Both the position numbers and the translations under genes were made by a program. Below, piece by piece: positions 1 through 60,812 of a stretch of 60,812 bases of DNA (the stretch's first letter is position 1; each line of letters starts with the position of its first letter). The notes below the pieces were generated by a model. The model was given only the letters and a program-made list of their open reading frames with translations, was not told the DNA's origin and made no database searches. This DNA is from Alphaproteobacteria bacterium (lineage in GTDB: Bacteria; Pseudomonadota; Alphaproteobacteria; RF32; CAG-239), in assembly GCA_045633945.1 (NCBI GenBank), contig JAZQZH010000010.1, positions 1 to 60,812 on the forward strand, given 5' to 3'.

Positions 1-33
1 TTAGTGAATATGAAAATAATGTAGGTAGGTAAT

Positions 34-570
34 ATGCGTAAATATTTAAAAATTTTTATTTCTTTTTTTAAGATAGGGTTGTTTACCTTTGGCGGGGGGT
101 ATGCAATGATGCCTATGTTTAGAAAAGAATTAATAGAAAAACATGAATATATTACAGAAGAAGAGCTTCTAGATTATTATTCTATTGGCCAGTGTACTCC
201 TGGAATTATTGCAATAAATGTAGCTACCTTTACAGGATATAAAGTTTATAAAACATTAGGGGCGGTCATTGCAACATTAGGATTAGTTTTGCCTTCTTTG
301 ATTGTAATTATTGTAATAGCTAGATTTTTAAGTGAAATTTCTGGAAATGAAGGTTTGGAGCATGCATTTAATGGCGTTAGAATAGGTATAGTTGTTTTAT
401 TGTTTAATGAACTGATATCTATAGCAAGAAAGAATATAAAGAATCGATTTCATATAATTGTTTTTTTGGTATCATGTGTACTTGTTTTCTTTTTTAACTT
501 ATCTTCTGTTATGGTGGTTGCTATAGCTGGAATTGTTGGTGGAGCAAAATTTTTGAGGAATAATCGATGA
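34..570 (+). CDS. Short-chain chromate transporter (CHR family), subunit 1
   Basis: FFKIGLFTFGGGY and GQCTPG motifs, hydrophobic; paired with next gene by ATGA overlap. Confidence 0.9.
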   Translation: MRKYLKIFISFFKIGLFTFGGGYAMMPMFRKELIEKHEYITEEELLDYYSIGQCTPGIIAINVATFTGYKVYKTLGAVIATLGLVLPSLIVIIVIARFLSEISGNEGLEHAFNGVRIGIVVLLFNELISIARKNIKNRFHIIVFLVSCVLVFFFNLSSVMVVAIAGIVGGAKFLRNNR

Positions 571-1085
571 TTTATTGGTTGTTGTTTTATGAGTTTTTTA
601 AAATAGGTCTTTTTGCGATTGGTGGTGGAGCTGTTACAATTCCTTTTTTGTTTGATTTGAGTGAAAAATATGGGTGGTATAGTAAGGGTGAATTGGTAAA
701 TATGATTGCAGTTTCACAATCAACACCAGGTCCTATAGGGGTTAATATGGCAACATTTGCAGGCTTTCAAACTTCGGGGATTTTGGGCGGGATTATTGCG
801 ACATGTGGTCTTGTTTTACCATCTTTGATTATTGTTATTTTAATTTCAAAAATGTTTAGAAAATATGTAAATACTCCTTGTTGGGTTGAAGTTATGCAAA
901 CAATTAGACCTGTTGTTGTTGCACTTATTTTATTTGCAGCTTCAAAACTTTTTATTTTGAGTGTTACAGATTGGTATAAGGGAATTTTTTCTTTGTTGTT
1001 TTTTTGTATGGTTTATTTTTATAAAAAAAGTCCAATTTTTTATATCTTATTGTCAGCTGTTTTGGGTTTTGTGTTAAAATTATAA
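567..1085 (+). CDS. Short-chain chromate transporter (CHR family), subunit 2
   Basis: FFKIGLFAIGGG and SQSTPGP motifs. Confidence 0.9.
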   Translation: MIYWLLFYEFFKIGLFAIGGGAVTIPFLFDLSEKYGWYSKGELVNMIAVSQSTPGPIGVNMATFAGFQTSGILGGIIATCGLVLPSLIIVILISKMFRKYVNTPCWVEVMQTIRPVVVALILFAASKLFILSVTDWYKGIFSLLFFCMVYFYKKSPIFYILLSAVLGFVLKL

Positions 1086-1236
1086 ATATGTAAATTGATG
1101 TTAAAACTTTATATTAAGAGTTTTTTTATACTAAATACTTGCTATTTAAAATTTTTTGCTATAAAAAGGTATAAAATTTAGAGATTTATTTGCCTTTAAT
1201 ATTTTATTAGAGGCTTTTTTTGAGGAAAAACTTAAT

Positions 1237-3054
1237 ATGGGTATTAGAAATATTGCTATTATTGCTCACGTTGACCACGGAAAAACAACATTGGTTGATG
1301 GTCTTTTGCGTCAAAGTGGTACTTTTAGAGATAATCAAAAAGTTGAAACTTGTGTTATGGATAGTAATGATTTGGAACGCGAGCGTGGTATTACAATTTT
1401 ATCAAAATGTACAGCAGTTGACTGGGAAGGTACACATATCAATATTGTAGATACTCCTGGACACGCAGATTTTGGTGGTGAGGTTGAGCGTATTTTATCT
1501 ATGGTTGATGGGGTTGTGTTGCTTGTGGATTCATCTGAAGGACCAATGCCTCAAACAAAATTTGTATTAGGGAAGGCGCTAAAAATCGGGTTAAAGCCTA
1601 TTGTGGTTATAAATAAAGCAGATAAGCCTGATGCTAGACCAGATGAAGTTTTGAATGAAATTTTTGACTTGTTTGTAAGTTTAGATGCAAATGATGAACA
1701 ATTAGATTTCCCTGTGCTTTATGCTTCAGGGCGTAATGGTTGGGCTGTTGAAGATTTAAGCGAAGAAAAAAAAGATTTAAGACCATTGTTTGAGCTTATT
1801 TTATCTTATGTAAGTGAGCCAAAGTGTGAAAAAGATAAACCTTTTTCTATGCTTGCAACAACATTGGAGGCAGATAAATTTGTTGGTCGTATATTAACTG
1901 GTAAGATTTATAGTGGTACATTAAAAGTTAATGACGCTGTGAAGGTTATTAATCAAAATGGCGAAATTGAGAGAACTAGAATTACCAAGATTATGGCGTA
2001 TCAAGGTTTAGAAAGAGTTGCATTAAATGAAGCTCGTGCTGGAGATATTGTTGCAGTGGCTGGTGTTGTTAAAGGAACAGTTGCAGATACTATTTGTGCG
2101 ATGGATGTTATGGATGCAATAGAAGCACAACCGATTGATCCTCCAACACTATCTATGACATTTTCAGTTAATGATTCTCCTCTTGCTGGTCGTGAAGGTG
2201 ATAAAGTTACTTCTCGTATGATATGGGATAGATTGCAAAAAGAAGCAGAATGTAATATTGCTCTTAAGATATCTCGTTCAGAAACCAGTGAATCATTTGA
2301 AGTTGCAGGTCGTGGTGAGTTGCAGCTTGGTGTGTTGATTGAAACAATGCGTCGTGAAGGCTTCGAGCTTTCTATTTCTCGTCCTAGAGTTTTGATGCAA
2401 AAGGATGAAAATGGTTGTTTGCTAGAACCTGTTGAAGAAGTTGTTGTTGATGTTGATGAAGAGTTTTCAGGTACTGTTGTTGAAAAGCTTAGCCAAAGAA
2501 AGTCTGAACTTTTAGAAATGATTCCATCACAAGTTGGTAATAAGACGAGATTGATATTTAAGGCTCCTGCTAGAGGTTTGATAGGATATCACTCTGACTT
2601 TTTAACAGATACTCGTGGTACAGGTGTTATGAATAGAGTATTTTATGGTTATGAACCATATAAAGGTGATATTGCTAATACTCGTAATGGTGTTTTGATT
2701 TCTAGTGAAGATGGTACAGCGATTGCTTATTCTTTGTGGAAATTGCAAGATAGAGGACCTATGTTTATTGAACACAATAGTCCAGTTTATGTTGGTATGA
2801 TTATTGGTGAGCATACTAAATCTAATGATTTGGAGGTTAATCCAACAAAATCTAAACAGTTGACTAATATTCGTGCAGCGGGTAAAGATGAGGCTATTGA
2901 TCTTATTCCGCCAAGAAGATTATCGTTAGAGCAAGCTCTTTCTTACATTGCGCAAGATGAACTTTTGGAAGTTACTCCAAAATCTCTTAGATTACGTAAA
3001 AAGATTTTGGATCCAATTTTGCGTAAACGCTCTAGAAATGATGTAAATCAATAA
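1237..3054 (+). CDS. typA: Translational GTPase TypA/BipA
   Basis: [32 protein letters not shown], NKxD, C-terminal [11 protein letters not shown]. Confidence 0.98.
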
Positions 3055-3072
3055 AAAATGATATTTTAGAAG

Positions 3073-3101
3073 AAAGACTCGTGAATGCGGGTCTTTTTTT
3101 T
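3073..3101 (+). terminator. Rho-independent terminator of typA
   Basis: aagactcgt-gaat-gcgggtctt stem followed by T tract. Confidence 0.8.
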
Positions 3102-3150
3102 GTCTTTAAAATGGGGGGATTGATATTATATTTATTTTTAAGGAGGGTCT

Positions 3151-3810
3151 ATGTTTGGAAGTAAAGTAAAAAAGGAAGAAAGAAAGTTATTTAGGGGTTT
3201 TGTTAAGGGTATATGGCATTTTTGGACTAGTCCTACGGGTGGTTTTATATTGGCAGTATCGGCGATAGCTTTAGGTTATTATCAGTTTTATATTAGTCGT
3301 CCTATTTTGCGATATGATTTGAAAACGGTTAAATTAATATCTTCTAAAAATATTAATGACTATACAGTTGAGGTTGGTGGGAGAAAATATCAAGATCTTT
3401 ATTTAACAAAAGTGTATTTATTTAATTTTGGAAAAGAAGCTTTGTCTGGGCTTGATGTTTCGCATATTGGTAGGGATCCTATTCGTATAGATGTATCCAA
3501 AGAAGCTGGGATGAAGCATTTTAATATTGATAATGAAGAAACAACAAAAGCTATTAGTGCAGAAATAACTCCATATGGAGATAGTTTAGTATTGAGTTTT
3601 GATTTTTTGAATCCTGAATATCAATATGTGGTCAATATTTTGCATACGAACCTGTCTGATGGAATAAAAGTTTCTGGAAGCGCATTAAATGTTAATAGTA
3701 TTAAGAGGGCTATTAGTGATAGAGAGTTAAAGCGTTGGTTGATTTTGGGGCTTTGCTTGGTGTATTTGGTTTTGATTTTAAGGTATATAGTAAAAAAGAA
3801 AAGTAAATAA
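3151..3810 (+). CDS. Hypothetical membrane-anchored protein
   Basis: 219 aa ORF with AAGGAGG SD and N- and C-terminal hydrophobic helices. Confidence 0.75.
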   Translation: MFGSKVKKEERKLFRGFVKGIWHFWTSPTGGFILAVSAIALGYYQFYISRPILRYDLKTVKLISSKNINDYTVEVGGRKYQDLYLTKVYLFNFGKEALSGLDVSHIGRDPIRIDVSKEAGMKHFNIDNEETTKAISAEITPYGDSLVLSFDFLNPEYQYVVNILHTNLSDGIKVSGSALNVNSIKRAISDRELKRWLILGLCLVYLVLILRYIVKKKSK

Positions 3811-3911
3811 TTTTGTAGTAGGTATTTTGTGTGTAATAAGTATTTTTGCTGCAATTTATTTTAAATTTGTTCTATTATGTTTGATAGTTAAAATATAATA
3901 GATGATAGTAA

Positions 3912-5504
3912 ATGAAGTGGTTGAATAATTTTTATTTGAAAGCAGGGGCGAAAAGCTTAATTATTTTAAGCATAATGTATGCTTATTCAATATGTTATTT
4001 TTATTGGGGAAACCACGATTGGATATATCTAAAAGACAAAGCCACTCTTAGTGATGGTTTTTTTGAGGCAAGATATTCTATGCAACTTTTTAATATTTTG
4101 TTTTCTGACGGGCATATTTTGCCAGTATTTGTAATATTTTTATTGGAAGTTGGATTTGTTTTTTTTAGTATTATTTCTGGTTTATATTTAGGGTTTGATA
4201 AAAAATCAAAAGAGTTTTTGCTTTTTGTGTTGTTGGTTGGAGTTTTTCCATATAATCTTATAGTTTCATATTATCTGTTTATCGCTGTGCCACTTATTTG
4301 GTGGGCTGTCTTTGGGGTTTTGTTATTGTTTTTAACAGAAAACTCTTTAGTGTGGTGGAGGTTTATATGTGGAGTATTGGGATATACTTTGTTGCTTGGG
4401 AGTTATCCTCCAAATGTTGCCTTGATTATGGTTTTATTTTGTGCAAAGCAAATCGTTGCATATGTTATAAAAAATGAAGCTATAAAAACTATCATTAAAA
4501 GAGTTTTTTGGTGGCTTGGACAGTTTTTATGCGGTTGTGTTTTATTTAAGGTTATTGCAACATATGTTTCTGGTTTTGAAGGAAATATGTATAATGTTGG
4601 TATTTACAATTTTAATGAGATTTTGAACAATGTTGCTAAAGAACTATTAATGTCAATTTATGGTTTATTTTTGTTAAAGTCTGAGCTTGGTTTGTTGTGT
4701 GTGATTTTTTTAATAACAATATTGATGTTGTCTTGTTTTTGGGTGTTGTTGCATGCAAAAAATAAATTATTTGTAGCGATACTTATTATAGCAATGCTTG
4801 TTGCTTCAAGATTTATGTTTTTAGTTTCTCCATCATCTAGTGTTGCATCTTTTAGAGGTGGATATTGGGGAGTTTTAGGGTTATTAATATTTGCACTGGT
4901 GATTTTGAATTTGGAAAATAAGTTGTGGTTTAGGAATTGCTTATTTGTTTTTGAGGTGGTGTTTTTATTGTTTTTTATAAGGATTGATATTGAAGCTCAA
5001 AAAACAAAGAATTTGCTTTTTAAGTCTGATATGAAATTTAATGAAAGACTAAAGGTGCGAATAGAAGAAAATGAAAACTATGATAAAAATAATACATATA
5101 TGTCTTTAAGTTTAGGGTCTAAAAGTAATATTGAACATTTTTGTGTTAATGGATGTGATGGGTATAAAAATGAGATTTTAAGTCCTGTAGCTATGAGTAT
5201 GGATTTAATACCGTTAATGTTTTTTGATGATGAAGAATATAAAATTCATACAAAATTAGGAATATGGTCTAATTATATTTGGAATATATATGATGAAAAG
5301 TTTTTTAGTCCAGATGCATTAATGGAGCATGAAATTAGCAGCGATGAGAATGATGTTAAGTCGTGGATTTATATGAAGGCAAAACCTTGGCCTCATAAAG
5401 ATAGTATATATATTGACAGAGGATTAATACTTTTGTTGCTTGATGATAAAAAAGTATATGTGGATGCTAAATTGTTTTTGAATTATCTAAAAGAAAATCG
5501 TTAG
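3912..5504 (+). CDS. GtrII-like (GT-C fold) membrane glycosyltransferase, paralog 1
   Basis: Multi-TM; WGNHDW, FEARYS, LGSYPP, KPWP..SIYID motifs shared with four other ORFs in the window. Confidence 0.7.
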   Translation: MKWLNNFYLKAGAKSLIILSIMYAYSICYFYWGNHDWIYLKDKATLSDGFFEARYSMQLFNILFSDGHILPVFVIFLLEVGFVFFSIISGLYLGFDKKSKEFLLFVLLVGVFPYNLIVSYYLFIAVPLIWWAVFGVLLLFLTENSLVWWRFICGVLGYTLLLGSYPPNVALIMVLFCAKQIVAYVIKNEAIKTIIKRVFWWLGQFLCGCVLFKVIATYVSGFEGNMYNVGIYNFNEILNNVAKELLMSIYGLFLLKSELGLLCVIFLITILMLSCFWVLLHAKNKLFVAILIIAMLVASRFMFLVSPSSSVASFRGGYWGVLGLLIFALVILNLENKLWFRNCLFVFEVVFLLFFIRIDIEAQKTKNLLFKSDMKFNERLKVRIEENENYDKNNTYMSLSLGSKSNIEHFCVNGCDGYKNEILSPVAMSMDLIPLMFFDDEEYKIHTKLGIWSNYIWNIYDEKFFSPDALMEHEISSDENDVKSWIYMKAKPWPHKDSIYIDRGLILLLLDDKKVYVDAKLFLNYLKENR

Positions 5505-5597
5505 GTTTTGTTGAAAACATTATATGTGGTTAAAAGTATTTTAAATTATTATGTACTAGTTTGATTAAAGATAATTTGTTTTTTTAGGAGAATAAAA

Positions 5598-6236
5598 ATG
5601 AAAAAATCTTTTATTTGTAGTTTGTTGGCGTTTTTGATATTAAGTGCTTGCGCAACAGATCCTTATACTGGTGAGCGCAAGGTCTCTAATAGTGCGTGGG
5701 GTTCAGGTATTGGAGCATTGGCTGGCGCTGGTGTGGGAGCCTTAGTTGGTGGAGAAAAAGGAGCATTGATTGGTGCAGGTGTTGGTGCAGCTGCGGGACT
5801 TGGAACGGGTGGATATATGGATATTCAGGAGCAAGCATTGCGTCGTGAATTATTAAATTCTGGTGTTCAAGTTAAGAAGATAAATGGTCAGATATATTTG
5901 ATTATGCCAGGAAATATTACATTTGATAGTAATGATGCTAATATAAAGACAAGTTTTCAACCTGTATTAAGCTCTATTGCAAAAGTAATTAAAGAATATA
6001 ATAAAACAATGGTTCAGGTTAATGGATATACAGATAGTACGGGAAGTGCAGCATTGAATAATTCGCTATCTTTAATGCGAGCAAATTCTGTATCTAATTA
6101 TTTGCGCATAAAGGGAGTGGATGCTAATAGAATTGTAGCAAATGGATATGGTAGTTCTAACCCTGTTGCATCTAACTCTACAGCATATGGACGTGAACAG
6201 AATAGACGTGTTGAAATTGTTTTGATTAATAAGTAA
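5598..6236 (+). CDS. OmpA-family lipoprotein (YiaD-like, glycine zipper)
   Basis: Lipobox LSAC, Gly-zipper, GYTDSTG..N..LS..RA and QNRRVEI motifs. Confidence 0.92.
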   Translation: MKKSFICSLLAFLILSACATDPYTGERKVSNSAWGSGIGALAGAGVGALVGGEKGALIGAGVGAAAGLGTGGYMDIQEQALRRELLNSGVQVKKINGQIYLIMPGNITFDSNDANIKTSFQPVLSSIAKVIKEYNKTMVQVNGYTDSTGSAALNNSLSLMRANSVSNYLRIKGVDANRIVANGYGSSNPVASNSTAYGREQNRRVEIVLINK

Positions 6237-6288
6237 TTGTTGTATCTTGTTAAGTAAGAATAGGTTTTTTTACTTCAATGGGGTTTAA

Positions 6289-7881
6289 GTGGTGACTACA
6301 GAATTTAAAAGCTATATAAAAACAATACTAGTGTCTGTGGGACTCTTGAGTGTTGTATATTTTTATATGTTTTGTAATTTTTGGTGGGGAAATCACGATT
6401 GGGGATATTTAAAAAGTGGCGCAAGTGTTGAGTCTGGTTTGTTTGAGGCAAGATATAGCCAGCATTTGTTTACTCTTCTTTTTTTAGATGGTCATATATT
6501 ACCTATTCTTACTTTTTTGTGTGGTTTTGTTTGTATTTCGATACAAGCAATTTTGATTGGAAAATATTTTAATCTTTCTAGTAAAAGTTATGCCTGTATT
6601 GCGTTGTTTATTGGGGTGAATCCTCATATTTATGCGCTTTTTTATTATGTGTATTTGTTTTTTCCGTTTGTCATTTGGAGCTTGGTTGGATGTCTTTTGT
6701 TATTTTTGACTGAAGGCTGTTATAGGGTGTGGAAATATTTAGTAGCGGTTTGTGGATATGTTTTACTGTTGGGTAGTTATCCTCCTAATCTAGCTTTAAT
6801 TTTTGTGCTTTTTGCTGGTAAAAGAGTGCTTTTGTATGCTGAGGGAAAAGAGAATTTAAAAAATGTTTTTGTGCGTATTGCGTTTTGGGTTGGGCAAGTT
6901 ATTGTATCTGTAGTTATTTATAAAATTATTTATAATTATCTTTTAGATAGACAATTAATAAATACCGATATGTATAATATAAAAACAAAATCTATTATGG
7001 AGATTTTGTCTTATTTGCCGTTGGAATTATGGAATTCTATATCGCAATTGTTTTATGGGTTCTCTTTTATGGGGGGATGGTATTTTCTTCCGTTATTTTT
7101 GTTGGTTGTGGTGGCGTTTTGGGTGCTAATGCAAAAAGATAAAAACAAGTTTGCAATGTTTTTGGGCTTTGTTTTTGTTCTGTTGATGTCGCGTTTTTCT
7201 TTTATTGTATCATCTCATTCGGAGTATGCTATTTTTAGGTTAATGTATTGGGGGAGATTGGGAGTATATCTTTTTTGCTTGGCAGTTTTATTTAATGAGC
7301 ATAAAAAATTGGTGAAAAATATATTATTTATTATTTTGATGGTGTTTTTTGTAAAAAATGTGACTGCAAATTACGAAATTCAAAAGGTGCAAAATTTTGG
7401 TTTTGTAGTTGGGCGATCATATCAGAAGAAATTGATTGATACCATAGCTTTGAATCCAAAGTTTGATAAAAATGCTGAATATATATCTTTTAGTTTTGGT
7501 CAGCCAAATTTTAGAGAAAAATTTTATAGTGATAAGTATAAGACAGGGGAGTTAATTGGGTTAAAACTTGTTTTTGAGTTTGATATGGTTAATTTCCTCT
7601 TTTGGGAAGAGGTTAAGAGTCCTGTTATTATTGGGGCGGGGATTAGTGGTAATTTGATACTTCGTGTTGATAGGGGAGGTAAGGAAAAGTGGTTGAGTAG
7701 AGATTATTGGCAAAACAATCCTCAAAATATGGAAAAAATAAGGTATTGGCTGTATGTAAATGCAAAGCCTTATCCTAGTGATGATGCTGTTTATGTGGAT
7801 GATAAATATTTGATTTTAGTTTTGGATCCGCATGTTTTTTATAAGCGAAGAGAACTTGTGGCAAGATCGCTTGATAAATGA
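6289..7881 (+). CDS. GtrII-like (GT-C fold) membrane glycosyltransferase, paralog 2
   Basis: WGNHDW, GLFEARYSQ, DGHILP, LGSYPP, AKPYP motifs. Confidence 0.7.
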   Translation: MVTTEFKSYIKTILVSVGLLSVVYFYMFCNFWWGNHDWGYLKSGASVESGLFEARYSQHLFTLLFLDGHILPILTFLCGFVCISIQAILIGKYFNLSSKSYACIALFIGVNPHIYALFYYVYLFFPFVIWSLVGCLLLFLTEGCYRVWKYLVAVCGYVLLLGSYPPNLALIFVLFAGKRVLLYAEGKENLKNVFVRIAFWVGQVIVSVVIYKIIYNYLLDRQLINTDMYNIKTKSIMEILSYLPLELWNSISQLFYGFSFMGGWYFLPLFLLVVVAFWVLMQKDKNKFAMFLGFVFVLLMSRFSFIVSSHSEYAIFRLMYWGRLGVYLFCLAVLFNEHKKLVKNILFIILMVFFVKNVTANYEIQKVQNFGFVVGRSYQKKLIDTIALNPKFDKNAEYISFSFGQPNFREKFYSDKYKTGELIGLKLVFEFDMVNFLFWEEVKSPVIIGAGISGNLILRVDRGGKEKWLSRDYWQNNPQNMEKIRYWLYVNAKPYPSDDAVYVDDKYLILVLDPHVFYKRRELVARSLDK

Positions 7882-7975
7882 TGTTTTTTTTGTTGATAAA
7901 ATAGCTGAAAACGTAAATTTTACTTGGTTATAAATGAGATAGTGCTATATTCGAATAAATATGTGATTTAAATAA

Positions 7976-10429
<2,454 letters not shown>

Positions 10430-10446
10430 TTAGTTATATGTTTTGT

Positions 10447-10480
10447 AAAAGAAAGCCTCTAATTAAAGAGGCTTTCTTTT
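10447..10480. terminator. Bidirectional terminator between gyrB and porin gene
   Basis: aaaagaaagcctct...agaggctttctttt inverted repeat between convergent genes. Confidence 0.85.
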
Positions 10481-10481
10481 A

Positions 10482-11582
10482 CTATAAATCGAGATTAAGA
10501 CTAACTGAAAAAATTGCTAAAGGAGAATTTTCTTTGTATTTGTGATTGATGTATAGTTGTATATCTGGTCTTATTGATACATTAGAATTGAGTTTATAAT
10601 CATAGTATGTTTCTAGGATATGTTCTTTAGATGTGGTATTGTTTATTCTATTTGTTGAATATGCTACAGCAAATTGATCGGAATTATTGCGATTAAAAGG
10701 GTTATCATATAAAAAACCCAATGAGTATGATTTGTTTATGATTGGATATTGTCCTGTTGCACCATTTAGTCTAAAGAATATGCTATGTTTTGAGCTTATG
10801 TCTTGAGTTAGATATAATGACCAACCTTGACTGCTAAATGGAGATTTTTTAACAGAAGGTTTATCATATATAAGTAAACTATATGAACCATGGTATTTGT
10901 TTTTGAATTTTGGAGTATAATTAAGTGATAAAAAAGAAGAATATTTATCAAAACTTTTAAAATGTATGCTGTTTGCTAGAGGATTTGTCGCATCTATTGC
11001 GCCAAAGCTTAAGGAGGTGTTATTATTTAGTTTAAGCTCTGTAAATGCTCCAATTCCAGCTGTTGGATAGGTAAAGGTTGTGTTTTGCGCAAGAGCAGAG
11101 TTGAGAAAGTAATAACGTTGTAAGTTGCTTGCTATGGGACAGTCAAATTTTGATATTGGGATTTGACCTAAGCCAAGTGTTATGAAGTTATATTTTTGGT
11201 TAAATGTGTGGCTAAAGTATAATTCATATAACTCATTATAATTTGTATCATAATTGTTAAATAGTGTTGCTATATGATATTTGGGTGCGACATCTAGGGG
11301 GGCTTTTTGCGGAAAACGTACAAAGTTTGCAGAAAAATTGAGCAAAGTTTTTCCTAAATTGCTATTTAAGATGTCTTTTGTTAAATATGGGGTTATGATA
11401 TTTCTGGATACAGTGTTTGATGAGATTTTTTGCATTGTATAAGAAATGTTTATTCCAAAATTTAAATTGTTTTTTGTTTCAAAACTTGTTTTTAGCTTAT
11501 CATATTGTGTTAAATAATCTAATGCATTTGCTTTAATTGAACAAAGTAAGAGAAGAATGCTAAAAAGTAGTCTTTTTACCAT
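10482..11582 (-). CDS. Carbohydrate-selective porin (OprB-like)
   Basis: Signal peptide; FLNSAL, ETYY..L...VSIRPDIQLYIN C-terminal beta-strand pattern. Confidence 0.7.
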   Translation of the reverse strand: MVKRLLFSILLLLCSIKANALDYLTQYDKLKTSFETKNNLNFGINISYTMQKISSNTVSRNIITPYLTKDILNSNLGKTLLNFSANFVRFPQKAPLDVAPKYHIATLFNNYDTNYNELYELYFSHTFNQKYNFITLGLGQIPISKFDCPIASNLQRYYFLNSALAQNTTFTYPTAGIGAFTELKLNNNTSLSFGAIDATNPLANSIHFKSFDKYSSFLSLNYTPKFKNKYHGSYSLLIYDKPSVKKSPFSSQGWSLYLTQDISSKHSIFFRLNGATGQYPIINKSYSLGFLYDNPFNRNNSDQFAVAYSTNRINNTTSKEHILETYYDYKLNSNVSIRPDIQLYINHKYKENSPLAIFSVSLNLDL

Positions 11583-11617
11583 GATAAAAGTCCTTTTTTA
11601 TTGATGAATAATGTTAT

Positions 11618-12439
11618 TTATATATCTAATTTGTTTAGATGATAGTCCACAAGCTTTCCTCCGTAGCACACGATGTTTGAGATGCCATAAGATAGTTTTT
11701 TGATGTAAAAAGTGATAGGAACACCTTTATATATCCATTCTATTCTATCAAAAAACTCATTGTCTTGATGAATAACATCTGCGTGTTTGCTCATAAACTC
11801 AATAACTCTTTTAGCATCTTCTTTGGTTAGGGAATTTTCCATAATCCATTTAGAGTATGGGTTATCAATTTTGCCATTTAAGGTGTTTAGGTTTAGAGTT
11901 TTTAAGCTAACGGTTTTGATATTTGGATAAGTGTCGATGTATTTTTTTATCTCAGTTAGATATTCATCAAAGCTTTTGTGTTTTAGCATAACGTAGTTTA
12001 ATCTAACATTTGCTTTGGAAAACAATGGAGAGTTTATATAATCTTTATCATACCCTAAAATTTTCATATCTTTGGTGCTATCAAAATCTACCCTTGTGAT
12101 TTCAATAATAAAGTCGTCTTTGATTAGGTCTAATTTATCTTTTTCGTAAAAGATATTTCCTGAAGATTGGAAGCGTTTTTCATCAAAAAGATTAACATTT
12201 CTGGTTGCGCTTACAACTTTATTAATTGTTTCAATGCTGTGTAGTGATGGTTCACCATTTCCGCAGAAAATAAAGTATCTAAAGTTTATATCTTTTGATT
12301 TTAAGTATCTGAATTTGTTTTCTAGCTCATCAACTTTGTCATCAACAGAGGGCCATTTGGTTATTTTGGCTGTGCAGTAAGGGCAGTTTTTGTTGCATTT
12401 AAAAGACGATAAAATCAGTTCAAATTCTTTGTATTTCAT
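11618..12439 (-). CDS. Radical SAM protein, function unknown
   Basis: CNKNCPYC (CxxxCxxC) and GNGEP motifs. Confidence 0.85.
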   Translation of the reverse strand: MKYKEFELILSSFKCNKNCPYCTAKITKWPSVDDKVDELENKFRYLKSKDINFRYFIFCGNGEPSLHSIETINKVVSATRNVNLFDEKRFQSSGNIFYEKDKLDLIKDDFIIEITRVDFDSTKDMKILGYDKDYINSPLFSKANVRLNYVMLKHKSFDEYLTEIKKYIDTYPNIKTVSLKTLNLNTLNGKIDNPYSKWIMENSLTKEDAKRVIEFMSKHADVIHQDNEFFDRIEWIYKGVPITFYIKKLSYGISNIVCYGGKLVDYHLNKLDI

Positions 12440-12440
12440 G

Positions 12441-12953
12441 TTAAAATTCCTCCTTAATGGTTTGGTTGATTAATGGCACAATTTCTGAATAGTCTTTGTA
12501 TTTTATGATTGTTATGTCTGTGCTTCTTTTTATGGCATCAGCTATTGCAAACCAATATTCTGACTTGATAGTGTAATTTGAATCTTCTTCTTGATACAAG
12601 ATGATGATTTTTTTGTTGGCATTTAGCGCCCAACCTAGTTCTACAATGCTTCCGCTTGAGAAGGTTTCTCCAAAAACAACTACAAAAGCATCGCTTTGAG
12701 TAATTAAATTGTATTCGGCATTTAAAACCTCGTTACAATCGGTTGATGTGAAGTTGCCATTTGATGCTTGCTCGCAATAAAATGGTCCAGCATATTCAAA
12801 TTTGCTGTTTACTATAAGGTTGTTTTGATAATGGGTTAGTAATTTAGAGGAGCCTAATAATTGAGAACGGAAGTCGTTTTTTAGAGCATTTTCAAGCGAA
12901 ATTTTGGGTTGCTTTATTTTGTTAAATTTGCCTGCGAAATAGATTTTCTTCAT
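12441..12953 (-). CDS. Nucleoside 2-deoxyribosyltransferase / nucleotide N-hydrolase family protein
   Basis: N-terminal KIYFAG, ITQSD and SSGSIVELGWA catalytic-Glu motif; start at 12953 (ATGA overlap, AGGAG SD) rather than 13016. Confidence 0.75.
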   Translation of the reverse strand: MKKIYFAGKFNKIKQPKISLENALKNDFRSQLLGSSKLLTHYQNNLIVNSKFEYAGPFYCEQASNGNFTSTDCNEVLNAEYNLITQSDAFVVVFGETFSSGSIVELGWALNANKKIIILYQEEDSNYTIKSEYWFAIADAIKRSTDITIIKYKDYSEIVPLINQTIKEEF

Positions 12954-13507
12954 TTTAAATCTCCTTTCATTATTTTTGACCAGTTTATAAAGGAGGCGAT
13001 TGCCATTATTGTCCAAACAATGTTTAGAAAAATTAGGTAGTATGCCTCTCTTTCTAGTTGGCTATATTGGATGACATATAAAATGTCGTTTACAAACCAT
13101 ATTACCCATGTGTCTAGTTTCTTTTTTACCATGTAATAGGTGGCAACAAGTGATGATATTGTTGTAAAAGAATCAAGAAGAGGTAATGGATCGTTGGTTT
13201 TTGATAATGCTGAAAAAAGAATAAGCGAGCCACAAATTATAACCAGTATGTATAAAAAACGTTCTTTGTTTGTGCATTCAGTTATTTTAAGTGAACTTTC
13301 GTTTTTCCATAAAAACCAACCGATAATGCCCAAAAATAAATAAATAATATTATTGCAAACGTCGCCGTATAGCTTATTTAAGTAAGAAAATAAAATAAGG
13401 CAGAGGATTTGAGCAATATAAAATATCCAATTGCTACGCTTGTTAAAGAGCACAAGAACCCCTTGCAACAATCCGAGGACTGTTGCACAAATTTCTAATG
13501 TTAGCAT
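12950..13507 (-). CDS. pnuC: PnuC-family nucleoside/vitamin transporter
   Basis: LEICAT...SNW, IIGWFLW, PLLDSFTT..SLVATY, WVIWFVND motifs. Confidence 0.85.
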   Translation of the reverse strand: MLTLEICATVLGLLQGVLVLFNKRSNWIFYIAQILCLILFSYLNKLYGDVCNNIIYLFLGIIGWFLWKNESSLKITECTNKERFLYILVIICGSLILFSALSKTNDPLPLLDSFTTISSLVATYYMVKKKLDTWVIWFVNDILYVIQYSQLEREAYYLIFLNIVWTIMAIASFINWSKIMKGDLK

Positions 13508-13511
13508 GATT

Positions 13512-14030
13512 TTACCTTTCTATGTATAACCTTTGAATGTTGGAATATGGAACTTTGATATGATAAACTTGTTTTTCTTGTTTACCATTATAGCGCAGAG
13601 TTTCTCTTAGATGTTTTATCTTTTGTTTTAGGCAAGCCTCTTTGATTTGCTTTGGTAAAAGCTCCCTTATTATTGGTAGGTACTCTTCTTTTTTATGAGG
13701 ATAAAACTTTAGTAATGTCTCATAAGCATTTAGAGGTTTATCTGGCTTGGTTATTCTTGCGCATTCCCAATCGATGATTGAATCAATTAAATCATCTTTT
13801 GTTTTAACAAGATTATTTTCTACATGATGCTTTGAATGCTTTCTATGGATTTTTTGAATGTCTTCAAGTTTTATCCACAAAGCCAAATATAGGAAAGGCT
13901 TATCAATATCATGTAGATATCCTCTTAAAGTATTTTTGCCTCTAAGTTCTTTTTCAACGTCTAAAAAAGCTTTTTTGTGACGAAGAGTGTACATTATTTT
14001 ATTTAATCTTTTTTTTATTTCTAAACTCAT
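13512..14030 (-). CDS. HD-like metal-dependent phosphohydrolase (DUF5662-like)
   Basis: H...LHDIDK...HRKHSKHH...IIDW metal-ligand pattern. Confidence 0.6.
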   Translation of the reverse strand: MSLEIKKRLNKIMYTLRHKKAFLDVEKELRGKNTLRGYLHDIDKPFLYLALWIKLEDIQKIHRKHSKHHVENNLVKTKDDLIDSIIDWECARITKPDKPLNAYETLLKFYPHKKEEYLPIIRELLPKQIKEACLKQKIKHLRETLRYNGKQEKQVYHIKVPYSNIQRLYIER

Positions 14031-14041
14031 GTCGTTTTTTC

Positions 14042-15235
14042 CTATTCTTGAGGAGCTTTTGTTAAGTAGTTATCAAAGTATCCTTTTATGTAAACAACAG
14101 GTGTTCCTTTTTCGCCAGATCCAGTGGTTAAGTCACATAGAGAACCTAACAAGTCGGTTATTTTGCGAGGAGTTGTTCCGATAGAATAAAAGCCGTTTGC
14201 TTTATTTTTGTCGTTTATAGCCTGTTTGATAGCTTCATCTGGGTTGGACTTGTTGTTATCTGCAACGGCTTTAATTTTGATTTCGTTTGGCATACCTTCT
14301 AAACCACTTGTGTAGCCTGGAGAAACAACAGGATCTGCAAATTCCCAAATTTTAGTTTTTGGACACTTAAAACCTCCATCTCCATATATCATAACTTCAA
14401 TATGATGTCCAGTTTTTTGTTTTAGGGTTTCTTGTAGGGCTTGGCAGAACTCCATTGAGTTTCTTGGGAAGAGTTTTAATCTATTTTCATCTGAATAGTT
14501 AGAACCTAAAACACCATATTCGCTCCAGCCTCTGGTTTGAGATGGGGTGTTACAAATTTCATCAAGTGTATAAGCTGTTGCACCAGCTTTGGTCAAGATT
14601 TGTTTTTGACGGTGACGTATGTGAATACTTGAAACAATTACTTGATTTGTTAGTTTTAAGATATCTTTTGGATTGTTTAATAATACTACTTCAATGTTTG
14701 GAGATATTTCTTCGTACATTTGAATGTGGTCTGAACCTGTTATAGGGTGATGGAAAATGCCGAATTTGTTACGAAAATCTTGTTTGGTTAAGATATCTGT
14801 ATATGGGTTGATTTCTGAATTAAATAATGCGTCTTCATCCATGATTGCGTTACCAACTTCATCTGATGGATATGAGAGGCAAACATATACTTTTCCTTTA
14901 ACGCCTTTTGCTATACCTTCTAATATTTTAGCAAATCTGTTGCGTGATAAGATTGGAAAAGCAACTGCAACGTCGCCTGATGGAAATTTTTGAGCAATAT
15001 CTTTTGAAATATCGTCTAAAGAAATATAGTTTCCTTGAGCTCTTGCTAGAAAAGATTCTGTAATTGCGATGATATCACCGTTGTTTATTGTAAGTGGTTG
15101 ATATGAAGCGTTGGTTGAATTTGTGATTGTATCTGAAATGATGTTTTTAATATCGTCTCCTTCTTTGATGATAGGCATTCTGATACCAAAAACAGATGTT
15201 CCAACATAACGTGTTGATTGGGAAGTATTTGTCAT
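14042..15235 (-). CDS. CofE-like (coenzyme F420-0:L-glutamate ligase family) amide ligase
   Basis: GIRMPIIKEGDD, AITESFLARAQG, DLLGSLCDLTTGSGEKGTPVVYIKG. Confidence 0.85.
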   Translation of the reverse strand: MTNTSQSTRYVGTSVFGIRMPIIKEGDDIKNIISDTITNSTNASYQPLTINNGDIIAITESFLARAQGNYISLDDISKDIAQKFPSGDVAVAFPILSRNRFAKILEGIAKGVKGKVYVCLSYPSDEVGNAIMDEDALFNSEINPYTDILTKQDFRNKFGIFHHPITGSDHIQMYEEISPNIEVVLLNNPKDILKLTNQVIVSSIHIRHRQKQILTKAGATAYTLDEICNTPSQTRGWSEYGVLGSNYSDENRLKLFPRNSMEFCQALQETLKQKTGHHIEVMIYGDGGFKCPKTKIWEFADPVVSPGYTSGLEGMPNEIKIKAVADNNKSNPDEAIKQAINDKNKANGFYSIGTTPRKITDLLGSLCDLTTGSGEKGTPVVYIKGYFDNYLTKAPQE

Positions 15236-15242
15236 ATTTTTT

Positions 15243-15304
15243 CTCCTTGACAGTAGGTTATTTACAATTGGTTTGTCTCGACTGTCCCTACAAGACCCAA
15301 ACCA
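15243..15304 (-). promoter_or_regulatory. Structured leader / riboswitch candidate upstream of the CofE-like gene
   Basis: UGGUUU-GG-GUCUUG-loop(UAGGGACAGU)-CGAGAC-AAACCA hairpin; loop GACAGU complementary to ACUGUC abutting the AAGGAG SD. Confidence 0.5.
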
Positions 15305-15327
15305 CTTAAGAAACTAATGTTTCTTGG

Positions 15328-15858
15328 TTAAAAATTTTTATCCTCATAGAAGTTTTTTTCAACTAGCTCTATGTTTTCAGGGTGAACGAATTCTTTGTAT
15401 CTTTCATCTCTTAAAGCAATCATATCTCTAACCATGTTTCCGGATAAGAATGGAAAATTTTGAGTAGTTCGAGAACAAACCACAACGTTTGGAATGTCAT
15501 TTTTGAAAAATAGATATTCACGCTCAACCCCAACATAAACTACATCAGGAACTGGTTTGTCTGGTTGTTCTTTTTTGATTGTTTCTAATACGTGCATATT
15601 CCATGGAGTACTATTAGTGTCTTTTATCCCAACAATTCTTAAGCGGTCATAAGCTTCAGATTTACGCCATACGTTTTGAACCATTTTTTTACGTATGAAA
15701 TAAGGTAAAGGATTTTTTTCAGTTCCACTTTCTTGTGCAGAACCGATTAACACTGTGCCATAAGCACATTCTTCCATCATTTGTTTGATTAATCTGTCAT
15801 GTCCGATATGGAATGGTTGACAGCGGATAATACAAAATCCATGTTGATATTTAAACAT
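15328..15858 (-). CDS. NadM-like nicotinamide-nucleotide adenylyltransferase (cytidylyltransferase superfamily)
   Basis: RCQPFHIGH (HIGH), IGSAQESGTEKNPL, SGNMVR; ATG at 15858 follows GAGAGG SD. Confidence 0.8.
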   Translation of the reverse strand: MFKYQHGFCIIRCQPFHIGHDRLIKQMMEECAYGTVLIGSAQESGTEKNPLPYFIRKKMVQNVWRKSEAYDRLRIVGIKDTNSTPWNMHVLETIKKEQPDKPVPDVVYVGVEREYLFFKNDIPNVVVCSRTTQNFPFLSGNMVRDMIALRDERYKEFVHPENIELVEKNFYEDKNF

Positions 15859-15864
15859 AAAAAA

Positions 15865-15976
15865 ACCTCTCTTTCGAAAGGCCACTTCATCAAATAGGAA
15901 ATATCCCTATTTCTAACTATCGATGACTGGCCAAGTCTGTTTTGTTCGTGCCCATTGCCCTCGAGCACCCGAACAA
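15865..15976 (-). promoter_or_regulatory. Structured 5' leader / riboswitch candidate upstream of the NadM-like gene
   Basis: UUGUUC-GG-GUGCUC-loop(GAGGGCAAU)-GGGCAC-GAACAA hairpin, then GGCCA/UGGCC, UCAUC/GAUGA and AAAUAGG/CCUAUUU stems before the SD; TTGACA at 16009-16004 upstream. Confidence 0.5.
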
Positions 15977-16017
15977 GTTTATTATTATATATAAAAAAAG
16001 AATTGTCAATAGTTTTT

Positions 16018-16052
16018 TTAATCTAGATATAATGAGCTTAGTTTGTGGCGCC
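16018..16052 (-). pseudogene. Orphan 3' end of a diverged AI-2E transporter allele
   Basis: Reads R-H-K-L-S-S-L-Y-L-D-stop versus R-Y-K-L-S-S-L-Y-L-D-stop of the intact gene ending at 17819; mostly synonymous differences. Confidence 0.75.
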
Positions 16053-16330
16053 TTTTTGTAAATTTTGTCAAAAAAGTGTTGACATGGTGTGTAAATTGTG
16101 GTATTTATGTTATACAAATTCATTATTAGGTATGTATATATATGTGTTCTTATATACTTCATATCAGTATTTAAAAAAATCTAAACAATTAAACCGATGC
16201 AGAAATGTATCCGTGGAGTAGGGCTAAAGGACCTGAAGCACGTATAAAAAAATCGTACTGGTATGGAGACAATGAAAACTTCTATCGAGAAACTCATCAA
16301 CTCTGGTGTAATCACAGCTGAGACAATGGT
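16053..16330 (+). repeat. Direct repeat copy 1: promoter, leader and first ~20 codons
   Basis: Near-identical to 17054..17331 (offset 1001); contains TTGACA-N17-TATTTA. Confidence 0.95.
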
Positions 16331-16676
16331 CGATTATATGTTGAGGGAGAAAAAACTTGACTATGAGTTAGTTGAGAAGGTGTATACTGTGAAACGTCAG
16401 TGGTTATACTGCTATGGTTATGTCCAATGGGGGGCTACAGCAGAGCAAAAATTGTACCCAGTAACAGAGTTGTTAGGCTGTTATAATGTCATGGTTTATC
16501 CTTTGTTTGTCGCGCTGATTAAGTGTGATGAGAGGCTTGAGCGTCTGCTTCTTGATCTGGGGGCTTGCGAACACACAGTTGCGATGATGTTCTTCAGTAC
16601 GGATGAGATTCGTTCTGTGGCTCCAAGTTGGGTGAAGTTTAGAGTCGGAGGAAAACCTCTAGAGCCTAGACGTTGA
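16263..16676 (+). CDS. Hypothetical protein with one ankyrin-like motif, paralog 1
   Basis: YPLFVAL..D..LE.LLLDLGA; shares N-terminus with 17264..17710; true start may be ATG 16272 after GGAG. Confidence 0.7.
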   Translation: METMKTSIEKLINSGVITAETMVDYMLREKKLDYELVEKVYTVKRQWLYCYGYVQWGATAEQKLYPVTELLGCYNVMVYPLFVALIKCDERLERLLLDLGACEHTVAMMFFSTDEIRSVAPSWVKFRVGGKPLEPRR

Positions 16677-16679
16677 TAA

Positions 16680-16713
16680 GAACGGCTGCCAGATGGCAGC
16701 CGTTCAGGTTTTT
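16680..16713 (+). terminator. Terminator of paralog 1
   Basis: gaacggctgcc-agat-ggcagccgttc followed by aggttttt. Confidence 0.8.
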
Positions 16714-16770
16714 AAATTATATATCAAAAATGTATTTTTTTGTATGTATAATTAAAATAAGAGTGTTATT

Positions 16771-16898
16771 TTAGTCTAAGTATAAGGAACTTAGTTTGTA
16801 GCGCTTGATGGCTAGACGTACTAAGACTCCTATAATTGCAGCTAGCGGAACGGCAAGCATTAAACCTAAGAAGCCAAGTAAAACACCACCAGCCAATA
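16771..16898 (-). pseudogene. Orphan 3' fragment of AI-2E transporter gene
   Basis: 128 nt copy of 17819..17946 with 2 synonymous differences. Confidence 0.9.
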
Positions 16899-17003
16899 GA
16901 AGAAGCTGATGAGGTATTCTCTACATTGATGGGTGATGTGGTTGAACCAAGAAAAGAATTTATTCAAGAAAATGCATTGAAAGTTGTAAACTTGGATATT
17001 TAA
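16899..17003 (+). pseudogene. gyrB: Orphan 3' end of gyrB
   Basis: Encodes [34 protein letters not shown]-stop; 11/105 nt differ from 10325..10429, 10 of them synonymous. Confidence 0.95.
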
Positions 17004-17053
17004 TCTTTAGTTTTTAGGTAATATCCCTGCATATTGATAATAGTATGCAGGTT

Positions 17054-17331
17054 TTTTTGTAAATTTTGTCAAAAGAGTGTTGACATGGTGTGTAAATTGT
17101 GGTATTTATGTTATACAAATTCATTATTAGGTATGTATATATATGTGTTCTTATATACTTCATATCAGTATTTAAAAAAATCTAAACAATTAAACCGATG
17201 CAGAAATGCATCCGTGGAGTAGGGCCAAAGGACCTGAGACACGTATAAAAAAATCGTACTGGTATGGAGACAATGAAAACTTCTATCGAGAAACTCATCA
17301 ACTCAGGCGTAATCACATCTGGAACAATGCT
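17054..17331 (+). repeat. Direct repeat copy 2: promoter, leader and first ~20 codons
   Basis: Near-identical to 16053..16330. Confidence 0.95.
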
Positions 17332-17710
17332 CAACTACTTGTTGTGGCAGAACAATCTGGACTACGATTTTATCGAGACAGTATACAGATTGAAACCAAA
17401 ATGGATGAGTTATGGCTCGACGTATGGTATGGCTCCTCATATTGCTTTACAGTTTCCACTAGGAGGGAGGTATGTCGATATAGACAGTGTTACTCCACTG
17501 TATGTAGCATTGCTGAGGGAGGATAAAACTCTTGAGTATCTGCTTCTCCATCTTGGCGCCGAGGTTCACCGTGTTGTGTCGGTACATGGCGTAGTAGATG
17601 GTGTGTCGTTCTCGTTTTATGGCGAAGAAGAAGATAGTGATCCTATAGACTTAGAAACAGCTAGGTCATTATTCTCTGAGATGAGGGCATCTGCTCGTGC
17701 AGTGAAGTAG
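17264..17710 (+). CDS. Hypothetical protein with one ankyrin-like motif, paralog 2
   Basis: VTPLYVALLREDKTLEYLLLHLGAEV resembles the ankyrin consensus TPLHxA...LLLxxGAxV. Confidence 0.7.
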   Translation: METMKTSIEKLINSGVITSGTMLNYLLWQNNLDYDFIETVYRLKPKWMSYGSTYGMAPHIALQFPLGGRYVDIDSVTPLYVALLREDKTLEYLLLHLGAEVHRVVSVHGVVDGVSFSFYGEEEDSDPIDLETARSLFSEMRASARAVK

Positions 17711-17726
17711 TCTCTACACTCTATAA

Positions 17727-17760
17727 GAACGGCTGCCTTTGGGCAGCCGTTCAGGTTTTT
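17727..17760 (+). terminator. Terminator of paralog 2
   Basis: gaacggctgcc-tttg-ggcagccgttc followed by aggttttt. Confidence 0.8.
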
Positions 17761-17818
17761 AAATTCATATATCAAAAATGTATTTTTTTGTATGTATAAT
17801 TAAAATAAGAGTGTTATT

Positions 17819-18898
17819 TTAGTCTAAGTATAAGGAACTTAGTTTGTAGCGCTTGATGGCTAGACGTACTAAGACTCCTATAATTGCAGCTAGCGGAACA
17901 GCAAGCATTAAACCTAAAAAGCCAAGTAAAACACCACCAGCCAATAATGCAAACATTACCCAAACAGGGTGCAGGCCAACAGACTCGCCAACAAGTTTTG
18001 GAGTTAAGAAGTTGCCTTCAATAAATTGCCCTATCATAAACACTGCAATAACGTATAATACATGAGTTATGTCACCATATTGAGCAAAGGCTAAAATGCA
18101 ACCAATAATAAAGCCGGTTATGGAGCCTACGTATGGTATAAAAGATATGATTCCAGCGATAAAACCAACAAGCAAACCTAGTTCTAAACCAACAAGTTTT
18201 AAACCAATTGAATAAAATATGCCTAAAATTATACATACACTTAATTGTCCACGAATGAAGCCAGCAATAATTTTATCAATTTCTTTTAAGGTTTCTGTTA
18301 TAGTTTTTTTAGATTTTTTAGGGAGCAAACTTTCAAACTTTTTAACAAAATCATCCCAGTCACGAAGCATGTAAAAAGTTACGATTGGCATGATTAGTAA
18401 TAATGACAAGAGATTTATTAGTGCGAATCCGTTTGAAACGAGTGCTTTTAATACTTTGCCTACAAATTTCATTGAGTTGCCAATGTTTGATTTTATAAGT
18501 TCTTCGATATTGGCACTTTGTAATTCAGGGAATCTGCCAGACATTTCTTGTAATGAAGGGCGCACCTTTTCCATAATGAGGTTTAAATATTTGGGAGTTG
18601 CTTGAATAAGTAGTGATATTTGGTTTTCAATTAACCCCATTAATAAACCAATAGTTGGTAAAACTATTATGATTAACAAAGCGCATACAACTAGAGTTGC
18701 CGATGTTCTTGAAAGTTTTAGTTTTTGTAATTTATCAACACAAGGGTCTAATAAATAAGCAAGTAAGGTGCCGGCAACAAATGGCATTAAAACTGAACGT
18801 AGAATATATACTAGGTAGAAAAATGCAAAAAACACTATGAGCCATGTATATGGACTTAATTGGATTTTGCTTTTATTTTTAGGTCTAGTTAATTGCAT
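17819..18898 (-). CDS. AI-2E family transporter (PerM-like)
   Basis: LAYLLDP, GFIRGQ, FIPYVG, EGNFLTPKLVGESVGLHP; start MQLTRP at 18898 after GGAGG. Confidence 0.92.
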   Translation of the reverse strand: MQLTRPKNKSKIQLSPYTWLIVFFAFFYLVYILRSVLMPFVAGTLLAYLLDPCVDKLQKLKLSRTSATLVVCALLIIIVLPTIGLLMGLIENQISLLIQATPKYLNLIMEKVRPSLQEMSGRFPELQSANIEELIKSNIGNSMKFVGKVLKALVSNGFALINLLSLLLIMPIVTFYMLRDWDDFVKKFESLLPKKSKKTITETLKEIDKIIAGFIRGQLSVCIILGIFYSIGLKLVGLELGLLVGFIAGIISFIPYVGSITGFIIGCILAFAQYGDITHVLYVIAVFMIGQFIEGNFLTPKLVGESVGLHPVWVMFALLAGGVLLGFLGLMLAVPLAAIIGVLVRLAIKRYKLSSLYLD

Positions 18899-19919
18899 AA
18901 TATCCTCCATTGTTATTAAGCATATAGCCATTAAGGCCTAATGTTGTTTGTAATTTTTCAAATGCGCCATGATATGTAATAATAAAATGAACCTTTTTGT
19001 TTGCTAATGATATGATTTTTAATTCTTCAACCATTGGGTCATTTTCTAATAATTTTTTAAGTTCAATCCATTTGTTTAGTGTTGGATAGTTATAGATAAT
19101 GTTTAACTCTGTTGGGGAGTGAGTGCTATTCTGTGGTGTTGATTGTTTTTTGTAGCTTTTTATTAGCGGTAGCACTTTATCTATCATTTGAGATGGGGTT
19201 TGTGTGTCAATAATTACGTCTATTTCTGTTTTGTCTGGGAATGATTTTATGTATACTTTATTGTCTTTGAGAGAATATTTTAATACATAAATATTATCAA
19301 CTTTGTTGAAGCTAGATATTTCTAGAAAATCTCCATCTGTCATGTTATAAACTTTGTTAGCATTAACGGTTGTGATGTTTCCGAGATTTTTTTCAATGTT
19401 ATAGAATTTTAAGAAGCCTGTTTGTAAGTTTTGTTTGTTAATAAAAGCTTCGCGCCATATATTTTCATTACCCCAAATGTCTAGTGTGCCATCGGCTGTT
19501 TCTAGCAGAGGTATTAATAACGCTGTTTGTGTTTGACTTATGATAAATGGGAGATTGTTTTCTTTAATGAAGTTTTGTAAAACACTTTGATTAACATCTA
19601 TTTTTAGCTCTGCTATATACCGAATATCAGATGATTTTTCTAACAAAACTTGAATCCCTGATATGAAATGTTGAATTTGATTATCGTTTAATTTTGATAT
19701 TTCTGCGATAGTTTCTTCGGTGCTTACTCTTAAAATAACGTCGTTTAGACCATTGCGAATAGCTTTTGATAGAGCTTCTTTTTTTGCATTTGCAACATTG
19801 TCTGAAGTTTCATCAATATTTACAATAATTGAAAATAGTGAGGACGCTGAAGAGCTAATTGCAAAAAATAAGCAAAATAACAAGCATATAAAAAACTTTT
19901 TCACGACTTTTATCTCCAT
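18885..19919 (-). CDS. Exported protein, DUF2066-like
   Basis: Signal peptide; AKKEAL..A...., EK.S..RYIAEL motif; typical position upstream of AI-2E in Alphaproteobacteria. Confidence 0.55.
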   Translation of the reverse strand: MEIKVVKKFFICLLFCLFFAISSSASSLFSIIVNIDETSDNVANAKKEALSKAIRNGLNDVILRVSTEETIAEISKLNDNQIQHFISGIQVLLEKSSDIRYIAELKIDVNQSVLQNFIKENNLPFIISQTQTALLIPLLETADGTLDIWGNENIWREAFINKQNLQTGFLKFYNIEKNLGNITTVNANKVYNMTDGDFLEISSFNKVDNIYVLKYSLKDNKVYIKSFPDKTEIDVIIDTQTPSQMIDKVLPLIKSYKKQSTPQNSTHSPTELNIIYNYPTLNKWIELKKLLENDPMVEELKIISLANKKVHFIITYHGAFEKLQTTLGLNGYMLNNNGGYYAIN

Positions 19920-20047
19920 ATCAAATATTAAACAGTACTTTATTATACTATAAAAGTAAAAAAATCAAACAATTTTCTTGCCTTTTAATTGGTTATGATA
20001 TTATATGTAAATAAAATTTTTTTAATTCATATAAAAGGAATTATGCT

Positions 20048-21052
20048 ATGAATATGACCAAATTTTTAGATAGTCTTTTAGATAGGGCTTCAAAAGATGT
20101 AAAAACAATTGTTTTGCCTGAAGGTGAAGATGAGCGTATTTTACAAGCGGCGCACTATGTAGCTGAACGTAAAGCTGCGAAAATAATTATTCTTGGTGAA
20201 CCAAGCGAAATAAAAACATATTATGAAAAGAATAATTGGAGTTTGGAAGGTATAGAGATTGTTAAACCGGAAGAATCGCCAAGATTGAATGAATATGCAG
20301 AACTTTTATATGAATTGCGTAAGTCTAAAGGTTTAAGTTTAGAAGATGCTAAAAAGTTGGCATTAAACTATAACTACTTTGGTACATTGATGATTAAGGC
20401 TGGACATGCAGATGGTTTAGTTTCTGGTGCTAATCACTCAACAGCTGACACTGTTCGTCCTGCTCTTCAAATTATTAAGTCTGCACATAGAGATAGAAGC
20501 GTTTCTTCTTCTCTTATTTTGGTTGCAAATGAAAAACCATATCTTATGGCAGACTGTGCAATCATTATTAATCCAACTGAAAAAGAATTGGCAGATATGG
20601 CGATTGCAACAGCTGAAACAGCATTAAAATTTGGTTTGGATCCAAAGGTTGCCATGCTTTCTTATTCAACATACGGTTCTGGAACTGGTGGAATGGTTGA
20701 TAAAGTTAGAAATGCAACAGCTCTTGCAAAAGAAATGCTAGCATCTGATGAATTTAAAAATCTTCCCATAGAACTTGATGGTGAATTACAAGCAGATGCT
20801 GCATTAGATGAAGTTGTTGCTAAGAAAAAAGCTCCTGAATCTAAGGTTGCAGGTCAAGCAAATGTGTTAATTTTCCCATGTTTGGAAGTAGGTAATATCG
20901 GTTATAAATTATTACAACGTTTATGCGGATGTGAAGCGTATGGTCCTATTATGCAGGGTATGAATGCTCCTGTTAATGACTTGTCGCGTGGTGCATTGGT
21001 TGAAGATATTGTTGGTATGATTTCTATTACTGCAATTCAAGCTACAAAGTAA
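20048..21052 (+). CDS. pta: Phosphate acetyltransferase (short form)
   Basis: IVLPEGEDER, VAMLSYST.GS, DGELQADAA, GNIGYKL, PVNDLSRG. Confidence 0.96.
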   Translation: MNMTKFLDSLLDRASKDVKTIVLPEGEDERILQAAHYVAERKAAKIIILGEPSEIKTYYEKNNWSLEGIEIVKPEESPRLNEYAELLYELRKSKGLSLEDAKKLALNYNYFGTLMIKAGHADGLVSGANHSTADTVRPALQIIKSAHRDRSVSSSLILVANEKPYLMADCAIIINPTEKELADMAIATAETALKFGLDPKVAMLSYSTYGSGTGGMVDKVRNATALAKEMLASDEFKNLPIELDGELQADAALDEVVAKKKAPESKVAGQANVLIFPCLEVGNIGYKLLQRLCGCEAYGPIMQGMNAPVNDLSRGALVEDIVGMISITAIQATK

Positions 21053-21071
21053 AATTTTTGAGGTAACTAAA

Positions 21072-22253
21072 ATGAAAAAAATTCTTGTATTAAATTCTGG
21101 ATCATCTTCTCTTAAATATCAGTTGTTTAATGTTGAGGGTGATACATATGATGTTGTTGCAAAAGGTAAGGCTGATCGTATTGGTATTAATGGCTCTTTT
21201 GTTGAAATTAAAATTACTGGTGGTGAAAAAAGAGTGCGCGAAGTAAATCTTCCAACTCATAATGAAGCTATTGAAGAAGTAACAAAAGAATTATTAAATG
21301 GAGCTCTTGGTTCTATGGATGAAATCGATGCTGTTGGTCATCGTGTTGTTCAAGGTGGTGATATCTTTAAGAACTCTGTTAGAGTTACAGAAACTGTTAT
21401 TGAACAAATTGAAGATTTGGCTGAATTAGCTCCTCTTCATAATCGTGCTAATGTTTTAGGTATTAGAGCTGTGCAGGCACTTTTGCCAAATGTACCTCAA
21501 ACTGTTGTGTTTGATACTGCATTTCATCAAACAATGCCAAAAGAAGCATTTTTATATGCTCTTCCTATGGAACAATATACAAAACATAAAATTCGTCGTT
21601 ATGGTTTTCATGGAACATCTCATGCGTATGTTTCTCAAAAAGCTGCAGAATTAATTGGTAAAAAAGGTAAAATTATTACTTGTCATTTAGGTAATGGTGC
21701 ATCTATTTCTGCTGTTGATAATGGTATTTGTTTGGATACCTCAATGGGATTTACTCCACTTGCAGGTCTTGTTATGGGAACTCGTTGTGGTGATATTGAT
21801 CCATATATTCCTCTTTATATCTGCAAAACACAAAATAAAACCCCTGATGAGGTTAATGATATTTTGAATAAGAAGAGCGGAATGTTCGGTCTCTGTGGAT
21901 ATTCTGATAACCGTGATATTGAAACATTATATCAAGTAGAAGAAGGTGCAACTGATGCATTGAATGCTTATGTTCATAGTATTATTCGCTTTATTGGTTC
22001 TTATATTGCTGTTTTAGGCGGTGTTGATAGTATTGTATTTACTGCTGGAATTGGTGAAAATGGTTCCTTGGTTAGAAAGCTTATTGTTGAACGTTTGCAA
22101 TATTTAGGCATTACTTTAGACGAAGAAGCTAACTCTAAACGTGGTGATATTATGGAAATATCTACACCAGATTCTAAGGTTAAAGTGTTTGTTATTCCAA
22201 CAGATGAAGAATATATGATTGCTAAAGATACAATGAATATTGTATTTGGCTAG
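21072..22253 (+). CDS. ackA: Acetate kinase
   Basis: LVLNSGSSSLK, APLHN, RRYGFHGTSH, CHLGNGAS, FTAGIGEN. Confidence 0.97.
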   Translation: MKKILVLNSGSSSLKYQLFNVEGDTYDVVAKGKADRIGINGSFVEIKITGGEKRVREVNLPTHNEAIEEVTKELLNGALGSMDEIDAVGHRVVQGGDIFKNSVRVTETVIEQIEDLAELAPLHNRANVLGIRAVQALLPNVPQTVVFDTAFHQTMPKEAFLYALPMEQYTKHKIRRYGFHGTSHAYVSQKAAELIGKKGKIITCHLGNGASISAVDNGICLDTSMGFTPLAGLVMGTRCGDIDPYIPLYICKTQNKTPDEVNDILNKKSGMFGLCGYSDNRDIETLYQVEEGATDALNAYVHSIIRFIGSYIAVLGGVDSIVFTAGIGENGSLVRKLIVERLQYLGITLDEEANSKRGDIMEISTPDSKVKVFVIPTDEEYMIAKDTMNIVFG

Positions 22254-22263
22254 TATGTTAAGT

Positions 22264-22302
22264 AAAAAAGAAGCCCCACTTTTTAGTGGGGCTTCTTTAT
22301 TT
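22264..22302. terminator. Bidirectional terminator
   Basis: aaagaagccccact-tttt-agtggggcttcttt. Confidence 0.85.
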
Positions 22303-22676
22303 TAGTACATAGATGTTTTTACGGCTATATAGATTAAGCCAAAATTTAAGAACATACAAATTACAGCAAGAATTTTGCTCTTTTCATATTCTTGGTATGT
22401 TCTGTACATGCTTATTACTGTAATAATTGAATAAACAATAACAGCTAAAAATGATGCGGTGTAAAAACACATCCAAGCAAAAGCGTTTGAATTCATAGTA
22501 AGTATAGAAATATTTTTTATGAAAACGCTTAAAAAGTTTGTGTTGTAGCCAACTGTTTGTTTTAAACCAATCATTAAAAGGCGTGAAAGCCCAGATATGC
22601 AAAACAAACCAAATACACAATATTTCCAAAAAGCTTCAGAAAGTGAACATTTACCGTGAAAAAAGCGTTCAAACAT
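22302..22676 (-). CDS. Hypothetical membrane protein
   Basis: G.CSL.EAFW N-terminus, three hydrophobic segments, AAGGAG SD. Confidence 0.7.
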   Translation of the reverse strand: MFERFFHGKCSLSEAFWKYCVFGLFCISGLSRLLMIGLKQTVGYNTNFLSVFIKNISILTMNSNAFAWMCFYTASFLAVIVYSIITVISMYRTYQEYEKSKILAVICMFLNFGLIYIAVKTSMY

Positions 22677-22739
22677 TATTAGTCTCCTTGTTTAATTTAT
22701 GTCTTGATATCAGAATATCTTTTGTTTGGCAATGTATTT

Positions 22740-24461
22740 TTAGAAGTAGCTTACAATATTTTTATATTTTTTTACCCCTAATTTCTTTTGTGTTTGTGCA
22801 ATATGTTCGTGTATATCGCCCCATGAGGTGTAGCTATCAATATATTGCTTAGCAAGTGAGGGGGATTTTGATAATTGAATTTCAATTACCTTGGTTAAAA
22901 GTTTATATATTGTTGGTGATATTTTATCAAAATCAATATGCAATAATTTGTTTTCATCAAAGTAGATTGCTTTTGCTTCTAATAGGGCATTAAATTCTAT
23001 TAAGTTTGTTATTTTGTATGTTTCTGTTGGAAAAATAGGTTTTGCACATAATAGCAAGTGCATAATCCATGTGGTATATACTTCTTTTAATTGAGCAGGA
23101 GTGATGATGCGTCTTGCTACATATTCTGGCATGAATGCGATAGATATGCAATCAGCTTTGTTTTCTTCAATAATTGATTTGCATATTCCTGGAGAGTTTT
23201 GATATTCGGAAGATGGTCCAAGCGAATGCCCATTTTCATGCCCAATAACAAGTATATGATCTGCTTCAATGTTATAATATTGATGAAAATCTTTGTGTAA
23301 AAGTGCATCTAGTTTTTTTTGAGTGCGTTCTTTATCGTGGCTAAAGCGAACTTGACGATGATATACGTTTCTTCTACCACCACCTGTTTTTATGGCTAAT
23401 TTATCATTATTAGGAAGATTTTGTGCGATAGTCATACCACCTCTTGCTTGGGCATAATCTCCACTTAAACAAACTAAGTCAACATCAACCATGGTTTGTT
23501 TTATGTCTTCATTATTGGAGACTGTTTGTGTATATTTTGTTTTATGTGGCATTAGAGAACTAAGGGTTGCCATTGTGTCTTTAAATTGAAGTAAGAGAGC
23601 CGTTCCTTCTTTGTTGGTTATGCCAACTCTGGCGCCTAGCATATCTTTAGCTACAACTTCTATGTTATTTAGCTTAATTAGTTTGGCTAAAGCTTCATTT
23701 TCTAATACGGTTGCAGTTAATTCGTCATCATAGTTTTCTCTACTGATGGTAAATTCAAGAGTTGTATCTTGCATTTGTGCCCAGTGTTTGTCTGCTAGCA
23801 TATCCATATCTTCATTGTTTTGGATGAGGGCTTGAGCTTGCCATGATAGATATTCTTTAAAAAGAGGGTCTTTGGTATAAAAAGACGCAACTTCAAGTTC
23901 ATTTGCAATGAGGGAAAATTCATCTTTGAAATATTCGGTATAATCGATTGCTTTAAGTTGATTATTTTCTCTTATAACCATTGTTCGTGAAGACAGTATT
24001 TTTTTTATTTCATCTATTTGGTTATTGTTAAACATGTTTAGCAATATGTTGTGAAATTCTTCAACAGATAAATCTTTGGGGTAGAAGTTTTTACCTTTTG
24101 GGGTGGTTAAATTTTTAAATATTGCTACGGGTTTTTCATCTACACCATTAAGCCCATAAACGCCGTTTATTGAATTAAATAACTTTAGAGCAAGTTTTGC
24201 ATGTTCGTTGTTTTGTAGAGCTTGTTCTTCTAATAAAGATTTTAAGATTATGTTTTCAGAATTGTCTTGTATTAGAGCGACATTATTTAAAATTTTTGCA
24301 GCTTTTACTAAGTGTTCTAATACTTTTTTTTCTGTATCATCAAGATTTAAGTATGAAGAAGAATCTTTTGATAGTAAAACAACATCAGTCATTTCTGTTG
24401 TTGTCATTTTTTGTAAATCATCTATTGAATAGTTTAATTCATAACCATTATATGTTGTCAT
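22740..24461 (-). CDS. Peptidase M49 / dipeptidyl-peptidase III-like metallopeptidase
   Basis: AQNLPNND, HENGH zinc motif, EENKAD third-ligand motif. Confidence 0.8.
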   Translation of the reverse strand: MTTYNGYELNYSIDDLQKMTTTEMTDVVLLSKDSSSYLNLDDTEKKVLEHLVKAAKILNNVALIQDNSENIILKSLLEEQALQNNEHAKLALKLFNSINGVYGLNGVDEKPVAIFKNLTTPKGKNFYPKDLSVEEFHNILLNMFNNNQIDEIKKILSSRTMVIRENNQLKAIDYTEYFKDEFSLIANELEVASFYTKDPLFKEYLSWQAQALIQNNEDMDMLADKHWAQMQDTTLEFTISRENYDDELTATVLENEALAKLIKLNNIEVVAKDMLGARVGITNKEGTALLLQFKDTMATLSSLMPHKTKYTQTVSNNEDIKQTMVDVDLVCLSGDYAQARGGMTIAQNLPNNDKLAIKTGGGRRNVYHRQVRFSHDKERTQKKLDALLHKDFHQYYNIEADHILVIGHENGHSLGPSSEYQNSPGICKSIIEENKADCISIAFMPEYVARRIITPAQLKEVYTTWIMHLLLCAKPIFPTETYKITNLIEFNALLEAKAIYFDENKLLHIDFDKISPTIYKLLTKVIEIQLSKSPSLAKQYIDSYTSWGDIHEHIAQTQKKLGVKKYKNIVSYF

Positions 24462-25485
24462 TTAAGTTTATCTCCACAGTTTTAAATTGATAATATTTCA
24501 TAGTATTTGTTGTAAATGAAGGGTTAATTCCTGCTTTTATTTTTATATCATCAAATGATGATGGGGTTATTTCTTCAGGAAGTAAAATAGCTTGTCTTTT
24601 TTCATATTTAAATAGTAAACCAGCGTGCTTTAGAATTGTTTTATTTGATATGGGTTCAAATGAGGTTAATATAATTAATTTTTGTATTTTCTCTGATGGT
24701 AAAAAAGTTTTTAGTGTTTGTGTTAAAGATTTTATGAATGAGAAATCTTTAGATGTATTGCATGTGGTTTTTGTGTTTGTTTTGATGCAAAATGATGCGT
24801 TTTTTAGTAATGTATATTGTTTAGAATATTGAATTTTTGTTAGTGAGGGATTTTTTATTAAATCAAGTAATTCTTTTTTGTAATCATTAGCAAAAGATTG
24901 TAAATTTTGTTGCTCTGTTTCGAGTGTGTTTTGAGGTATAAAATCTGGAGTGAAAAAAGCATTGATAATGTTTGATAGGGTAACATCTTTTATATCTGAA
25001 TATGTTATTGATTTTGGGTATAGTTGATCTTTATATATTAGCGGAATAAGTTTTGTTATATCGCTTGTAATTATTATTGTATTAGGTGTTTGGATTTCTG
25101 ATATTTCGTGTTGAGTGTGATTTATAAGGTTTTGTAATAAGATATTATCTTTTATCTCGTGTGTTAAAAAAACTTTTGTTGTTTTTTTATTGGAATTTAG
25201 GGCTTTTACTATTTTATATGCGTTTTCTTTTGTGATGTTTTGGGATAGTAAAATATGTTTTGTTTTTTTATTTTTAGAGACAAACATCATAACGGATGGG
25301 ATGTTTGATGGAAGCAAGGGAGATAAGGTTATTGTCTGGTATGAGTTAATATTATCTAATGGAGTATGAAGATTTTTTTTAAAGTGCATTATGTTTGCAA
25401 AACAAAAAAGTATTGAAAAAATCGTGATTAAAAATATTTTTATTTTTTTTCTACGTATTTCTTTTTTGTTAACGTATAAGAGCAT
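24448..25485 (-). CDS. Membrane-anchored protein with degenerate AMMECR1-like C-terminal domain
   Basis: IILTSFEPI..HAGLLFKYEKRQAILLPE...KIKAGI...YQF pattern; LRGCIG motif absent. Confidence 0.5.
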   Translation of the reverse strand: MLLYVNKKEIRRKKIKIFLITIFSILFCFANIMHFKKNLHTPLDNINSYQTITLSPLLPSNIPSVMMFVSKNKKTKHILLSQNITKENAYKIVKALNSNKKTTKVFLTHEIKDNILLQNLINHTQHEISEIQTPNTIIITSDITKLIPLIYKDQLYPKSITYSDIKDVTLSNIINAFFTPDFIPQNTLETEQQNLQSFANDYKKELLDLIKNPSLTKIQYSKQYTLLKNASFCIKTNTKTTCNTSKDFSFIKSLTQTLKTFLPSEKIQKLIILTSFEPISNKTILKHAGLLFKYEKRQAILLPEEITPSSFDDIKIKAGINPSFTTNTMKYYQFKTVEINLNDNI

Positions 25486-25491
25486 TACTTT

Positions 25492-26118
25492 TTAGCCTTT
25501 AATGGTTTTGCATTTTTTCATGTTTTTAAGAGAAATTGCCAATATTGCTTCTTCTAGTTCCGTTATGATTTTTTCATCAATTTCTTTAATCATAGGCTTT
25601 TTTTCGCTTGCGATTTTATAATATGTTTCACCATTTTCACATTCTTGCCAATAACTGATATCTCCATTGTGATATTGATTTGCTTGGAGGTTGGCCTCAA
25701 GCTTATCAAGCATGGAAACTATTTTAGCTTCGATGGTTTTCTTTTCTTCATATTCTTTATATAATGAGTGCACTTTTTTATCTAAAGGAGAAGGGAGCAT
25801 AGATTTTAGCTCTTTTATTGCTTTTTCTTCTCTTTTTTTCTTTTCTATTTTTAATGTAGGATTAGCTGTTTGATTAGCTAGAGTGTAATCTCCAGTTTTC
25901 CCTTCTGCAATATCGTGTACTAAAGCCATTTCTAGCATTTTTGTGTAATTTATTTGTTGCTTTAGATATGGCGCAATCATCATAACAAGAAAGGAAAGCT
26001 TGAAAATATGCATTGCATTATTTTCAGTTGAACCTTCAAATAATAATAAGTCTCTTTTTACTATGCAAACTTCTTCTAATGCACGCATGAAATTGATTAT
26101 TTTATCAACTTTTTTCAT
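25492..26118 (-). CDS. HD-domain hydrolase (YfbR/HDDC2-like)
   Basis: ENNAMH, MALVHDIAE..TGD, EYE..T.EA..V..LDKLE. Confidence 0.85.
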   Translation of the reverse strand: MKKVDKIINFMRALEEVCIVKRDLLLFEGSTENNAMHIFKLSFLVMMIAPYLKQQINYTKMLEMALVHDIAEGKTGDYTLANQTANPTLKIEKKKREEKAIKELKSMLPSPLDKKVHSLYKEYEEKKTIEAKIVSMLDKLEANLQANQYHNGDISYWQECENGETYYKIASEKKPMIKEIDEKIITELEEAILAISLKNMKKCKTIKG

Positions 26119-26133
26119 AGCTTTCCTTTAATT

Positions 26134-27417
26134 CTATTTTGCATTTTTACCAATAAACTTCTTACCATTCATATATGGTTGGAGCTTTTCAGGGATGCGA
26201 ACAGTGAAATCTTGTTGTTGGTGATTTTCGATAAATGGCACTAAAATACGCGGTGTTGCAATACCTGTGTTGTTTAAGGTGTGAGCGAATTTTACTTTGC
26301 CATCTTTATTGTCGCGATATCTTAAGTTTGTACGTCTTGCCTGCCATTCTGTAATGTTTGAACAAGAGTGGGTTTCTCTATAGCAGTTTTGAGATGGGGT
26401 CCATGCTTCTAAATCATATTGGCGATATTTAGGCGCCCCCATGTCTCCAGTACAAATTTCTAAAACTTGGTATGGTAGTTCTAAATCTTGTAAAACTTCT
26501 TCTGAAATTTGAAGGAGTTTTTGGTGCCATCTCTCACTTTCATTTATATCATTTTTGCAGATAACAAATTGTTCTGTTTTTAAAAACTGGTGAACACGAA
26601 CCAATCCTCGTGTATCTTTACCAGCAGCACCAGCTTCACGGCGGAAACATGGTGAAAAACCAGCATAGAGAATCGGTAAATCATTTTCAGATAGAATTTC
26701 ATCTGCATGTAAAGAGTTTAATACAAGCTCAGCCGTGCCTGATAGATATGTTTCATCAGCAGGCATATAATAAATTTCATCTTGAGCAAAAGGAAGGTAA
26801 CCCATACCGTAAAGAGGTTTCTCTTTTGATAGAGATGGAACAGTTATAGTTGTAAAACCATGATTTGCTAGTTTATCTAAAACAAGCATATGCATAGCGA
26901 GTTCTAATCTAGATAATTCGTTTTTGATTGCATATGTTCTAGCACCAGATACTTTTGTTATACGCTCAAGTTCTGACCAATCATTTTTTTCCATAAGTTC
27001 AACATGGTCAAGCATTGGAAAATCAAAATTTGGTATGTTGCCGACTTTTTTAATTACAATGTTGCCGCTTTCATCTTCTGCTACAGGAGATTGAGGGCTT
27101 GGAAGATTTGGTAGGCGCAAAATAATATTATCAAATTCTTGTTGCAAAGAAGCTAGTTCGTCTTGTTCTTTTTTTAGTTCTTCTCCGAGAGATTTGCTTC
27201 TTGCTATAATGTTGGGACGATCTTCTGTTGATGCAGATTTAATGGAATTACTTAAACGATTTTTTTCTTCAGCTTTGTTTTGCGAAGATGTTTTTAATTT
27301 ATTGATATTTAAGTGTAAAGATATCAAAGCATCGATATCTATATTTTTATATCCTTTTTTTTGTAATCCATCAATTACGGCGTCTTTATTTTCAATAATA
27401 AACTTTATATCCAACAT
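26134..27417 (-). CDS. serS: Serine--tRNA ligase
   Basis: MLDIKFI start, GTAE, CFRREAG, RVHQF.K.E, HTLNNTGIATPR. Confidence 0.96.
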   Translation of the reverse strand: MLDIKFIIENKDAVIDGLQKKGYKNIDIDALISLHLNINKLKTSSQNKAEEKNRLSNSIKSASTEDRPNIIARSKSLGEELKKEQDELASLQQEFDNIILRLPNLPSPQSPVAEDESGNIVIKKVGNIPNFDFPMLDHVELMEKNDWSELERITKVSGARTYAIKNELSRLELAMHMLVLDKLANHGFTTITVPSLSKEKPLYGMGYLPFAQDEIYYMPADETYLSGTAELVLNSLHADEILSENDLPILYAGFSPCFRREAGAAGKDTRGLVRVHQFLKTEQFVICKNDINESERWHQKLLQISEEVLQDLELPYQVLEICTGDMGAPKYRQYDLEAWTPSQNCYRETHSCSNITEWQARRTNLRYRDNKDGKVKFAHTLNNTGIATPRILVPFIENHQQQDFTVRIPEKLQPYMNGKKFIGKNAK

Positions 27418-27600
27418 TTGCTTTATCCTTGATTTTAAATTCATTTTGAAGTTCTCGTACAATCTACCAATATTTAAAAATAAAAACAACATATATTTTG
27501 TGACAATATTGGTGATTTTTGTCTATAAATTAATATTTAAGTAAAAAAATGATTGAAAAATAAATAAAATCTTGTACAATCGTGGCGTTAAAATATTTTT

Positions 27601-27667
27601 TTGTCTTGCGATATTATGATTTGTATAATTTTTAAGATGCTTTGATTTTTATCATAGACTCGCAAGA
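27601..27667 (+). promoter_or_regulatory. Sigma70 promoter overlapped by an imperfect inverted repeat
   Basis: TTGTCT-N17-TATAAT; tcttgcga..tatgat (27604-27620) versus atcata..tcgcaaga (27651-27667). Confidence 0.5.
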
Positions 27668-27718
27668 TTTTCATTTATTCGATAAAAAATATAAATAAAA
27701 ATCTAAAAAACTAATATT

Positions 27719-30493
27719 ATGAGAACAAAAAACTTTATGTGGCAGATGATGTCTAGGTACATTATTGCCATGGTTGTGGTGTTTGTTTGCTCTGCTTGTG
27801 AGCCCCCTGTACCTCCTATTGACCCTGTTAATCCTGATTTTGGTGAGGTTGAGTTTATTATTGACTTTAACCAAAATAACGAAAACGGTGAAAACAATGA
27901 GAATAACAATAAAGGTGATGGTACGGCAGAGTCTCCTCTAGAGGTAACAGAGGAAGAACCACTGGATGTGGTTGTTACTCAGGAAAGTAGTTATACAGAC
28001 CCTGATGGTTCTGTATATACTTGTGAACCTAAAGCTAGTGTTGGTGTATATGCGCTTGATAGTAGAGTTTATGCTAAAGATATTGAAGCTTTAACAAAGA
28101 TTAGCGAAAATATTGAGGTTAATACTACTATAAGCGGAGATAACCCTGTTTTGTATTCTACAGAGCAAGTGTTTGCTATTGGTGAGCAAAAAGTGGTGTT
28201 TAATTTATCGCATGAGGTTTTTACTTATGTAAATTCTCAGGATAAACAAATTGAGATGCCATATATTAAGGTAAACGAGGCAAACTTTGGTTATGGAGCA
28301 ACTAATGATTCGGAAATGACGAGAGCTAAAAAATCTCCTATTTCACTTCGAGCATTGAATCTTACAAGAGCTTCTATTACAGATGAAGTTGAGTTTGAGG
28401 TTAGTGCTAGATTTAGTGTTGAGCTTGAAGGCGTTAATACCAAGTCTGAACAATCTAAATCTATTGAGATTGAGATTAAGTATATTGGTATTGTTGAAAA
28501 CGTAACAGAGCTTGATGGTCTTCTAACTTATGATATTGATAGTTCTTCTAAGAATTATGAGGTATCAGATAGTGGTGAGCTTGTTCTTACTATTAATCAG
28601 GTGGGTACATTTAGCAATGATGGCGAAAGTATTTATAGTGCCGAGCCTAAAGCTTATGTTAAACTTAATGTTGCTGAAACAGTATGCTCTGTTGGTAGCG
28701 AAAAGCTATTGGAAAAGATTGTACAGTCTGGTAATGTTGAGACATTGAAAAATGGTGAGAATCCTATAGTTAATGTGTGCAGAAAAGCTTTTGATGCAAA
28801 CGGTAAAAAAATCAACTTTGAAACAAGTTATGAGGTTTATAAAATTGATGAGAATGATAATATTCCATACTTAGAGATTGGTGAGCCTTATTTGGTTGGA
28901 GTTGAGATTGTTGGACAAGATGAAACTAGAGCTGATATTGTTGAGACTAGATACTATGATGTTAAGGCAAAATTTGAGGTTAAGTTGATAGGAAAGAATG
29001 TTAATATTCCTATTGAGGATACTTTGGAATTTGTTGTTAATTATCAGGGTGTTGTCGAAAATCAGGTTTTGGGTGAACTATCATATATGCTAGAAAGTAA
29101 TCTTGGTGATAATAATTCGCCATTTGAGATTTCTGGTGTAGATGAGCTTGTTGTTACAATTAATGAGAATAGTTTTTATACCTTTAATGGTGAGTTGATA
29201 TCAAGTTGTGAGCCTAAGGGATATATTAAGCTTAAGGCAAATAACGAGATGGTAACTGCTGAAAATGAGGGAAAGTTAACTGAGCTTATTAATACCGATG
29301 ATGCAATTAAGAGTTTTGATGGTCAAGAGCCTGTAACATATAGATGCAAGAAGGTTTTTGCAACAGAAGGTCAAACATTTGAGTTTGATTTGTCATATGA
29401 TGTTTATCCTAATGAAAAATATGGATATATGCCATATTTGGAGATTGGAGAGCCATCGTGTGTTGGTATTGATGCAAAAATGGCAACTTATAATGAGGAG
29501 GATAAATCTACTTATTATGATGTTACAGCGACATTTAAAGTTGTATTAAAGGGGCATAATGTTGAAAATCCTATTGAGAAGACTTTGGTGTTTAATATTA
29601 ACTATCAAGCGAAGATTGTTTTGGAACTCTTGAAGACAGAGTATAAGAAAGAGGCTATTGTAGAAGCACCTAAGGCAGGAGTTTATGACTTCTGGGTAGT
29701 TTACTACAAAGTTGTTCGTACAAGAACTTACTCTGACAATACTACTAGTGTAGATGAGTTTTATAGTAGAAGATTTGCTATGGAGGCTCCTTATTTGGTC
29801 TGTCTAGATAGATCTTCTGGTGAGTATGGAGATTTAAGTGGCACTAGTGTTACAAAGGGTGATTTTGAAGTTACATTTGTACAAAGAGAAGAAATAAGGA
29901 CAGATTTCTCTATTAATTCTGATGGCGAGATATTAACTGGTGCAACAGCTGATATTACTTCGTCTATGGTAGTGTCTAGTTTTGATAATGTAAAGTGGTA
30001 CGATTTGATGGAATATGATGCTGGTAATTTACATTTTCCTAGCGTAGATAGTAATGGTGAAGCTGATTGGAGTGAAGCTCCTTGGTGTTTGAATGATAAA
30101 ACTACCTATGTAAACCTTGATGCACGTGATGCTAATGGTGATTTTGCGAGATTTGATCCTCAAAATCCTCTTGAAGGAACATGGTATTACAAGTCTCTTA
30201 GCATTGGTAGAAGAGTTTATATCAAATATGGTGTGGGCTATATCTTTAGGTCTTATGAATTCGTATTATGTTTTTACGATATGTTTTTGTATATAGATGG
30301 ACAAATTTTTGGTTTTGAAGACTGCCTACCTAAAATTAATTCGTCGTCTTTTACAATGACTGAGTTCGAAGGAACAAATGAATATGGACCAGGTCGTATA
30401 TATGAACAAAATGATGATGTTACATATTTAGGATTTCCTGTTTCACTTCATACAATAGATACTATTTATACTCCTAGTACAGTGTCTGACTAG
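27719..30493 (+). CDS. Large acidic lipoprotein with three ~185 aa internal repeats
   Basis: Lipobox CSAC; repeated xEPKx(Y)VKL, PYLEIGEP and YYDVxAxFxVxLxGxNV motifs; TRA motifs. Confidence 0.8.
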   Translation: MRTKNFMWQMMSRYIIAMVVVFVCSACEPPVPPIDPVNPDFGEVEFIIDFNQNNENGENNENNNKGDGTAESPLEVTEEEPLDVVVTQESSYTDPDGSVYTCEPKASVGVYALDSRVYAKDIEALTKISENIEVNTTISGDNPVLYSTEQVFAIGEQKVVFNLSHEVFTYVNSQDKQIEMPYIKVNEANFGYGATNDSEMTRAKKSPISLRALNLTRASITDEVEFEVSARFSVELEGVNTKSEQSKSIEIEIKYIGIVENVTELDGLLTYDIDSSSKNYEVSDSGELVLTINQVGTFSNDGESIYSAEPKAYVKLNVAETVCSVGSEKLLEKIVQSGNVETLKNGENPIVNVCRKAFDANGKKINFETSYEVYKIDENDNIPYLEIGEPYLVGVEIVGQDETRADIVETRYYDVKAKFEVKLIGKNVNIPIEDTLEFVVNYQGVVENQVLGELSYMLESNLGDNNSPFEISGVDELVVTINENSFYTFNGELISSCEPKGYIKLKANNEMVTAENEGKLTELINTDDAIKSFDGQEPVTYRCKKVFATEGQTFEFDLSYDVYPNEKYGYMPYLEIGEPSCVGIDAKMATYNEEDKSTYYDVTATFKVVLKGHNVENPIEKTLVFNINYQAKIVLELLKTEYKKEAIVEAPKAGVYDFWVVYYKVVRTRTYSDNTTSVDEFYSRRFAMEAPYLVCLDRSSGEYGDLSGTSVTKGDFEVTFVQREEIRTDFSINSDGEILTGATADITSSMVVSSFDNVKWYDLMEYDAGNLHFPSVDSNGEADWSEAPWCLNDKTTYVNLDARDANGDFARFDPQNPLEGTWYYKSLSIGRRVYIKYGVGYIFRSYEFVLCFYDMFLYIDGQIFGFEDCLPKINSSSFTMTEFEGTNEYGPGRIYEQNDDVTYLGFPVSLHTIDTIYTPSTVSD

Positions 30494-30510
30494 TCGCTAA
30501 ATCTTTAATT

Positions 30511-30537
30511 AAAAGGGTGCTAAATGCACCCTTTTTT
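30511..30537. terminator. Bidirectional terminator
   Basis: aaaagggtgc-taaat-gcaccctttt. Confidence 0.8.
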
Positions 30538-30542
30538 GTTGT

Positions 30543-31421
30543 TTAATTAAATTTGGTCCATTCACGGATATTGTTAACTAAAAAGTCAGGAAGAGTATCA
30601 AGTCCGGAGGTGCCAGAGGCTTTTTTGTGGCCTCCGCCACCAAGAGATGATGCTATTTCTGAAACATCAACGTTTTCTTTAGTGGTTCTAAAAGATAGGT
30701 TCCACTTAGAGCGTTTATTTAGAGAAAAACTTATCATGAAATCGTAGTTGTTGATGTTATCAAGAGATTCAAAGAAATCGCTTCCTGCTTGAGGCATGTT
30801 AACTGCAATAAATCTTAGGTTTTTGTATTTGCCTTCGAATGCCATATTACGAACCAGACGATAATCACGATGTTTTATGTATGATAATATGGCTTTTCCT
30901 TTTTCGACCATTAGGGGGATGTCTATTTTATTTTCAAACAAATCTTTCCAAATATGTTCGTATGGGCGATTTACGCCTAATGATTGAAAAGCATATTCAA
31001 ATGGGCGAACTCTTTTGTCTCTTAAATCGAATAAATCGTTTAATGCTAATAATTTTACACCAATTGGAACTTCTTGATTTGGGAAAAAATAGTTCCAAGT
31101 TAGTTCTATTGCTGCGGTTCCAACAGAACGTAATCCTTTAATGCCAAAACCACCGGCTTGTTTTAGATAGTTTTCGTATGCCTCAATTGCGGATGCGTGA
31201 TGATCTATCCAAATAAGATTTTTAGTGTTGTGTAATTTAAACATATATTCCATTGGAAAAGATACATCGCAAATTACTATATCTTCGTGCTTGTCTATTT
31301 CGCTATATGGAATTTCGCCATCGTAATTAAATCCGAGTAGCTCACAATCTTTATGGGCATATTTTACAATAGCGGCAGAGCCTTTGCCATCATGATCGGC
31401 TGAATGATAGATACATAGCAT
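30543..31421 (-). CDS. DHH/DHHA1 family phosphoesterase
   Basis: H.ADHDG, CDVS, WIDHH, SFRT..VDVS.IA..LGGGGHKKASG. Confidence 0.9.
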   Translation of the reverse strand: MLCIYHSADHDGKGSAAIVKYAHKDCELLGFNYDGEIPYSEIDKHEDIVICDVSFPMEYMFKLHNTKNLIWIDHHASAIEAYENYLKQAGGFGIKGLRSVGTAAIELTWNYFFPNQEVPIGVKLLALNDLFDLRDKRVRPFEYAFQSLGVNRPYEHIWKDLFENKIDIPLMVEKGKAILSYIKHRDYRLVRNMAFEGKYKNLRFIAVNMPQAGSDFFESLDNINNYDFMISFSLNKRSKWNLSFRTTKENVDVSEIASSLGGGGHKKASGTSGLDTLPDFLVNNIREWTKFN

Positions 31422-31449
31422 TTGTATTTTCCTTTTTGTTATTAAATAA

Positions 31450-32484
31450 TTAAAAAGCTGGGTTTCCCTTTGTGTTTATATAGCTCATTAGACCATTCTT
31501 GCATAATTTTTTATATATTGGTCTGTTAAGTTTTAGAGTTGATATTACGTCACGCGGGGAACAATTAGGGCATAAATTGTTTGTTTGCTCAACATTGTTT
31601 TTTATCGTTTTAATAGTTGCGCTTGGCAATTCGTGTCTGCCTATGCATGAAGATAAATATACATAACATTCGTCATTATCTTTTAGATAATCAATTGCTA
31701 ATTTTCTTGCATATAAATTTAGGCTTAAATCTGCTTTGCTTGCATCTTTAGTCCAAGGAGATCCTCCACCAACAGGGCAGGCTGTTGAATAAAAATCGCA
31801 GGCAAGTTTTCGGCCAGTTATGCCACAATCTGCTATTGAAGAATGGCATGTGTATGCACCGGTTCCATTAATGATGATATTATCAGGTTTAGAGCCTAAA
31901 GTTTCTATTATAAAAGATGTTAAATCTTCTTTTTTCAGCATTGGAATGGCAACAATTGCTGTTTTTATGTGGTTGTTTTCATCAATAGTTATTTGAGTTT
32001 TTATATCAAGACCTAAGTTTGTTGATTTGAGTGCTTTTTGATATAAAGCATTGTTTAGTTTTTTAGCCAAAAATAGCTCATAATTGATGGACCCTTCTCC
32101 TTTTTTAGCGTAGCCAACAAAAACACCTTGATCCCCCCAACCATTACTATTTACACCTTGGCCAATTTCTGGTGATTGAGCGCTAATTAGGTTTGTAATT
32201 TTTAATTTATTGATATTTATAGCATTATCTTGCCAGATACTATTATATTTTTCATCATAACCGATATCTCTTAGAGATTTTTTTACCCATTTTCTTAAAT
32301 GGTTTATTTTTATATTTCCGGTTATTTCGCCGCCTAATATAATATAGTTATTTTTTACCATAACTTCTACAGCATAGCGTACGTTTTGGTCTTGCTTTAA
32401 GCATTCATCTAGTATTGACGAGGAAATGTAATCAGCAATCTTATCTGGGTGTCCTAAAGACACATATTCTGCAGTTTTATTCAT
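31450..32484 (-). CDS. metK: S-adenosylmethionine synthetase, divergent and compact
   Basis: GHPDKIAD, GDQG, DIKTQ, DCGITGRK, GGG..TKD.SKAD; start MNKTAE at 32484. Confidence 0.9.
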   Translation of the reverse strand: MNKTAEYVSLGHPDKIADYISSSILDECLKQDQNVRYAVEVMVKNNYIILGGEITGNIKINHLRKWVKKSLRDIGYDEKYNSIWQDNAININKLKITNLISAQSPEIGQGVNSNGWGDQGVFVGYAKKGEGSINYELFLAKKLNNALYQKALKSTNLGLDIKTQITIDENNHIKTAIVAIPMLKKEDLTSFIIETLGSKPDNIIINGTGAYTCHSSIADCGITGRKLACDFYSTACPVGGGSPWTKDASKADLSLNLYARKLAIDYLKDNDECYVYLSSCIGRHELPSATIKTIKNNVEQTNNLCPNCSPRDVISTLKLNRPIYKKLCKNGLMSYINTKGNPAF

Positions 32485-32491
32485 AAAAGTT

Positions 32492-32542
32492 CTCCGTTTT
32501 AGTCCGTTAAAAAGTGCCGGACAAGTAAGGTTAAATCCACAC
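32492..32542 (-). ncRNA. SAM-II (SAM-II/V class) riboswitch
   Basis: GUGU-GGAUUUAACC...UUGUCCG-GCAC...AACGGACUAAAACGGAG matches the SAM-II H-pseudoknot consensus, directly 5' of metK and ending at the SD. Confidence 0.85.
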
Positions 32543-32574
32543 AAAGAGTTTTATCTCTTCATATAGATTTAAAT

Positions 32575-33273
32575 TTATTTATTAGTGTTTGTCAATCTTT
32601 TTTTAGTTTTAGCTTTTGCTTCATTTGGTAATACAATTCCGCATGAAACAACGTATTTTAAGGCGTCTTCTACACTCATCTGTAATTTTATAACCTCATT
32701 TTCTGGCACTAAAACTAAAAATCCAGATGTGGGGTTTGGTGTTGTTGGAACAAAAATGCTAAGAAGATTGTCTTTTGTTGGTGTTTTTTCTTGGAGTTCG
32801 GGGGAAGATGTGCCAGCTAAAAATCCAATAATCCAGATATCTTTTCTTGGATATTCAATGAGAACCGCCTCTTTAAAAGATTGCGATTTTGAAGATAAAA
32901 CAGTTTCAAATAGTTGTTTAAGTAATGAATATATACTAGAGATTAAAGGCATTTTTGATACTATAAAATCCCCTAAGCGAACGAAAAATTTGCCAATAAA
33001 ACCTGTTGTAAACATTCCTATTAAAATAAGACCTAAAATTAGTATAGCTACACCAATTCCAGGGATGTAGTATAATAGATTATCTTTTCCTACTTGTTCT
33101 GGGATTAAAGATCGACTCCATTTGTCTGTCCATATAAATAATTCATATGCCATATAAAATGTTATGAGAATTGGGGCGGTAACCAAAATGCCCGTGAAAA
33201 GGTAGGTTTTTAGTTTTGATAAAACGAATCCAAAAAAGTTTGGTTTGTTTGTGGTGCTTGCATTTTTTTTCAT
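32575..33273 (-). CDS. DUF502 domain membrane protein
   Basis: TGILVTAPI, VLIEYPR, FVPTTPNPTSGF. Confidence 0.92.
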   Translation of the reverse strand: MKKNASTTNKPNFFGFVLSKLKTYLFTGILVTAPILITFYMAYELFIWTDKWSRSLIPEQVGKDNLLYYIPGIGVAILILGLILIGMFTTGFIGKFFVRLGDFIVSKMPLISSIYSLLKQLFETVLSSKSQSFKEAVLIEYPRKDIWIIGFLAGTSSPELQEKTPTKDNLLSIFVPTTPNPTSGFLVLVPENEVIKLQMSVEDALKYVVSCGIVLPNEAKAKTKKRLTNTNK

Positions 33274-35040
33274 TTAAGACCTCTTAATATCTGTAATCAT
33301 AAATTGGAGTGATGTTGTGTTGTTCCACTTATTAAAACGTAGGTTTCCAACAACATCATAACAGCAATTTGTGTTGCTTAATATTGTTTTTCCCATTTCT
33401 GTATCAGCAATTTTAAAAGCAATTGCAGGGAGACGATTTGTGGTTAAATCTGTTAATTCACACTTAATGTGTCCTTGTCCGATAATGTATGGCTTTTTTA
33501 TGTAAACATTACGAATTAAAATTGTTGGTTCTGGATTTGATGTGCCAAAAGGTTTTAATTTCTCTATTTCTTGGCATAGAGTGTTGTTTGCTGCGGTTAA
33601 AGCAATGCTCAAATCAATATTAATTATGGGATTTGGAGATGCATTGTTTAGAGATGATGCAATATATTCTCCGGCAAAGGATTTAAATAATGGTATTTGC
33701 TCTTCTGTTAGAGAAAATCCAGCAGCCATTGTGTGTCCTCCGCCTTTAGTAATTATCCCTTTTTCTTTGGCGGCAATGATTAGAGCCCCTAAATCAACTC
33801 CAGCTATTGAACGAGCAGATCCTTTTACTTCATCATTTTCTATACTCATAACAAAAGCTGGGAGATTGTATCTTTCTTTTAATTTGCCTGCGACAATACC
33901 GATAACACCTTGATGCCAGTTATTGCTATATACAAATGCCATAGGATAAGCTTGTGGCGTTCCTTCTAGCATTTCAATTGATTGTTCTAGCACAAAACAT
34001 TCTATATCTTTGCGTTCTTGATTATAATTATTCATTTCGTCTGCTAGTGTTTTGGCTTCTATTGGATTTGATGTGCACAATAGACGACTACTGATGGAGG
34101 CTTTTCCTACTCTTCCGCAGGCATTTATTCTTGGTCCCAAAACAAAACCTAAATGATAAGTATCCGGTTTTTCGCTTACACTTGACATATCAAGTAATGT
34201 TTTTATGCCTAGGTTTTGGCGATTTGCCATGATTTTTAATCCTTGAGTTACAAATGCTCTATTTAACCCGATAAGAGGTACAACATCGCATACGCTACCG
34301 AGCGCGACAAGATCTAGCCACTGCATTAAGTTTGGCTCTGTTGTTGTGGAGTTATAAAATCCTTTTTCTCGTAGAGTTCTGTTTATGGCAACGATAGTCA
34401 TAAATACAACTCCTACGGCAGCCATGTATCCAAGATCTGGTCTTTCGTCATCTTGATCTAGTCGCTTTGGGTTTACAACGGAATATACTTTAGGGAGCTT
34501 TGTTTCTGCTTCGTGATGATCTAAAACAATAATATCTATATCTGTGGAGTATTTTTCTAGAATTTCAAATGCTGATGTTCCGCAATCTAATGTTAGTACT
34601 AATTGAGCTCCAAAATCTTGAAATTCATTAAAAGCAATATCACTTGGGCCATATCCTTCATCTCGTTCTGGAATGTGAATGATAGTTTGGGCGCCCACAT
34701 GGTTTAAAAATAACTTCATAATAGATGTTGATGTGGCTCCATCTACATCATAATCTCCGATGATGCCTATTTTTTCTTTATTTATGATGGCATTAGCAAT
34801 ACGCGTTGATGCTTTGTCCATATCTTTTAAGATACTTGGATTGGGCATTATAGTAGAAAGTTTCGGATTTAAAAAAAGATTAGCATCTTTAAGAGATATG
34901 TTTCTTAAATATAGCAATTTGGCAAGGTTTATTGATATATTTAATTCGCGAGAAAGAACTTCTGTTTGTAGTTCGTTTGCGTCTAAAATATTCCAAATAT
35001 TACCACTTAAGGATAATGTGTTATTTGTTATTTGTGTCAT
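33274..35040 (-). CDS. recJ: Single-stranded-DNA exonuclease RecJ
   Basis: GDYDVDGATS, LDCGT, LDHH, GPRINACGR, GSARS, GGGHTMAAG. Confidence 0.96.
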   Translation of the reverse strand: MTQITNNTLSLSGNIWNILDANELQTEVLSRELNISINLAKLLYLRNISLKDANLFLNPKLSTIMPNPSILKDMDKASTRIANAIINKEKIGIIGDYDVDGATSTSIMKLFLNHVGAQTIIHIPERDEGYGPSDIAFNEFQDFGAQLVLTLDCGTSAFEILEKYSTDIDIIVLDHHEAETKLPKVYSVVNPKRLDQDDERPDLGYMAAVGVVFMTIVAINRTLREKGFYNSTTTEPNLMQWLDLVALGSVCDVVPLIGLNRAFVTQGLKIMANRQNLGIKTLLDMSSVSEKPDTYHLGFVLGPRINACGRVGKASISSRLLCTSNPIEAKTLADEMNNYNQERKDIECFVLEQSIEMLEGTPQAYPMAFVYSNNWHQGVIGIVAGKLKERYNLPAFVMSIENDEVKGSARSIAGVDLGALIIAAKEKGIITKGGGHTMAAGFSLTEEQIPLFKSFAGEYIASSLNNASPNPIINIDLSIALTAANNTLCQEIEKLKPFGTSNPEPTILIRNVYIKKPYIIGQGHIKCELTDLTTNRLPAIAFKIADTEMGKTILSNTNCCYDVVGNLRFNKWNNTTSLQFMITDIKRS

Positions 35041-35117
35041 CTCTTTTTCCTAATCTGTTAATATTTTATGGGAGTTATGGAATGAAAACAAGTTATTTGT
35101 TTGCAGTGTTGACAAGT

Positions 35118-36719
35118 TTAATAATTATTATTTATCCAATATCTGCTTTGCATCATTCCGTCATAGGAAAGAGTTAATATAATAGTGTTTTCGTCAATAA
35201 ATATTGCATTGTTTTGTGGCCAGGGGGTAGAGGTCTTTGTTATATATTGATATAAATTGTCTGTCATAGTTATTTCTGATGGATGAATATATCGCCAGAA
35301 AATATCAAAATCTTTTCCAAAAAAGTCTGTTGGTGTGTAAAATTTATAGGCTTTAGATGGTAGATGCCATGGAACATATGGGGCGGTTAAAGTATAGCCA
35401 TCTGGTTTTTCAAATTGATTTTTTGTAATGTAGAATCTTGATCTAAAATCTGTTGTTCCGCCTTGTATGAAAGTGTATTTTTGGTTTGGATTAAATGTTG
35501 GCTTTTTTTCTATGTCGTTTATTATGCGATTGGAAAGATTGGCCTCTGATTTAAAGCCTAAATTCCATACTTTTGCAGCATAGCTTAGGGTGTTTATATT
35601 AATGAAAATTAGTATAATACAGATTAATTGTGCGAGGTTTTTTAATAGTGTGTTTTGGCTTTTTATTAGTGTGATTAATGCAAAAGCATATATGTAGAGA
35701 AGGCCAAAGAACTCAATTCTTGGTTCATATACTACAAAATGTACATTTTCTGCTATGAGTATTGTTAATACTGTAGAAATTAGTAGTCCTAATATGCTTA
35801 AAGTCAATGTTGTAAGATGTAATATATTTTTGGGAGCGTGTATATAAAGAGATATAAGTGATAATAGTACTATACATAAATTAAGGTATTTGAATGTATA
35901 ACCAATAAATGTTTTTGTTGTTGTAAATTGTTTAAACGAAATTATGAATATGTGATATAATTTTTGAGGTAAATCTGTAAGGTTTAATTGGGCGGTGTTG
36001 TATGTTGGTTGTTGTAAATTATACTTTTTTAGGTAGTATTGGATAATTAAAACACCTATTAGTGATAGTAATATAGTAATTATTGTTGGAATATTTTTTT
36101 TGATGATATGTTTTATAGTTAGTTTATTAAAGCAGGTATCATTTATTATTAAAATGAAGAAAATTAGTGAAATTAAATTTATTACTGGAGGATAGCCGCC
36201 AATTGCCAATAAGAAAAATAGTGATGCAAAAATTCTTGTTATTAGAGGATGTTCGCTTGTTTTAGCATTTGATAGAAATATAAAAGCAAGTATTATAAAA
36301 AAAGGCCACGATAGACAGCTTAGCGTTATAAATGCGAAATATAGCCACGATATGATGTATGGAGATGTAGTTATAAATAGGGATATTAATAAAAATGGTA
36401 TTTTGTTTTCAGGTAGTTTCAGTAATTTTAATAATAAAAAAGAGCTAGCTGAATAAAATCCTAGAGCTAAAATCATTGTAAAGATGGGAAGAATGCGTCC
36501 ATCTGAAAAAGTGTTTTGAAGTATAAATTGCGAAAATCTTCCTTCAAATAATCCGCTGAGAAGTGGTGTATTGTGTTGTATCCAGCTCCAATCATGATTT
36601 CCCCAAAGAAAATAAAACATAAAATGTGAGTGTGAAAGGAGAGTTAACATAAAAAGAGTTAGCCAATTTTTTATAAAAAAAGTATTGAAAGTTTTGGGTA
36701 ACAGCTTTGTTTCTGCCAT
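35118..36719 (-). CDS. GtrII-like (GT-C fold) membrane glycosyltransferase, paralog 3
   Basis: WGNHDW, GLFEGRFSQ, DGRILP, GGYPP, TPWP..AIFID. Confidence 0.7.
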   Translation of the reverse strand: MAETKLLPKTFNTFFIKNWLTLFMLTLLSHSHFMFYFLWGNHDWSWIQHNTPLLSGLFEGRFSQFILQNTFSDGRILPIFTMILALGFYSASSFLLLKLLKLPENKIPFLLISLFITTSPYIISWLYFAFITLSCLSWPFFIILAFIFLSNAKTSEHPLITRIFASLFFLLAIGGYPPVINLISLIFFILIINDTCFNKLTIKHIIKKNIPTIITILLSLIGVLIIQYYLKKYNLQQPTYNTAQLNLTDLPQKLYHIFIISFKQFTTTKTFIGYTFKYLNLCIVLLSLISLYIHAPKNILHLTTLTLSILGLLISTVLTILIAENVHFVVYEPRIEFFGLLYIYAFALITLIKSQNTLLKNLAQLICIILIFININTLSYAAKVWNLGFKSEANLSNRIINDIEKKPTFNPNQKYTFIQGGTTDFRSRFYITKNQFEKPDGYTLTAPYVPWHLPSKAYKFYTPTDFFGKDFDIFWRYIHPSEITMTDNLYQYITKTSTPWPQNNAIFIDENTIILTLSYDGMMQSRYWINNNY

Positions 36720-36724
36720 GTTTG

Positions 36725-37678
36725 TTATTCCAATATTTTATCTATGATGTATAATGGACGATTTTTTACCTCAACAAAAATGCTTGCAATGTATTCACCA
36801 ATAATACCCATAAATAAGATTGTTATACCACTAAAGAATATTATAACAGACATTAGAGAAGTCCACCCTATAATGGTCGAACCGTTGAAATAAGCATATA
36901 TCGTCCAGAGCATTAAGATGAAACTAAAAATAGATATTAATATACCACATAAGGTGATGAAATGCAGTGGTACAGCAGAAAAACTAGAAATACCTTTTAG
37001 CGCAAATAAAACCATCTTTTTTAGAGGATACTTAGTTACGCCGGCATCACGCTTTTTACGATCATAATATACGTTGGTAGATTTGAAACCAATTAATGGA
37101 ACAATAGCGCGTAAAAATAGATTTTTTTCTTTAAATTCTGATAGAGTGTCAATAGCACGTTTGCTTAATAGACGAAAATCAGCATGATTCGAAACTAGTT
37201 CAACTCCGAGGAATTTCATAAGTTTGTAAAACCATATAGCAGTATTTCTTTTGAATGCGCTATCTGTGTCTCTTCTTTTTCTTACACCATATACAACCTC
37301 AAATCCTTCATTGTATTTTATAATCATATCTTTGATAACGTTTATGTCGTCTTGAAGATCTGCATCAATGGTTATGTATGCGTCTTTTTTGATACTATAT
37401 AGTCCTGCTAGTAAAGCTTCTTGATGGCCGAAGTTGCGAGATAGGGAAATACCTTTTATATGAGAGTTTTTTTGATGTTCTTTAGATATTATTTCCCAAG
37501 TTTTATCTTTTGAACCGTCATTTACAAAAACAAGACAACTTTCATCTGAGATGAGATGCTCGTCTATTAGTGAACAAAGCAACTTATCAAGTTTTTTTAT
37601 GCTACTTGGTAAAATTTCTTCTTCATTGAAGCAAGGTACTATAATTGCTAAATCAGTTGTTTTCATGTCTATTTCCAT
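36725..37678 (-). CDS. GtrB-like bactoprenol glycosyltransferase (GT2)
   Basis: PCFNEE, NDGSKD, SRNFGHQ, DADLQD, ADFRLL, two C-terminal TMs, GEYI...EVKNRPLY. Confidence 0.93.
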   Translation of the reverse strand: MEIDMKTTDLAIIVPCFNEEEILPSSIKKLDKLLCSLIDEHLISDESCLVFVNDGSKDKTWEIISKEHQKNSHIKGISLSRNFGHQEALLAGLYSIKKDAYITIDADLQDDINVIKDMIIKYNEGFEVVYGVRKRRDTDSAFKRNTAIWFYKLMKFLGVELVSNHADFRLLSKRAIDTLSEFKEKNLFLRAIVPLIGFKSTNVYYDRKKRDAGVTKYPLKKMVLFALKGISSFSAVPLHFITLCGILISIFSFILMLWTIYAYFNGSTIIGWTSLMSVIIFFSGITILFMGIIGEYIASIFVEVKNRPLYIIDKILE

Positions 37679-37736
37679 AATTTTAGTTGCTATGTTGTAT
37701 TATTAACATAAAAAAATTAATTTTTTTATTAAAAAT

Positions 37737-39302
37737 TTAGTTATGGGGATAAAGTTGTTGTACTTTGTATTTTAGCTCATTTAAGCCATAATAATTATAT
37801 ATTACGATAATAATATTATCTGTTATAATTATTGAATTTTCATGGGGCCAAGGAGTTGCTTTGTTAATAATGAAATCATAAACTTCTGGAGTGATATCAG
37901 ATGGAAAGATGTATGAAGGGTGTTTGATATAATTAAATGGAGAGTAAAATTGTACTAGATTATCACCTTGCCACATTGCAAGATATGGTAGAGAGTGCAA
38001 AAATACATCATCTTGTTTGAAGTTACCGTTGTAGAAAGATGGACGTAAAGAAATGTCTCCCGCTTGATAGAATCGGTATGTTTTATTTTTATTAAAATTT
38101 GGGTGACTTTCTATTTTTTCCACAACACTGTCTAGTATTTGAAATTCTGCGTCAAAACCTTGTTTCCAAACTTTTTGGGCGTAAATATCATTTAGAATAT
38201 TAAAACATATAAGAGTAATGCCAAGTAATATTGCGATGCTTTCAAATATCTTAGGTTGTAAATTTAGTAGCAGTAATAAAAAGAATGTATAAAGAAATCC
38301 AAAGCCAAAGAAGTCAATTCTTGATACATATTGTGTTGCAGGAACTACTAGGAAAGTTGTTAGTGAGGTTAACCAAATGGTTGTTACTATCAAAAACAGT
38401 ATAAAACATTTATCTTTTATATTTTTTGGTGTGAAAATTGTTCCTAATATGGCAATAAAACTCATTATGAATAATGTAAGTTTGTAGCCAATCTCCATAA
38501 AAGGAACTGTTATGAAGAACTGTGCAAATGCTATTTTTATGGTTGATATAAACTTTTGAGGGAGCTCGCTTATTGGTGTTGTTTCTAAATTATAAACGTT
38601 ATCATGGCTTATAAGTAAAAGACTTAGTTTAAATAAAATTGCGGCTATAAATATGTTTAATATGGTATACTTATGGATATGAAATAATTCTTTTATTGTT
38701 TGTTTTTCAAATAAATACGATAGAGTTATTTTTGCTGATAGACATACAAAAAAAGTATTTATGATAGGAGGATATCCACCTAATGGTAAATAAAAGCATA
38801 TTATTGAAATTATGGATAATAAAAACTTGTGATTAGAATTTTTTATATAGGAAGATAAATGAAGCCCCAAAATTGCAAAAAAAGTCCATAATAAACAGCT
38901 AATAGTGATAAATGTAAAATAAACCCATGAAAGAGTATATGGTTGAGTTGCAAAAAAAGAAATAAATAGAATATAGTTTAAAGTTGATTTTTTTAGTTTC
39001 CAGTAACGAGCAAGAACAAATAAAGCTAGAGTTAAAAAGAAGAATCCAATGAGGTTGTTTAATATTGGTAGTATTTGTCCGTTAACAAACAGTCTATATG
39101 GAATAAACTGTGTGAATCTGCCTTCAAATAAACCTGAAGATAAGAGTAATTCTTCTTTGATAAATTTTACATCGTGATTTCCCCACATAAAGTTTAGTGA
39201 GTGAAATAAAAATGCGAAGTTAATAATCAAAAAGCTTATTGTTAGTGCTTTTATGTCATCTTTATCTATATCTAATGAGAAATGTTGTAATAATCTTTTC
39301 AT
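37737..39302 (-). CDS. GtrII-like (GT-C fold) membrane glycosyltransferase, paralog 4
   Basis: WGNHD, GLFEGRFTQ, GQILP, GGYPP, ATPWP. Confidence 0.7.
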   Translation of the reverse strand: MKRLLQHFSLDIDKDDIKALTISFLIINFAFLFHSLNFMWGNHDVKFIKEELLLSSGLFEGRFTQFIPYRLFVNGQILPILNNLIGFFFLTLALFVLARYWKLKKSTLNYILFISFFATQPYTLSWVYFTFITISCLLWTFFAILGLHLSSYIKNSNHKFLLSIISIICFYLPLGGYPPIINTFFVCLSAKITLSYLFEKQTIKELFHIHKYTILNIFIAAILFKLSLLLISHDNVYNLETTPISELPQKFISTIKIAFAQFFITVPFMEIGYKLTLFIMSFIAILGTIFTPKNIKDKCFILFLIVTTIWLTSLTTFLVVPATQYVSRIDFFGFGFLYTFFLLLLLNLQPKIFESIAILLGITLICFNILNDIYAQKVWKQGFDAEFQILDSVVEKIESHPNFNKNKTYRFYQAGDISLRPSFYNGNFKQDDVFLHSLPYLAMWQGDNLVQFYSPFNYIKHPSYIFPSDITPEVYDFIINKATPWPHENSIIITDNIIIVIYNYYGLNELKYKVQQLYPHN

Positions 39303-40900
39303 TGTCGTCCTTGTAATAAAGATTTAAACTGTGTTTGTAAGTTTGTTTTACCATCATGTGTTAAGGCTATTATAATGTTGCTGTTATCAATATATAGAGA
39401 GTTTTTTGAAGGCCATGTTTGAATTTTTGTTAAGAGGAAATCTTCCATGCTATATGGGATATTGTTTGCATTAATTGAAGCTCCAGATTGCACGAAGTCA
39501 CTGATGGAATAAAAATTGTGAAATTCATTTGGTATCCAATAACGAACAAATGGAATATTTATTGTGTAATAACCATATTTTTCTAGATAACTTGGTTGAT
39601 AATATCTTGAACGTAATGGAAGTTCTCCTACTTGTGTTAGGGTATAATATTTTTTTGTATTATAGGTAGGAGATGATTTTATAGATTGGTTTATTCTTTC
39701 TAATAATTTTATTTCAGAAGAAAAGCCTAAAAGCTGTACTTTTGAGTAATATAAATTGGCTTTTATATTTATAAATAGCAGTATTATAGAAAATATAAAA
39801 AATATATTTTGAATGAATTTTTGTGTATTTTTTAAGAAAAAATGTAAATAAAATAATATAAAGCAAGGAGCTGAAAAGAAATCTGCTCTGACCATATATG
39901 CAATAGGGTCATATTGAGGAAAATATCCGTCTTCGGTTTCGTTTGTGAGTATTGCAGAAAATTTTAAGGATAAAAATATTGCTAAAATAAAAAGCAGATT
40001 AATAAAAAAATTTGTTATGTTTTGGGATTTATTTAGTATGTAGTATATAAATGTGATAGAGCCTATGCCTGTTATTAATTTGTAGCTTAGGCTAAAGAAT
40101 GGTTGAGGTTGGAATAAGCTATGTATTGATTGTAAAAAAACAGTTGGAATTTTGATAAAGATTTCTTTTATGCCTATGATGTTATTATTGTATAAATTTA
40201 TCATAATGTTATGGGATTGTAGGTATTTGTAAACAATATATAAGCAAGCAAAAGATATGATTAGGCTAATAACAAAAGGTATCGACTTGTATAATGTTTT
40301 TTTAAAATTAGCATGTAAAGAATAGTCTTGAAAAATATATAATACAGAGGCTGTTACAAAAAAATTTGCAGAGCAAGGGTATCCGCCAATACTTAAAAAT
40401 AGTAATAAAAAGCTAAATGTTGTATTTATAATGGGGTTAGTATTGGTGGCTTTTTGGGCAAATAGCAATGCAAAAGTTATACATAATGGCCAACAAAGTT
40501 GGCTAAAAACTATAAAATGGAAATATGTAATTTCGTTTATATAAGGAAGCGATGCAATAACAGATATGATTAAAAATGATTTTGTTGTTATAGGGAAATT
40601 AAAAAAACGTGTTGCGAGAATAACAATAGATAGAGTGTAGATAAGAAATCCTAAAAGAATATTTAGTATTGGTAAAATATGTCCATCTAAAAGGATTGTT
40701 AGAAAAAAATATTGGCTAAAACGTCCTTCTATTAGCCCCCCAAATAGATTGTTTCCATATAATATTGGAAGCCAATCATGATTTCCCCACATAAAGTTAT
40801 ATATTAAAGGTAGAAAGCCGAGTGATAAACAAAAGAAAGCACAAAACCATAGTTTTAGCATTGATGTTGAGAAGTATTTTATTTTTTTTAATTTTAACAT
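39299..40900 (-). CDS. GtrII-like (GT-C fold) membrane glycosyltransferase, paralog 5
   Basis: WGNHDW, GLIEGRFSQ, DGHILP, GGYP, TWP..SLYID; start moved to 40900 to avoid overlap with the DUF192 gene. Confidence 0.7.
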   Translation of the reverse strand: MLKLKKIKYFSTSMLKLWFCAFFCLSLGFLPLIYNFMWGNHDWLPILYGNNLFGGLIEGRFSQYFFLTILLDGHILPILNILLGFLIYTLSIVILATRFFNFPITTKSFLIISVIASLPYINEITYFHFIVFSQLCWPLCITFALLFAQKATNTNPIINTTFSFLLLFLSIGGYPCSANFFVTASVLYIFQDYSLHANFKKTLYKSIPFVISLIISFACLYIVYKYLQSHNIMINLYNNNIIGIKEIFIKIPTVFLQSIHSLFQPQPFFSLSYKLITGIGSITFIYYILNKSQNITNFFINLLFILAIFLSLKFSAILTNETEDGYFPQYDPIAYMVRADFFSAPCFILFYLHFFLKNTQKFIQNIFFIFSIILLFINIKANLYYSKVQLLGFSSEIKLLERINQSIKSSPTYNTKKYYTLTQVGELPLRSRYYQPSYLEKYGYYTINIPFVRYWIPNEFHNFYSISDFVQSGASINANNIPYSMEDFLLTKIQTWPSKNSLYIDNSNIIIALTHDGKTNLQTQFKSLLQGRQ

Positions 40901-40985
40901 AAATGTGGCTTTCTGTAACTGTTTATTTATGATTGACAGTTTAGGTGCAAAAAGGCTAATATATAGTAAATTTTGGAGATGTTTT

Positions 40986-41423
40986 ATGAAGTATTGTTTA
41001 TTTTTTTTGTTTCTATTTACTTGCTTTAGTCTTGAAGCTGAGGAATTATGTTTCAAAAATAAAGTATGTTATAATGTGGAAATTGCGCAAAAAGATGAAG
41101 AGCTTCAAAACGGATTAATGTGGGTTAAAGAGCTTTCATATAATAGAGGGATGCTATTTGATTTAAGAAGGTTTGATTCTAAAATGGTATCTATGTGGAT
41201 GAAAAATACATATATTGCTCTTGATATGGTTTTTATAGGGTGTGATAATGTTGTTAAGGATGTTTATGCGCAAGCAAAGCCTTTGTCTTTGGATATAATA
41301 AATAGCGATACTGACTTTTGTTATGTGTTAGAGATAAATGGTGGAATGTGTGAAAAAAATAATATTGTAGTAGGCGATGAAGTATTGTTTGATAATTTGA
41401 TAAAATATAAGTTGAATGTTTAA
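40986..41423 (+). CDS. DUF192 domain exported protein
   Basis: VEIA..GLM...GMLF...MWMKNT.I.LDMVFI...YVLEINGG; signal peptide from ATG 40986. Confidence 0.9.
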   Translation: MKYCLFFLFLFTCFSLEAEELCFKNKVCYNVEIAQKDEELQNGLMWVKELSYNRGMLFDLRRFDSKMVSMWMKNTYIALDMVFIGCDNVVKDVYAQAKPLSLDIINSDTDFCYVLEINGGMCEKNNIVVGDEVLFDNLIKYKLNV

Positions 41424-41448
41424 ATATCTATAAATAGAAGATTAAAAT

Positions 41449-41478
41449 AAAAAACACCGCAAAATTTACGGTGTTTTT
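41449..41478. terminator. Bidirectional terminator
   Basis: aaaaacaccg...cggtgttttt. Confidence 0.75.
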
Positions 41479-41480
41479 GT

Positions 41481-41702
41481 TTAGTCTTTGTGACGGAAGG
41501 TGATACGACCTTTAGTTAGATCATAAGGTGTCATTTCTATATCTACTTTATCGCCAACCATAACACGGATGCGGAATTTACGCATTTTACCGGCAGTGTG
41601 TGCTAAGATTTCAACGCCGTTTTCGAGTTTAACTCTGAACATTGCATTAGGAAGCTTTTCAATAACATCGCCAGTAAATTCTAAAAGTTCTTCTTTGCTC
41701 AT
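41481..41702 (-). CDS. infA: Translation initiation factor IF-1
   Basis: [33 protein letters not shown]. Confidence 0.98.
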
Positions 41703-41750
41703 TTAAAAATCCTTAAATTATCTTTTTTTTGCTATATATACTGCAAAATA

Positions 41751-43382
41751 TTATTTTACAAGCATTTTTTGCGTTTTTTGTCGAGGAATTTTAATTTGGA
41801 AGGTAGTTCCTACATCTATATTGCTTGTTACAGAGATGGTTGCATTGAACTTTTGCAATAAGTCTTTAACTATTGCAAGCCCTAAACCTGTTCCCTTTTT
41901 TTCTCCTTGATTGTGTGTGGAATAAAAAGGTTCAAAGATGTGTTTTAGATCTTCTTTTTTTATGCCAAGACCGTTGTCTTTTATGTTTATTAGAATTTCT
42001 TCTTTGTTTGTGTTGGTTTTTATTTCTAGAATACCACCATTTGGCATTGCTTGAATAGCATTTTGTGTTAGATTTAATAATATCATTTTGAAGTCTGTTT
42101 CATTGCCTAAAATACTTTCTTTGATGTTTGAAAAATTTTTAACTAATTCTATTCCTTTACTTTTTATTTCATAGTCTAATAATGATAAAATGTCTGTAAT
42201 TGATGTAGTTATGTTTATTGTAGAGTTGTTATCAGACGATTGTGATAGCTTTAATAAGCGTTCAGGAATTTTAATACTTTCTTTTATTTGGTTTGATATC
42301 ATGGTTAGATATTTAGTTTCTTCAGATGTGTCGTTAGGGGAATTGTGGTATTTTAAGATTATTCCATCTAAAATAATATTTATTGCTCCAAGATTATTTT
42401 TTATTTCGTGGGCTAATGATGATGCAAGAAACCCTAAGGATGAAATTTTTTGTTGATGTGAGTAGTTTACGTTATCGCTTAGGTCGCGGATTGATTCAAT
42501 AATACAATATTGATTGTTTAAGATTAGGCGTGCAGAGTTTATGGATAACGGGCGGTTGTTTACTGAATGAATTATTTTTATAGTTGATTTGGTTGCTTTT
42601 TTTAATTCATTTAGTGGGCATAAATGTTGTGATGAGGAGCAAGGTGTTTTGTTGTCTTTTGAATATGCTTCATAGCACTTTGTTGATTTGCATAGATATT
42701 TGTTTTTTGCGAGATTTAAGTATGCTTTATTTGAAAGTATAATATTATAGTTGTCATCTATTACTCTAATTGCATCGGGGATTACATCAATTAAATTTTG
42801 CAAGAACATTTCTTTTTCTTTGATGTCGTTAATATTGTTTTCTATGTTGTTTAACATAAAATTTAGAGTATGCATGAGCGTATAAAACTCATCTGTTATT
42901 TTGGTTTTTGGAACATCTATTCTTTTTGAAAAATTACCATTTGCTACATCAACAGATAAGGAAATTAGTTTATCAATAGGTGCAATTATCCAACGTTTTA
43001 ATAGTAGCCATAATATAATTAGTAGAATGACTGTAAAAGCTGCGCATGTGGCAATTATGCGAAAATTTTCCATTAATGAAAGGTAATCTTTGTTGTAAGA
43101 GGTCATTAGCTCTTCATTTAATTTTTGTTCTCTTGATAACTCATCTTGTTTGGTGGATAATTGAACAGAGGAATTGGGTTGTAATGAGTTAATCTGGCGT
43201 CTTAGTGAGATGTTTTCGCGTAATAGTTCGATTACGTATTGGTTTCTTTGTAACAAAGATGTACGTTCACTTTGTATTTTTTTGCCCACGGTGTTGTCAA
43301 ATATGGTTAAGAAAACTCCTGAGCATAGTAATAAAAATACGATGATTGTTATGAAAAATTTTTTATTTAAGCTAAAAAACAT
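41751..43382 (-). CDS. Sensor histidine kinase (TM-HAMP-PAS-HisKA-HATPase)
   Basis: LAHEIKNNL H-box, NLTQNAIQA N-box, DNGLGI, FEPFYS, GTGLGL. Confidence 0.92.
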   Translation of the reverse strand: MFFSLNKKFFITIIVFLLLCSGVFLTIFDNTVGKKIQSERTSLLQRNQYVIELLRENISLRRQINSLQPNSSVQLSTKQDELSREQKLNEELMTSYNKDYLSLMENFRIIATCAAFTVILLIILWLLLKRWIIAPIDKLISLSVDVANGNFSKRIDVPKTKITDEFYTLMHTLNFMLNNIENNINDIKEKEMFLQNLIDVIPDAIRVIDDNYNIILSNKAYLNLAKNKYLCKSTKCYEAYSKDNKTPCSSSQHLCPLNELKKATKSTIKIIHSVNNRPLSINSARLILNNQYCIIESIRDLSDNVNYSHQQKISSLGFLASSLAHEIKNNLGAINIILDGIILKYHNSPNDTSEETKYLTMISNQIKESIKIPERLLKLSQSSDNNSTINITTSITDILSLLDYEIKSKGIELVKNFSNIKESILGNETDFKMILLNLTQNAIQAMPNGGILEIKTNTNKEEILINIKDNGLGIKKEDLKHIFEPFYSTHNQGEKKGTGLGLAIVKDLLQKFNATISVTSNIDVGTTFQIKIPRQKTQKMLVK

Positions 43383-43387
43383 CTTTA

Positions 43388-44059
43388 TTATCCTTTAAGA
43401 TATGGGTTATAACGTTTTTCTTCTTCTAGTGTTGCTGGAGAGAGTTTTCCCTCTTCTCTTTGATACATTTTTTTTAAATAAGTATCAAAATTTGGCTTAT
43501 TTAATAGTGATATATCGATAGAGGCTCTTGTATATTCGTGGCCGGGGAAAATGTTTGTATTATTGGGGAGAGTTTTTATTTTTTCGAGTGTGGATTTCAT
43601 TTCAGAGATAGTACCTTCAAACAAACCTCCAATACATAGATTGAAAAGAACATCTCCTGTAAATAAAGCATTTTCTGACTTTATGTAATACATCATGTGT
43701 CCATTTGTATGTCCTTTAGCAGATATGGGTGTTATTTCTATATTTTCTAAGGTTATTGTTTTGTTGTCTTCTGCTTTTATATCTGCACCAGGTACTTTTT
43801 CAAACTCATCAATAGGGGCTATTATTTTTAGGTTATATTTTTCTTTTAGGTTAAGGTTTCCTTCTACATGATCAAAATGATGATGAGTAGATAAAATATA
43901 GATTGGAGTTAGGTTTAGTTTTGTTAAAACAGATAAGATGGGATTTGTTTCAGCGGCATCTATAATGATGACGTTGTTGCTATTTTGGGGTTTTATAATG
44001 TAGGTATAATTTGCCATATTTTTTTCATTACATAATATAGGTATAATCTCTATACTCAT
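43388..44059 (-). CDS. gloB: Hydroxyacylglutathione hydrolase (glyoxalase II)
   Basis: THHHFDH, GHTNGH, FTGDVLF, PGHEYT, EKRYNPYL. Confidence 0.88.
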   Translation of the reverse strand: MSIEIIPILCNEKNMANYTYIIKPQNSNNVIIIDAAETNPILSVLTKLNLTPIYILSTHHHFDHVEGNLNLKEKYNLKIIAPIDEFEKVPGADIKAEDNKTITLENIEITPISAKGHTNGHMMYYIKSENALFTGDVLFNLCIGGLFEGTISEMKSTLEKIKTLPNNTNIFPGHEYTRASIDISLLNKPNFDTYLKKMYQREEGKLSPATLEEEKRYNPYLKG

Positions 44060-44964
44060 TGTGTTTGCCTTTCTCTTTTTAAGTGACCTATATCAAGAGC
44101 AAATAAATCATAAAATGCGGTGGTATAATCAAGTATTCCTACAAAATTTGGTAAATTTGAGGAGTTTGATAGTGAATATGCGATGTTTTCTCCTAAGATT
44201 GCACCAATTCGTTCTACCATACCGTCTCTTGCGGACCAAGCATGTTCGTAATTTATGTTAGAGTTGAATGTTAGAGCAAAGCTTCTCATTGACTCAATTA
44301 GGCTATCAAAAATTTTGAAACGGTAGCCGTCGTCTTTATTTTCTAGTGGCTCTAGGCCTTCATTTGTGAACCAAATTTTTTCTTTATATAATGAGTTAGC
44401 TAATTTTGCAGGCCTTGAAAAGCCCCAGTTGCTTTCCATAGCTGCGGCCGCTATGAAAATAGATGGTGGTATAATATTTATTCGACGTTTGAGGTTTTGA
44501 AATTGAAGTTCTATTTTGGTGTTATCTTTTTCTCTTGTAAAGTAATCGTATTTTATTGCAAAGTTTTCAAGTTTTTCAATTTCATAAGGGGATAGAGTTT
44601 TATTTTTAATGAAAGATTTTTCTAATCTTAGTAAAGCATTTCGTTCATTAGTGATTTCCTCGTTTATTTTTAGAGCTAGAGGGGTTAGTATTCGAATGAA
44701 TAATTCATTACGATATTTTTGTGAACTTATTTCTTGAAAATCAATTGGTAATGTTTTTACAAAAATTGCAGGATATGCGTTGTCATCTAATGCTCTAAAT
44801 CTTTTATATTTGTATTTTGTGTAAACGGCTTCTAATTCTTCAACAGTTGCATCTTCTATGTATGTTATTCCACCGTATTGTTTTATTTTTATTTCGGCAT
44901 TTGATGCAGACGAAAAAAGTAAAGTAACTATTGCAAAAAAAGAGCTGAGTAATCTTTTTATCAT
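44056..44964 (-). CDS. Bax-like glucosaminidase-domain exported protein
   Basis: Signal peptide, IIPPSI.IA.AAMESNWG.SR, F.SL.ES...Y..N.N; start at 44964. Confidence 0.7.
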   Translation of the reverse strand: MIKRLLSSFFAIVTLLFSSASNAEIKIKQYGGITYIEDATVEELEAVYTKYKYKRFRALDDNAYPAIFVKTLPIDFQEISSQKYRNELFIRILTPLALKINEEITNERNALLRLEKSFIKNKTLSPYEIEKLENFAIKYDYFTREKDNTKIELQFQNLKRRINIIPPSIFIAAAAMESNWGFSRPAKLANSLYKEKIWFTNEGLEPLENKDDGYRFKIFDSLIESMRSFALTFNSNINYEHAWSARDGMVERIGAILGENIAYSLSNSSNLPNFVGILDYTTAFYDLFALDIGHLKRERQTQ

Positions 44965-45467
44965 ACTAATATAACCTCTCGTATTTTGGGGATATATCGT
45001 ATTAAATTTTTTTCGACACGTTCTTTTAGTGTACGTGTTGCATATGGACAACCGTGACATTTTCCTAAAAATTTAACAGAAACAATATTGTTACTAAATG
45101 ATATATATTCAATATCTCCACCATCACGGTTAAGGTATGGTGCTATAATAATTTTTAATATTAATTTTATTTTTTCTTCAATATTTTCTTCGCTTCCTGT
45201 TATATTTTGTTTGGTATTATAAAAATCGTCTATTTCTGCGATAGCAATTGATGTTAAATCATTTGAAGTTTCATTGTTATTGCTTTTTAAGTATATAAAA
45301 TCGGATGTGAGCAAAAACTCTATTGCAAGATTGGTTTCTTTGATATTTTTTGCCACTTCAGGCAGATTTAATGTATCGTTATTATGAATGGTGCCAATAA
45401 TAGATAATGGATTTGTGAAAAAAAGCACACTCTCTGTTAAAGAGAGTTTTTTTTGTTCTATCATCAT
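44961..45467 (-). CDS. NifU/Nfu-family Fe-S scaffold protein
   Basis: IAPYLNRDGGDI, GKCHGCP. Confidence 0.88.
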   Translation of the reverse strand: MMIEQKKLSLTESVLFFTNPLSIIGTIHNNDTLNLPEVAKNIKETNLAIEFLLTSDFIYLKSNNNETSNDLTSIAIAEIDDFYNTKQNITGSEENIEEKIKLILKIIIAPYLNRDGGDIEYISFSNNIVSVKFLGKCHGCPYATRTLKERVEKNLIRYIPKIREVILV

Positions 45468-46510
45468 AGTTTTTGATCCTTTGTTTTTTTTATATGATTT
45501 ATTATCTCGTATAGTTTATTTTGAGTTCTTGAGATATAATTTGATAGGTAAATTAAGTGATTTGCTGAATATGCACTCTCTAAAGGTGCATTTTTAACTA
45601 TTATAGGGTTTAAGTTTATAGCATTTTTTAGTAGCATTAGAGCCGTTGTATATGTTTCATATGCTTCTGTTTCTACGATAAGATCTTGATAGTCTTTACC
45701 AAGTCCTGATAAATAATAGTGAGTTGTATATAATAACCCTTGAGTGTAGTAAAACAGGTTGTCTGCAGATGTATCAACAAGGTTTGAGCTGTTTTCTAAT
45801 GTGTGTTTATTTATTTTATTTATATTAGTCTCTAATAGTTTGTTGATGGAGTTAATTTGATATATGAAATCATCAAGGCTAAGCGGATGTTGAGTATTTT
45901 GTTTTTTTGAAAAATCAGATAAAAAGCCAAGAGATTTACGGTATTGTTTGGCAGATCCGGGTAAAAGCTTATCGTTTTTGTCTTGTGAAAATAGCCAAAT
46001 ATTTGGGGAGTAATTAAGTAATTTGCCTGCGTCTTTTAATGATTGGTTGAGATATAGGGCAGACATGTTTTTTATATAGTGTTTAACACTATCTTTTACG
46101 CCAAGTTGAAAGTTAGGTAAGTTATCTAATATTGATGCTGGAAATATTATTGGTAGAGAAGGAGTCCATGGAGTATCATCTATTTGTGATTTTAGTGAGT
46201 GTATCAAACCGATAGTTGCGTGTCTTTCATTTGCTGTTGATGGTTGTAAATTTTTGTTTAGTTGCTTGTTTATGTTTGAGCTAATGTGTGCTCCTAAACC
46301 ATAGTATAGAATTATAACCATAAACAAAAGAGCAGAGCTTGTTTTCCATTCTTTTATTGTAGATAAAAAAAGTGACTTTATGTTTTTGCGTTTTGTCTTT
46401 CTTTTCAAGAATGCTTTTAGATGTGCTTTATATTTTTTGCAATGCTTTAGAGCAATGTTTAAGTATATTTTAGATAAGTTTTTTAGATTTACTAAAAAAT
46501 TGTCTGTCAT
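45464..46510 (-). CDS. DUF2333-like protein
   Basis: LDNLPNFQLGV, W.F, ADNLFYY.QG, ANHL motifs; typical position downstream of murJ. Confidence 0.7.
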   Translation of the reverse strand: MTDNFLVNLKNLSKIYLNIALKHCKKYKAHLKAFLKRKTKRKNIKSLFLSTIKEWKTSSALLFMVIILYYGLGAHISSNINKQLNKNLQPSTANERHATIGLIHSLKSQIDDTPWTPSLPIIFPASILDNLPNFQLGVKDSVKHYIKNMSALYLNQSLKDAGKLLNYSPNIWLFSQDKNDKLLPGSAKQYRKSLGFLSDFSKKQNTQHPLSLDDFIYQINSINKLLETNINKINKHTLENSSNLVDTSADNLFYYTQGLLYTTHYYLSGLGKDYQDLIVETEAYETYTTALMLLKNAINLNPIIVKNAPLESAYSANHLIYLSNYISRTQNKLYEIINHIKKTKDQKL

Positions 46511-48078
46511 ACCTTTTTTCTCCGCGATAATATAGTTTGTATTATGGATTTTATATCCAAGATGCCTGTTATTTTAGCTAAAATCAAAAAAGTTGCAAGT
46601 CCTATTATGCCGATAATTGCTAATTTTAGGATTAATAGACTAATGGAGTTGTTAGGTATTAAATATTCTAGAATATATTTTAGTATAAAAATGGTCACTC
46701 CCATTACTAGTGTTGAGATAATCGTGTTTTTTATTTGTGAAATGATTTGTGGTCTTAATGTCCAATAATTTAGTTTTTTGAGACCGTTTATATATTGGAA
46801 TAAAGATACAAATGCAGCAATAGAAGTTGCAATAGCAATACCAACATGGCCAAATGGTTTCATGAGAATAAGATTAAATATTAGATTTGTTAAAAATACG
46901 ATAAAACTATATTTTACAGGAGTTGTTGTATCTCCTCTTGCAAAAAAGTTAGGCATTAGAGCTTTTACCATTACATATGCAGGAAGGCCTATTGCATATG
47001 CTTTTAAGGCTAAAGCAGTTTTAGCTGTATCAGAAGATGTGAAACGACCGTGTTCAAATAATAATGCAATTAGCGAATCGGATAAACAGATGAAAATAAT
47101 TGATGCAGGAAGAGACATAATAAGACCATAGAAAATAGCTTTATCTTGAATATCTTTTGCTTCTGTTATTTCGTTTGCTTTTAATTTTTTGGAAAGAAGT
47201 GGTAATAGGGCTACACTTATAGCGGCACCAATGACTCCTAGCGGGAGCTGTTGTAGCCGGTTTGCATAATATAGCCACGAAACAGCACCGCTTGATACTA
47301 GTGAAACGAGTATTGTATCAACAACCATGTTGATTTGATAAATTCCTGCTCCAACAACTCCAGGTGTTATACGCTTAAATAAGGTGTGTATTTCTTTATC
47401 TTTTATTGTTTTTATAAGTTCAAAAGTTGGTTTTATTTTTATGCCATCTTTATTTAGGAAATGTTTTAACCATAATACTTCTATTATTCCGGAAATTGTT
47501 ATCCCCCAAGCCATGCCATAAACTGGTATTTCTAAAAATAATACAGAAAAAAGACCAGAGATGATTATGCCTAAATTTAGTATAATTGGTGCGGTGGCTG
47601 GAGCTGCAAAGCGCTCAAAAGAGTTTAATATTCCTGCTTGAAAAGAAACAATAGATATGAATAACAAAAAAGGAAAAGTTATTCTGCATAAATCTATAGT
47701 TAGAGCTATTTTTTGGGGTTCATTTGCAAATCCTGGGGCTAAAACTTTTACAACGTTTGGCATAAATATTTCAAATAATAGGGTAAATATTATTAAAATT
47801 AATGTTAATAAAGAAATAGCGGATGCAGCAAATGTTATAGAATCTTTTTTACCAAAGCTTACCAGTTTTGATGAAAACAATGGGACAAATGCTGATGTAA
47901 ATGCTCCTTCTGCAAAGAGGCTTCTGAATAAATTTGGTAACTTGAATGATACTAAAAATGCGTCAGAGATTGCTCCTGCGCCTAGAAAGTTCGCTATAAT
48001 CATATCACGAATAAAACCTGTGATGCGACTTATCATTGTGAAGCCACCAAATGTGGCGATAGACTTAATAAATGACAT
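46507..48078 (-). CDS. murJ: Lipid II flippase MurJ
   Basis: SRITGFIRD, LPNLFR.LFAEGAF..AFVP, LYYANRL.QLPLG. Confidence 0.95.
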   Translation of the reverse strand: MSFIKSIATFGGFTMISRITGFIRDMIIANFLGAGAISDAFLVSFKLPNLFRSLFAEGAFTSAFVPLFSSKLVSFGKKDSITFAASAISLLTLILIIFTLLFEIFMPNVVKVLAPGFANEPQKIALTIDLCRITFPFLLFISIVSFQAGILNSFERFAAPATAPIILNLGIIISGLFSVLFLEIPVYGMAWGITISGIIEVLWLKHFLNKDGIKIKPTFELIKTIKDKEIHTLFKRITPGVVGAGIYQINMVVDTILVSLVSSGAVSWLYYANRLQQLPLGVIGAAISVALLPLLSKKLKANEITEAKDIQDKAIFYGLIMSLPASIIFICLSDSLIALLFEHGRFTSSDTAKTALALKAYAIGLPAYVMVKALMPNFFARGDTTTPVKYSFIVFLTNLIFNLILMKPFGHVGIAIATSIAAFVSLFQYINGLKKLNYWTLRPQIISQIKNTIISTLVMGVTIFILKYILEYLIPNNSISLLILKLAIIGIIGLATFLILAKITGILDIKSIIQTILSRRKKV

Positions 48079-48207
48079 TTGTTTTCCTTGTTTAATAACG
48101 TACATTGGGTATTTTATTCTAAAATCTGTTAATAAAGGGCAAATAAATTGTGTTTTTTCATAAAAAAAGATAGAATGGAACAGTGATAAGTTATATGTGG
48201 GGGAAAC

Positions 48208-49176
48208 ATGAGCAAAAGCGTTAAAATTGGAGAGGCGTATCCTGATTTATCAATAATTGTATCTATGTATAATGAAGAAGAAAGTTTAGCTACTTTTTTT
48301 ACTGAAGTTAAGAAAGTTATGAAAAAACTATCTTCGTATAAATATGAAATTGTTTGTATTGATGATGGCTCAACTGATAAAACATTTGAGATGTTGGAAG
48401 CTTATGCTAAAAAAGATGATGCGATTAAAGTTGTTAAGTTTTCTCGTAATTTTGGTAAAGAATATGGGATGATGGCAGGACTTCGTTTTTGTAAAGGAAG
48501 AGCTGCTATTCCTATGGATGTAGATTTGCAAGATCCTCCAAATCTCATTATTGATTTTGTGAAAAAATGGGAAGAAGGGTATGATATGGTGTATGGTATC
48601 AGAAATGATCGAACCAGTGATACCTTTTTGAAAAGATGTACGGCAAAATTGTTTTATAAAGTTTATAATTTGATGACTAGATCTCCTATTCCTTATAATG
48701 CAGGGGATTATAGATTACTTGATAGAAAAATTATAGATGCAATTTTGAGCTTGAAAGAGCGAAATGTATTTATGAAAGGAATATTTGGTTGGACAGGGTT
48801 TAAGTCTTGCGGGGTTAAATATATAAGACAAAAGCGTTGTGCTGGTGTTAGTAAGTGGAATTATTGGAAGTTATGGAATTTTGCTCTTGATGGTATAACC
48901 GCTTCGACAACACTTCCTCTTAGAATTTGGACTTATATTGGTTCGCTTCTTTCTTTTACAGGGATGCTATATGCTTTATATATTATAGCAAAGACTATTA
49001 TTTATGGTGTTGATGTTCCTGGTTATGCGTCTTTGATGGTTTTTATTTTGTTGCTTGGTGGTATTCAGATGATTATTTTAGGAATATTAGGTGAATATAT
49101 TGGGCGCATTTTTATAGAAGTTAAAAATAGACCTCTTTATATAGTGGATAAGATGGTGAATATAGATGATGATTAA
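48208..49176 (+). CDS. GtrB/YfdH-like bactoprenol glucosyltransferase (GT2)
   Basis: YNEE, DDGSTD, SRNFGKE, DVDLQDPP, GDYRLLD, GEYIGRIF.EVK.RPLY. Confidence 0.93.
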   Translation: MSKSVKIGEAYPDLSIIVSMYNEEESLATFFTEVKKVMKKLSSYKYEIVCIDDGSTDKTFEMLEAYAKKDDAIKVVKFSRNFGKEYGMMAGLRFCKGRAAIPMDVDLQDPPNLIIDFVKKWEEGYDMVYGIRNDRTSDTFLKRCTAKLFYKVYNLMTRSPIPYNAGDYRLLDRKIIDAILSLKERNVFMKGIFGWTGFKSCGVKYIRQKRCAGVSKWNYWKLWNFALDGITASTTLPLRIWTYIGSLLSFTGMLYALYIIAKTIIYGVDVPGYASLMVFILLLGGIQMIILGILGEYIGRIFIEVKNRPLYIVDKMVNIDDD

Positions 49177-50425
49177 GAGTTTGAAGGACTTTTTATCTAA
49201 AAAAATAGTTATATCGCTTTTATTTGGTATATCAAGTGGTCTACCTTTTGCTTTGGTTTTTGGCACACTATCCTTTTGGCTTAAAGACTATGATGTGGCA
49301 TATAGAACAATAGGTGCATTTTCTCTTATTCGTATTCCGTATTCCTTTAAGTGGGTGTGGGCGCCTGTTGTAGAAATTGTTGATATTCCATATTTGCGTA
49401 AAATAGGTAAAAGGCGTAGTTGGGCTGTGTTGTCACAATTGGGGTTGTTGTTTTGTGTGATTGGTATATCTTTTGGTAATCCGAGTTTTAGTATTATGTA
49501 TATGGCGGTGTTTGCATTGCTTATTAGTTTTTTTTCGGCAACACAGGATATTGTTTTAGATGCTTTTCGTGTAGAACTTTTTTCAGATGATGCTAAGAGC
49601 GAAGTTGATGGTGCAACAACATATGTGCTTGGATATAGATTAGGAAATATTATTTCTAGTGCTGGTGCAATTGGTTTGGCTTCTGTTTTTTCTTGGAATG
49701 TAGTATATTTCATTATGGGGTTGCTTTTTGTTTTTGGTATTTGTGCTGTTTTATGGGCTGTTGAACCAAAATATATTAAAAAAGAGAATAAGGGTAAGAA
49801 AATATGGAAGCGTACACTTTTTAGATCGTTGGTTTTATTTATGAAGAATAAATATTGGGTGCAATCTCTTTTGTTGGTTTTGATTTATAGACTTAGTGAT
49901 GCTTATTTTGTTCCGATGGCTTATCCTTTTTATGATGATATAGGGTTTAGCAAAGTGGAAATAGCATATGTATCGAAAATTTATGGTATGTTTGCTACTA
50001 TTTTAGGTGGTGTGCTTGGGGGGTATATTGTAAATAGAATAGGGATATTAAAAGGACTTATTTTATTTGGATTTTTGCAAGGTTTAACAACATTGTTGTA
50101 TGTTCCATTGTATTATATGGGTAATAACCTTAATTGGTTGATGTTTACGATTACACTTGAGAATCTTTCTTCTGGTATGGCTACAACTGTAATTATTGCA
50201 TTTATGTCTATGTTGTGTAACAAAGGATATACGGCAATTCAATATGCTATTCTTTCTTCTTTGCCTGGGTTTGCGCGGGACATTATTGCTTCAACATCTG
50301 GTCAGGTTTTGGAATTAACTTCTTGGCCTATATTTTTTGCGATTAGCGCTGCTTTGGCGATACCTGCTATTATAGTTAGTTGTTATTTGTATAAAAAGAA
50401 GCCTGATTTTTTATTAAAAACTTGA
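49166..50425 (+). CDS. ampG: Muropeptide permease AmpG (MFS)
   Basis: GISSGLP, FKWVWAP, GKRRSW, SATQDIVLDAFR, YTAIQYAILSS. Confidence 0.92.
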   Translation: MMIKSLKDFLSKKIVISLLFGISSGLPFALVFGTLSFWLKDYDVAYRTIGAFSLIRIPYSFKWVWAPVVEIVDIPYLRKIGKRRSWAVLSQLGLLFCVIGISFGNPSFSIMYMAVFALLISFFSATQDIVLDAFRVELFSDDAKSEVDGATTYVLGYRLGNIISSAGAIGLASVFSWNVVYFIMGLLFVFGICAVLWAVEPKYIKKENKGKKIWKRTLFRSLVLFMKNKYWVQSLLLVLIYRLSDAYFVPMAYPFYDDIGFSKVEIAYVSKIYGMFATILGGVLGGYIVNRIGILKGLILFGFLQGLTTLLYVPLYYMGNNLNWLMFTITLENLSSGMATTVIIAFMSMLCNKGYTAIQYAILSSLPGFARDIIASTSGQVLELTSWPIFFAISAALAIPAIIVSCYLYKKKPDFLLKT

Positions 50426-50480
50426 ATTTTTGCAATAAATAGAGTATAGTCTATGTTAGTTAATATTTAGAAGGTGTTTT

Positions 50481-51755
50481 ATGGACGATACAAAAGATAA
50501 TATTGATAAAAAGGATAGTATATCAGAGGTTGCTATTTCTTTTGCCCCCGTTGCTGTGGGTGTTGAAGAGGTGTCTGCTACCAAAACATCGGAGCGCCTT
50601 GAAAAGCTTCGCTCATATTATGCAGAGCTTGGCAATGTTCGTAAGGCAATGGAGGAAGATCTTGTTGCAACACTGAACGGTGAAGCAAAAGATGGTGAAA
50701 TTGAAGAAAAATTATATAATTTTAGTCATTCTTGGCGAGCTATTTCTGATGAAATAGAAAGATATGATAGTATTCATGGTCGCAGAAGAGGCGATTTTGA
50801 TGGCGAGTATCATGTTGGCGAAAATATGATGGGTGCTGATTATAGTGGTATGGATCTTTCTCGTTCAGATTTTTCTGCTGCAAATTTACAAGATGCAAAT
50901 TTTAGTGGCGCAAAACTTGTTGGGGTTGACTTTACGGGGGCAGATTTATCTGGTGCTGATTTATCAAATGCTGATTTAACAGATTCTATATTTGCTGGAG
51001 CTACTTTAAGGGGTGCCAATTTTACTGGTGCTAATATGGAAGGCGTTATTCTTCGTGACGCTGATATCGAAGATGCAATCTTAATTGATATTAAGATGGA
51101 TGAACTTGCTATAGAAGAGTTGCAGGCGTTGGTAGAGTATTTGGCTATTTATTATCCTCATAAATTAAATTTGCGTCGTATAAATTTGTCGCTATTGGAT
51201 TTGCGTAGAATTGATTTAAGACGTGTTAGTTTACGTGGAGTTGATTTTAGAGGAGTTAATTTTACAGGTGTTAATATTATGGAGCTTGATTTAAGTGAAT
51301 GTATTATTACGCCAGAGCAAATTGCACAAGCGTTGGGACGTGTTCCTAATGCGGAAGAATTAAGAAAAATTTTGGCGCCTAAAAAGAAGAAAAAAGCAAA
51401 GGGTTTTTATATTGATTTTTCTGAATTTTTGAGTAACGGTTACTTTACTGGCTGGATTGATTTAACTAAAAAAAGCATTAGTACAGATAAGATTGTTAGT
51501 GCGTTTTTGAAAACTAAAGAAGCTCTTGTTGGTAAAAAAGAAGAAAAGGATGAGGTTATTTTTGAAAAAGCAAAAGAATTTCATGCTAATAGATTAGAAG
51601 AAGAGCGTAAAGCATATAATGAAGAACAGAAGAAAAATATTGAAGAACGTAAGCAAAAAATGTTAAAAGAGCAGCAAGTTGAACAAGAAGTTCCTTCTTT
51701 GAAAAAAGAAAAATATACGCCAATTAAAGTTAATTTGGGTAATATAAGAGAATAA
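50481..51755 (+). CDS. Pentapeptide-repeat protein with charged termini
   Basis: Many A(D/N)(L/F)xx repeats plus a second Arg-rich (I/V)(D/N/S)LRR block. Confidence 0.9.
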   Translation: MDDTKDNIDKKDSISEVAISFAPVAVGVEEVSATKTSERLEKLRSYYAELGNVRKAMEEDLVATLNGEAKDGEIEEKLYNFSHSWRAISDEIERYDSIHGRRRGDFDGEYHVGENMMGADYSGMDLSRSDFSAANLQDANFSGAKLVGVDFTGADLSGADLSNADLTDSIFAGATLRGANFTGANMEGVILRDADIEDAILIDIKMDELAIEELQALVEYLAIYYPHKLNLRRINLSLLDLRRIDLRRVSLRGVDFRGVNFTGVNIMELDLSECIITPEQIAQALGRVPNAEELRKILAPKKKKKAKGFYIDFSEFLSNGYFTGWIDLTKKSISTDKIVSAFLKTKEALVGKKEEKDEVIFEKAKEFHANRLEEERKAYNEEQKKNIEERKQKMLKEQQVEQEVPSLKKEKYTPIKVNLGNIRE

Positions 51756-51786
51756 TTTGTTATAAATTAACTTAATTTAAATTAAG

Positions 51787-51818
51787 AGTAGACTATAAAA
51801 TTTATAGTCTACTTTTTT
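51787..51818 (+). terminator. Terminator
   Basis: agtagactataaa-a-tttatagtctact plus T tract. Confidence 0.7.
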
Positions 51819-52421
51819 ATGGAGAGGGAAATGTTTAGAGGTTTTTTATTTATATTTTTAGGTGTGATTTTTTCTTTTAATTTATATGCCGGCGAAATTA
51901 AAAAATTGCCAGTGCCAGATAAATCTTTAGAGATTATGAAGCTAATTGGTGATCGTAAATCATCTCGAGAATATAGTAATGAAGATATTAGCCTTCAGAC
52001 TTTAAGTGAGCTTTTATGGAGTGCTTTTGGTATTAATGAAAGAGGTACAAGAACTATTCCAACAGCAAAAAATGAACAAAATTTGAATGTTTATGTTGTT
52101 TATGAAAACTCTACTTGGAAGTATGATGCAAAAGAAAATATGCTTTTGAAAGTGAGTGATGAGGATATGATGCAATATATTGCTAAGCAAGATTTTGTAA
52201 AAAATGCGCCAGTTAATTTAATTTATACAGGAAGTGATAAGGATTATTCTCATTTTCATGCAGGTGCTGCAGCGGAAAATGTTCATTTATATGCAATTAG
52301 CAAGGGGTTAAATACTATTGTTAGAGGATATATTGATAAAGATGAATTGAAGAATAAGCTCCATTTGGATATGGAAGAGTTTGTAATTATCAATCAAGTT
52401 ATAGGATATCCTCGTGGCTAA
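51819..52421 (+). CDS. Nitroreductase-family protein with signal peptide
   Basis: RKSSREY, LSELLW.AFGIN, RTIPTA.N.Q, ENVHLYA.S.GL. Confidence 0.88.
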   Translation: MEREMFRGFLFIFLGVIFSFNLYAGEIKKLPVPDKSLEIMKLIGDRKSSREYSNEDISLQTLSELLWSAFGINERGTRTIPTAKNEQNLNVYVVYENSTWKYDAKENMLLKVSDEDMMQYIAKQDFVKNAPVNLIYTGSDKDYSHFHAGAAAENVHLYAISKGLNTIVRGYIDKDELKNKLHLDMEEFVIINQVIGYPRG

Positions 52422-52488
52422 TTAAACTTTTATCAAATTAAAAAAATACTTGATAAAATATTTTTTTAGTTATAGCTTTCTTGGTGTT

Positions 52489-52579
<91 letters not shown>

Positions 52580-52586
52580 TTTTTTT

Positions 52587-52608
52587 AGAGGCTTTTAGCC
52601 TCTTTTTT
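52587..52608 (+). terminator. tRNA terminator
   Basis: agaggc-tttta-gcctct plus T tract. Confidence 0.75.
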
Positions 52609-52614
52609 ATATTT

Positions 52615-52893
52615 AAAAAAAGAAACCTCCCTGATATATTTGCTAACAAATATAGGGAGGAAGAAATGGTTTTCTTTTTTGCTCATTTGGTTGAGGAAAT
52701 GAGCGGTGGATTTTGATTACTCTCATCTATAAGCAAACAGACAGAGTGGCTTTGCTGCAATGTTTATGAGTCTGTTCAGAAAACTTATATTATATGGCAG
52801 CAGAAAAGTGGTCGAACAGAGCACTTAAAGTTATAGCAAATATCAAAATCGAATTTTTAATAATTAATTTATGACATAGTAGTAGATTGACTG
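52615..52893 (-). ncRNA. Candidate structured ncRNA, copy A
   Basis: TTGACA(52928-23)-N17-TACAAA promoter; cctccct/agggagg terminator with U tract; long-range stems; homologous core with copy B. Confidence 0.65.
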
Positions 52894-52971
52894 ATAGTGT
52901 TTGTAATGACAAAAAAATATTTTGTCAATAGTTTTTTATGAAAAAATTTAGCAAATAATTTGTTTTTATTT

Positions 52972-53214
52972 AAAAAAAGAACTCCCGCGGTATTTTGGTG
53001 AAATACAAGCGGGAGAAAGAATAAGGATTCTTTTGATACCTGATAGAGGAGTTTTTGGAGTGTTTACACTATGAACATTACATTAACCACAACATCTATG
53101 AGTCTATTTCCGAAAACATTACAATGCAGAAAAATGTAGTCAAATAGAGCGCTTAAATTTGTAGCAGAATTTTCCAAAAAATCACAATCAGGTAGGCATA
53201 GTAATAGTAGGTTG
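52972..53214 (-). ncRNA. Candidate structured ncRNA, copy B
   Basis: TTGACA(53248-43)-N16-TATAAA promoter; ctcccgc/gcgggag terminator with U tract; compensatory stem changes relative to copy A. Confidence 0.65.
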
Positions 53215-53325
53215 GTTATTTTTATAGAGAAAAAAATTTTTTTGTCAAGAGCCTTTTGTAAAAAAATAGCAAAAAACTTTTTTAAGTAATCTTTTGCTAT
53301 TTTATTTTTTTATATTTTTTTGAAT

Positions 53326-53814
53326 TTATTTACTGTCTGTATCGTTAGATTCAGAGCTAGTTTTGTTTTGTTGATATTTCTTTTTTATTTCAGATATTTT
53401 TTCTTTTAAATTTTCATTTGCTTTTTGTTCTACATGTTTTTGTTCTTCTTTGTTTTCAGTAGATGTTGCTGTCTTTTGTGTTTCTTTTGATTTTGTTGTT
53501 TTTACTTTAGATTTTGGAAGAGCTGAGTATGCATAAACAATTTCGCTTTCATCGCCTTCTTTTAGGCTTTCATCGTATTTTAATTCGCAAACATATAAAC
53601 ATTCTTGTTTAGAGATTTTTTTGATGTGTTCATTGTCTAAATCTTCAATTAATACAATATCAGTTGAATTTCTTGTTATTTTTATATATTTTTCATGTTT
53701 GTTTACAAAAAAGGTTGGAGTTTCCGGCGCTTCTTTGCCTTCATATAATAAAACTAAAATTTCACCTTTTTCGTTTTCTATTATATCGTATGTATTTAGA
53801 GATTTGTCTGACAT
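53326..53814 (-). CDS. Hypothetical protein with charged low-complexity C-terminus
   Basis: 162 aa ORF with AAGGA SD and a hairpin downstream (53263-53304). Confidence 0.7.
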   Translation of the reverse strand: MSDKSLNTYDIIENEKGEILVLLYEGKEAPETPTFFVNKHEKYIKITRNSTDIVLIEDLDNEHIKKISKQECLYVCELKYDESLKEGDESEIVYAYSALPKSKVKTTKSKETQKTATSTENKEEQKHVEQKANENLKEKISEIKKKYQQNKTSSESNDTDSK

Positions 53815-53976
53815 GCTTTATCCTTTCTTTAGTTTTGTGTATCTTATATTGAAACTTCTTAAGATAAAGTTACAAAAAAATAAAAAATGAGTCATTTTTT
53901 GTTTGCAATATAAAAAATATATGTTATAAACGCTCATAATTTTAACAATTTAGAGATTAGAAAAGAGGTGATTTAA

Positions 53977-54183
53977 GTGGTTCAAGTTACTGTTATTGGT
54001 AATGACGTAGCTCAATCTTTGAAGATTTTGAAGAAGAAAATGCAACGCGAAGGTGTTTTTCGTGAGATGAAGTTGCGCCGTTGTCATGAAAAGAATTCTG
54101 AAAAGAAGACTCGTCGTAAAGCTGAAGCTATTAGACGTTCTAGAAAACAGTTGCGTAAGCGCTTAGATACTGAAGGATTCTAA
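53977..54183 (+). CDS. rpsU: 30S ribosomal protein S21
   Basis: [24 protein letters not shown]. Confidence 0.95.
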
Positions 54184-54203
54184 TCTTGATGTCTAAATTT
54201 TAG

Positions 54204-54232
54204 GAAGGAAACGAAAGTTTCCTTCTTTTTTT
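54204..54232 (+). terminator. rpsU terminator
   Basis: gaaggaaac-gaaa-gtttccttc plus T7. Confidence 0.88.
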
Positions 54233-54333
54233 ATCTAGAAAGCCTCGTGTTTACGTCTGTGTTTCTTTTTTTATCTTTTTTTTACTTTTATAAGTGAAGA
54301 TAAAGTGAAGTGAACGTATCTTTGGAGGAGAAT

Positions 54334-55116
54334 ATGTATTTAGAAAAGGCTAAAAAGCTTCTTGATAACGAATATAAAAGCAAATTTGAATTAGCTTCAG
54401 GGAGAGGTGCTCAGTTAATAAAAGAAAAAATTAGGCATTCTTATCAGGTTTTGGGTGCTGGTAATTTGATTTTGAAAAATGAAGATAAGTATGTTAAGTT
54501 AAGCGAAGAAGAAAAGGATTTATTAAAAGCTACTCTTTTGCTTCATGATATAGGGCGTTTTAAGGAAGCGGTGGTTGAAAAGCTAGATCATGGTGTATAT
54601 GGAGCAGAGTTATTAAAAAACACAGCAGAATTTAATAAAAAAGAGGTTTGGCTAGCGATAAAACATCATGGTCATTTGATTGAGGATTTGTATGAAGATG
54701 AAGAGTATTTGTGCTTGGATGATGATGAAAAAGAAGAAGTGAAAAAATATATATTTTTAATTAGAGATGCTGATAAAATTGCAAATTTTTATTTGTTAAT
54801 GAATGAATTTCATGAGATGTCTAAATTGTTTTTGTATCCTGAACGTTATAAAAATACTGGAGCAGCATCAGATTTGGTTCATAATAGATTTATGAAACAC
54901 TGTTCTATAAATAAAAATGATGTAACAAATATGGCAGATCAGAGTTTGATGTTTTTTGCTTGTGTTTTTGATTTAAATTACAGGGCTTCTTTTGAGTTTT
55001 TAGATCGGCTCAAAATTATTGATAAGTTGATGGATTTTTGTGCAGAATTGTGGGAGCCGTTGCAAGCTAGTATATATAAACAAGAGATATTAAATTATAT
55101 AAAAAATAGATTATAA
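54334..55116 (+). CDS. HD-domain phosphohydrolase
   Basis: K.RHS..V, LLHDIGRF, DHG, AIKHH, IRDADK; ATG 54334 after GGAGG. Confidence 0.88.
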   Translation: MYLEKAKKLLDNEYKSKFELASGRGAQLIKEKIRHSYQVLGAGNLILKNEDKYVKLSEEEKDLLKATLLLHDIGRFKEAVVEKLDHGVYGAELLKNTAEFNKKEVWLAIKHHGHLIEDLYEDEEYLCLDDDEKEEVKKYIFLIRDADKIANFYLLMNEFHEMSKLFLYPERYKNTGAASDLVHNRFMKHCSINKNDVTNMADQSLMFFACVFDLNYRASFEFLDRLKIIDKLMDFCAELWEPLQASIYKQEILNYIKNRL

Positions 55117-55119
55117 AAG

Positions 55120-55147
55120 AAAAGCCTCCGTTTGGAGGCTTTTTTTT
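55120..55147. terminator. Bidirectional terminator
   Basis: aaaagcctcc-gttt-ggaggctttt. Confidence 0.85.
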
Positions 55148-55679
55148 AAGATAATTTCTCTACTTGGTTAAATTCAAGCTCAACAGGTGTTTCACGACCA
55201 AAAATTGAAACAGAAACTTTTAGACGTGTCTTTTCTGTATCTACCTCGTTAACAGTACCAATAAATGATGCAAAAGGACCATCTGTTACGCGGATTTGTT
55301 CACCAATTTCAAAGTAGATATCTGTTGTTGGACGATCAATGCCTTCTTCGATTTGTGTCATAATGCGCTTAACTTCTTTTTCTGTAATAGGTTGAGGCTT
55401 GTTATGGCTACCAAGGAAACCGCTAACACGAGGAGTATCTTTTACAATGTGCCAAGTGTCATCATTCATCTCCATCTTGATTAAGATATAACCAGGGAAG
55501 AACTTGTGTTCTGCGTTAACTTTTGCACCTTTACGAATTTCAACAACTTGTTCTGTTGGAACTAAAACCTCTAAAATTTTGTCATCCATCTTTTTTAGAA
55601 CAGCTTGTTCACGAATCGATTCAGCAACCTTTTTTTCAGAACCGGAATATACATTAACAACATACCAACGAGCGGTCAT
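55146..55679 (-). CDS. nusG: Transcription termination/antitermination factor NusG
   Basis: WYVV.VYSG.E, FFPGY, GPFASF.G, VSIFGRETPVEL. Confidence 0.98.
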   Translation of the reverse strand: MTARWYVVNVYSGSEKKVAESIREQAVLKKMDDKILEVLVPTEQVVEIRKGAKVNAEHKFFPGYILIKMEMNDDTWHIVKDTPRVSGFLGSHNKPQPITEKEVKRIMTQIEEGIDRPTTDIYFEIGEQIRVTDGPFASFIGTVNEVDTEKTRLKVSVSIFGRETPVELEFNQVEKLS

Positions 55680-55690
55680 GATAAAAACTC

Positions 55691-55879
55691 CTAATTAAAT
55701 ATTGAACGAACGATGGCGCCAAAGAACATATCAACTAAAAAGAAGAAAGTTGAAGCAATGGCAATAAGGATGATAACCATGATTGTTGCTTGTGTTACTT
55801 CTTTTTTTGAAGGCCAAGTAACCTTTTTTACTTCTTGTTTAACTTGTCTAAAAAATTGTATTGGACTTGTTTTTCCCAT
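55691..55879 (-). CDS. secE: Preprotein translocase subunit SecE
   Basis: FFRQVKQEVKKVTWPS, single TM, adjacent to nusG. Confidence 0.95.
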   Translation of the reverse strand: MGKTSPIQFFRQVKQEVKKVTWPSKKEVTQATIMVIILIAIASTFFFLVDMFFGAIVRSIFN

Positions 55880-56079
55880 AGCGATACCATTTCAATAAGT
55901 GTTACGAACACAGACAATTAAAGCTTAATTGTCATTAAACATTAGAAATTATATAAATGTTTTTATATTGATATGTCAAGCAAAAGTTTTGCCTAGTGTT
56001 ATGTTTTTTAATTGTTTTAGTTGATTTTAATTTATTTTTATGTTATAATTTGTTATGTTTTTGATAGTAGGAGTGTATT

Positions 56080-57162
56080 ATGAGTGAAGATAAAAAAGAA
56101 GGCAGTTCTGTATATACAGAAGCAAAAGATTGTGTGAAAGAAGGGAATACAGATTATACTATTGAAGTTAAAAGAGCTGTTCGCGATGTTGATGAGAAAA
56201 AATCAGTTGAGAGTACGGTAATTACTGAGGAAATTCAGAGGAAAAAAGAAAATACTAGCGTTTTTGATTATACAGGTACTTATCATGATGTTTCTGGTGG
56301 TACGTTAACTGAACATGTAGCGAGAAAAAATACAGAAATTAGTAGAAGGAATGGAACTCCTAAAGTTATAATAGAAGAAAAGGAGAGAAGCCTAACTAGA
56401 GAAGATGGAACTATGGCTCAGTCTGCTGGTTATGATTATGAGATTACGACATTTCAAACCTCTCAGACAGAAAATAGATATGATAGAAATGGACGTTTAA
56501 AATCATCAGAGGCGCATAGTGAAACTGTTAGTAAAGATGAGGCAATTAAAATTGATGAAAAATCTAAGTATAAATATGACTATAAAGGTGAGGGGGATAC
56601 TGAATATAGCATAGGTGATAGTGAGCGTTATGAAACTAAGAGAGCAATGAGTGCGTATGCTCATTTTAGTAATGGAGCGGTTGAATTGCAGGTTAAAAGT
56701 AGTAGTTATAAAAAAGAATTTGAAGGACATATAAATAGTGATGGTAGTGAAGTATATTCAACTACTAAAAGAGGAAAAGTTGTAGAAGTTAGAGTAACCG
56801 AAGACGAAGTTAGTGGTGTTAAATATGATTTATCAACTGGTGAAGAGAGAGCGCTTTCTAAATTCAGGTTAAAAAGAGAGTTAAAAAATGATAGAAAAAA
56901 AGCAGATGGAGTTATAGAAAAAGTTACAAATGGTGAATTTGCGGCTGTTGATGAGTATATGTATGGTATAAGAGGCGCTGAAGTAACGGGAGAGGTGCCT
57001 GTAGCAAGTTATATGTTTGATATGACGCCGGAACAAAGAGTGAACGGTTCATCTGTGTCTGAAGAGGATATGGCGAAACATAATGCAGAAGTTGAAAATG
57101 CGAAGAGTATTACGGCTGAAGATATTGTGAGACAGAGGTTGGCTGAAAGTCGTGCAAGGTAA
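56080..57162 (+). CDS. Hypothetical highly charged protein
   Basis: 360 aa ORF with AGGAG SD, TTGATT-N17-TATAAT promoter (56021-56049) and terminator at 57181-57208. Confidence 0.8.
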   Translation: MSEDKKEGSSVYTEAKDCVKEGNTDYTIEVKRAVRDVDEKKSVESTVITEEIQRKKENTSVFDYTGTYHDVSGGTLTEHVARKNTEISRRNGTPKVIIEEKERSLTREDGTMAQSAGYDYEITTFQTSQTENRYDRNGRLKSSEAHSETVSKDEAIKIDEKSKYKYDYKGEGDTEYSIGDSERYETKRAMSAYAHFSNGAVELQVKSSSYKKEFEGHINSDGSEVYSTTKRGKVVEVRVTEDEVSGVKYDLSTGEERALSKFRLKRELKNDRKKADGVIEKVTNGEFAAVDEYMYGIRGAEVTGEVPVASYMFDMTPEQRVNGSSVSEEDMAKHNAEVENAKSITAEDIVRQRLAESRAR

Positions 57163-57278
57163 AGAAATCTTTTATTTGTTAAGAGCGTAAAGTTGGCGCT
57201 CTTTTTTTGCTTTAGGTTATTTACATTTTAGAAAATATGTGTATAATACAGGAGAATTTGAATTATAATTATGAGTTT

Positions 57279-57629
57279 ATGAAAAAAAGAATTTTTATGT
57301 TAGGAATGCTGGGCATTCTTTGGGGCGCTACTAGTTGTGCAAGTCTTTCTGCTGGTGTGGGGCATGTTTGTAATGTTCGTGTTGTTGACGAGGCAGCTTA
57401 TAGAGAAGGAAAGGTTGTTACGACGTTGATTGCAGATGGCGCGTATAAAGTATCGAGAGATGTTACAACAATTTCTGTTGCCTATTTGTTGATGGAAAAT
57501 GGTGATGTTGTTGTGATTTGTGAAGATCCAGAGAAGATCGTTTTGCCCTATACTAAAGATGAGGCAAAAGTAATTATGATGAGTAATCTTGGTCAAAATA
57601 TTGAGATTATTTATCATAGTGACGAGTAA
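57279..57629 (+). CDS. Hypothetical lipoprotein
   Basis: MKKRIF...ATSC lipobox; own promoter (TTTACA..TG.TATAAT, 57220-57247). Confidence 0.7.
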   Translation: MKKRIFMLGMLGILWGATSCASLSAGVGHVCNVRVVDEAAYREGKVVTTLIADGAYKVSRDVTTISVAYLLMENGDVVVICEDPEKIVLPYTKDEAKVIMMSNLGQNIEIIYHSDE

Positions 57630-57634
57630 GATGC

Positions 57635-57663
57635 AAAAAAACCACCTATTAAGGTGGTTTTTT
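57635..57663. terminator. Bidirectional terminator
   Basis: aaaaaaaccacct-atta-aggtggtttttt; similar hairpin at 58681-58704. Confidence 0.85.
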
Positions 57664-57681
57664 GTTTTAGCGTTTTTGCAC

Positions 57682-58260
57682 TTAAGCGCCGAAGAACTTA
57701 ATCTCTTCGTCTAGGACGAGTGTTGGTGTCCATGCGCGGAGCTTAACTCTCTCTACTGTATCGCTTACCCAGTAGATCTTGTCGTTTTCCTGCTTTTCAA
57801 GGTGGCACATACCTATGAGCTTCTTAGCGCTTGAGTAGTCGTAGAGTACGGCGCCGTCCTCGTTGGTTGTGGTGTTGAGCTTAAGCTCTTTGTTACCCTT
57901 GTGTTCAATCTTAGCAGGGATCTTTAGACCGGCATCAGCCTTGCTTACCCAAACAAGCTGACCGAGTTCTGTATCGAGATAGCAGTCGTTACCCAAAACG
58001 CGCTTTGCGTAGTGATAAGGAGCTGGTCTTTGATCAGGCTTGAGTGCTGGCAACCAAAAACCTTTTGCTTTGTCTGAAACCCAAGCGTAGTCAATGCGCT
58101 CTTCATACCAGTTACCATCTGCGTCGTAGTGACCTACTGATACTCTCTTAAGATGTGCTCGTCCGAGGTGTCTCTTTGCTTCGTTAGATGTGCAAGGGGC
58201 AAAACCCTGTCTGTAATCTGCATTCTGGATAAAATATCCATGAATTAAGTTTGTAAACAT
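57682..58260 (-). CDS. Hypothetical protein, higher GC than flanks
   Basis: Three internal WVS(D/K) motifs; TTGACA promoter at 58337-58332. Confidence 0.7.
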   Translation of the reverse strand: MFTNLIHGYFIQNADYRQGFAPCTSNEAKRHLGRAHLKRVSVGHYDADGNWYEERIDYAWVSDKAKGFWLPALKPDQRPAPYHYAKRVLGNDCYLDTELGQLVWVSKADAGLKIPAKIEHKGNKELKLNTTTNEDGAVLYDYSSAKKLIGMCHLEKQENDKIYWVSDTVERVKLRAWTPTLVLDEEIKFFGA

Positions 58261-58847
58261 AAATTTTAAGTTTTTTTGGTTTATAATAATATATAAAGTC
58301 AATTTTGATATATATACTATTTTATAATTTTTGTCAATATGGTTTATGAAAAAAAATGCATTTTAATGAAAAAAATGTAATAGCAGGGGCGTTCTTACAT
58401 TTTATTATATGTTTTTTTTAATTAAGTTATTCGTTTTTTCTTTTTATGAAAGTTAATTTTGTCAAGATGGTTGTTTTTAGAAAGATTTTATTATTATACT
58501 AAAAGTGTTTGTGATTCTGATAAGTTTCTTAAACAATGTATAAAGGAAGCTAAGAAAATGGAATTAGATGTGAAAAGAGAAAAACACAAAGCTAAACGAA
58601 GATTATTGAATGTAAAAACTAAGAAGTTTTTTAGAGATACTCTTTTCTAGCTAAAATATAAGAGATACATATTTTGATATAAGACCACCTAAAAAGGTGG
58701 TTTTGTTGTTTGATATTATTATGGAATATTAGCGTTATGTGTTGATGTAGCGTGTATTTTGAACTCATATGGTTGACAAAAGTATAAAAGTGTGATATTG
58801 GGTGTCTTGATAGGTTATTATTATAACAACTAATAAATTTAATAATT

Positions 58848-59273
58848 ATGAAGTATTTTGGTTTAGTGTTAGTTCCTGTTGGGGAAAAGAAGGTGGATTT
58901 TGCCTTTCATGTGTCGATGTCTATGGAATATGATATGGCGGGCGGTGACGAGTGTGTTATTGAGGTTGTGGAATTCAACTGCTCATCTTTGTCATCAATG
59001 TATGATAAGGTTTGCGAGTATCTTGATAATATTCTTAATCTTCCGATGACAGAAGAACGTGTTAAAATGTGCACGTATTTGGGATTGATGCAGGTGGTTT
59101 TGCGCGAAAGCGAAAATCGTTATCCTATTCCACAGGAGACACTTGAGGTTTTGCGTCAGTATGAGGAATATAAGGATCTGCAAAGTGATTCTGGCTATTA
59201 TTTCTATTTAGATGTTAGGCACAAGGAAGGTATTGAGGCAGCAGTGCGTGAGCATTATGAAAATGCTAAGTAG
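58848..59273 (+). CDS. Hypothetical protein
   Basis: 141 aa ORF with TTGACA at 58773 and terminator at 59289-59319. Confidence 0.7.
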   Translation: MKYFGLVLVPVGEKKVDFAFHVSMSMEYDMAGGDECVIEVVEFNCSSLSSMYDKVCEYLDNILNLPMTEERVKMCTYLGLMQVVLRESENRYPIPQETLEVLRQYEEYKDLQSDSGYYFYLDVRHKEGIEAAVREHYENAK

Positions 59274-59569
59274 AATTAGCCTAAAAGAAGAGCTCCATCT
59301 ATATGATGGGGCTTTTTTTAGTTAATAACTATTGAAAGTTAATTTTTAGGATAGAGCATTTGTAGTCTTTATTAGATGTATTTCCGCTATTGTAATAGCA
59401 TCCATCCCCATCCTTGTGATATAACTAAATATCCATTATCAAAAAGGGCAAATTTTAGTACATCAGGAGAAAATGTTTATATCATTTTGAGATTAATAGA
59501 GTTGTCAAACTGAACGTCATTGTGCGTAAGTGTATGATTTTGTATTGTATTTTTAATGTATTTGTTTTT

Positions 59570-59689
59570 ATGGGACAGTTAAGGGGCGAAAGGTGTTAGA
59601 TTTGTCTTATTTTTAGCGCTTTTGATGATATATGATTTTTTTGTGATTTATTCTTATTTTGTGTACTTAATGTCCCATTTGTGTCCCAT
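59570..59689. repeat. TGTCCCAT repeats, putative integrase arm-type sites
   Basis: Direct copies at 59671 and 59682, inverted copy at 59570. Confidence 0.55.
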
Positions 59690-59736
59690 GAATAAAAAAA
59701 AGACTTTGAGATATTCTCTCAAAGCCTTGTAAATAG

Positions 59737-59750
59737 TGGCAGGGGCAGTA
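59737..59750 (-). mobile_element. att-site scar: 3' end of a tRNA (probably tRNA-Trp)
   Basis: Minus strand TACTGCCCCTGCCA resembles a tRNA 3' acceptor end with CCA; tRNA-Trp normally precedes secE in Alphaproteobacteria. Confidence 0.65.
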
Positions 59751-59909
59751 AGAAGCCCTAAAAAATAGATGTATCAACCTATTCTATTGATTTAATTTAA
59801 TTTTTATATAGTATAATTTTTAATACTGTATCACTTCACTGTACCAAAACTGTACCACATTAAAAAATAAAAAGGAGCAACCAATTTTTATCTTGGGGGC
59901 AATTTTTTA

Positions 59910-60473
59910 TCATTCAGCAATATAATTATAATAGGTCTTCCTACTAATATGATATTTTTTGATGATATCAGCAATTTTCATACCACACTCTCTATCCTTC
60001 ATCATATTCTCTCTCATAATAGGATTTAATTTTTTAGCCCTCTCTTTTGAATATTTGCCTTCTTCTTTTGCTTTACTGATACCATATCTTTGTCTATCAA
60101 GTATATTTGCCCTTTCAAACTCATAAAATGAACATAACAAATGGAACATTAATTTTTGGATATGGTCATTCTCACCACCAAATGTAAGATTTTCTTTGTC
60201 AAAATGAATGGTAGCACCTTTTTTTGTAATCTCTTCAACAACCTCTTTTAATTCTTTTAGATTTCTGCCCAATCTATCTAAACTTAAACAATAGACACAA
60301 TCACCTTCTCTTATGTAATTTAACATATCTCTAATTGCTGTCCTATCTTTTACTGATTTGCCACTAATTTTTTCAGCAAAAACCTTATCAATCTTGTATT
60401 TTTCTTTTAATACCTCTTGTCTTTCTAAACATTGGGGTTGGGTTGATACTCTCATCATCAAGACATTTACCAT
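59910..60473 (-). CDS. Serine recombinase (resolvase/invertase) with C-terminal HTH
   Basis: RVST..Q.LERQ, EKISG, DR, SLDRLGRN, EFER..I..RQ..GI..AK..G. Confidence 0.93.
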   Translation of the reverse strand: MVNVLMMRVSTQPQCLERQEVLKEKYKIDKVFAEKISGKSVKDRTAIRDMLNYIREGDCVYCLSLDRLGRNLKELKEVVEEITKKGATIHFDKENLTFGGENDHIQKLMFHLLCSFYEFERANILDRQRYGISKAKEEGKYSKERAKKLNPIMRENMMKDRECGMKIADIIKKYHISRKTYYNYIAE

Positions 60474-60486
60474 ATCATCATTTCCT

Positions 60487-60552
60487 TTAATGTATAATTT
60501 ATATCTATAATTACACTATACTTTTATTAAAATCAAGTAAATTATACATTAA
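60487..60552. promoter_or_regulatory. Putative res site of the resolvase
   Basis: Perfect 15 bp inverted repeat ttaatgtataattta / taaattatacattaa just upstream of the resolvase. Confidence 0.6.
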
Positions 60553-60652
60553 TTACACATTTTTTTGCAGTGTATCTAAACTATACTTTATTTTCACATT
60601 TTTTATTTTTTAAATTTTGATTCCATTTTGGAAGATATGGTATAAATAAAAT

Positions 60653-60705
60653 TGGGAGCAGAATACTGAACTTATATAATTCTGCTGTTAGGTTCAGTCC
60701 CACCA
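60653..60705 (+). ncRNA. Candidate small pseudoknot RNA
   Basis: Interleaved helices AGCAGAAT/ATTCTGCT and ACTGAACTTA/TAGGTTCAGT downstream of a TG-extended TATAAA. Confidence 0.35.
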
Positions 60706-60812
60706 TATATGGATAAAAATAGAGAAGATAGAGAATGTTGAATAACTACTCATAATCTTCTCAAAAAAATTACATTTCCAATAAACAAAAAATTATACCT
60801 TAAAATTAAGGT

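What the first reader, a model, noticed from the sequence alone, without database searches (positions are those of the whole stretch)
52615..53250. Tandem pair of homologous, covarying rod-shaped ncRNAs next to tRNA-Ser
This 700 nt ORF-free gap holds two minus-strand units, each with a TTGACA promoter and an intrinsic terminator. They share a core, UGCUA(U/C)AA.UUUAAG(U/C)GCUCU.UU.GAC.AC...GUUUUC.GAA..AGACUCAUA.A..UUG, with compensatory changes (UCUGUUC/GAACAGA in A, UCUAUUU/AAAUAGA in B). Each has its own long-range closing stems: GAUUUUGAU/AUCAAAAUC in A, UACCUGAU/AUCAGGUA and UUUUUGGA/UCCAAAAA in B. Both have a 3' side hairpin and anti-SD-like UCCUC motifs near the 3' end. They could be duplicated 6S-like RNAs, sibling base-pairing sRNAs or a new ncRNA class. 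A TGACAAAA-N5-TTTTGTCA palindrome overlaps promoter A and may be an operator.
Basis: partly seen in the sequence, partly recalled or inferred. Interest (0 to 1): 0.75.

Follow-up and report, generated by a model that had tools for sequence, protein, structure and literature searches.

The report
Tandem pair of new small RNAs
Two neighbouring genes in an uncultured gut alphaproteobacterium each make a folded small RNA of a family seen in only one sister species; they are probably ordinary regulatory RNAs whose targets are still unknown.

Summary
The 746-nt gap between a 162-aa protein gene and tRNA-Ser(GGA) carries two homologous minus-strand units: B about 53214-52975, A about 52893-52615. Each has a perfect TTGACA -35 box, a TATAAA or TACAAA -10 box and a strong hairpin followed by a U-tail.

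Structure is conserved. One syntenic single-copy orthologue exists in a sister species (G019). Across the three copies the irregular core hairpin keeps its pairs through compensatory changes: 6 of 19 pairs changed on both sides, matched by 1 of 500 shuffles.

There is a hint of expression. Two gut RNA libraries from one study hold contigs lying only inside A or only inside B, and none on the flanking genes.

No Rfam family matches. The genome has its own 6S RNA, SRP RNA and Hfq elsewhere. No conserved ORF exists.

The family was found in 2 of 36 genus genomes and nowhere else searched.

Best reading: a new, lineage-restricted pair of sibling trans-acting sRNAs, possibly Hfq-dependent. No target was found. 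The 6S-like reading is not supported. The operator idea is untested; the palindrome occurs in A only.

The parts
53260..53304 (-). Intrinsic terminator of the upstream 162-aa gene, separating it from unit B
   Evidence: Inverted repeat I17 plus a T run, read. The same arrangement occurs in the orthologous locus.
53243..53248 (-). Unit B -35 box, TTGACA
   Evidence: Read. Conserved in unit A and in G019. Not called by the rule-based scan.
53221..53226 (-). Unit B -10 box, TATAAA, 16-nt spacer (inferred)
   Evidence: Read. The same -35/-10 type precedes protein genes in the genus.
52972..53216 (-). sRNA B, about 240 nt. The 5' end is inferred from the -10 box and the 3' end from the U-tail.
   Evidence: Fold -54.0 kcal/mol, z -4.04. 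An RNA-library contig covers 52996-53149. 68% identical to the G019 orthologue.
53197..53210 (-). Conserved unpaired 5' motif CUACUAUUACUAUG; candidate seed
   Evidence: Identical in B and G019 and 3 nt shorter in A. Predicted unpaired in most positions in all three copies.
53086..53165 (-). Core irregular hairpin of B
   Evidence: Covariance model R1 scores 102.4 bits. Covariation.
52972..53032 (-). B 3' module: small hairpin AAGAAU/AUUCUU, then terminator hairpin and U-tail
   Evidence: -16.2 kcal/mol, then UUCUUUUUUU.
52923..52928 (-). Unit A -35 box, TTGACA
52907..52927 (-). Palindrome TGACAAAA-N5-TTTTGTCA overlapping the -35 box and spacer of A
   Evidence: Read. Unique among 586 TTGACA sites of the genome. 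Not present in B or G019.
52900..52905 (-). Unit A -10 box, TACAAA, 17-nt spacer (inferred)
   Evidence: The same TTGACA-N17-TACAAA precedes a protein gene in G017 (L005).
52615..52895 (-). sRNA A, about 280 nt (ends inferred)
   Evidence: Fold -62.4 kcal/mol, z -4.84. An RNA-library contig covers 52669-52841.
52751..52840 (-). Core irregular hairpin of A
   Evidence: R1 scores 87.5 bits. Covariation.
52681..52704 (-). A-specific side hairpin with CCUC in an 8-nt loop
   Evidence: -9.0 kcal/mol, z -6.45. Loop predicted unpaired.
52615..52676 (-). A 3' module: small hairpin AAGAAA/UUUCUU, then terminator hairpin and U-tail
   Evidence: -15.9 kcal/mol, then UUUCUUUUUUU.
52489..52579 (+). Neighbour: tRNA-Ser(GGA), convergent with unit A, with its own terminator at 52587-52603

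Best explanation
These are two independently transcribed paralogous small RNA genes. B is about 240 nt and A about 280 nt, both on the minus strand. They belong to a new, lineage-restricted family in uncultured gut Alphaproteobacteria.

Each RNA has four parts:
- a 20-45 nt unpaired 5' tail carrying a conserved motif (CUACUAUUACUAUG);
- a rod closed by long-range stems that differ between copies;
- a conserved irregular apical hairpin;
- a small 3' hairpin followed by an intrinsic terminator with a long U-tail.

Most likely they act in trans as sibling regulatory RNAs. They would pair with mRNAs through the free 5' motif and/or pyrimidine-rich loops (the UUUCU apical loop; CCUC loops in A and B). 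Their terminator plus U-tail would be bound by the genome's Hfq.

Shown here: gene anatomy, homology, conserved structure, absence of coding potential, narrow distribution, and presence of the RNA bodies in RNA libraries. Inferred: transcript ends, action in trans, the role of Hfq, and the seed regions. No target is known.
For: Anatomy: a perfect -35 box, a plausible -10 box and strong terminators are conserved in all three copies.

Structure: RNAalifold on the full-length alignment finds both-sided changes at 9 of 42 pairs. In the core, 6 of 19 pairs changed on both sides and 94.7% of cells are paired. One of 500 shuffles reached this, and structures slid by 1-3 columns gave 0-1 such pairs. 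In my manual register of 32 pairs, 20 are invariant, 4 changed on one side, 7 changed on both sides, and 1 has a non-pair.

Strand: there are 4 G-U cells. B folds better on the minus strand, z -4.04 against -2.32.

Expression hint: RNA run X2 holds a 173-nt contig wholly inside A (52669-52841, depth 7.3). RNA run X3 holds a 160-nt contig inside B (52996-53149, depth 31). Both show zero depth on the flanking genes (52100-52404, 53320-53900). Run X1, probably DNA, covers flanks and RNAs alike at depth 3-5.

The 5' motif is identical in B and G019 and predicted unpaired in all three copies.

Hfq is encoded at C27, 84.3 bits.

Most gene starts carry Shine-Dalgarno motifs, 938 of 1321. That count is inflated, because my start choice favoured such motifs.

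No conserved ORF: the shared frame is broken in A, and there is no SD and no conserved start codon.
Against: Only three sequences from two species support the structure, and two of them are paralogues.

The rule-based scan called neither the promoters nor the terminators.

The expression evidence is assembled contigs from one study. They show no strand and no ends, and DNA carry-over is not excluded.

Duplex energies of the 5' seed against 1321 start regions were no better than those of shuffled seeds. Best real values were -22.0 (A) and -19.8 (B). The minima of 8 shuffled seeds ran from -18.0 to -24.3.

Of the 24 other genomic sites (25 counting the motif's own locus) within 2 mismatches of the 14-mer's complement, none lies near a gene start.

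At 240-280 nt and largely double-stranded, with invariant internal loops, the RNAs are long and rigid for base-pairing sRNAs. That fits a protein-binding RNA as well.

The CCUC motifs are not conserved in the orthologue.
Confidence: 0.55

Rival explanations
1. A structured protein-binding or protein-sequestering RNA, not a base-pairing regulator. The conserved irregular hairpin with invariant internal loops would be a protein recognition site held on a variable rod. A second 6S-like RNA is a special case of this reading.
For: Sequence is most conserved in paired or irregular parts: the internal loop GAC(U/C) opposite UUUC(G/U)G, and the staggered G-C pairs. The flanking helices covary. The rod architecture is kept while the closing stems differ completely in sequence. 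The RNAs are 240-280 nt long. No mRNA target stood out.
Against: No match to 6S or to any protein-binding RNA family in Rfam at E up to 10. A canonical 6S RNA is present elsewhere. No large central bubble is conserved. GGA-type motifs are not conserved: the CGGAA of B and G019 is CUGAA in A. No partner protein gene is linked; the adjacent 162-aa gene occurs in 34 of 36 genus genomes, whereas the RNA occurs in 2 of 36.
Confidence: 0.2
2. A young, possibly function-less relic. The sequence would have been laid down at a recombination hot spot next to tRNA-Ser, would happen to be transcribed and folded, and was then duplicated.
For: Very narrow distribution: 2 of 36 genus genomes, and nothing convincing in 151 family-level genomes, 151 order-level genomes or the public collections. 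In other genus members the same spot holds arrays of truncated tRNA-Ser copies or an extra membrane-protein ORF, which marks a variable site.
Against: Compensatory changes between copies that are only 51-68% identical argue for selection on structure. Promoter, 5' motif and terminator are all kept in both species. No similarity to phage, plasmid or viral collections. No partial tRNA duplicate flanks the units in the window. No other copies exist in the genome, so it is not a MITE-type repeat.
Confidence: 0.12
3. A cis-acting element: long structured terminator or insulator modules between the convergent 162-aa gene and tRNA-Ser, or a leader of some gene.
For: The region lies between convergent transcription units. 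Each unit ends in a strong terminator.
Against: The 162-aa gene has its own terminator upstream of B's promoter. Each unit carries its own perfect -35 box. No ORF follows either unit on the minus strand; the next minus-strand gene start is about 4.9 kb away. The RNA contigs cover the unit bodies and not the upstream gene.
Confidence: 0.05
4. Small-protein genes or dual-function RNAs.
For: B and G019 share an open frame through the core, 37 and 66 codons.
Against: In A the same residues fall into two different frames with a stop between them. The starts are TTG or ATG at different places and have no SD. The substitutions between B and G019 in that frame are mostly non-synonymous, and they include the compensatory stem changes.
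Confidence: 0.03

Closest known systems
AbcR1/AbcR2 of Rhizobiales (Agrobacterium, Sinorhizobium, Brucella): tandemly encoded homologous Hfq-associated sRNAs
   Same: Alphaproteobacterial. Two homologous sRNA genes lie head-to-tail, each with its own promoter and intrinsic terminator. Pyrimidine-rich, anti-SD-like motifs are present. The tandem encoding and similarity of AbcR1/2 come from the abstract of PMC3712013 as shown in the listing. The remaining AbcR details are recalled.
   Different: No sequence or structure match to any Rfam family, alpha-r families included, at E up to 10. These RNAs are about twice as long, as recalled for AbcR size. They are rod-like with a conserved irregular hairpin. 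The CCUC motifs are not conserved in the orthologue. Targets and Hfq dependence are untested.
Enterobacterial sibling sRNAs with 5'-end seeds, such as OmrA/OmrB (recalled, not checked in a call)
   Same: Adjacent paralogous sRNA genes. The 5' end and the 3' terminator module are conserved and the middle diverges. The 5' end is free, as a seed would be.
   Different: Here the middle contains the best conserved structured element. The lineage is unrelated and there is no sequence similarity. No target was found.
6S RNA (Rfam RF00013)
   Same: Rod-like overall shape with the 5' and 3' parts paired. Some bacteria carry two 6S paralogues (recalled).
   Different: No model match. A canonical 6S RNA lies elsewhere in the genome. 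No conserved central bubble. Each unit has its own terminator, plus an unpaired 5' tail outside the rod.

Membership tests
6S RNA (RF00013) | Match to the family covariance model at or above the gathering score (46.4 bits) | tested here: not met
   No 6S match in the window at gathering, nor in 52400-53450 at E up to 10. The same model finds C44:10274-10431 at 47.7 bits.
6S RNA (RF00013) | Long helix interrupted by a large central bubble that mimics an open promoter | tested here: not met
   The folds of A, B and G019 show small internal loops and side hairpins, with no shared large bubble. These are predictions only.
6S RNA (RF00013) | Binds sigma-70 holoenzyme and templates product RNAs | not testable with these tools
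   Needs biochemistry.
AbcR-type / alpha-r sRNA families of Rfam | Sequence and structure match to the family model | tested here: not met
   None of the 15 matches at E up to 10 is an alpha-r family. Apart from the tRNA, none reaches its cut-off.
AbcR-type / alpha-r sRNA families of Rfam | Tandem homologous genes, each with its own promoter and terminator | tested here: met
AbcR-type / alpha-r sRNA families of Rfam | Conserved anti-SD motif exposed in a loop | tested here: inconclusive
   A has CCUC in an 8-nt hairpin loop and B has it in an internal loop. G019 has no counterpart.
Hfq-dependent trans-acting sRNAs (class) | Independent gene ending in a stable hairpin with a U-tail of 6 or more | tested here: met
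   Hairpins of -15.9, -16.2 and -13.7 kcal/mol, followed by 7-8 consecutive U.
Hfq-dependent trans-acting sRNAs (class) | Conserved single-stranded seed | tested here: met
   The 5' 14-mer is identical in B and G019 and predicted unpaired in all three copies. This is a prediction, not probing.
Hfq-dependent trans-acting sRNAs (class) | Complementarity to mRNA targets beyond chance | tested here: not met
   The seed scan against 1321 start regions was no better than shuffled seeds. No near-exact site lies near a gene start. The method is crude and used one genome only.
Hfq-dependent trans-acting sRNAs (class) | Binding to and dependence on Hfq | not testable with these tools
   An hfq gene is present; ProQ was not found.
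MITE or other dispersed repeat | Many copies per genome with conserved terminal inverted repeats | tested here: not met
   nhmmer with the full-length profile finds only the two units in the 1.43-Mb genome. The closing stems differ between copies.
Small-protein gene | Conserved ORF with a start codon and ribosome-binding site | tested here: not met

The most novel reading that the evidence does not exclude
The conserved irregular hairpin, with its invariant internal loops between covarying helices, is the recognition site for a protein. On that reading these RNAs found a new class of structured, protein-binding regulatory RNA in host-associated Alphaproteobacteria with small genomes. The tandem copies would give two differently regulated versions; only A has the promoter palindrome.
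Probability: 0.2. Interest if true: 0.55.

Novelty: new member of a known kind. Interest (0 to 1): 0.35.

Why it matters
Uncultured gut and rumen Alphaproteobacteria with genomes of about 1.5 Mb have no described riboregulators. My one literature search on this (201 papers held at least 3 of the 4 terms, 8 were listed) showed none on their non-coding RNAs.

This locus gives a concrete and apparently expressed sRNA family there, with a paralogue pair in which to study divergence after duplication.

Its reach is small: two species, no target, no phenotype. It is a solid annotation and a modest lead, not a surprise for the field.

Tried and rejected
- Rfam at gathering and at E up to 10: only the tRNA. 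The weak rows, such as PyrG_leader at 25 bits against a 65-bit cut-off, sit on terminators.
- 6S-like reading: rejected.
- CM hits outside the genus: G104 (32.5 bits) and G078 (31 bits) lie antisense inside a 196-aa ORF next to a DUF3768 gene. That ORF has no homologue in G000 or G019, so I treat the hits as false. The weaker hits, at or below 23.3 bits, have many broken pairs.
- Degenerate core patterns: genome contigs returned only the G019 record. Metagenome contigs returned 0 twice and viral contigs returned 0. blastn against phages and plasmids gave no match.
- Full-length nhmmer profile: no further copy in the genome. It found nothing below E 1.8 downstream of the 162-aa orthologue in the 28 other genus loci.
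- Short BLAST matches in 11 relatives and in C51 and C52 of the own genome are only the promoter shape, upstream of unrelated genes.
- Target scans were uninformative.
- No partial tRNA-Ser duplicate in the window.
- Small-ORF reading: rejected.
- Earlier notes of this scan hold nothing on this locus or sequence.
- Parts of the units not covered by RNA contigs (their first 50-65 nt and last 20-55 nt) say nothing about transcript ends.

Full report
**What is there.**
The window is contig C10 of a 1.43-Mb genome in 54 contigs, 98% complete and 32% G+C. Its closest relative's record is titled as an alphaproteobacterial MAG. Earlier notes of this scan on the same genome also call it an uncultured gut alphaproteobacterium.

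A 746-nt gap lies between the stop of a 162-aa minus-strand gene (53326) and tRNA-Ser(GGA) on the plus strand (52489-52579). It contains only short ORFs. Read on the minus strand, the gap holds, in order:
- the terminator of the 162-aa gene;
- unit B;
- a 45-nt spacer;
- unit A;
- the convergent terminator of the tRNA.

**Gene anatomy.**
Both units start with a perfect TTGACA: B at 53248-53243, A at 52928-52923. B follows it with TATAAA after 16 nt, and A with TACAAA after 17 nt.

Both end in a stable hairpin followed by a run of U. The hairpins are -16.2 kcal/mol (B) and -15.9 kcal/mol (A), followed by UUCUUUUUUU and UUUCUUUUUUU.

The simple consensus scan called none of these. All 7 promoter-like and all 3 terminator-like sites it reported in 52300-53600 are on the plus strand. 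Its rules demand a T at the end of the -10 box and a loop of 3-8 nt. My reading therefore rests on three things: the direct sequence, its conservation in three copies, and the recurrence of the same TTGACA-N16/17-TA(T/C)AAA type in front of protein genes in this genus.

**Homology and distribution.**
A and B are 57% identical, 143 of 251 aligned positions.

BLAST over 41 related genomes found the RNA body in one genome only. That is G019, of the same genus, at E 2e-18. The short matches in 11 other genomes, and at two other places in the own genome, cover only the promoter and sit upstream of unrelated genes.

In G019 a single copy lies in the same place, between the orthologue of the 162-aa gene and tRNA-Ser(GGA), with the nitroreductase gene behind it. 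It is 68% identical to B and 51% identical to A. B is therefore the positional and sequence orthologue, and A is the diverged extra copy.

A covariance model of the core hairpin (R1) gave these results:
- It finds the two units and the G019 copy in 2 of 36 genus genomes.
- In a draw of 151 family-level genomes that did not include G019, its best hits besides the two own units were 32.5 and 31 bits, in G104 and G078.
- In 151 order-level genomes the only further matches were the G019 copy and those same two hits.
- Those two hits lie antisense inside a 196-aa ORF that has no homologue in G000 or G019, so I treat them as false.

Other searches agree:
- A full-length nhmmer profile finds no further copy in the genome.
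- The same profile finds nothing downstream of the 162-aa orthologue in the 28 other genus loci.
- Degenerate core patterns matched only the G019 record among 185,579 species genomes.
- The patterns matched nothing in the metagenome or viral collections.
- blastn found nothing in phages or plasmids.

**Structure.**
All three RNAs fold better than shuffled versions. The z-scores are -4.84, -4.04 and -3.42, with 0, 0 and 1 of 200 shuffles as good. They share one plan:
- an unpaired 5' tail;
- long-range closing stems, of different sequence in each copy, that shut a rod;
- a conserved irregular hairpin at the tip;
- a small 3' hairpin;
- the terminator.

The covariation counts are as follows.
- RNAalifold on the full-length alignment predicts 42 pairs. 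Nine of them are kept through changes on both sides.
- On the model-fitted core alignment, 19 pairs were counted. Nine never vary, 2 vary on one side, 6 changed on both sides, and 2 have unpaired cells.
- In that core count, 94.7% of cells pair. One of 500 shuffles reaches this, and structures slid by 1-3 columns give 0-1 both-sided pairs.
- My manual register, which also covers the basal helix and the 3' hairpin, gives 32 pairs: 20 invariant, 4 one-sided, 7 both-sided, and 1 with a non-pair in A.

Two caveats apply. There are only three sequences, two of them paralogues, and the structure was derived from these same sequences.

Four G-U cells, and the weaker fold of B's plus strand (z -2.32), agree with the minus strand. 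A's two strands fold about equally well (z -4.84 and -4.38).

The internal loops between the covarying helices are nearly invariant.

**Not coding, and not a known family.**
The frame that B and G019 share through the core is split over two frames in A. It has no SD and no common start codon.

Rfam gives only the tRNA at gathering. In the 1,051-nt region, nothing relevant appears among the 15 matches at E up to 10.

The genome has its own 6S RNA (C44, 47.7 bits), SRP RNA (C3, 58.8 bits) and hfq (C27, 84.3 bits). ProQ was not found.

**Expression hint.**
One search of public runs returned three holders. Their contigs were laid on 52100-53900.
- Run X1 is labelled RNA-Seq but is probably DNA. 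It covers the flanking genes and the units alike at depth 3-5.
- Run X2 is a metatranscriptome. It holds a 173-nt contig lying wholly inside A (52669-52841, depth 7.3).
- Run X3 is a metatranscriptome from the same study as X2. It holds a 160-nt contig inside B (52996-53149, depth 31), with one extra C in the variable apical loop.
- Neither X2 nor X3 covers the flanking protein genes.

This is what abundant small RNAs would give. However, it comes from one study and from assembled contigs, which show neither strand nor ends, and DNA carry-over is not excluded.

**How it probably works.**
The best conserved unpaired stretch is the 5' motif CUACUAUUACUAUG. It is identical in B and G019, 3 nt shorter in A, and predicted unpaired in all three copies.

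The apical loops share UUUCU. A carries CCUC in an 8-nt hairpin loop and B carries it in an internal loop. Most gene starts have SD motifs (the count is biased by my start choice).

Together with the terminator, the U-tail and the hfq gene, this fits sibling trans-acting sRNAs. It is the same working principle as AbcR1/AbcR2, which are tandemly encoded and homologous (abstract of PMC3712013, seen in the listing). These RNAs are not members of that family.

I could not find targets. Duplex energies of the 5' tails against 1321 start regions were no better than those of shuffled seeds. The near-exact complements of the 14-mer are not near gene starts.

The length, the rigidity and the invariant internal loops keep a protein-binding RNA as the main rival.

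**The palindrome.**
TGACAAAA-N5-TTTTGTCA is really there in A's promoter, and it is unique among the genome's 586 TTGACA sites. B has only the A-run and T-run, and G019 has 6 of 8 in the second arm. An A-tract followed by a T-tract is the common spacer shape of promoters in the genus. An operator is possible for A alone but has no comparative support.

**Verdict.**
The locus is a real, probably expressed tandem pair of structured small RNAs of a new and very narrowly distributed family. It is best filed as a new member of the known kind 'sibling regulatory sRNAs', with mechanism and targets open.

No supplementary files were consulted, and none bears on these claims.

Noticed in passing
Loci L043 (G041), L026 (G022) and L027 (G004), downstream of the 162-aa orthologue and next to tRNA-Ser(GGA): In place of the sRNA genes, these relatives carry one to four tandem 5'-truncated copies of tRNA-Ser(GGA), running from the anticodon arm to CCA. 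Each follows a small terminator-like hairpin. In two of them there is also an extra membrane-protein-like ORF. This looks like scars of repeated integration and excision at the tRNA gene. ARAGORN calls only the intact tRNA.
   Followed up: partly
G000:C25:23000-23700 minus strand (L066); similar leader in G004 (L006): A promoter of the same TTGACA-A/T-tract-TATAAA type drives a leader of about 170 nt, followed by a 26-codon ORF with a hydrophobic, cysteine-containing peptide. The start of the leader is conserved in another species. There is no Rfam match.
   Followed up: partly
window 53326-53814, minus strand: The 162-aa protein upstream of the sRNAs has no Pfam family. It has a lysine/glutamate-rich tail and is found in 34 of 36 genus genomes.
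   Followed up: partly
G000:C5:5122-6663, minus strand: Two adjacent genes of about 210 aa are preceded by promoter regions that are identical at 61 of the 62 nt shown, suggesting a recent tandem gene duplication.
   Followed up: no
L056 1261-2158 (G078) and L055 (G104): A 196-aa ORF without a Pfam family, next to a DUF3768 gene, is nearly identical in two genera of the family. It may belong to a mobile element. It gave the only spurious CM hits.
   Followed up: partly
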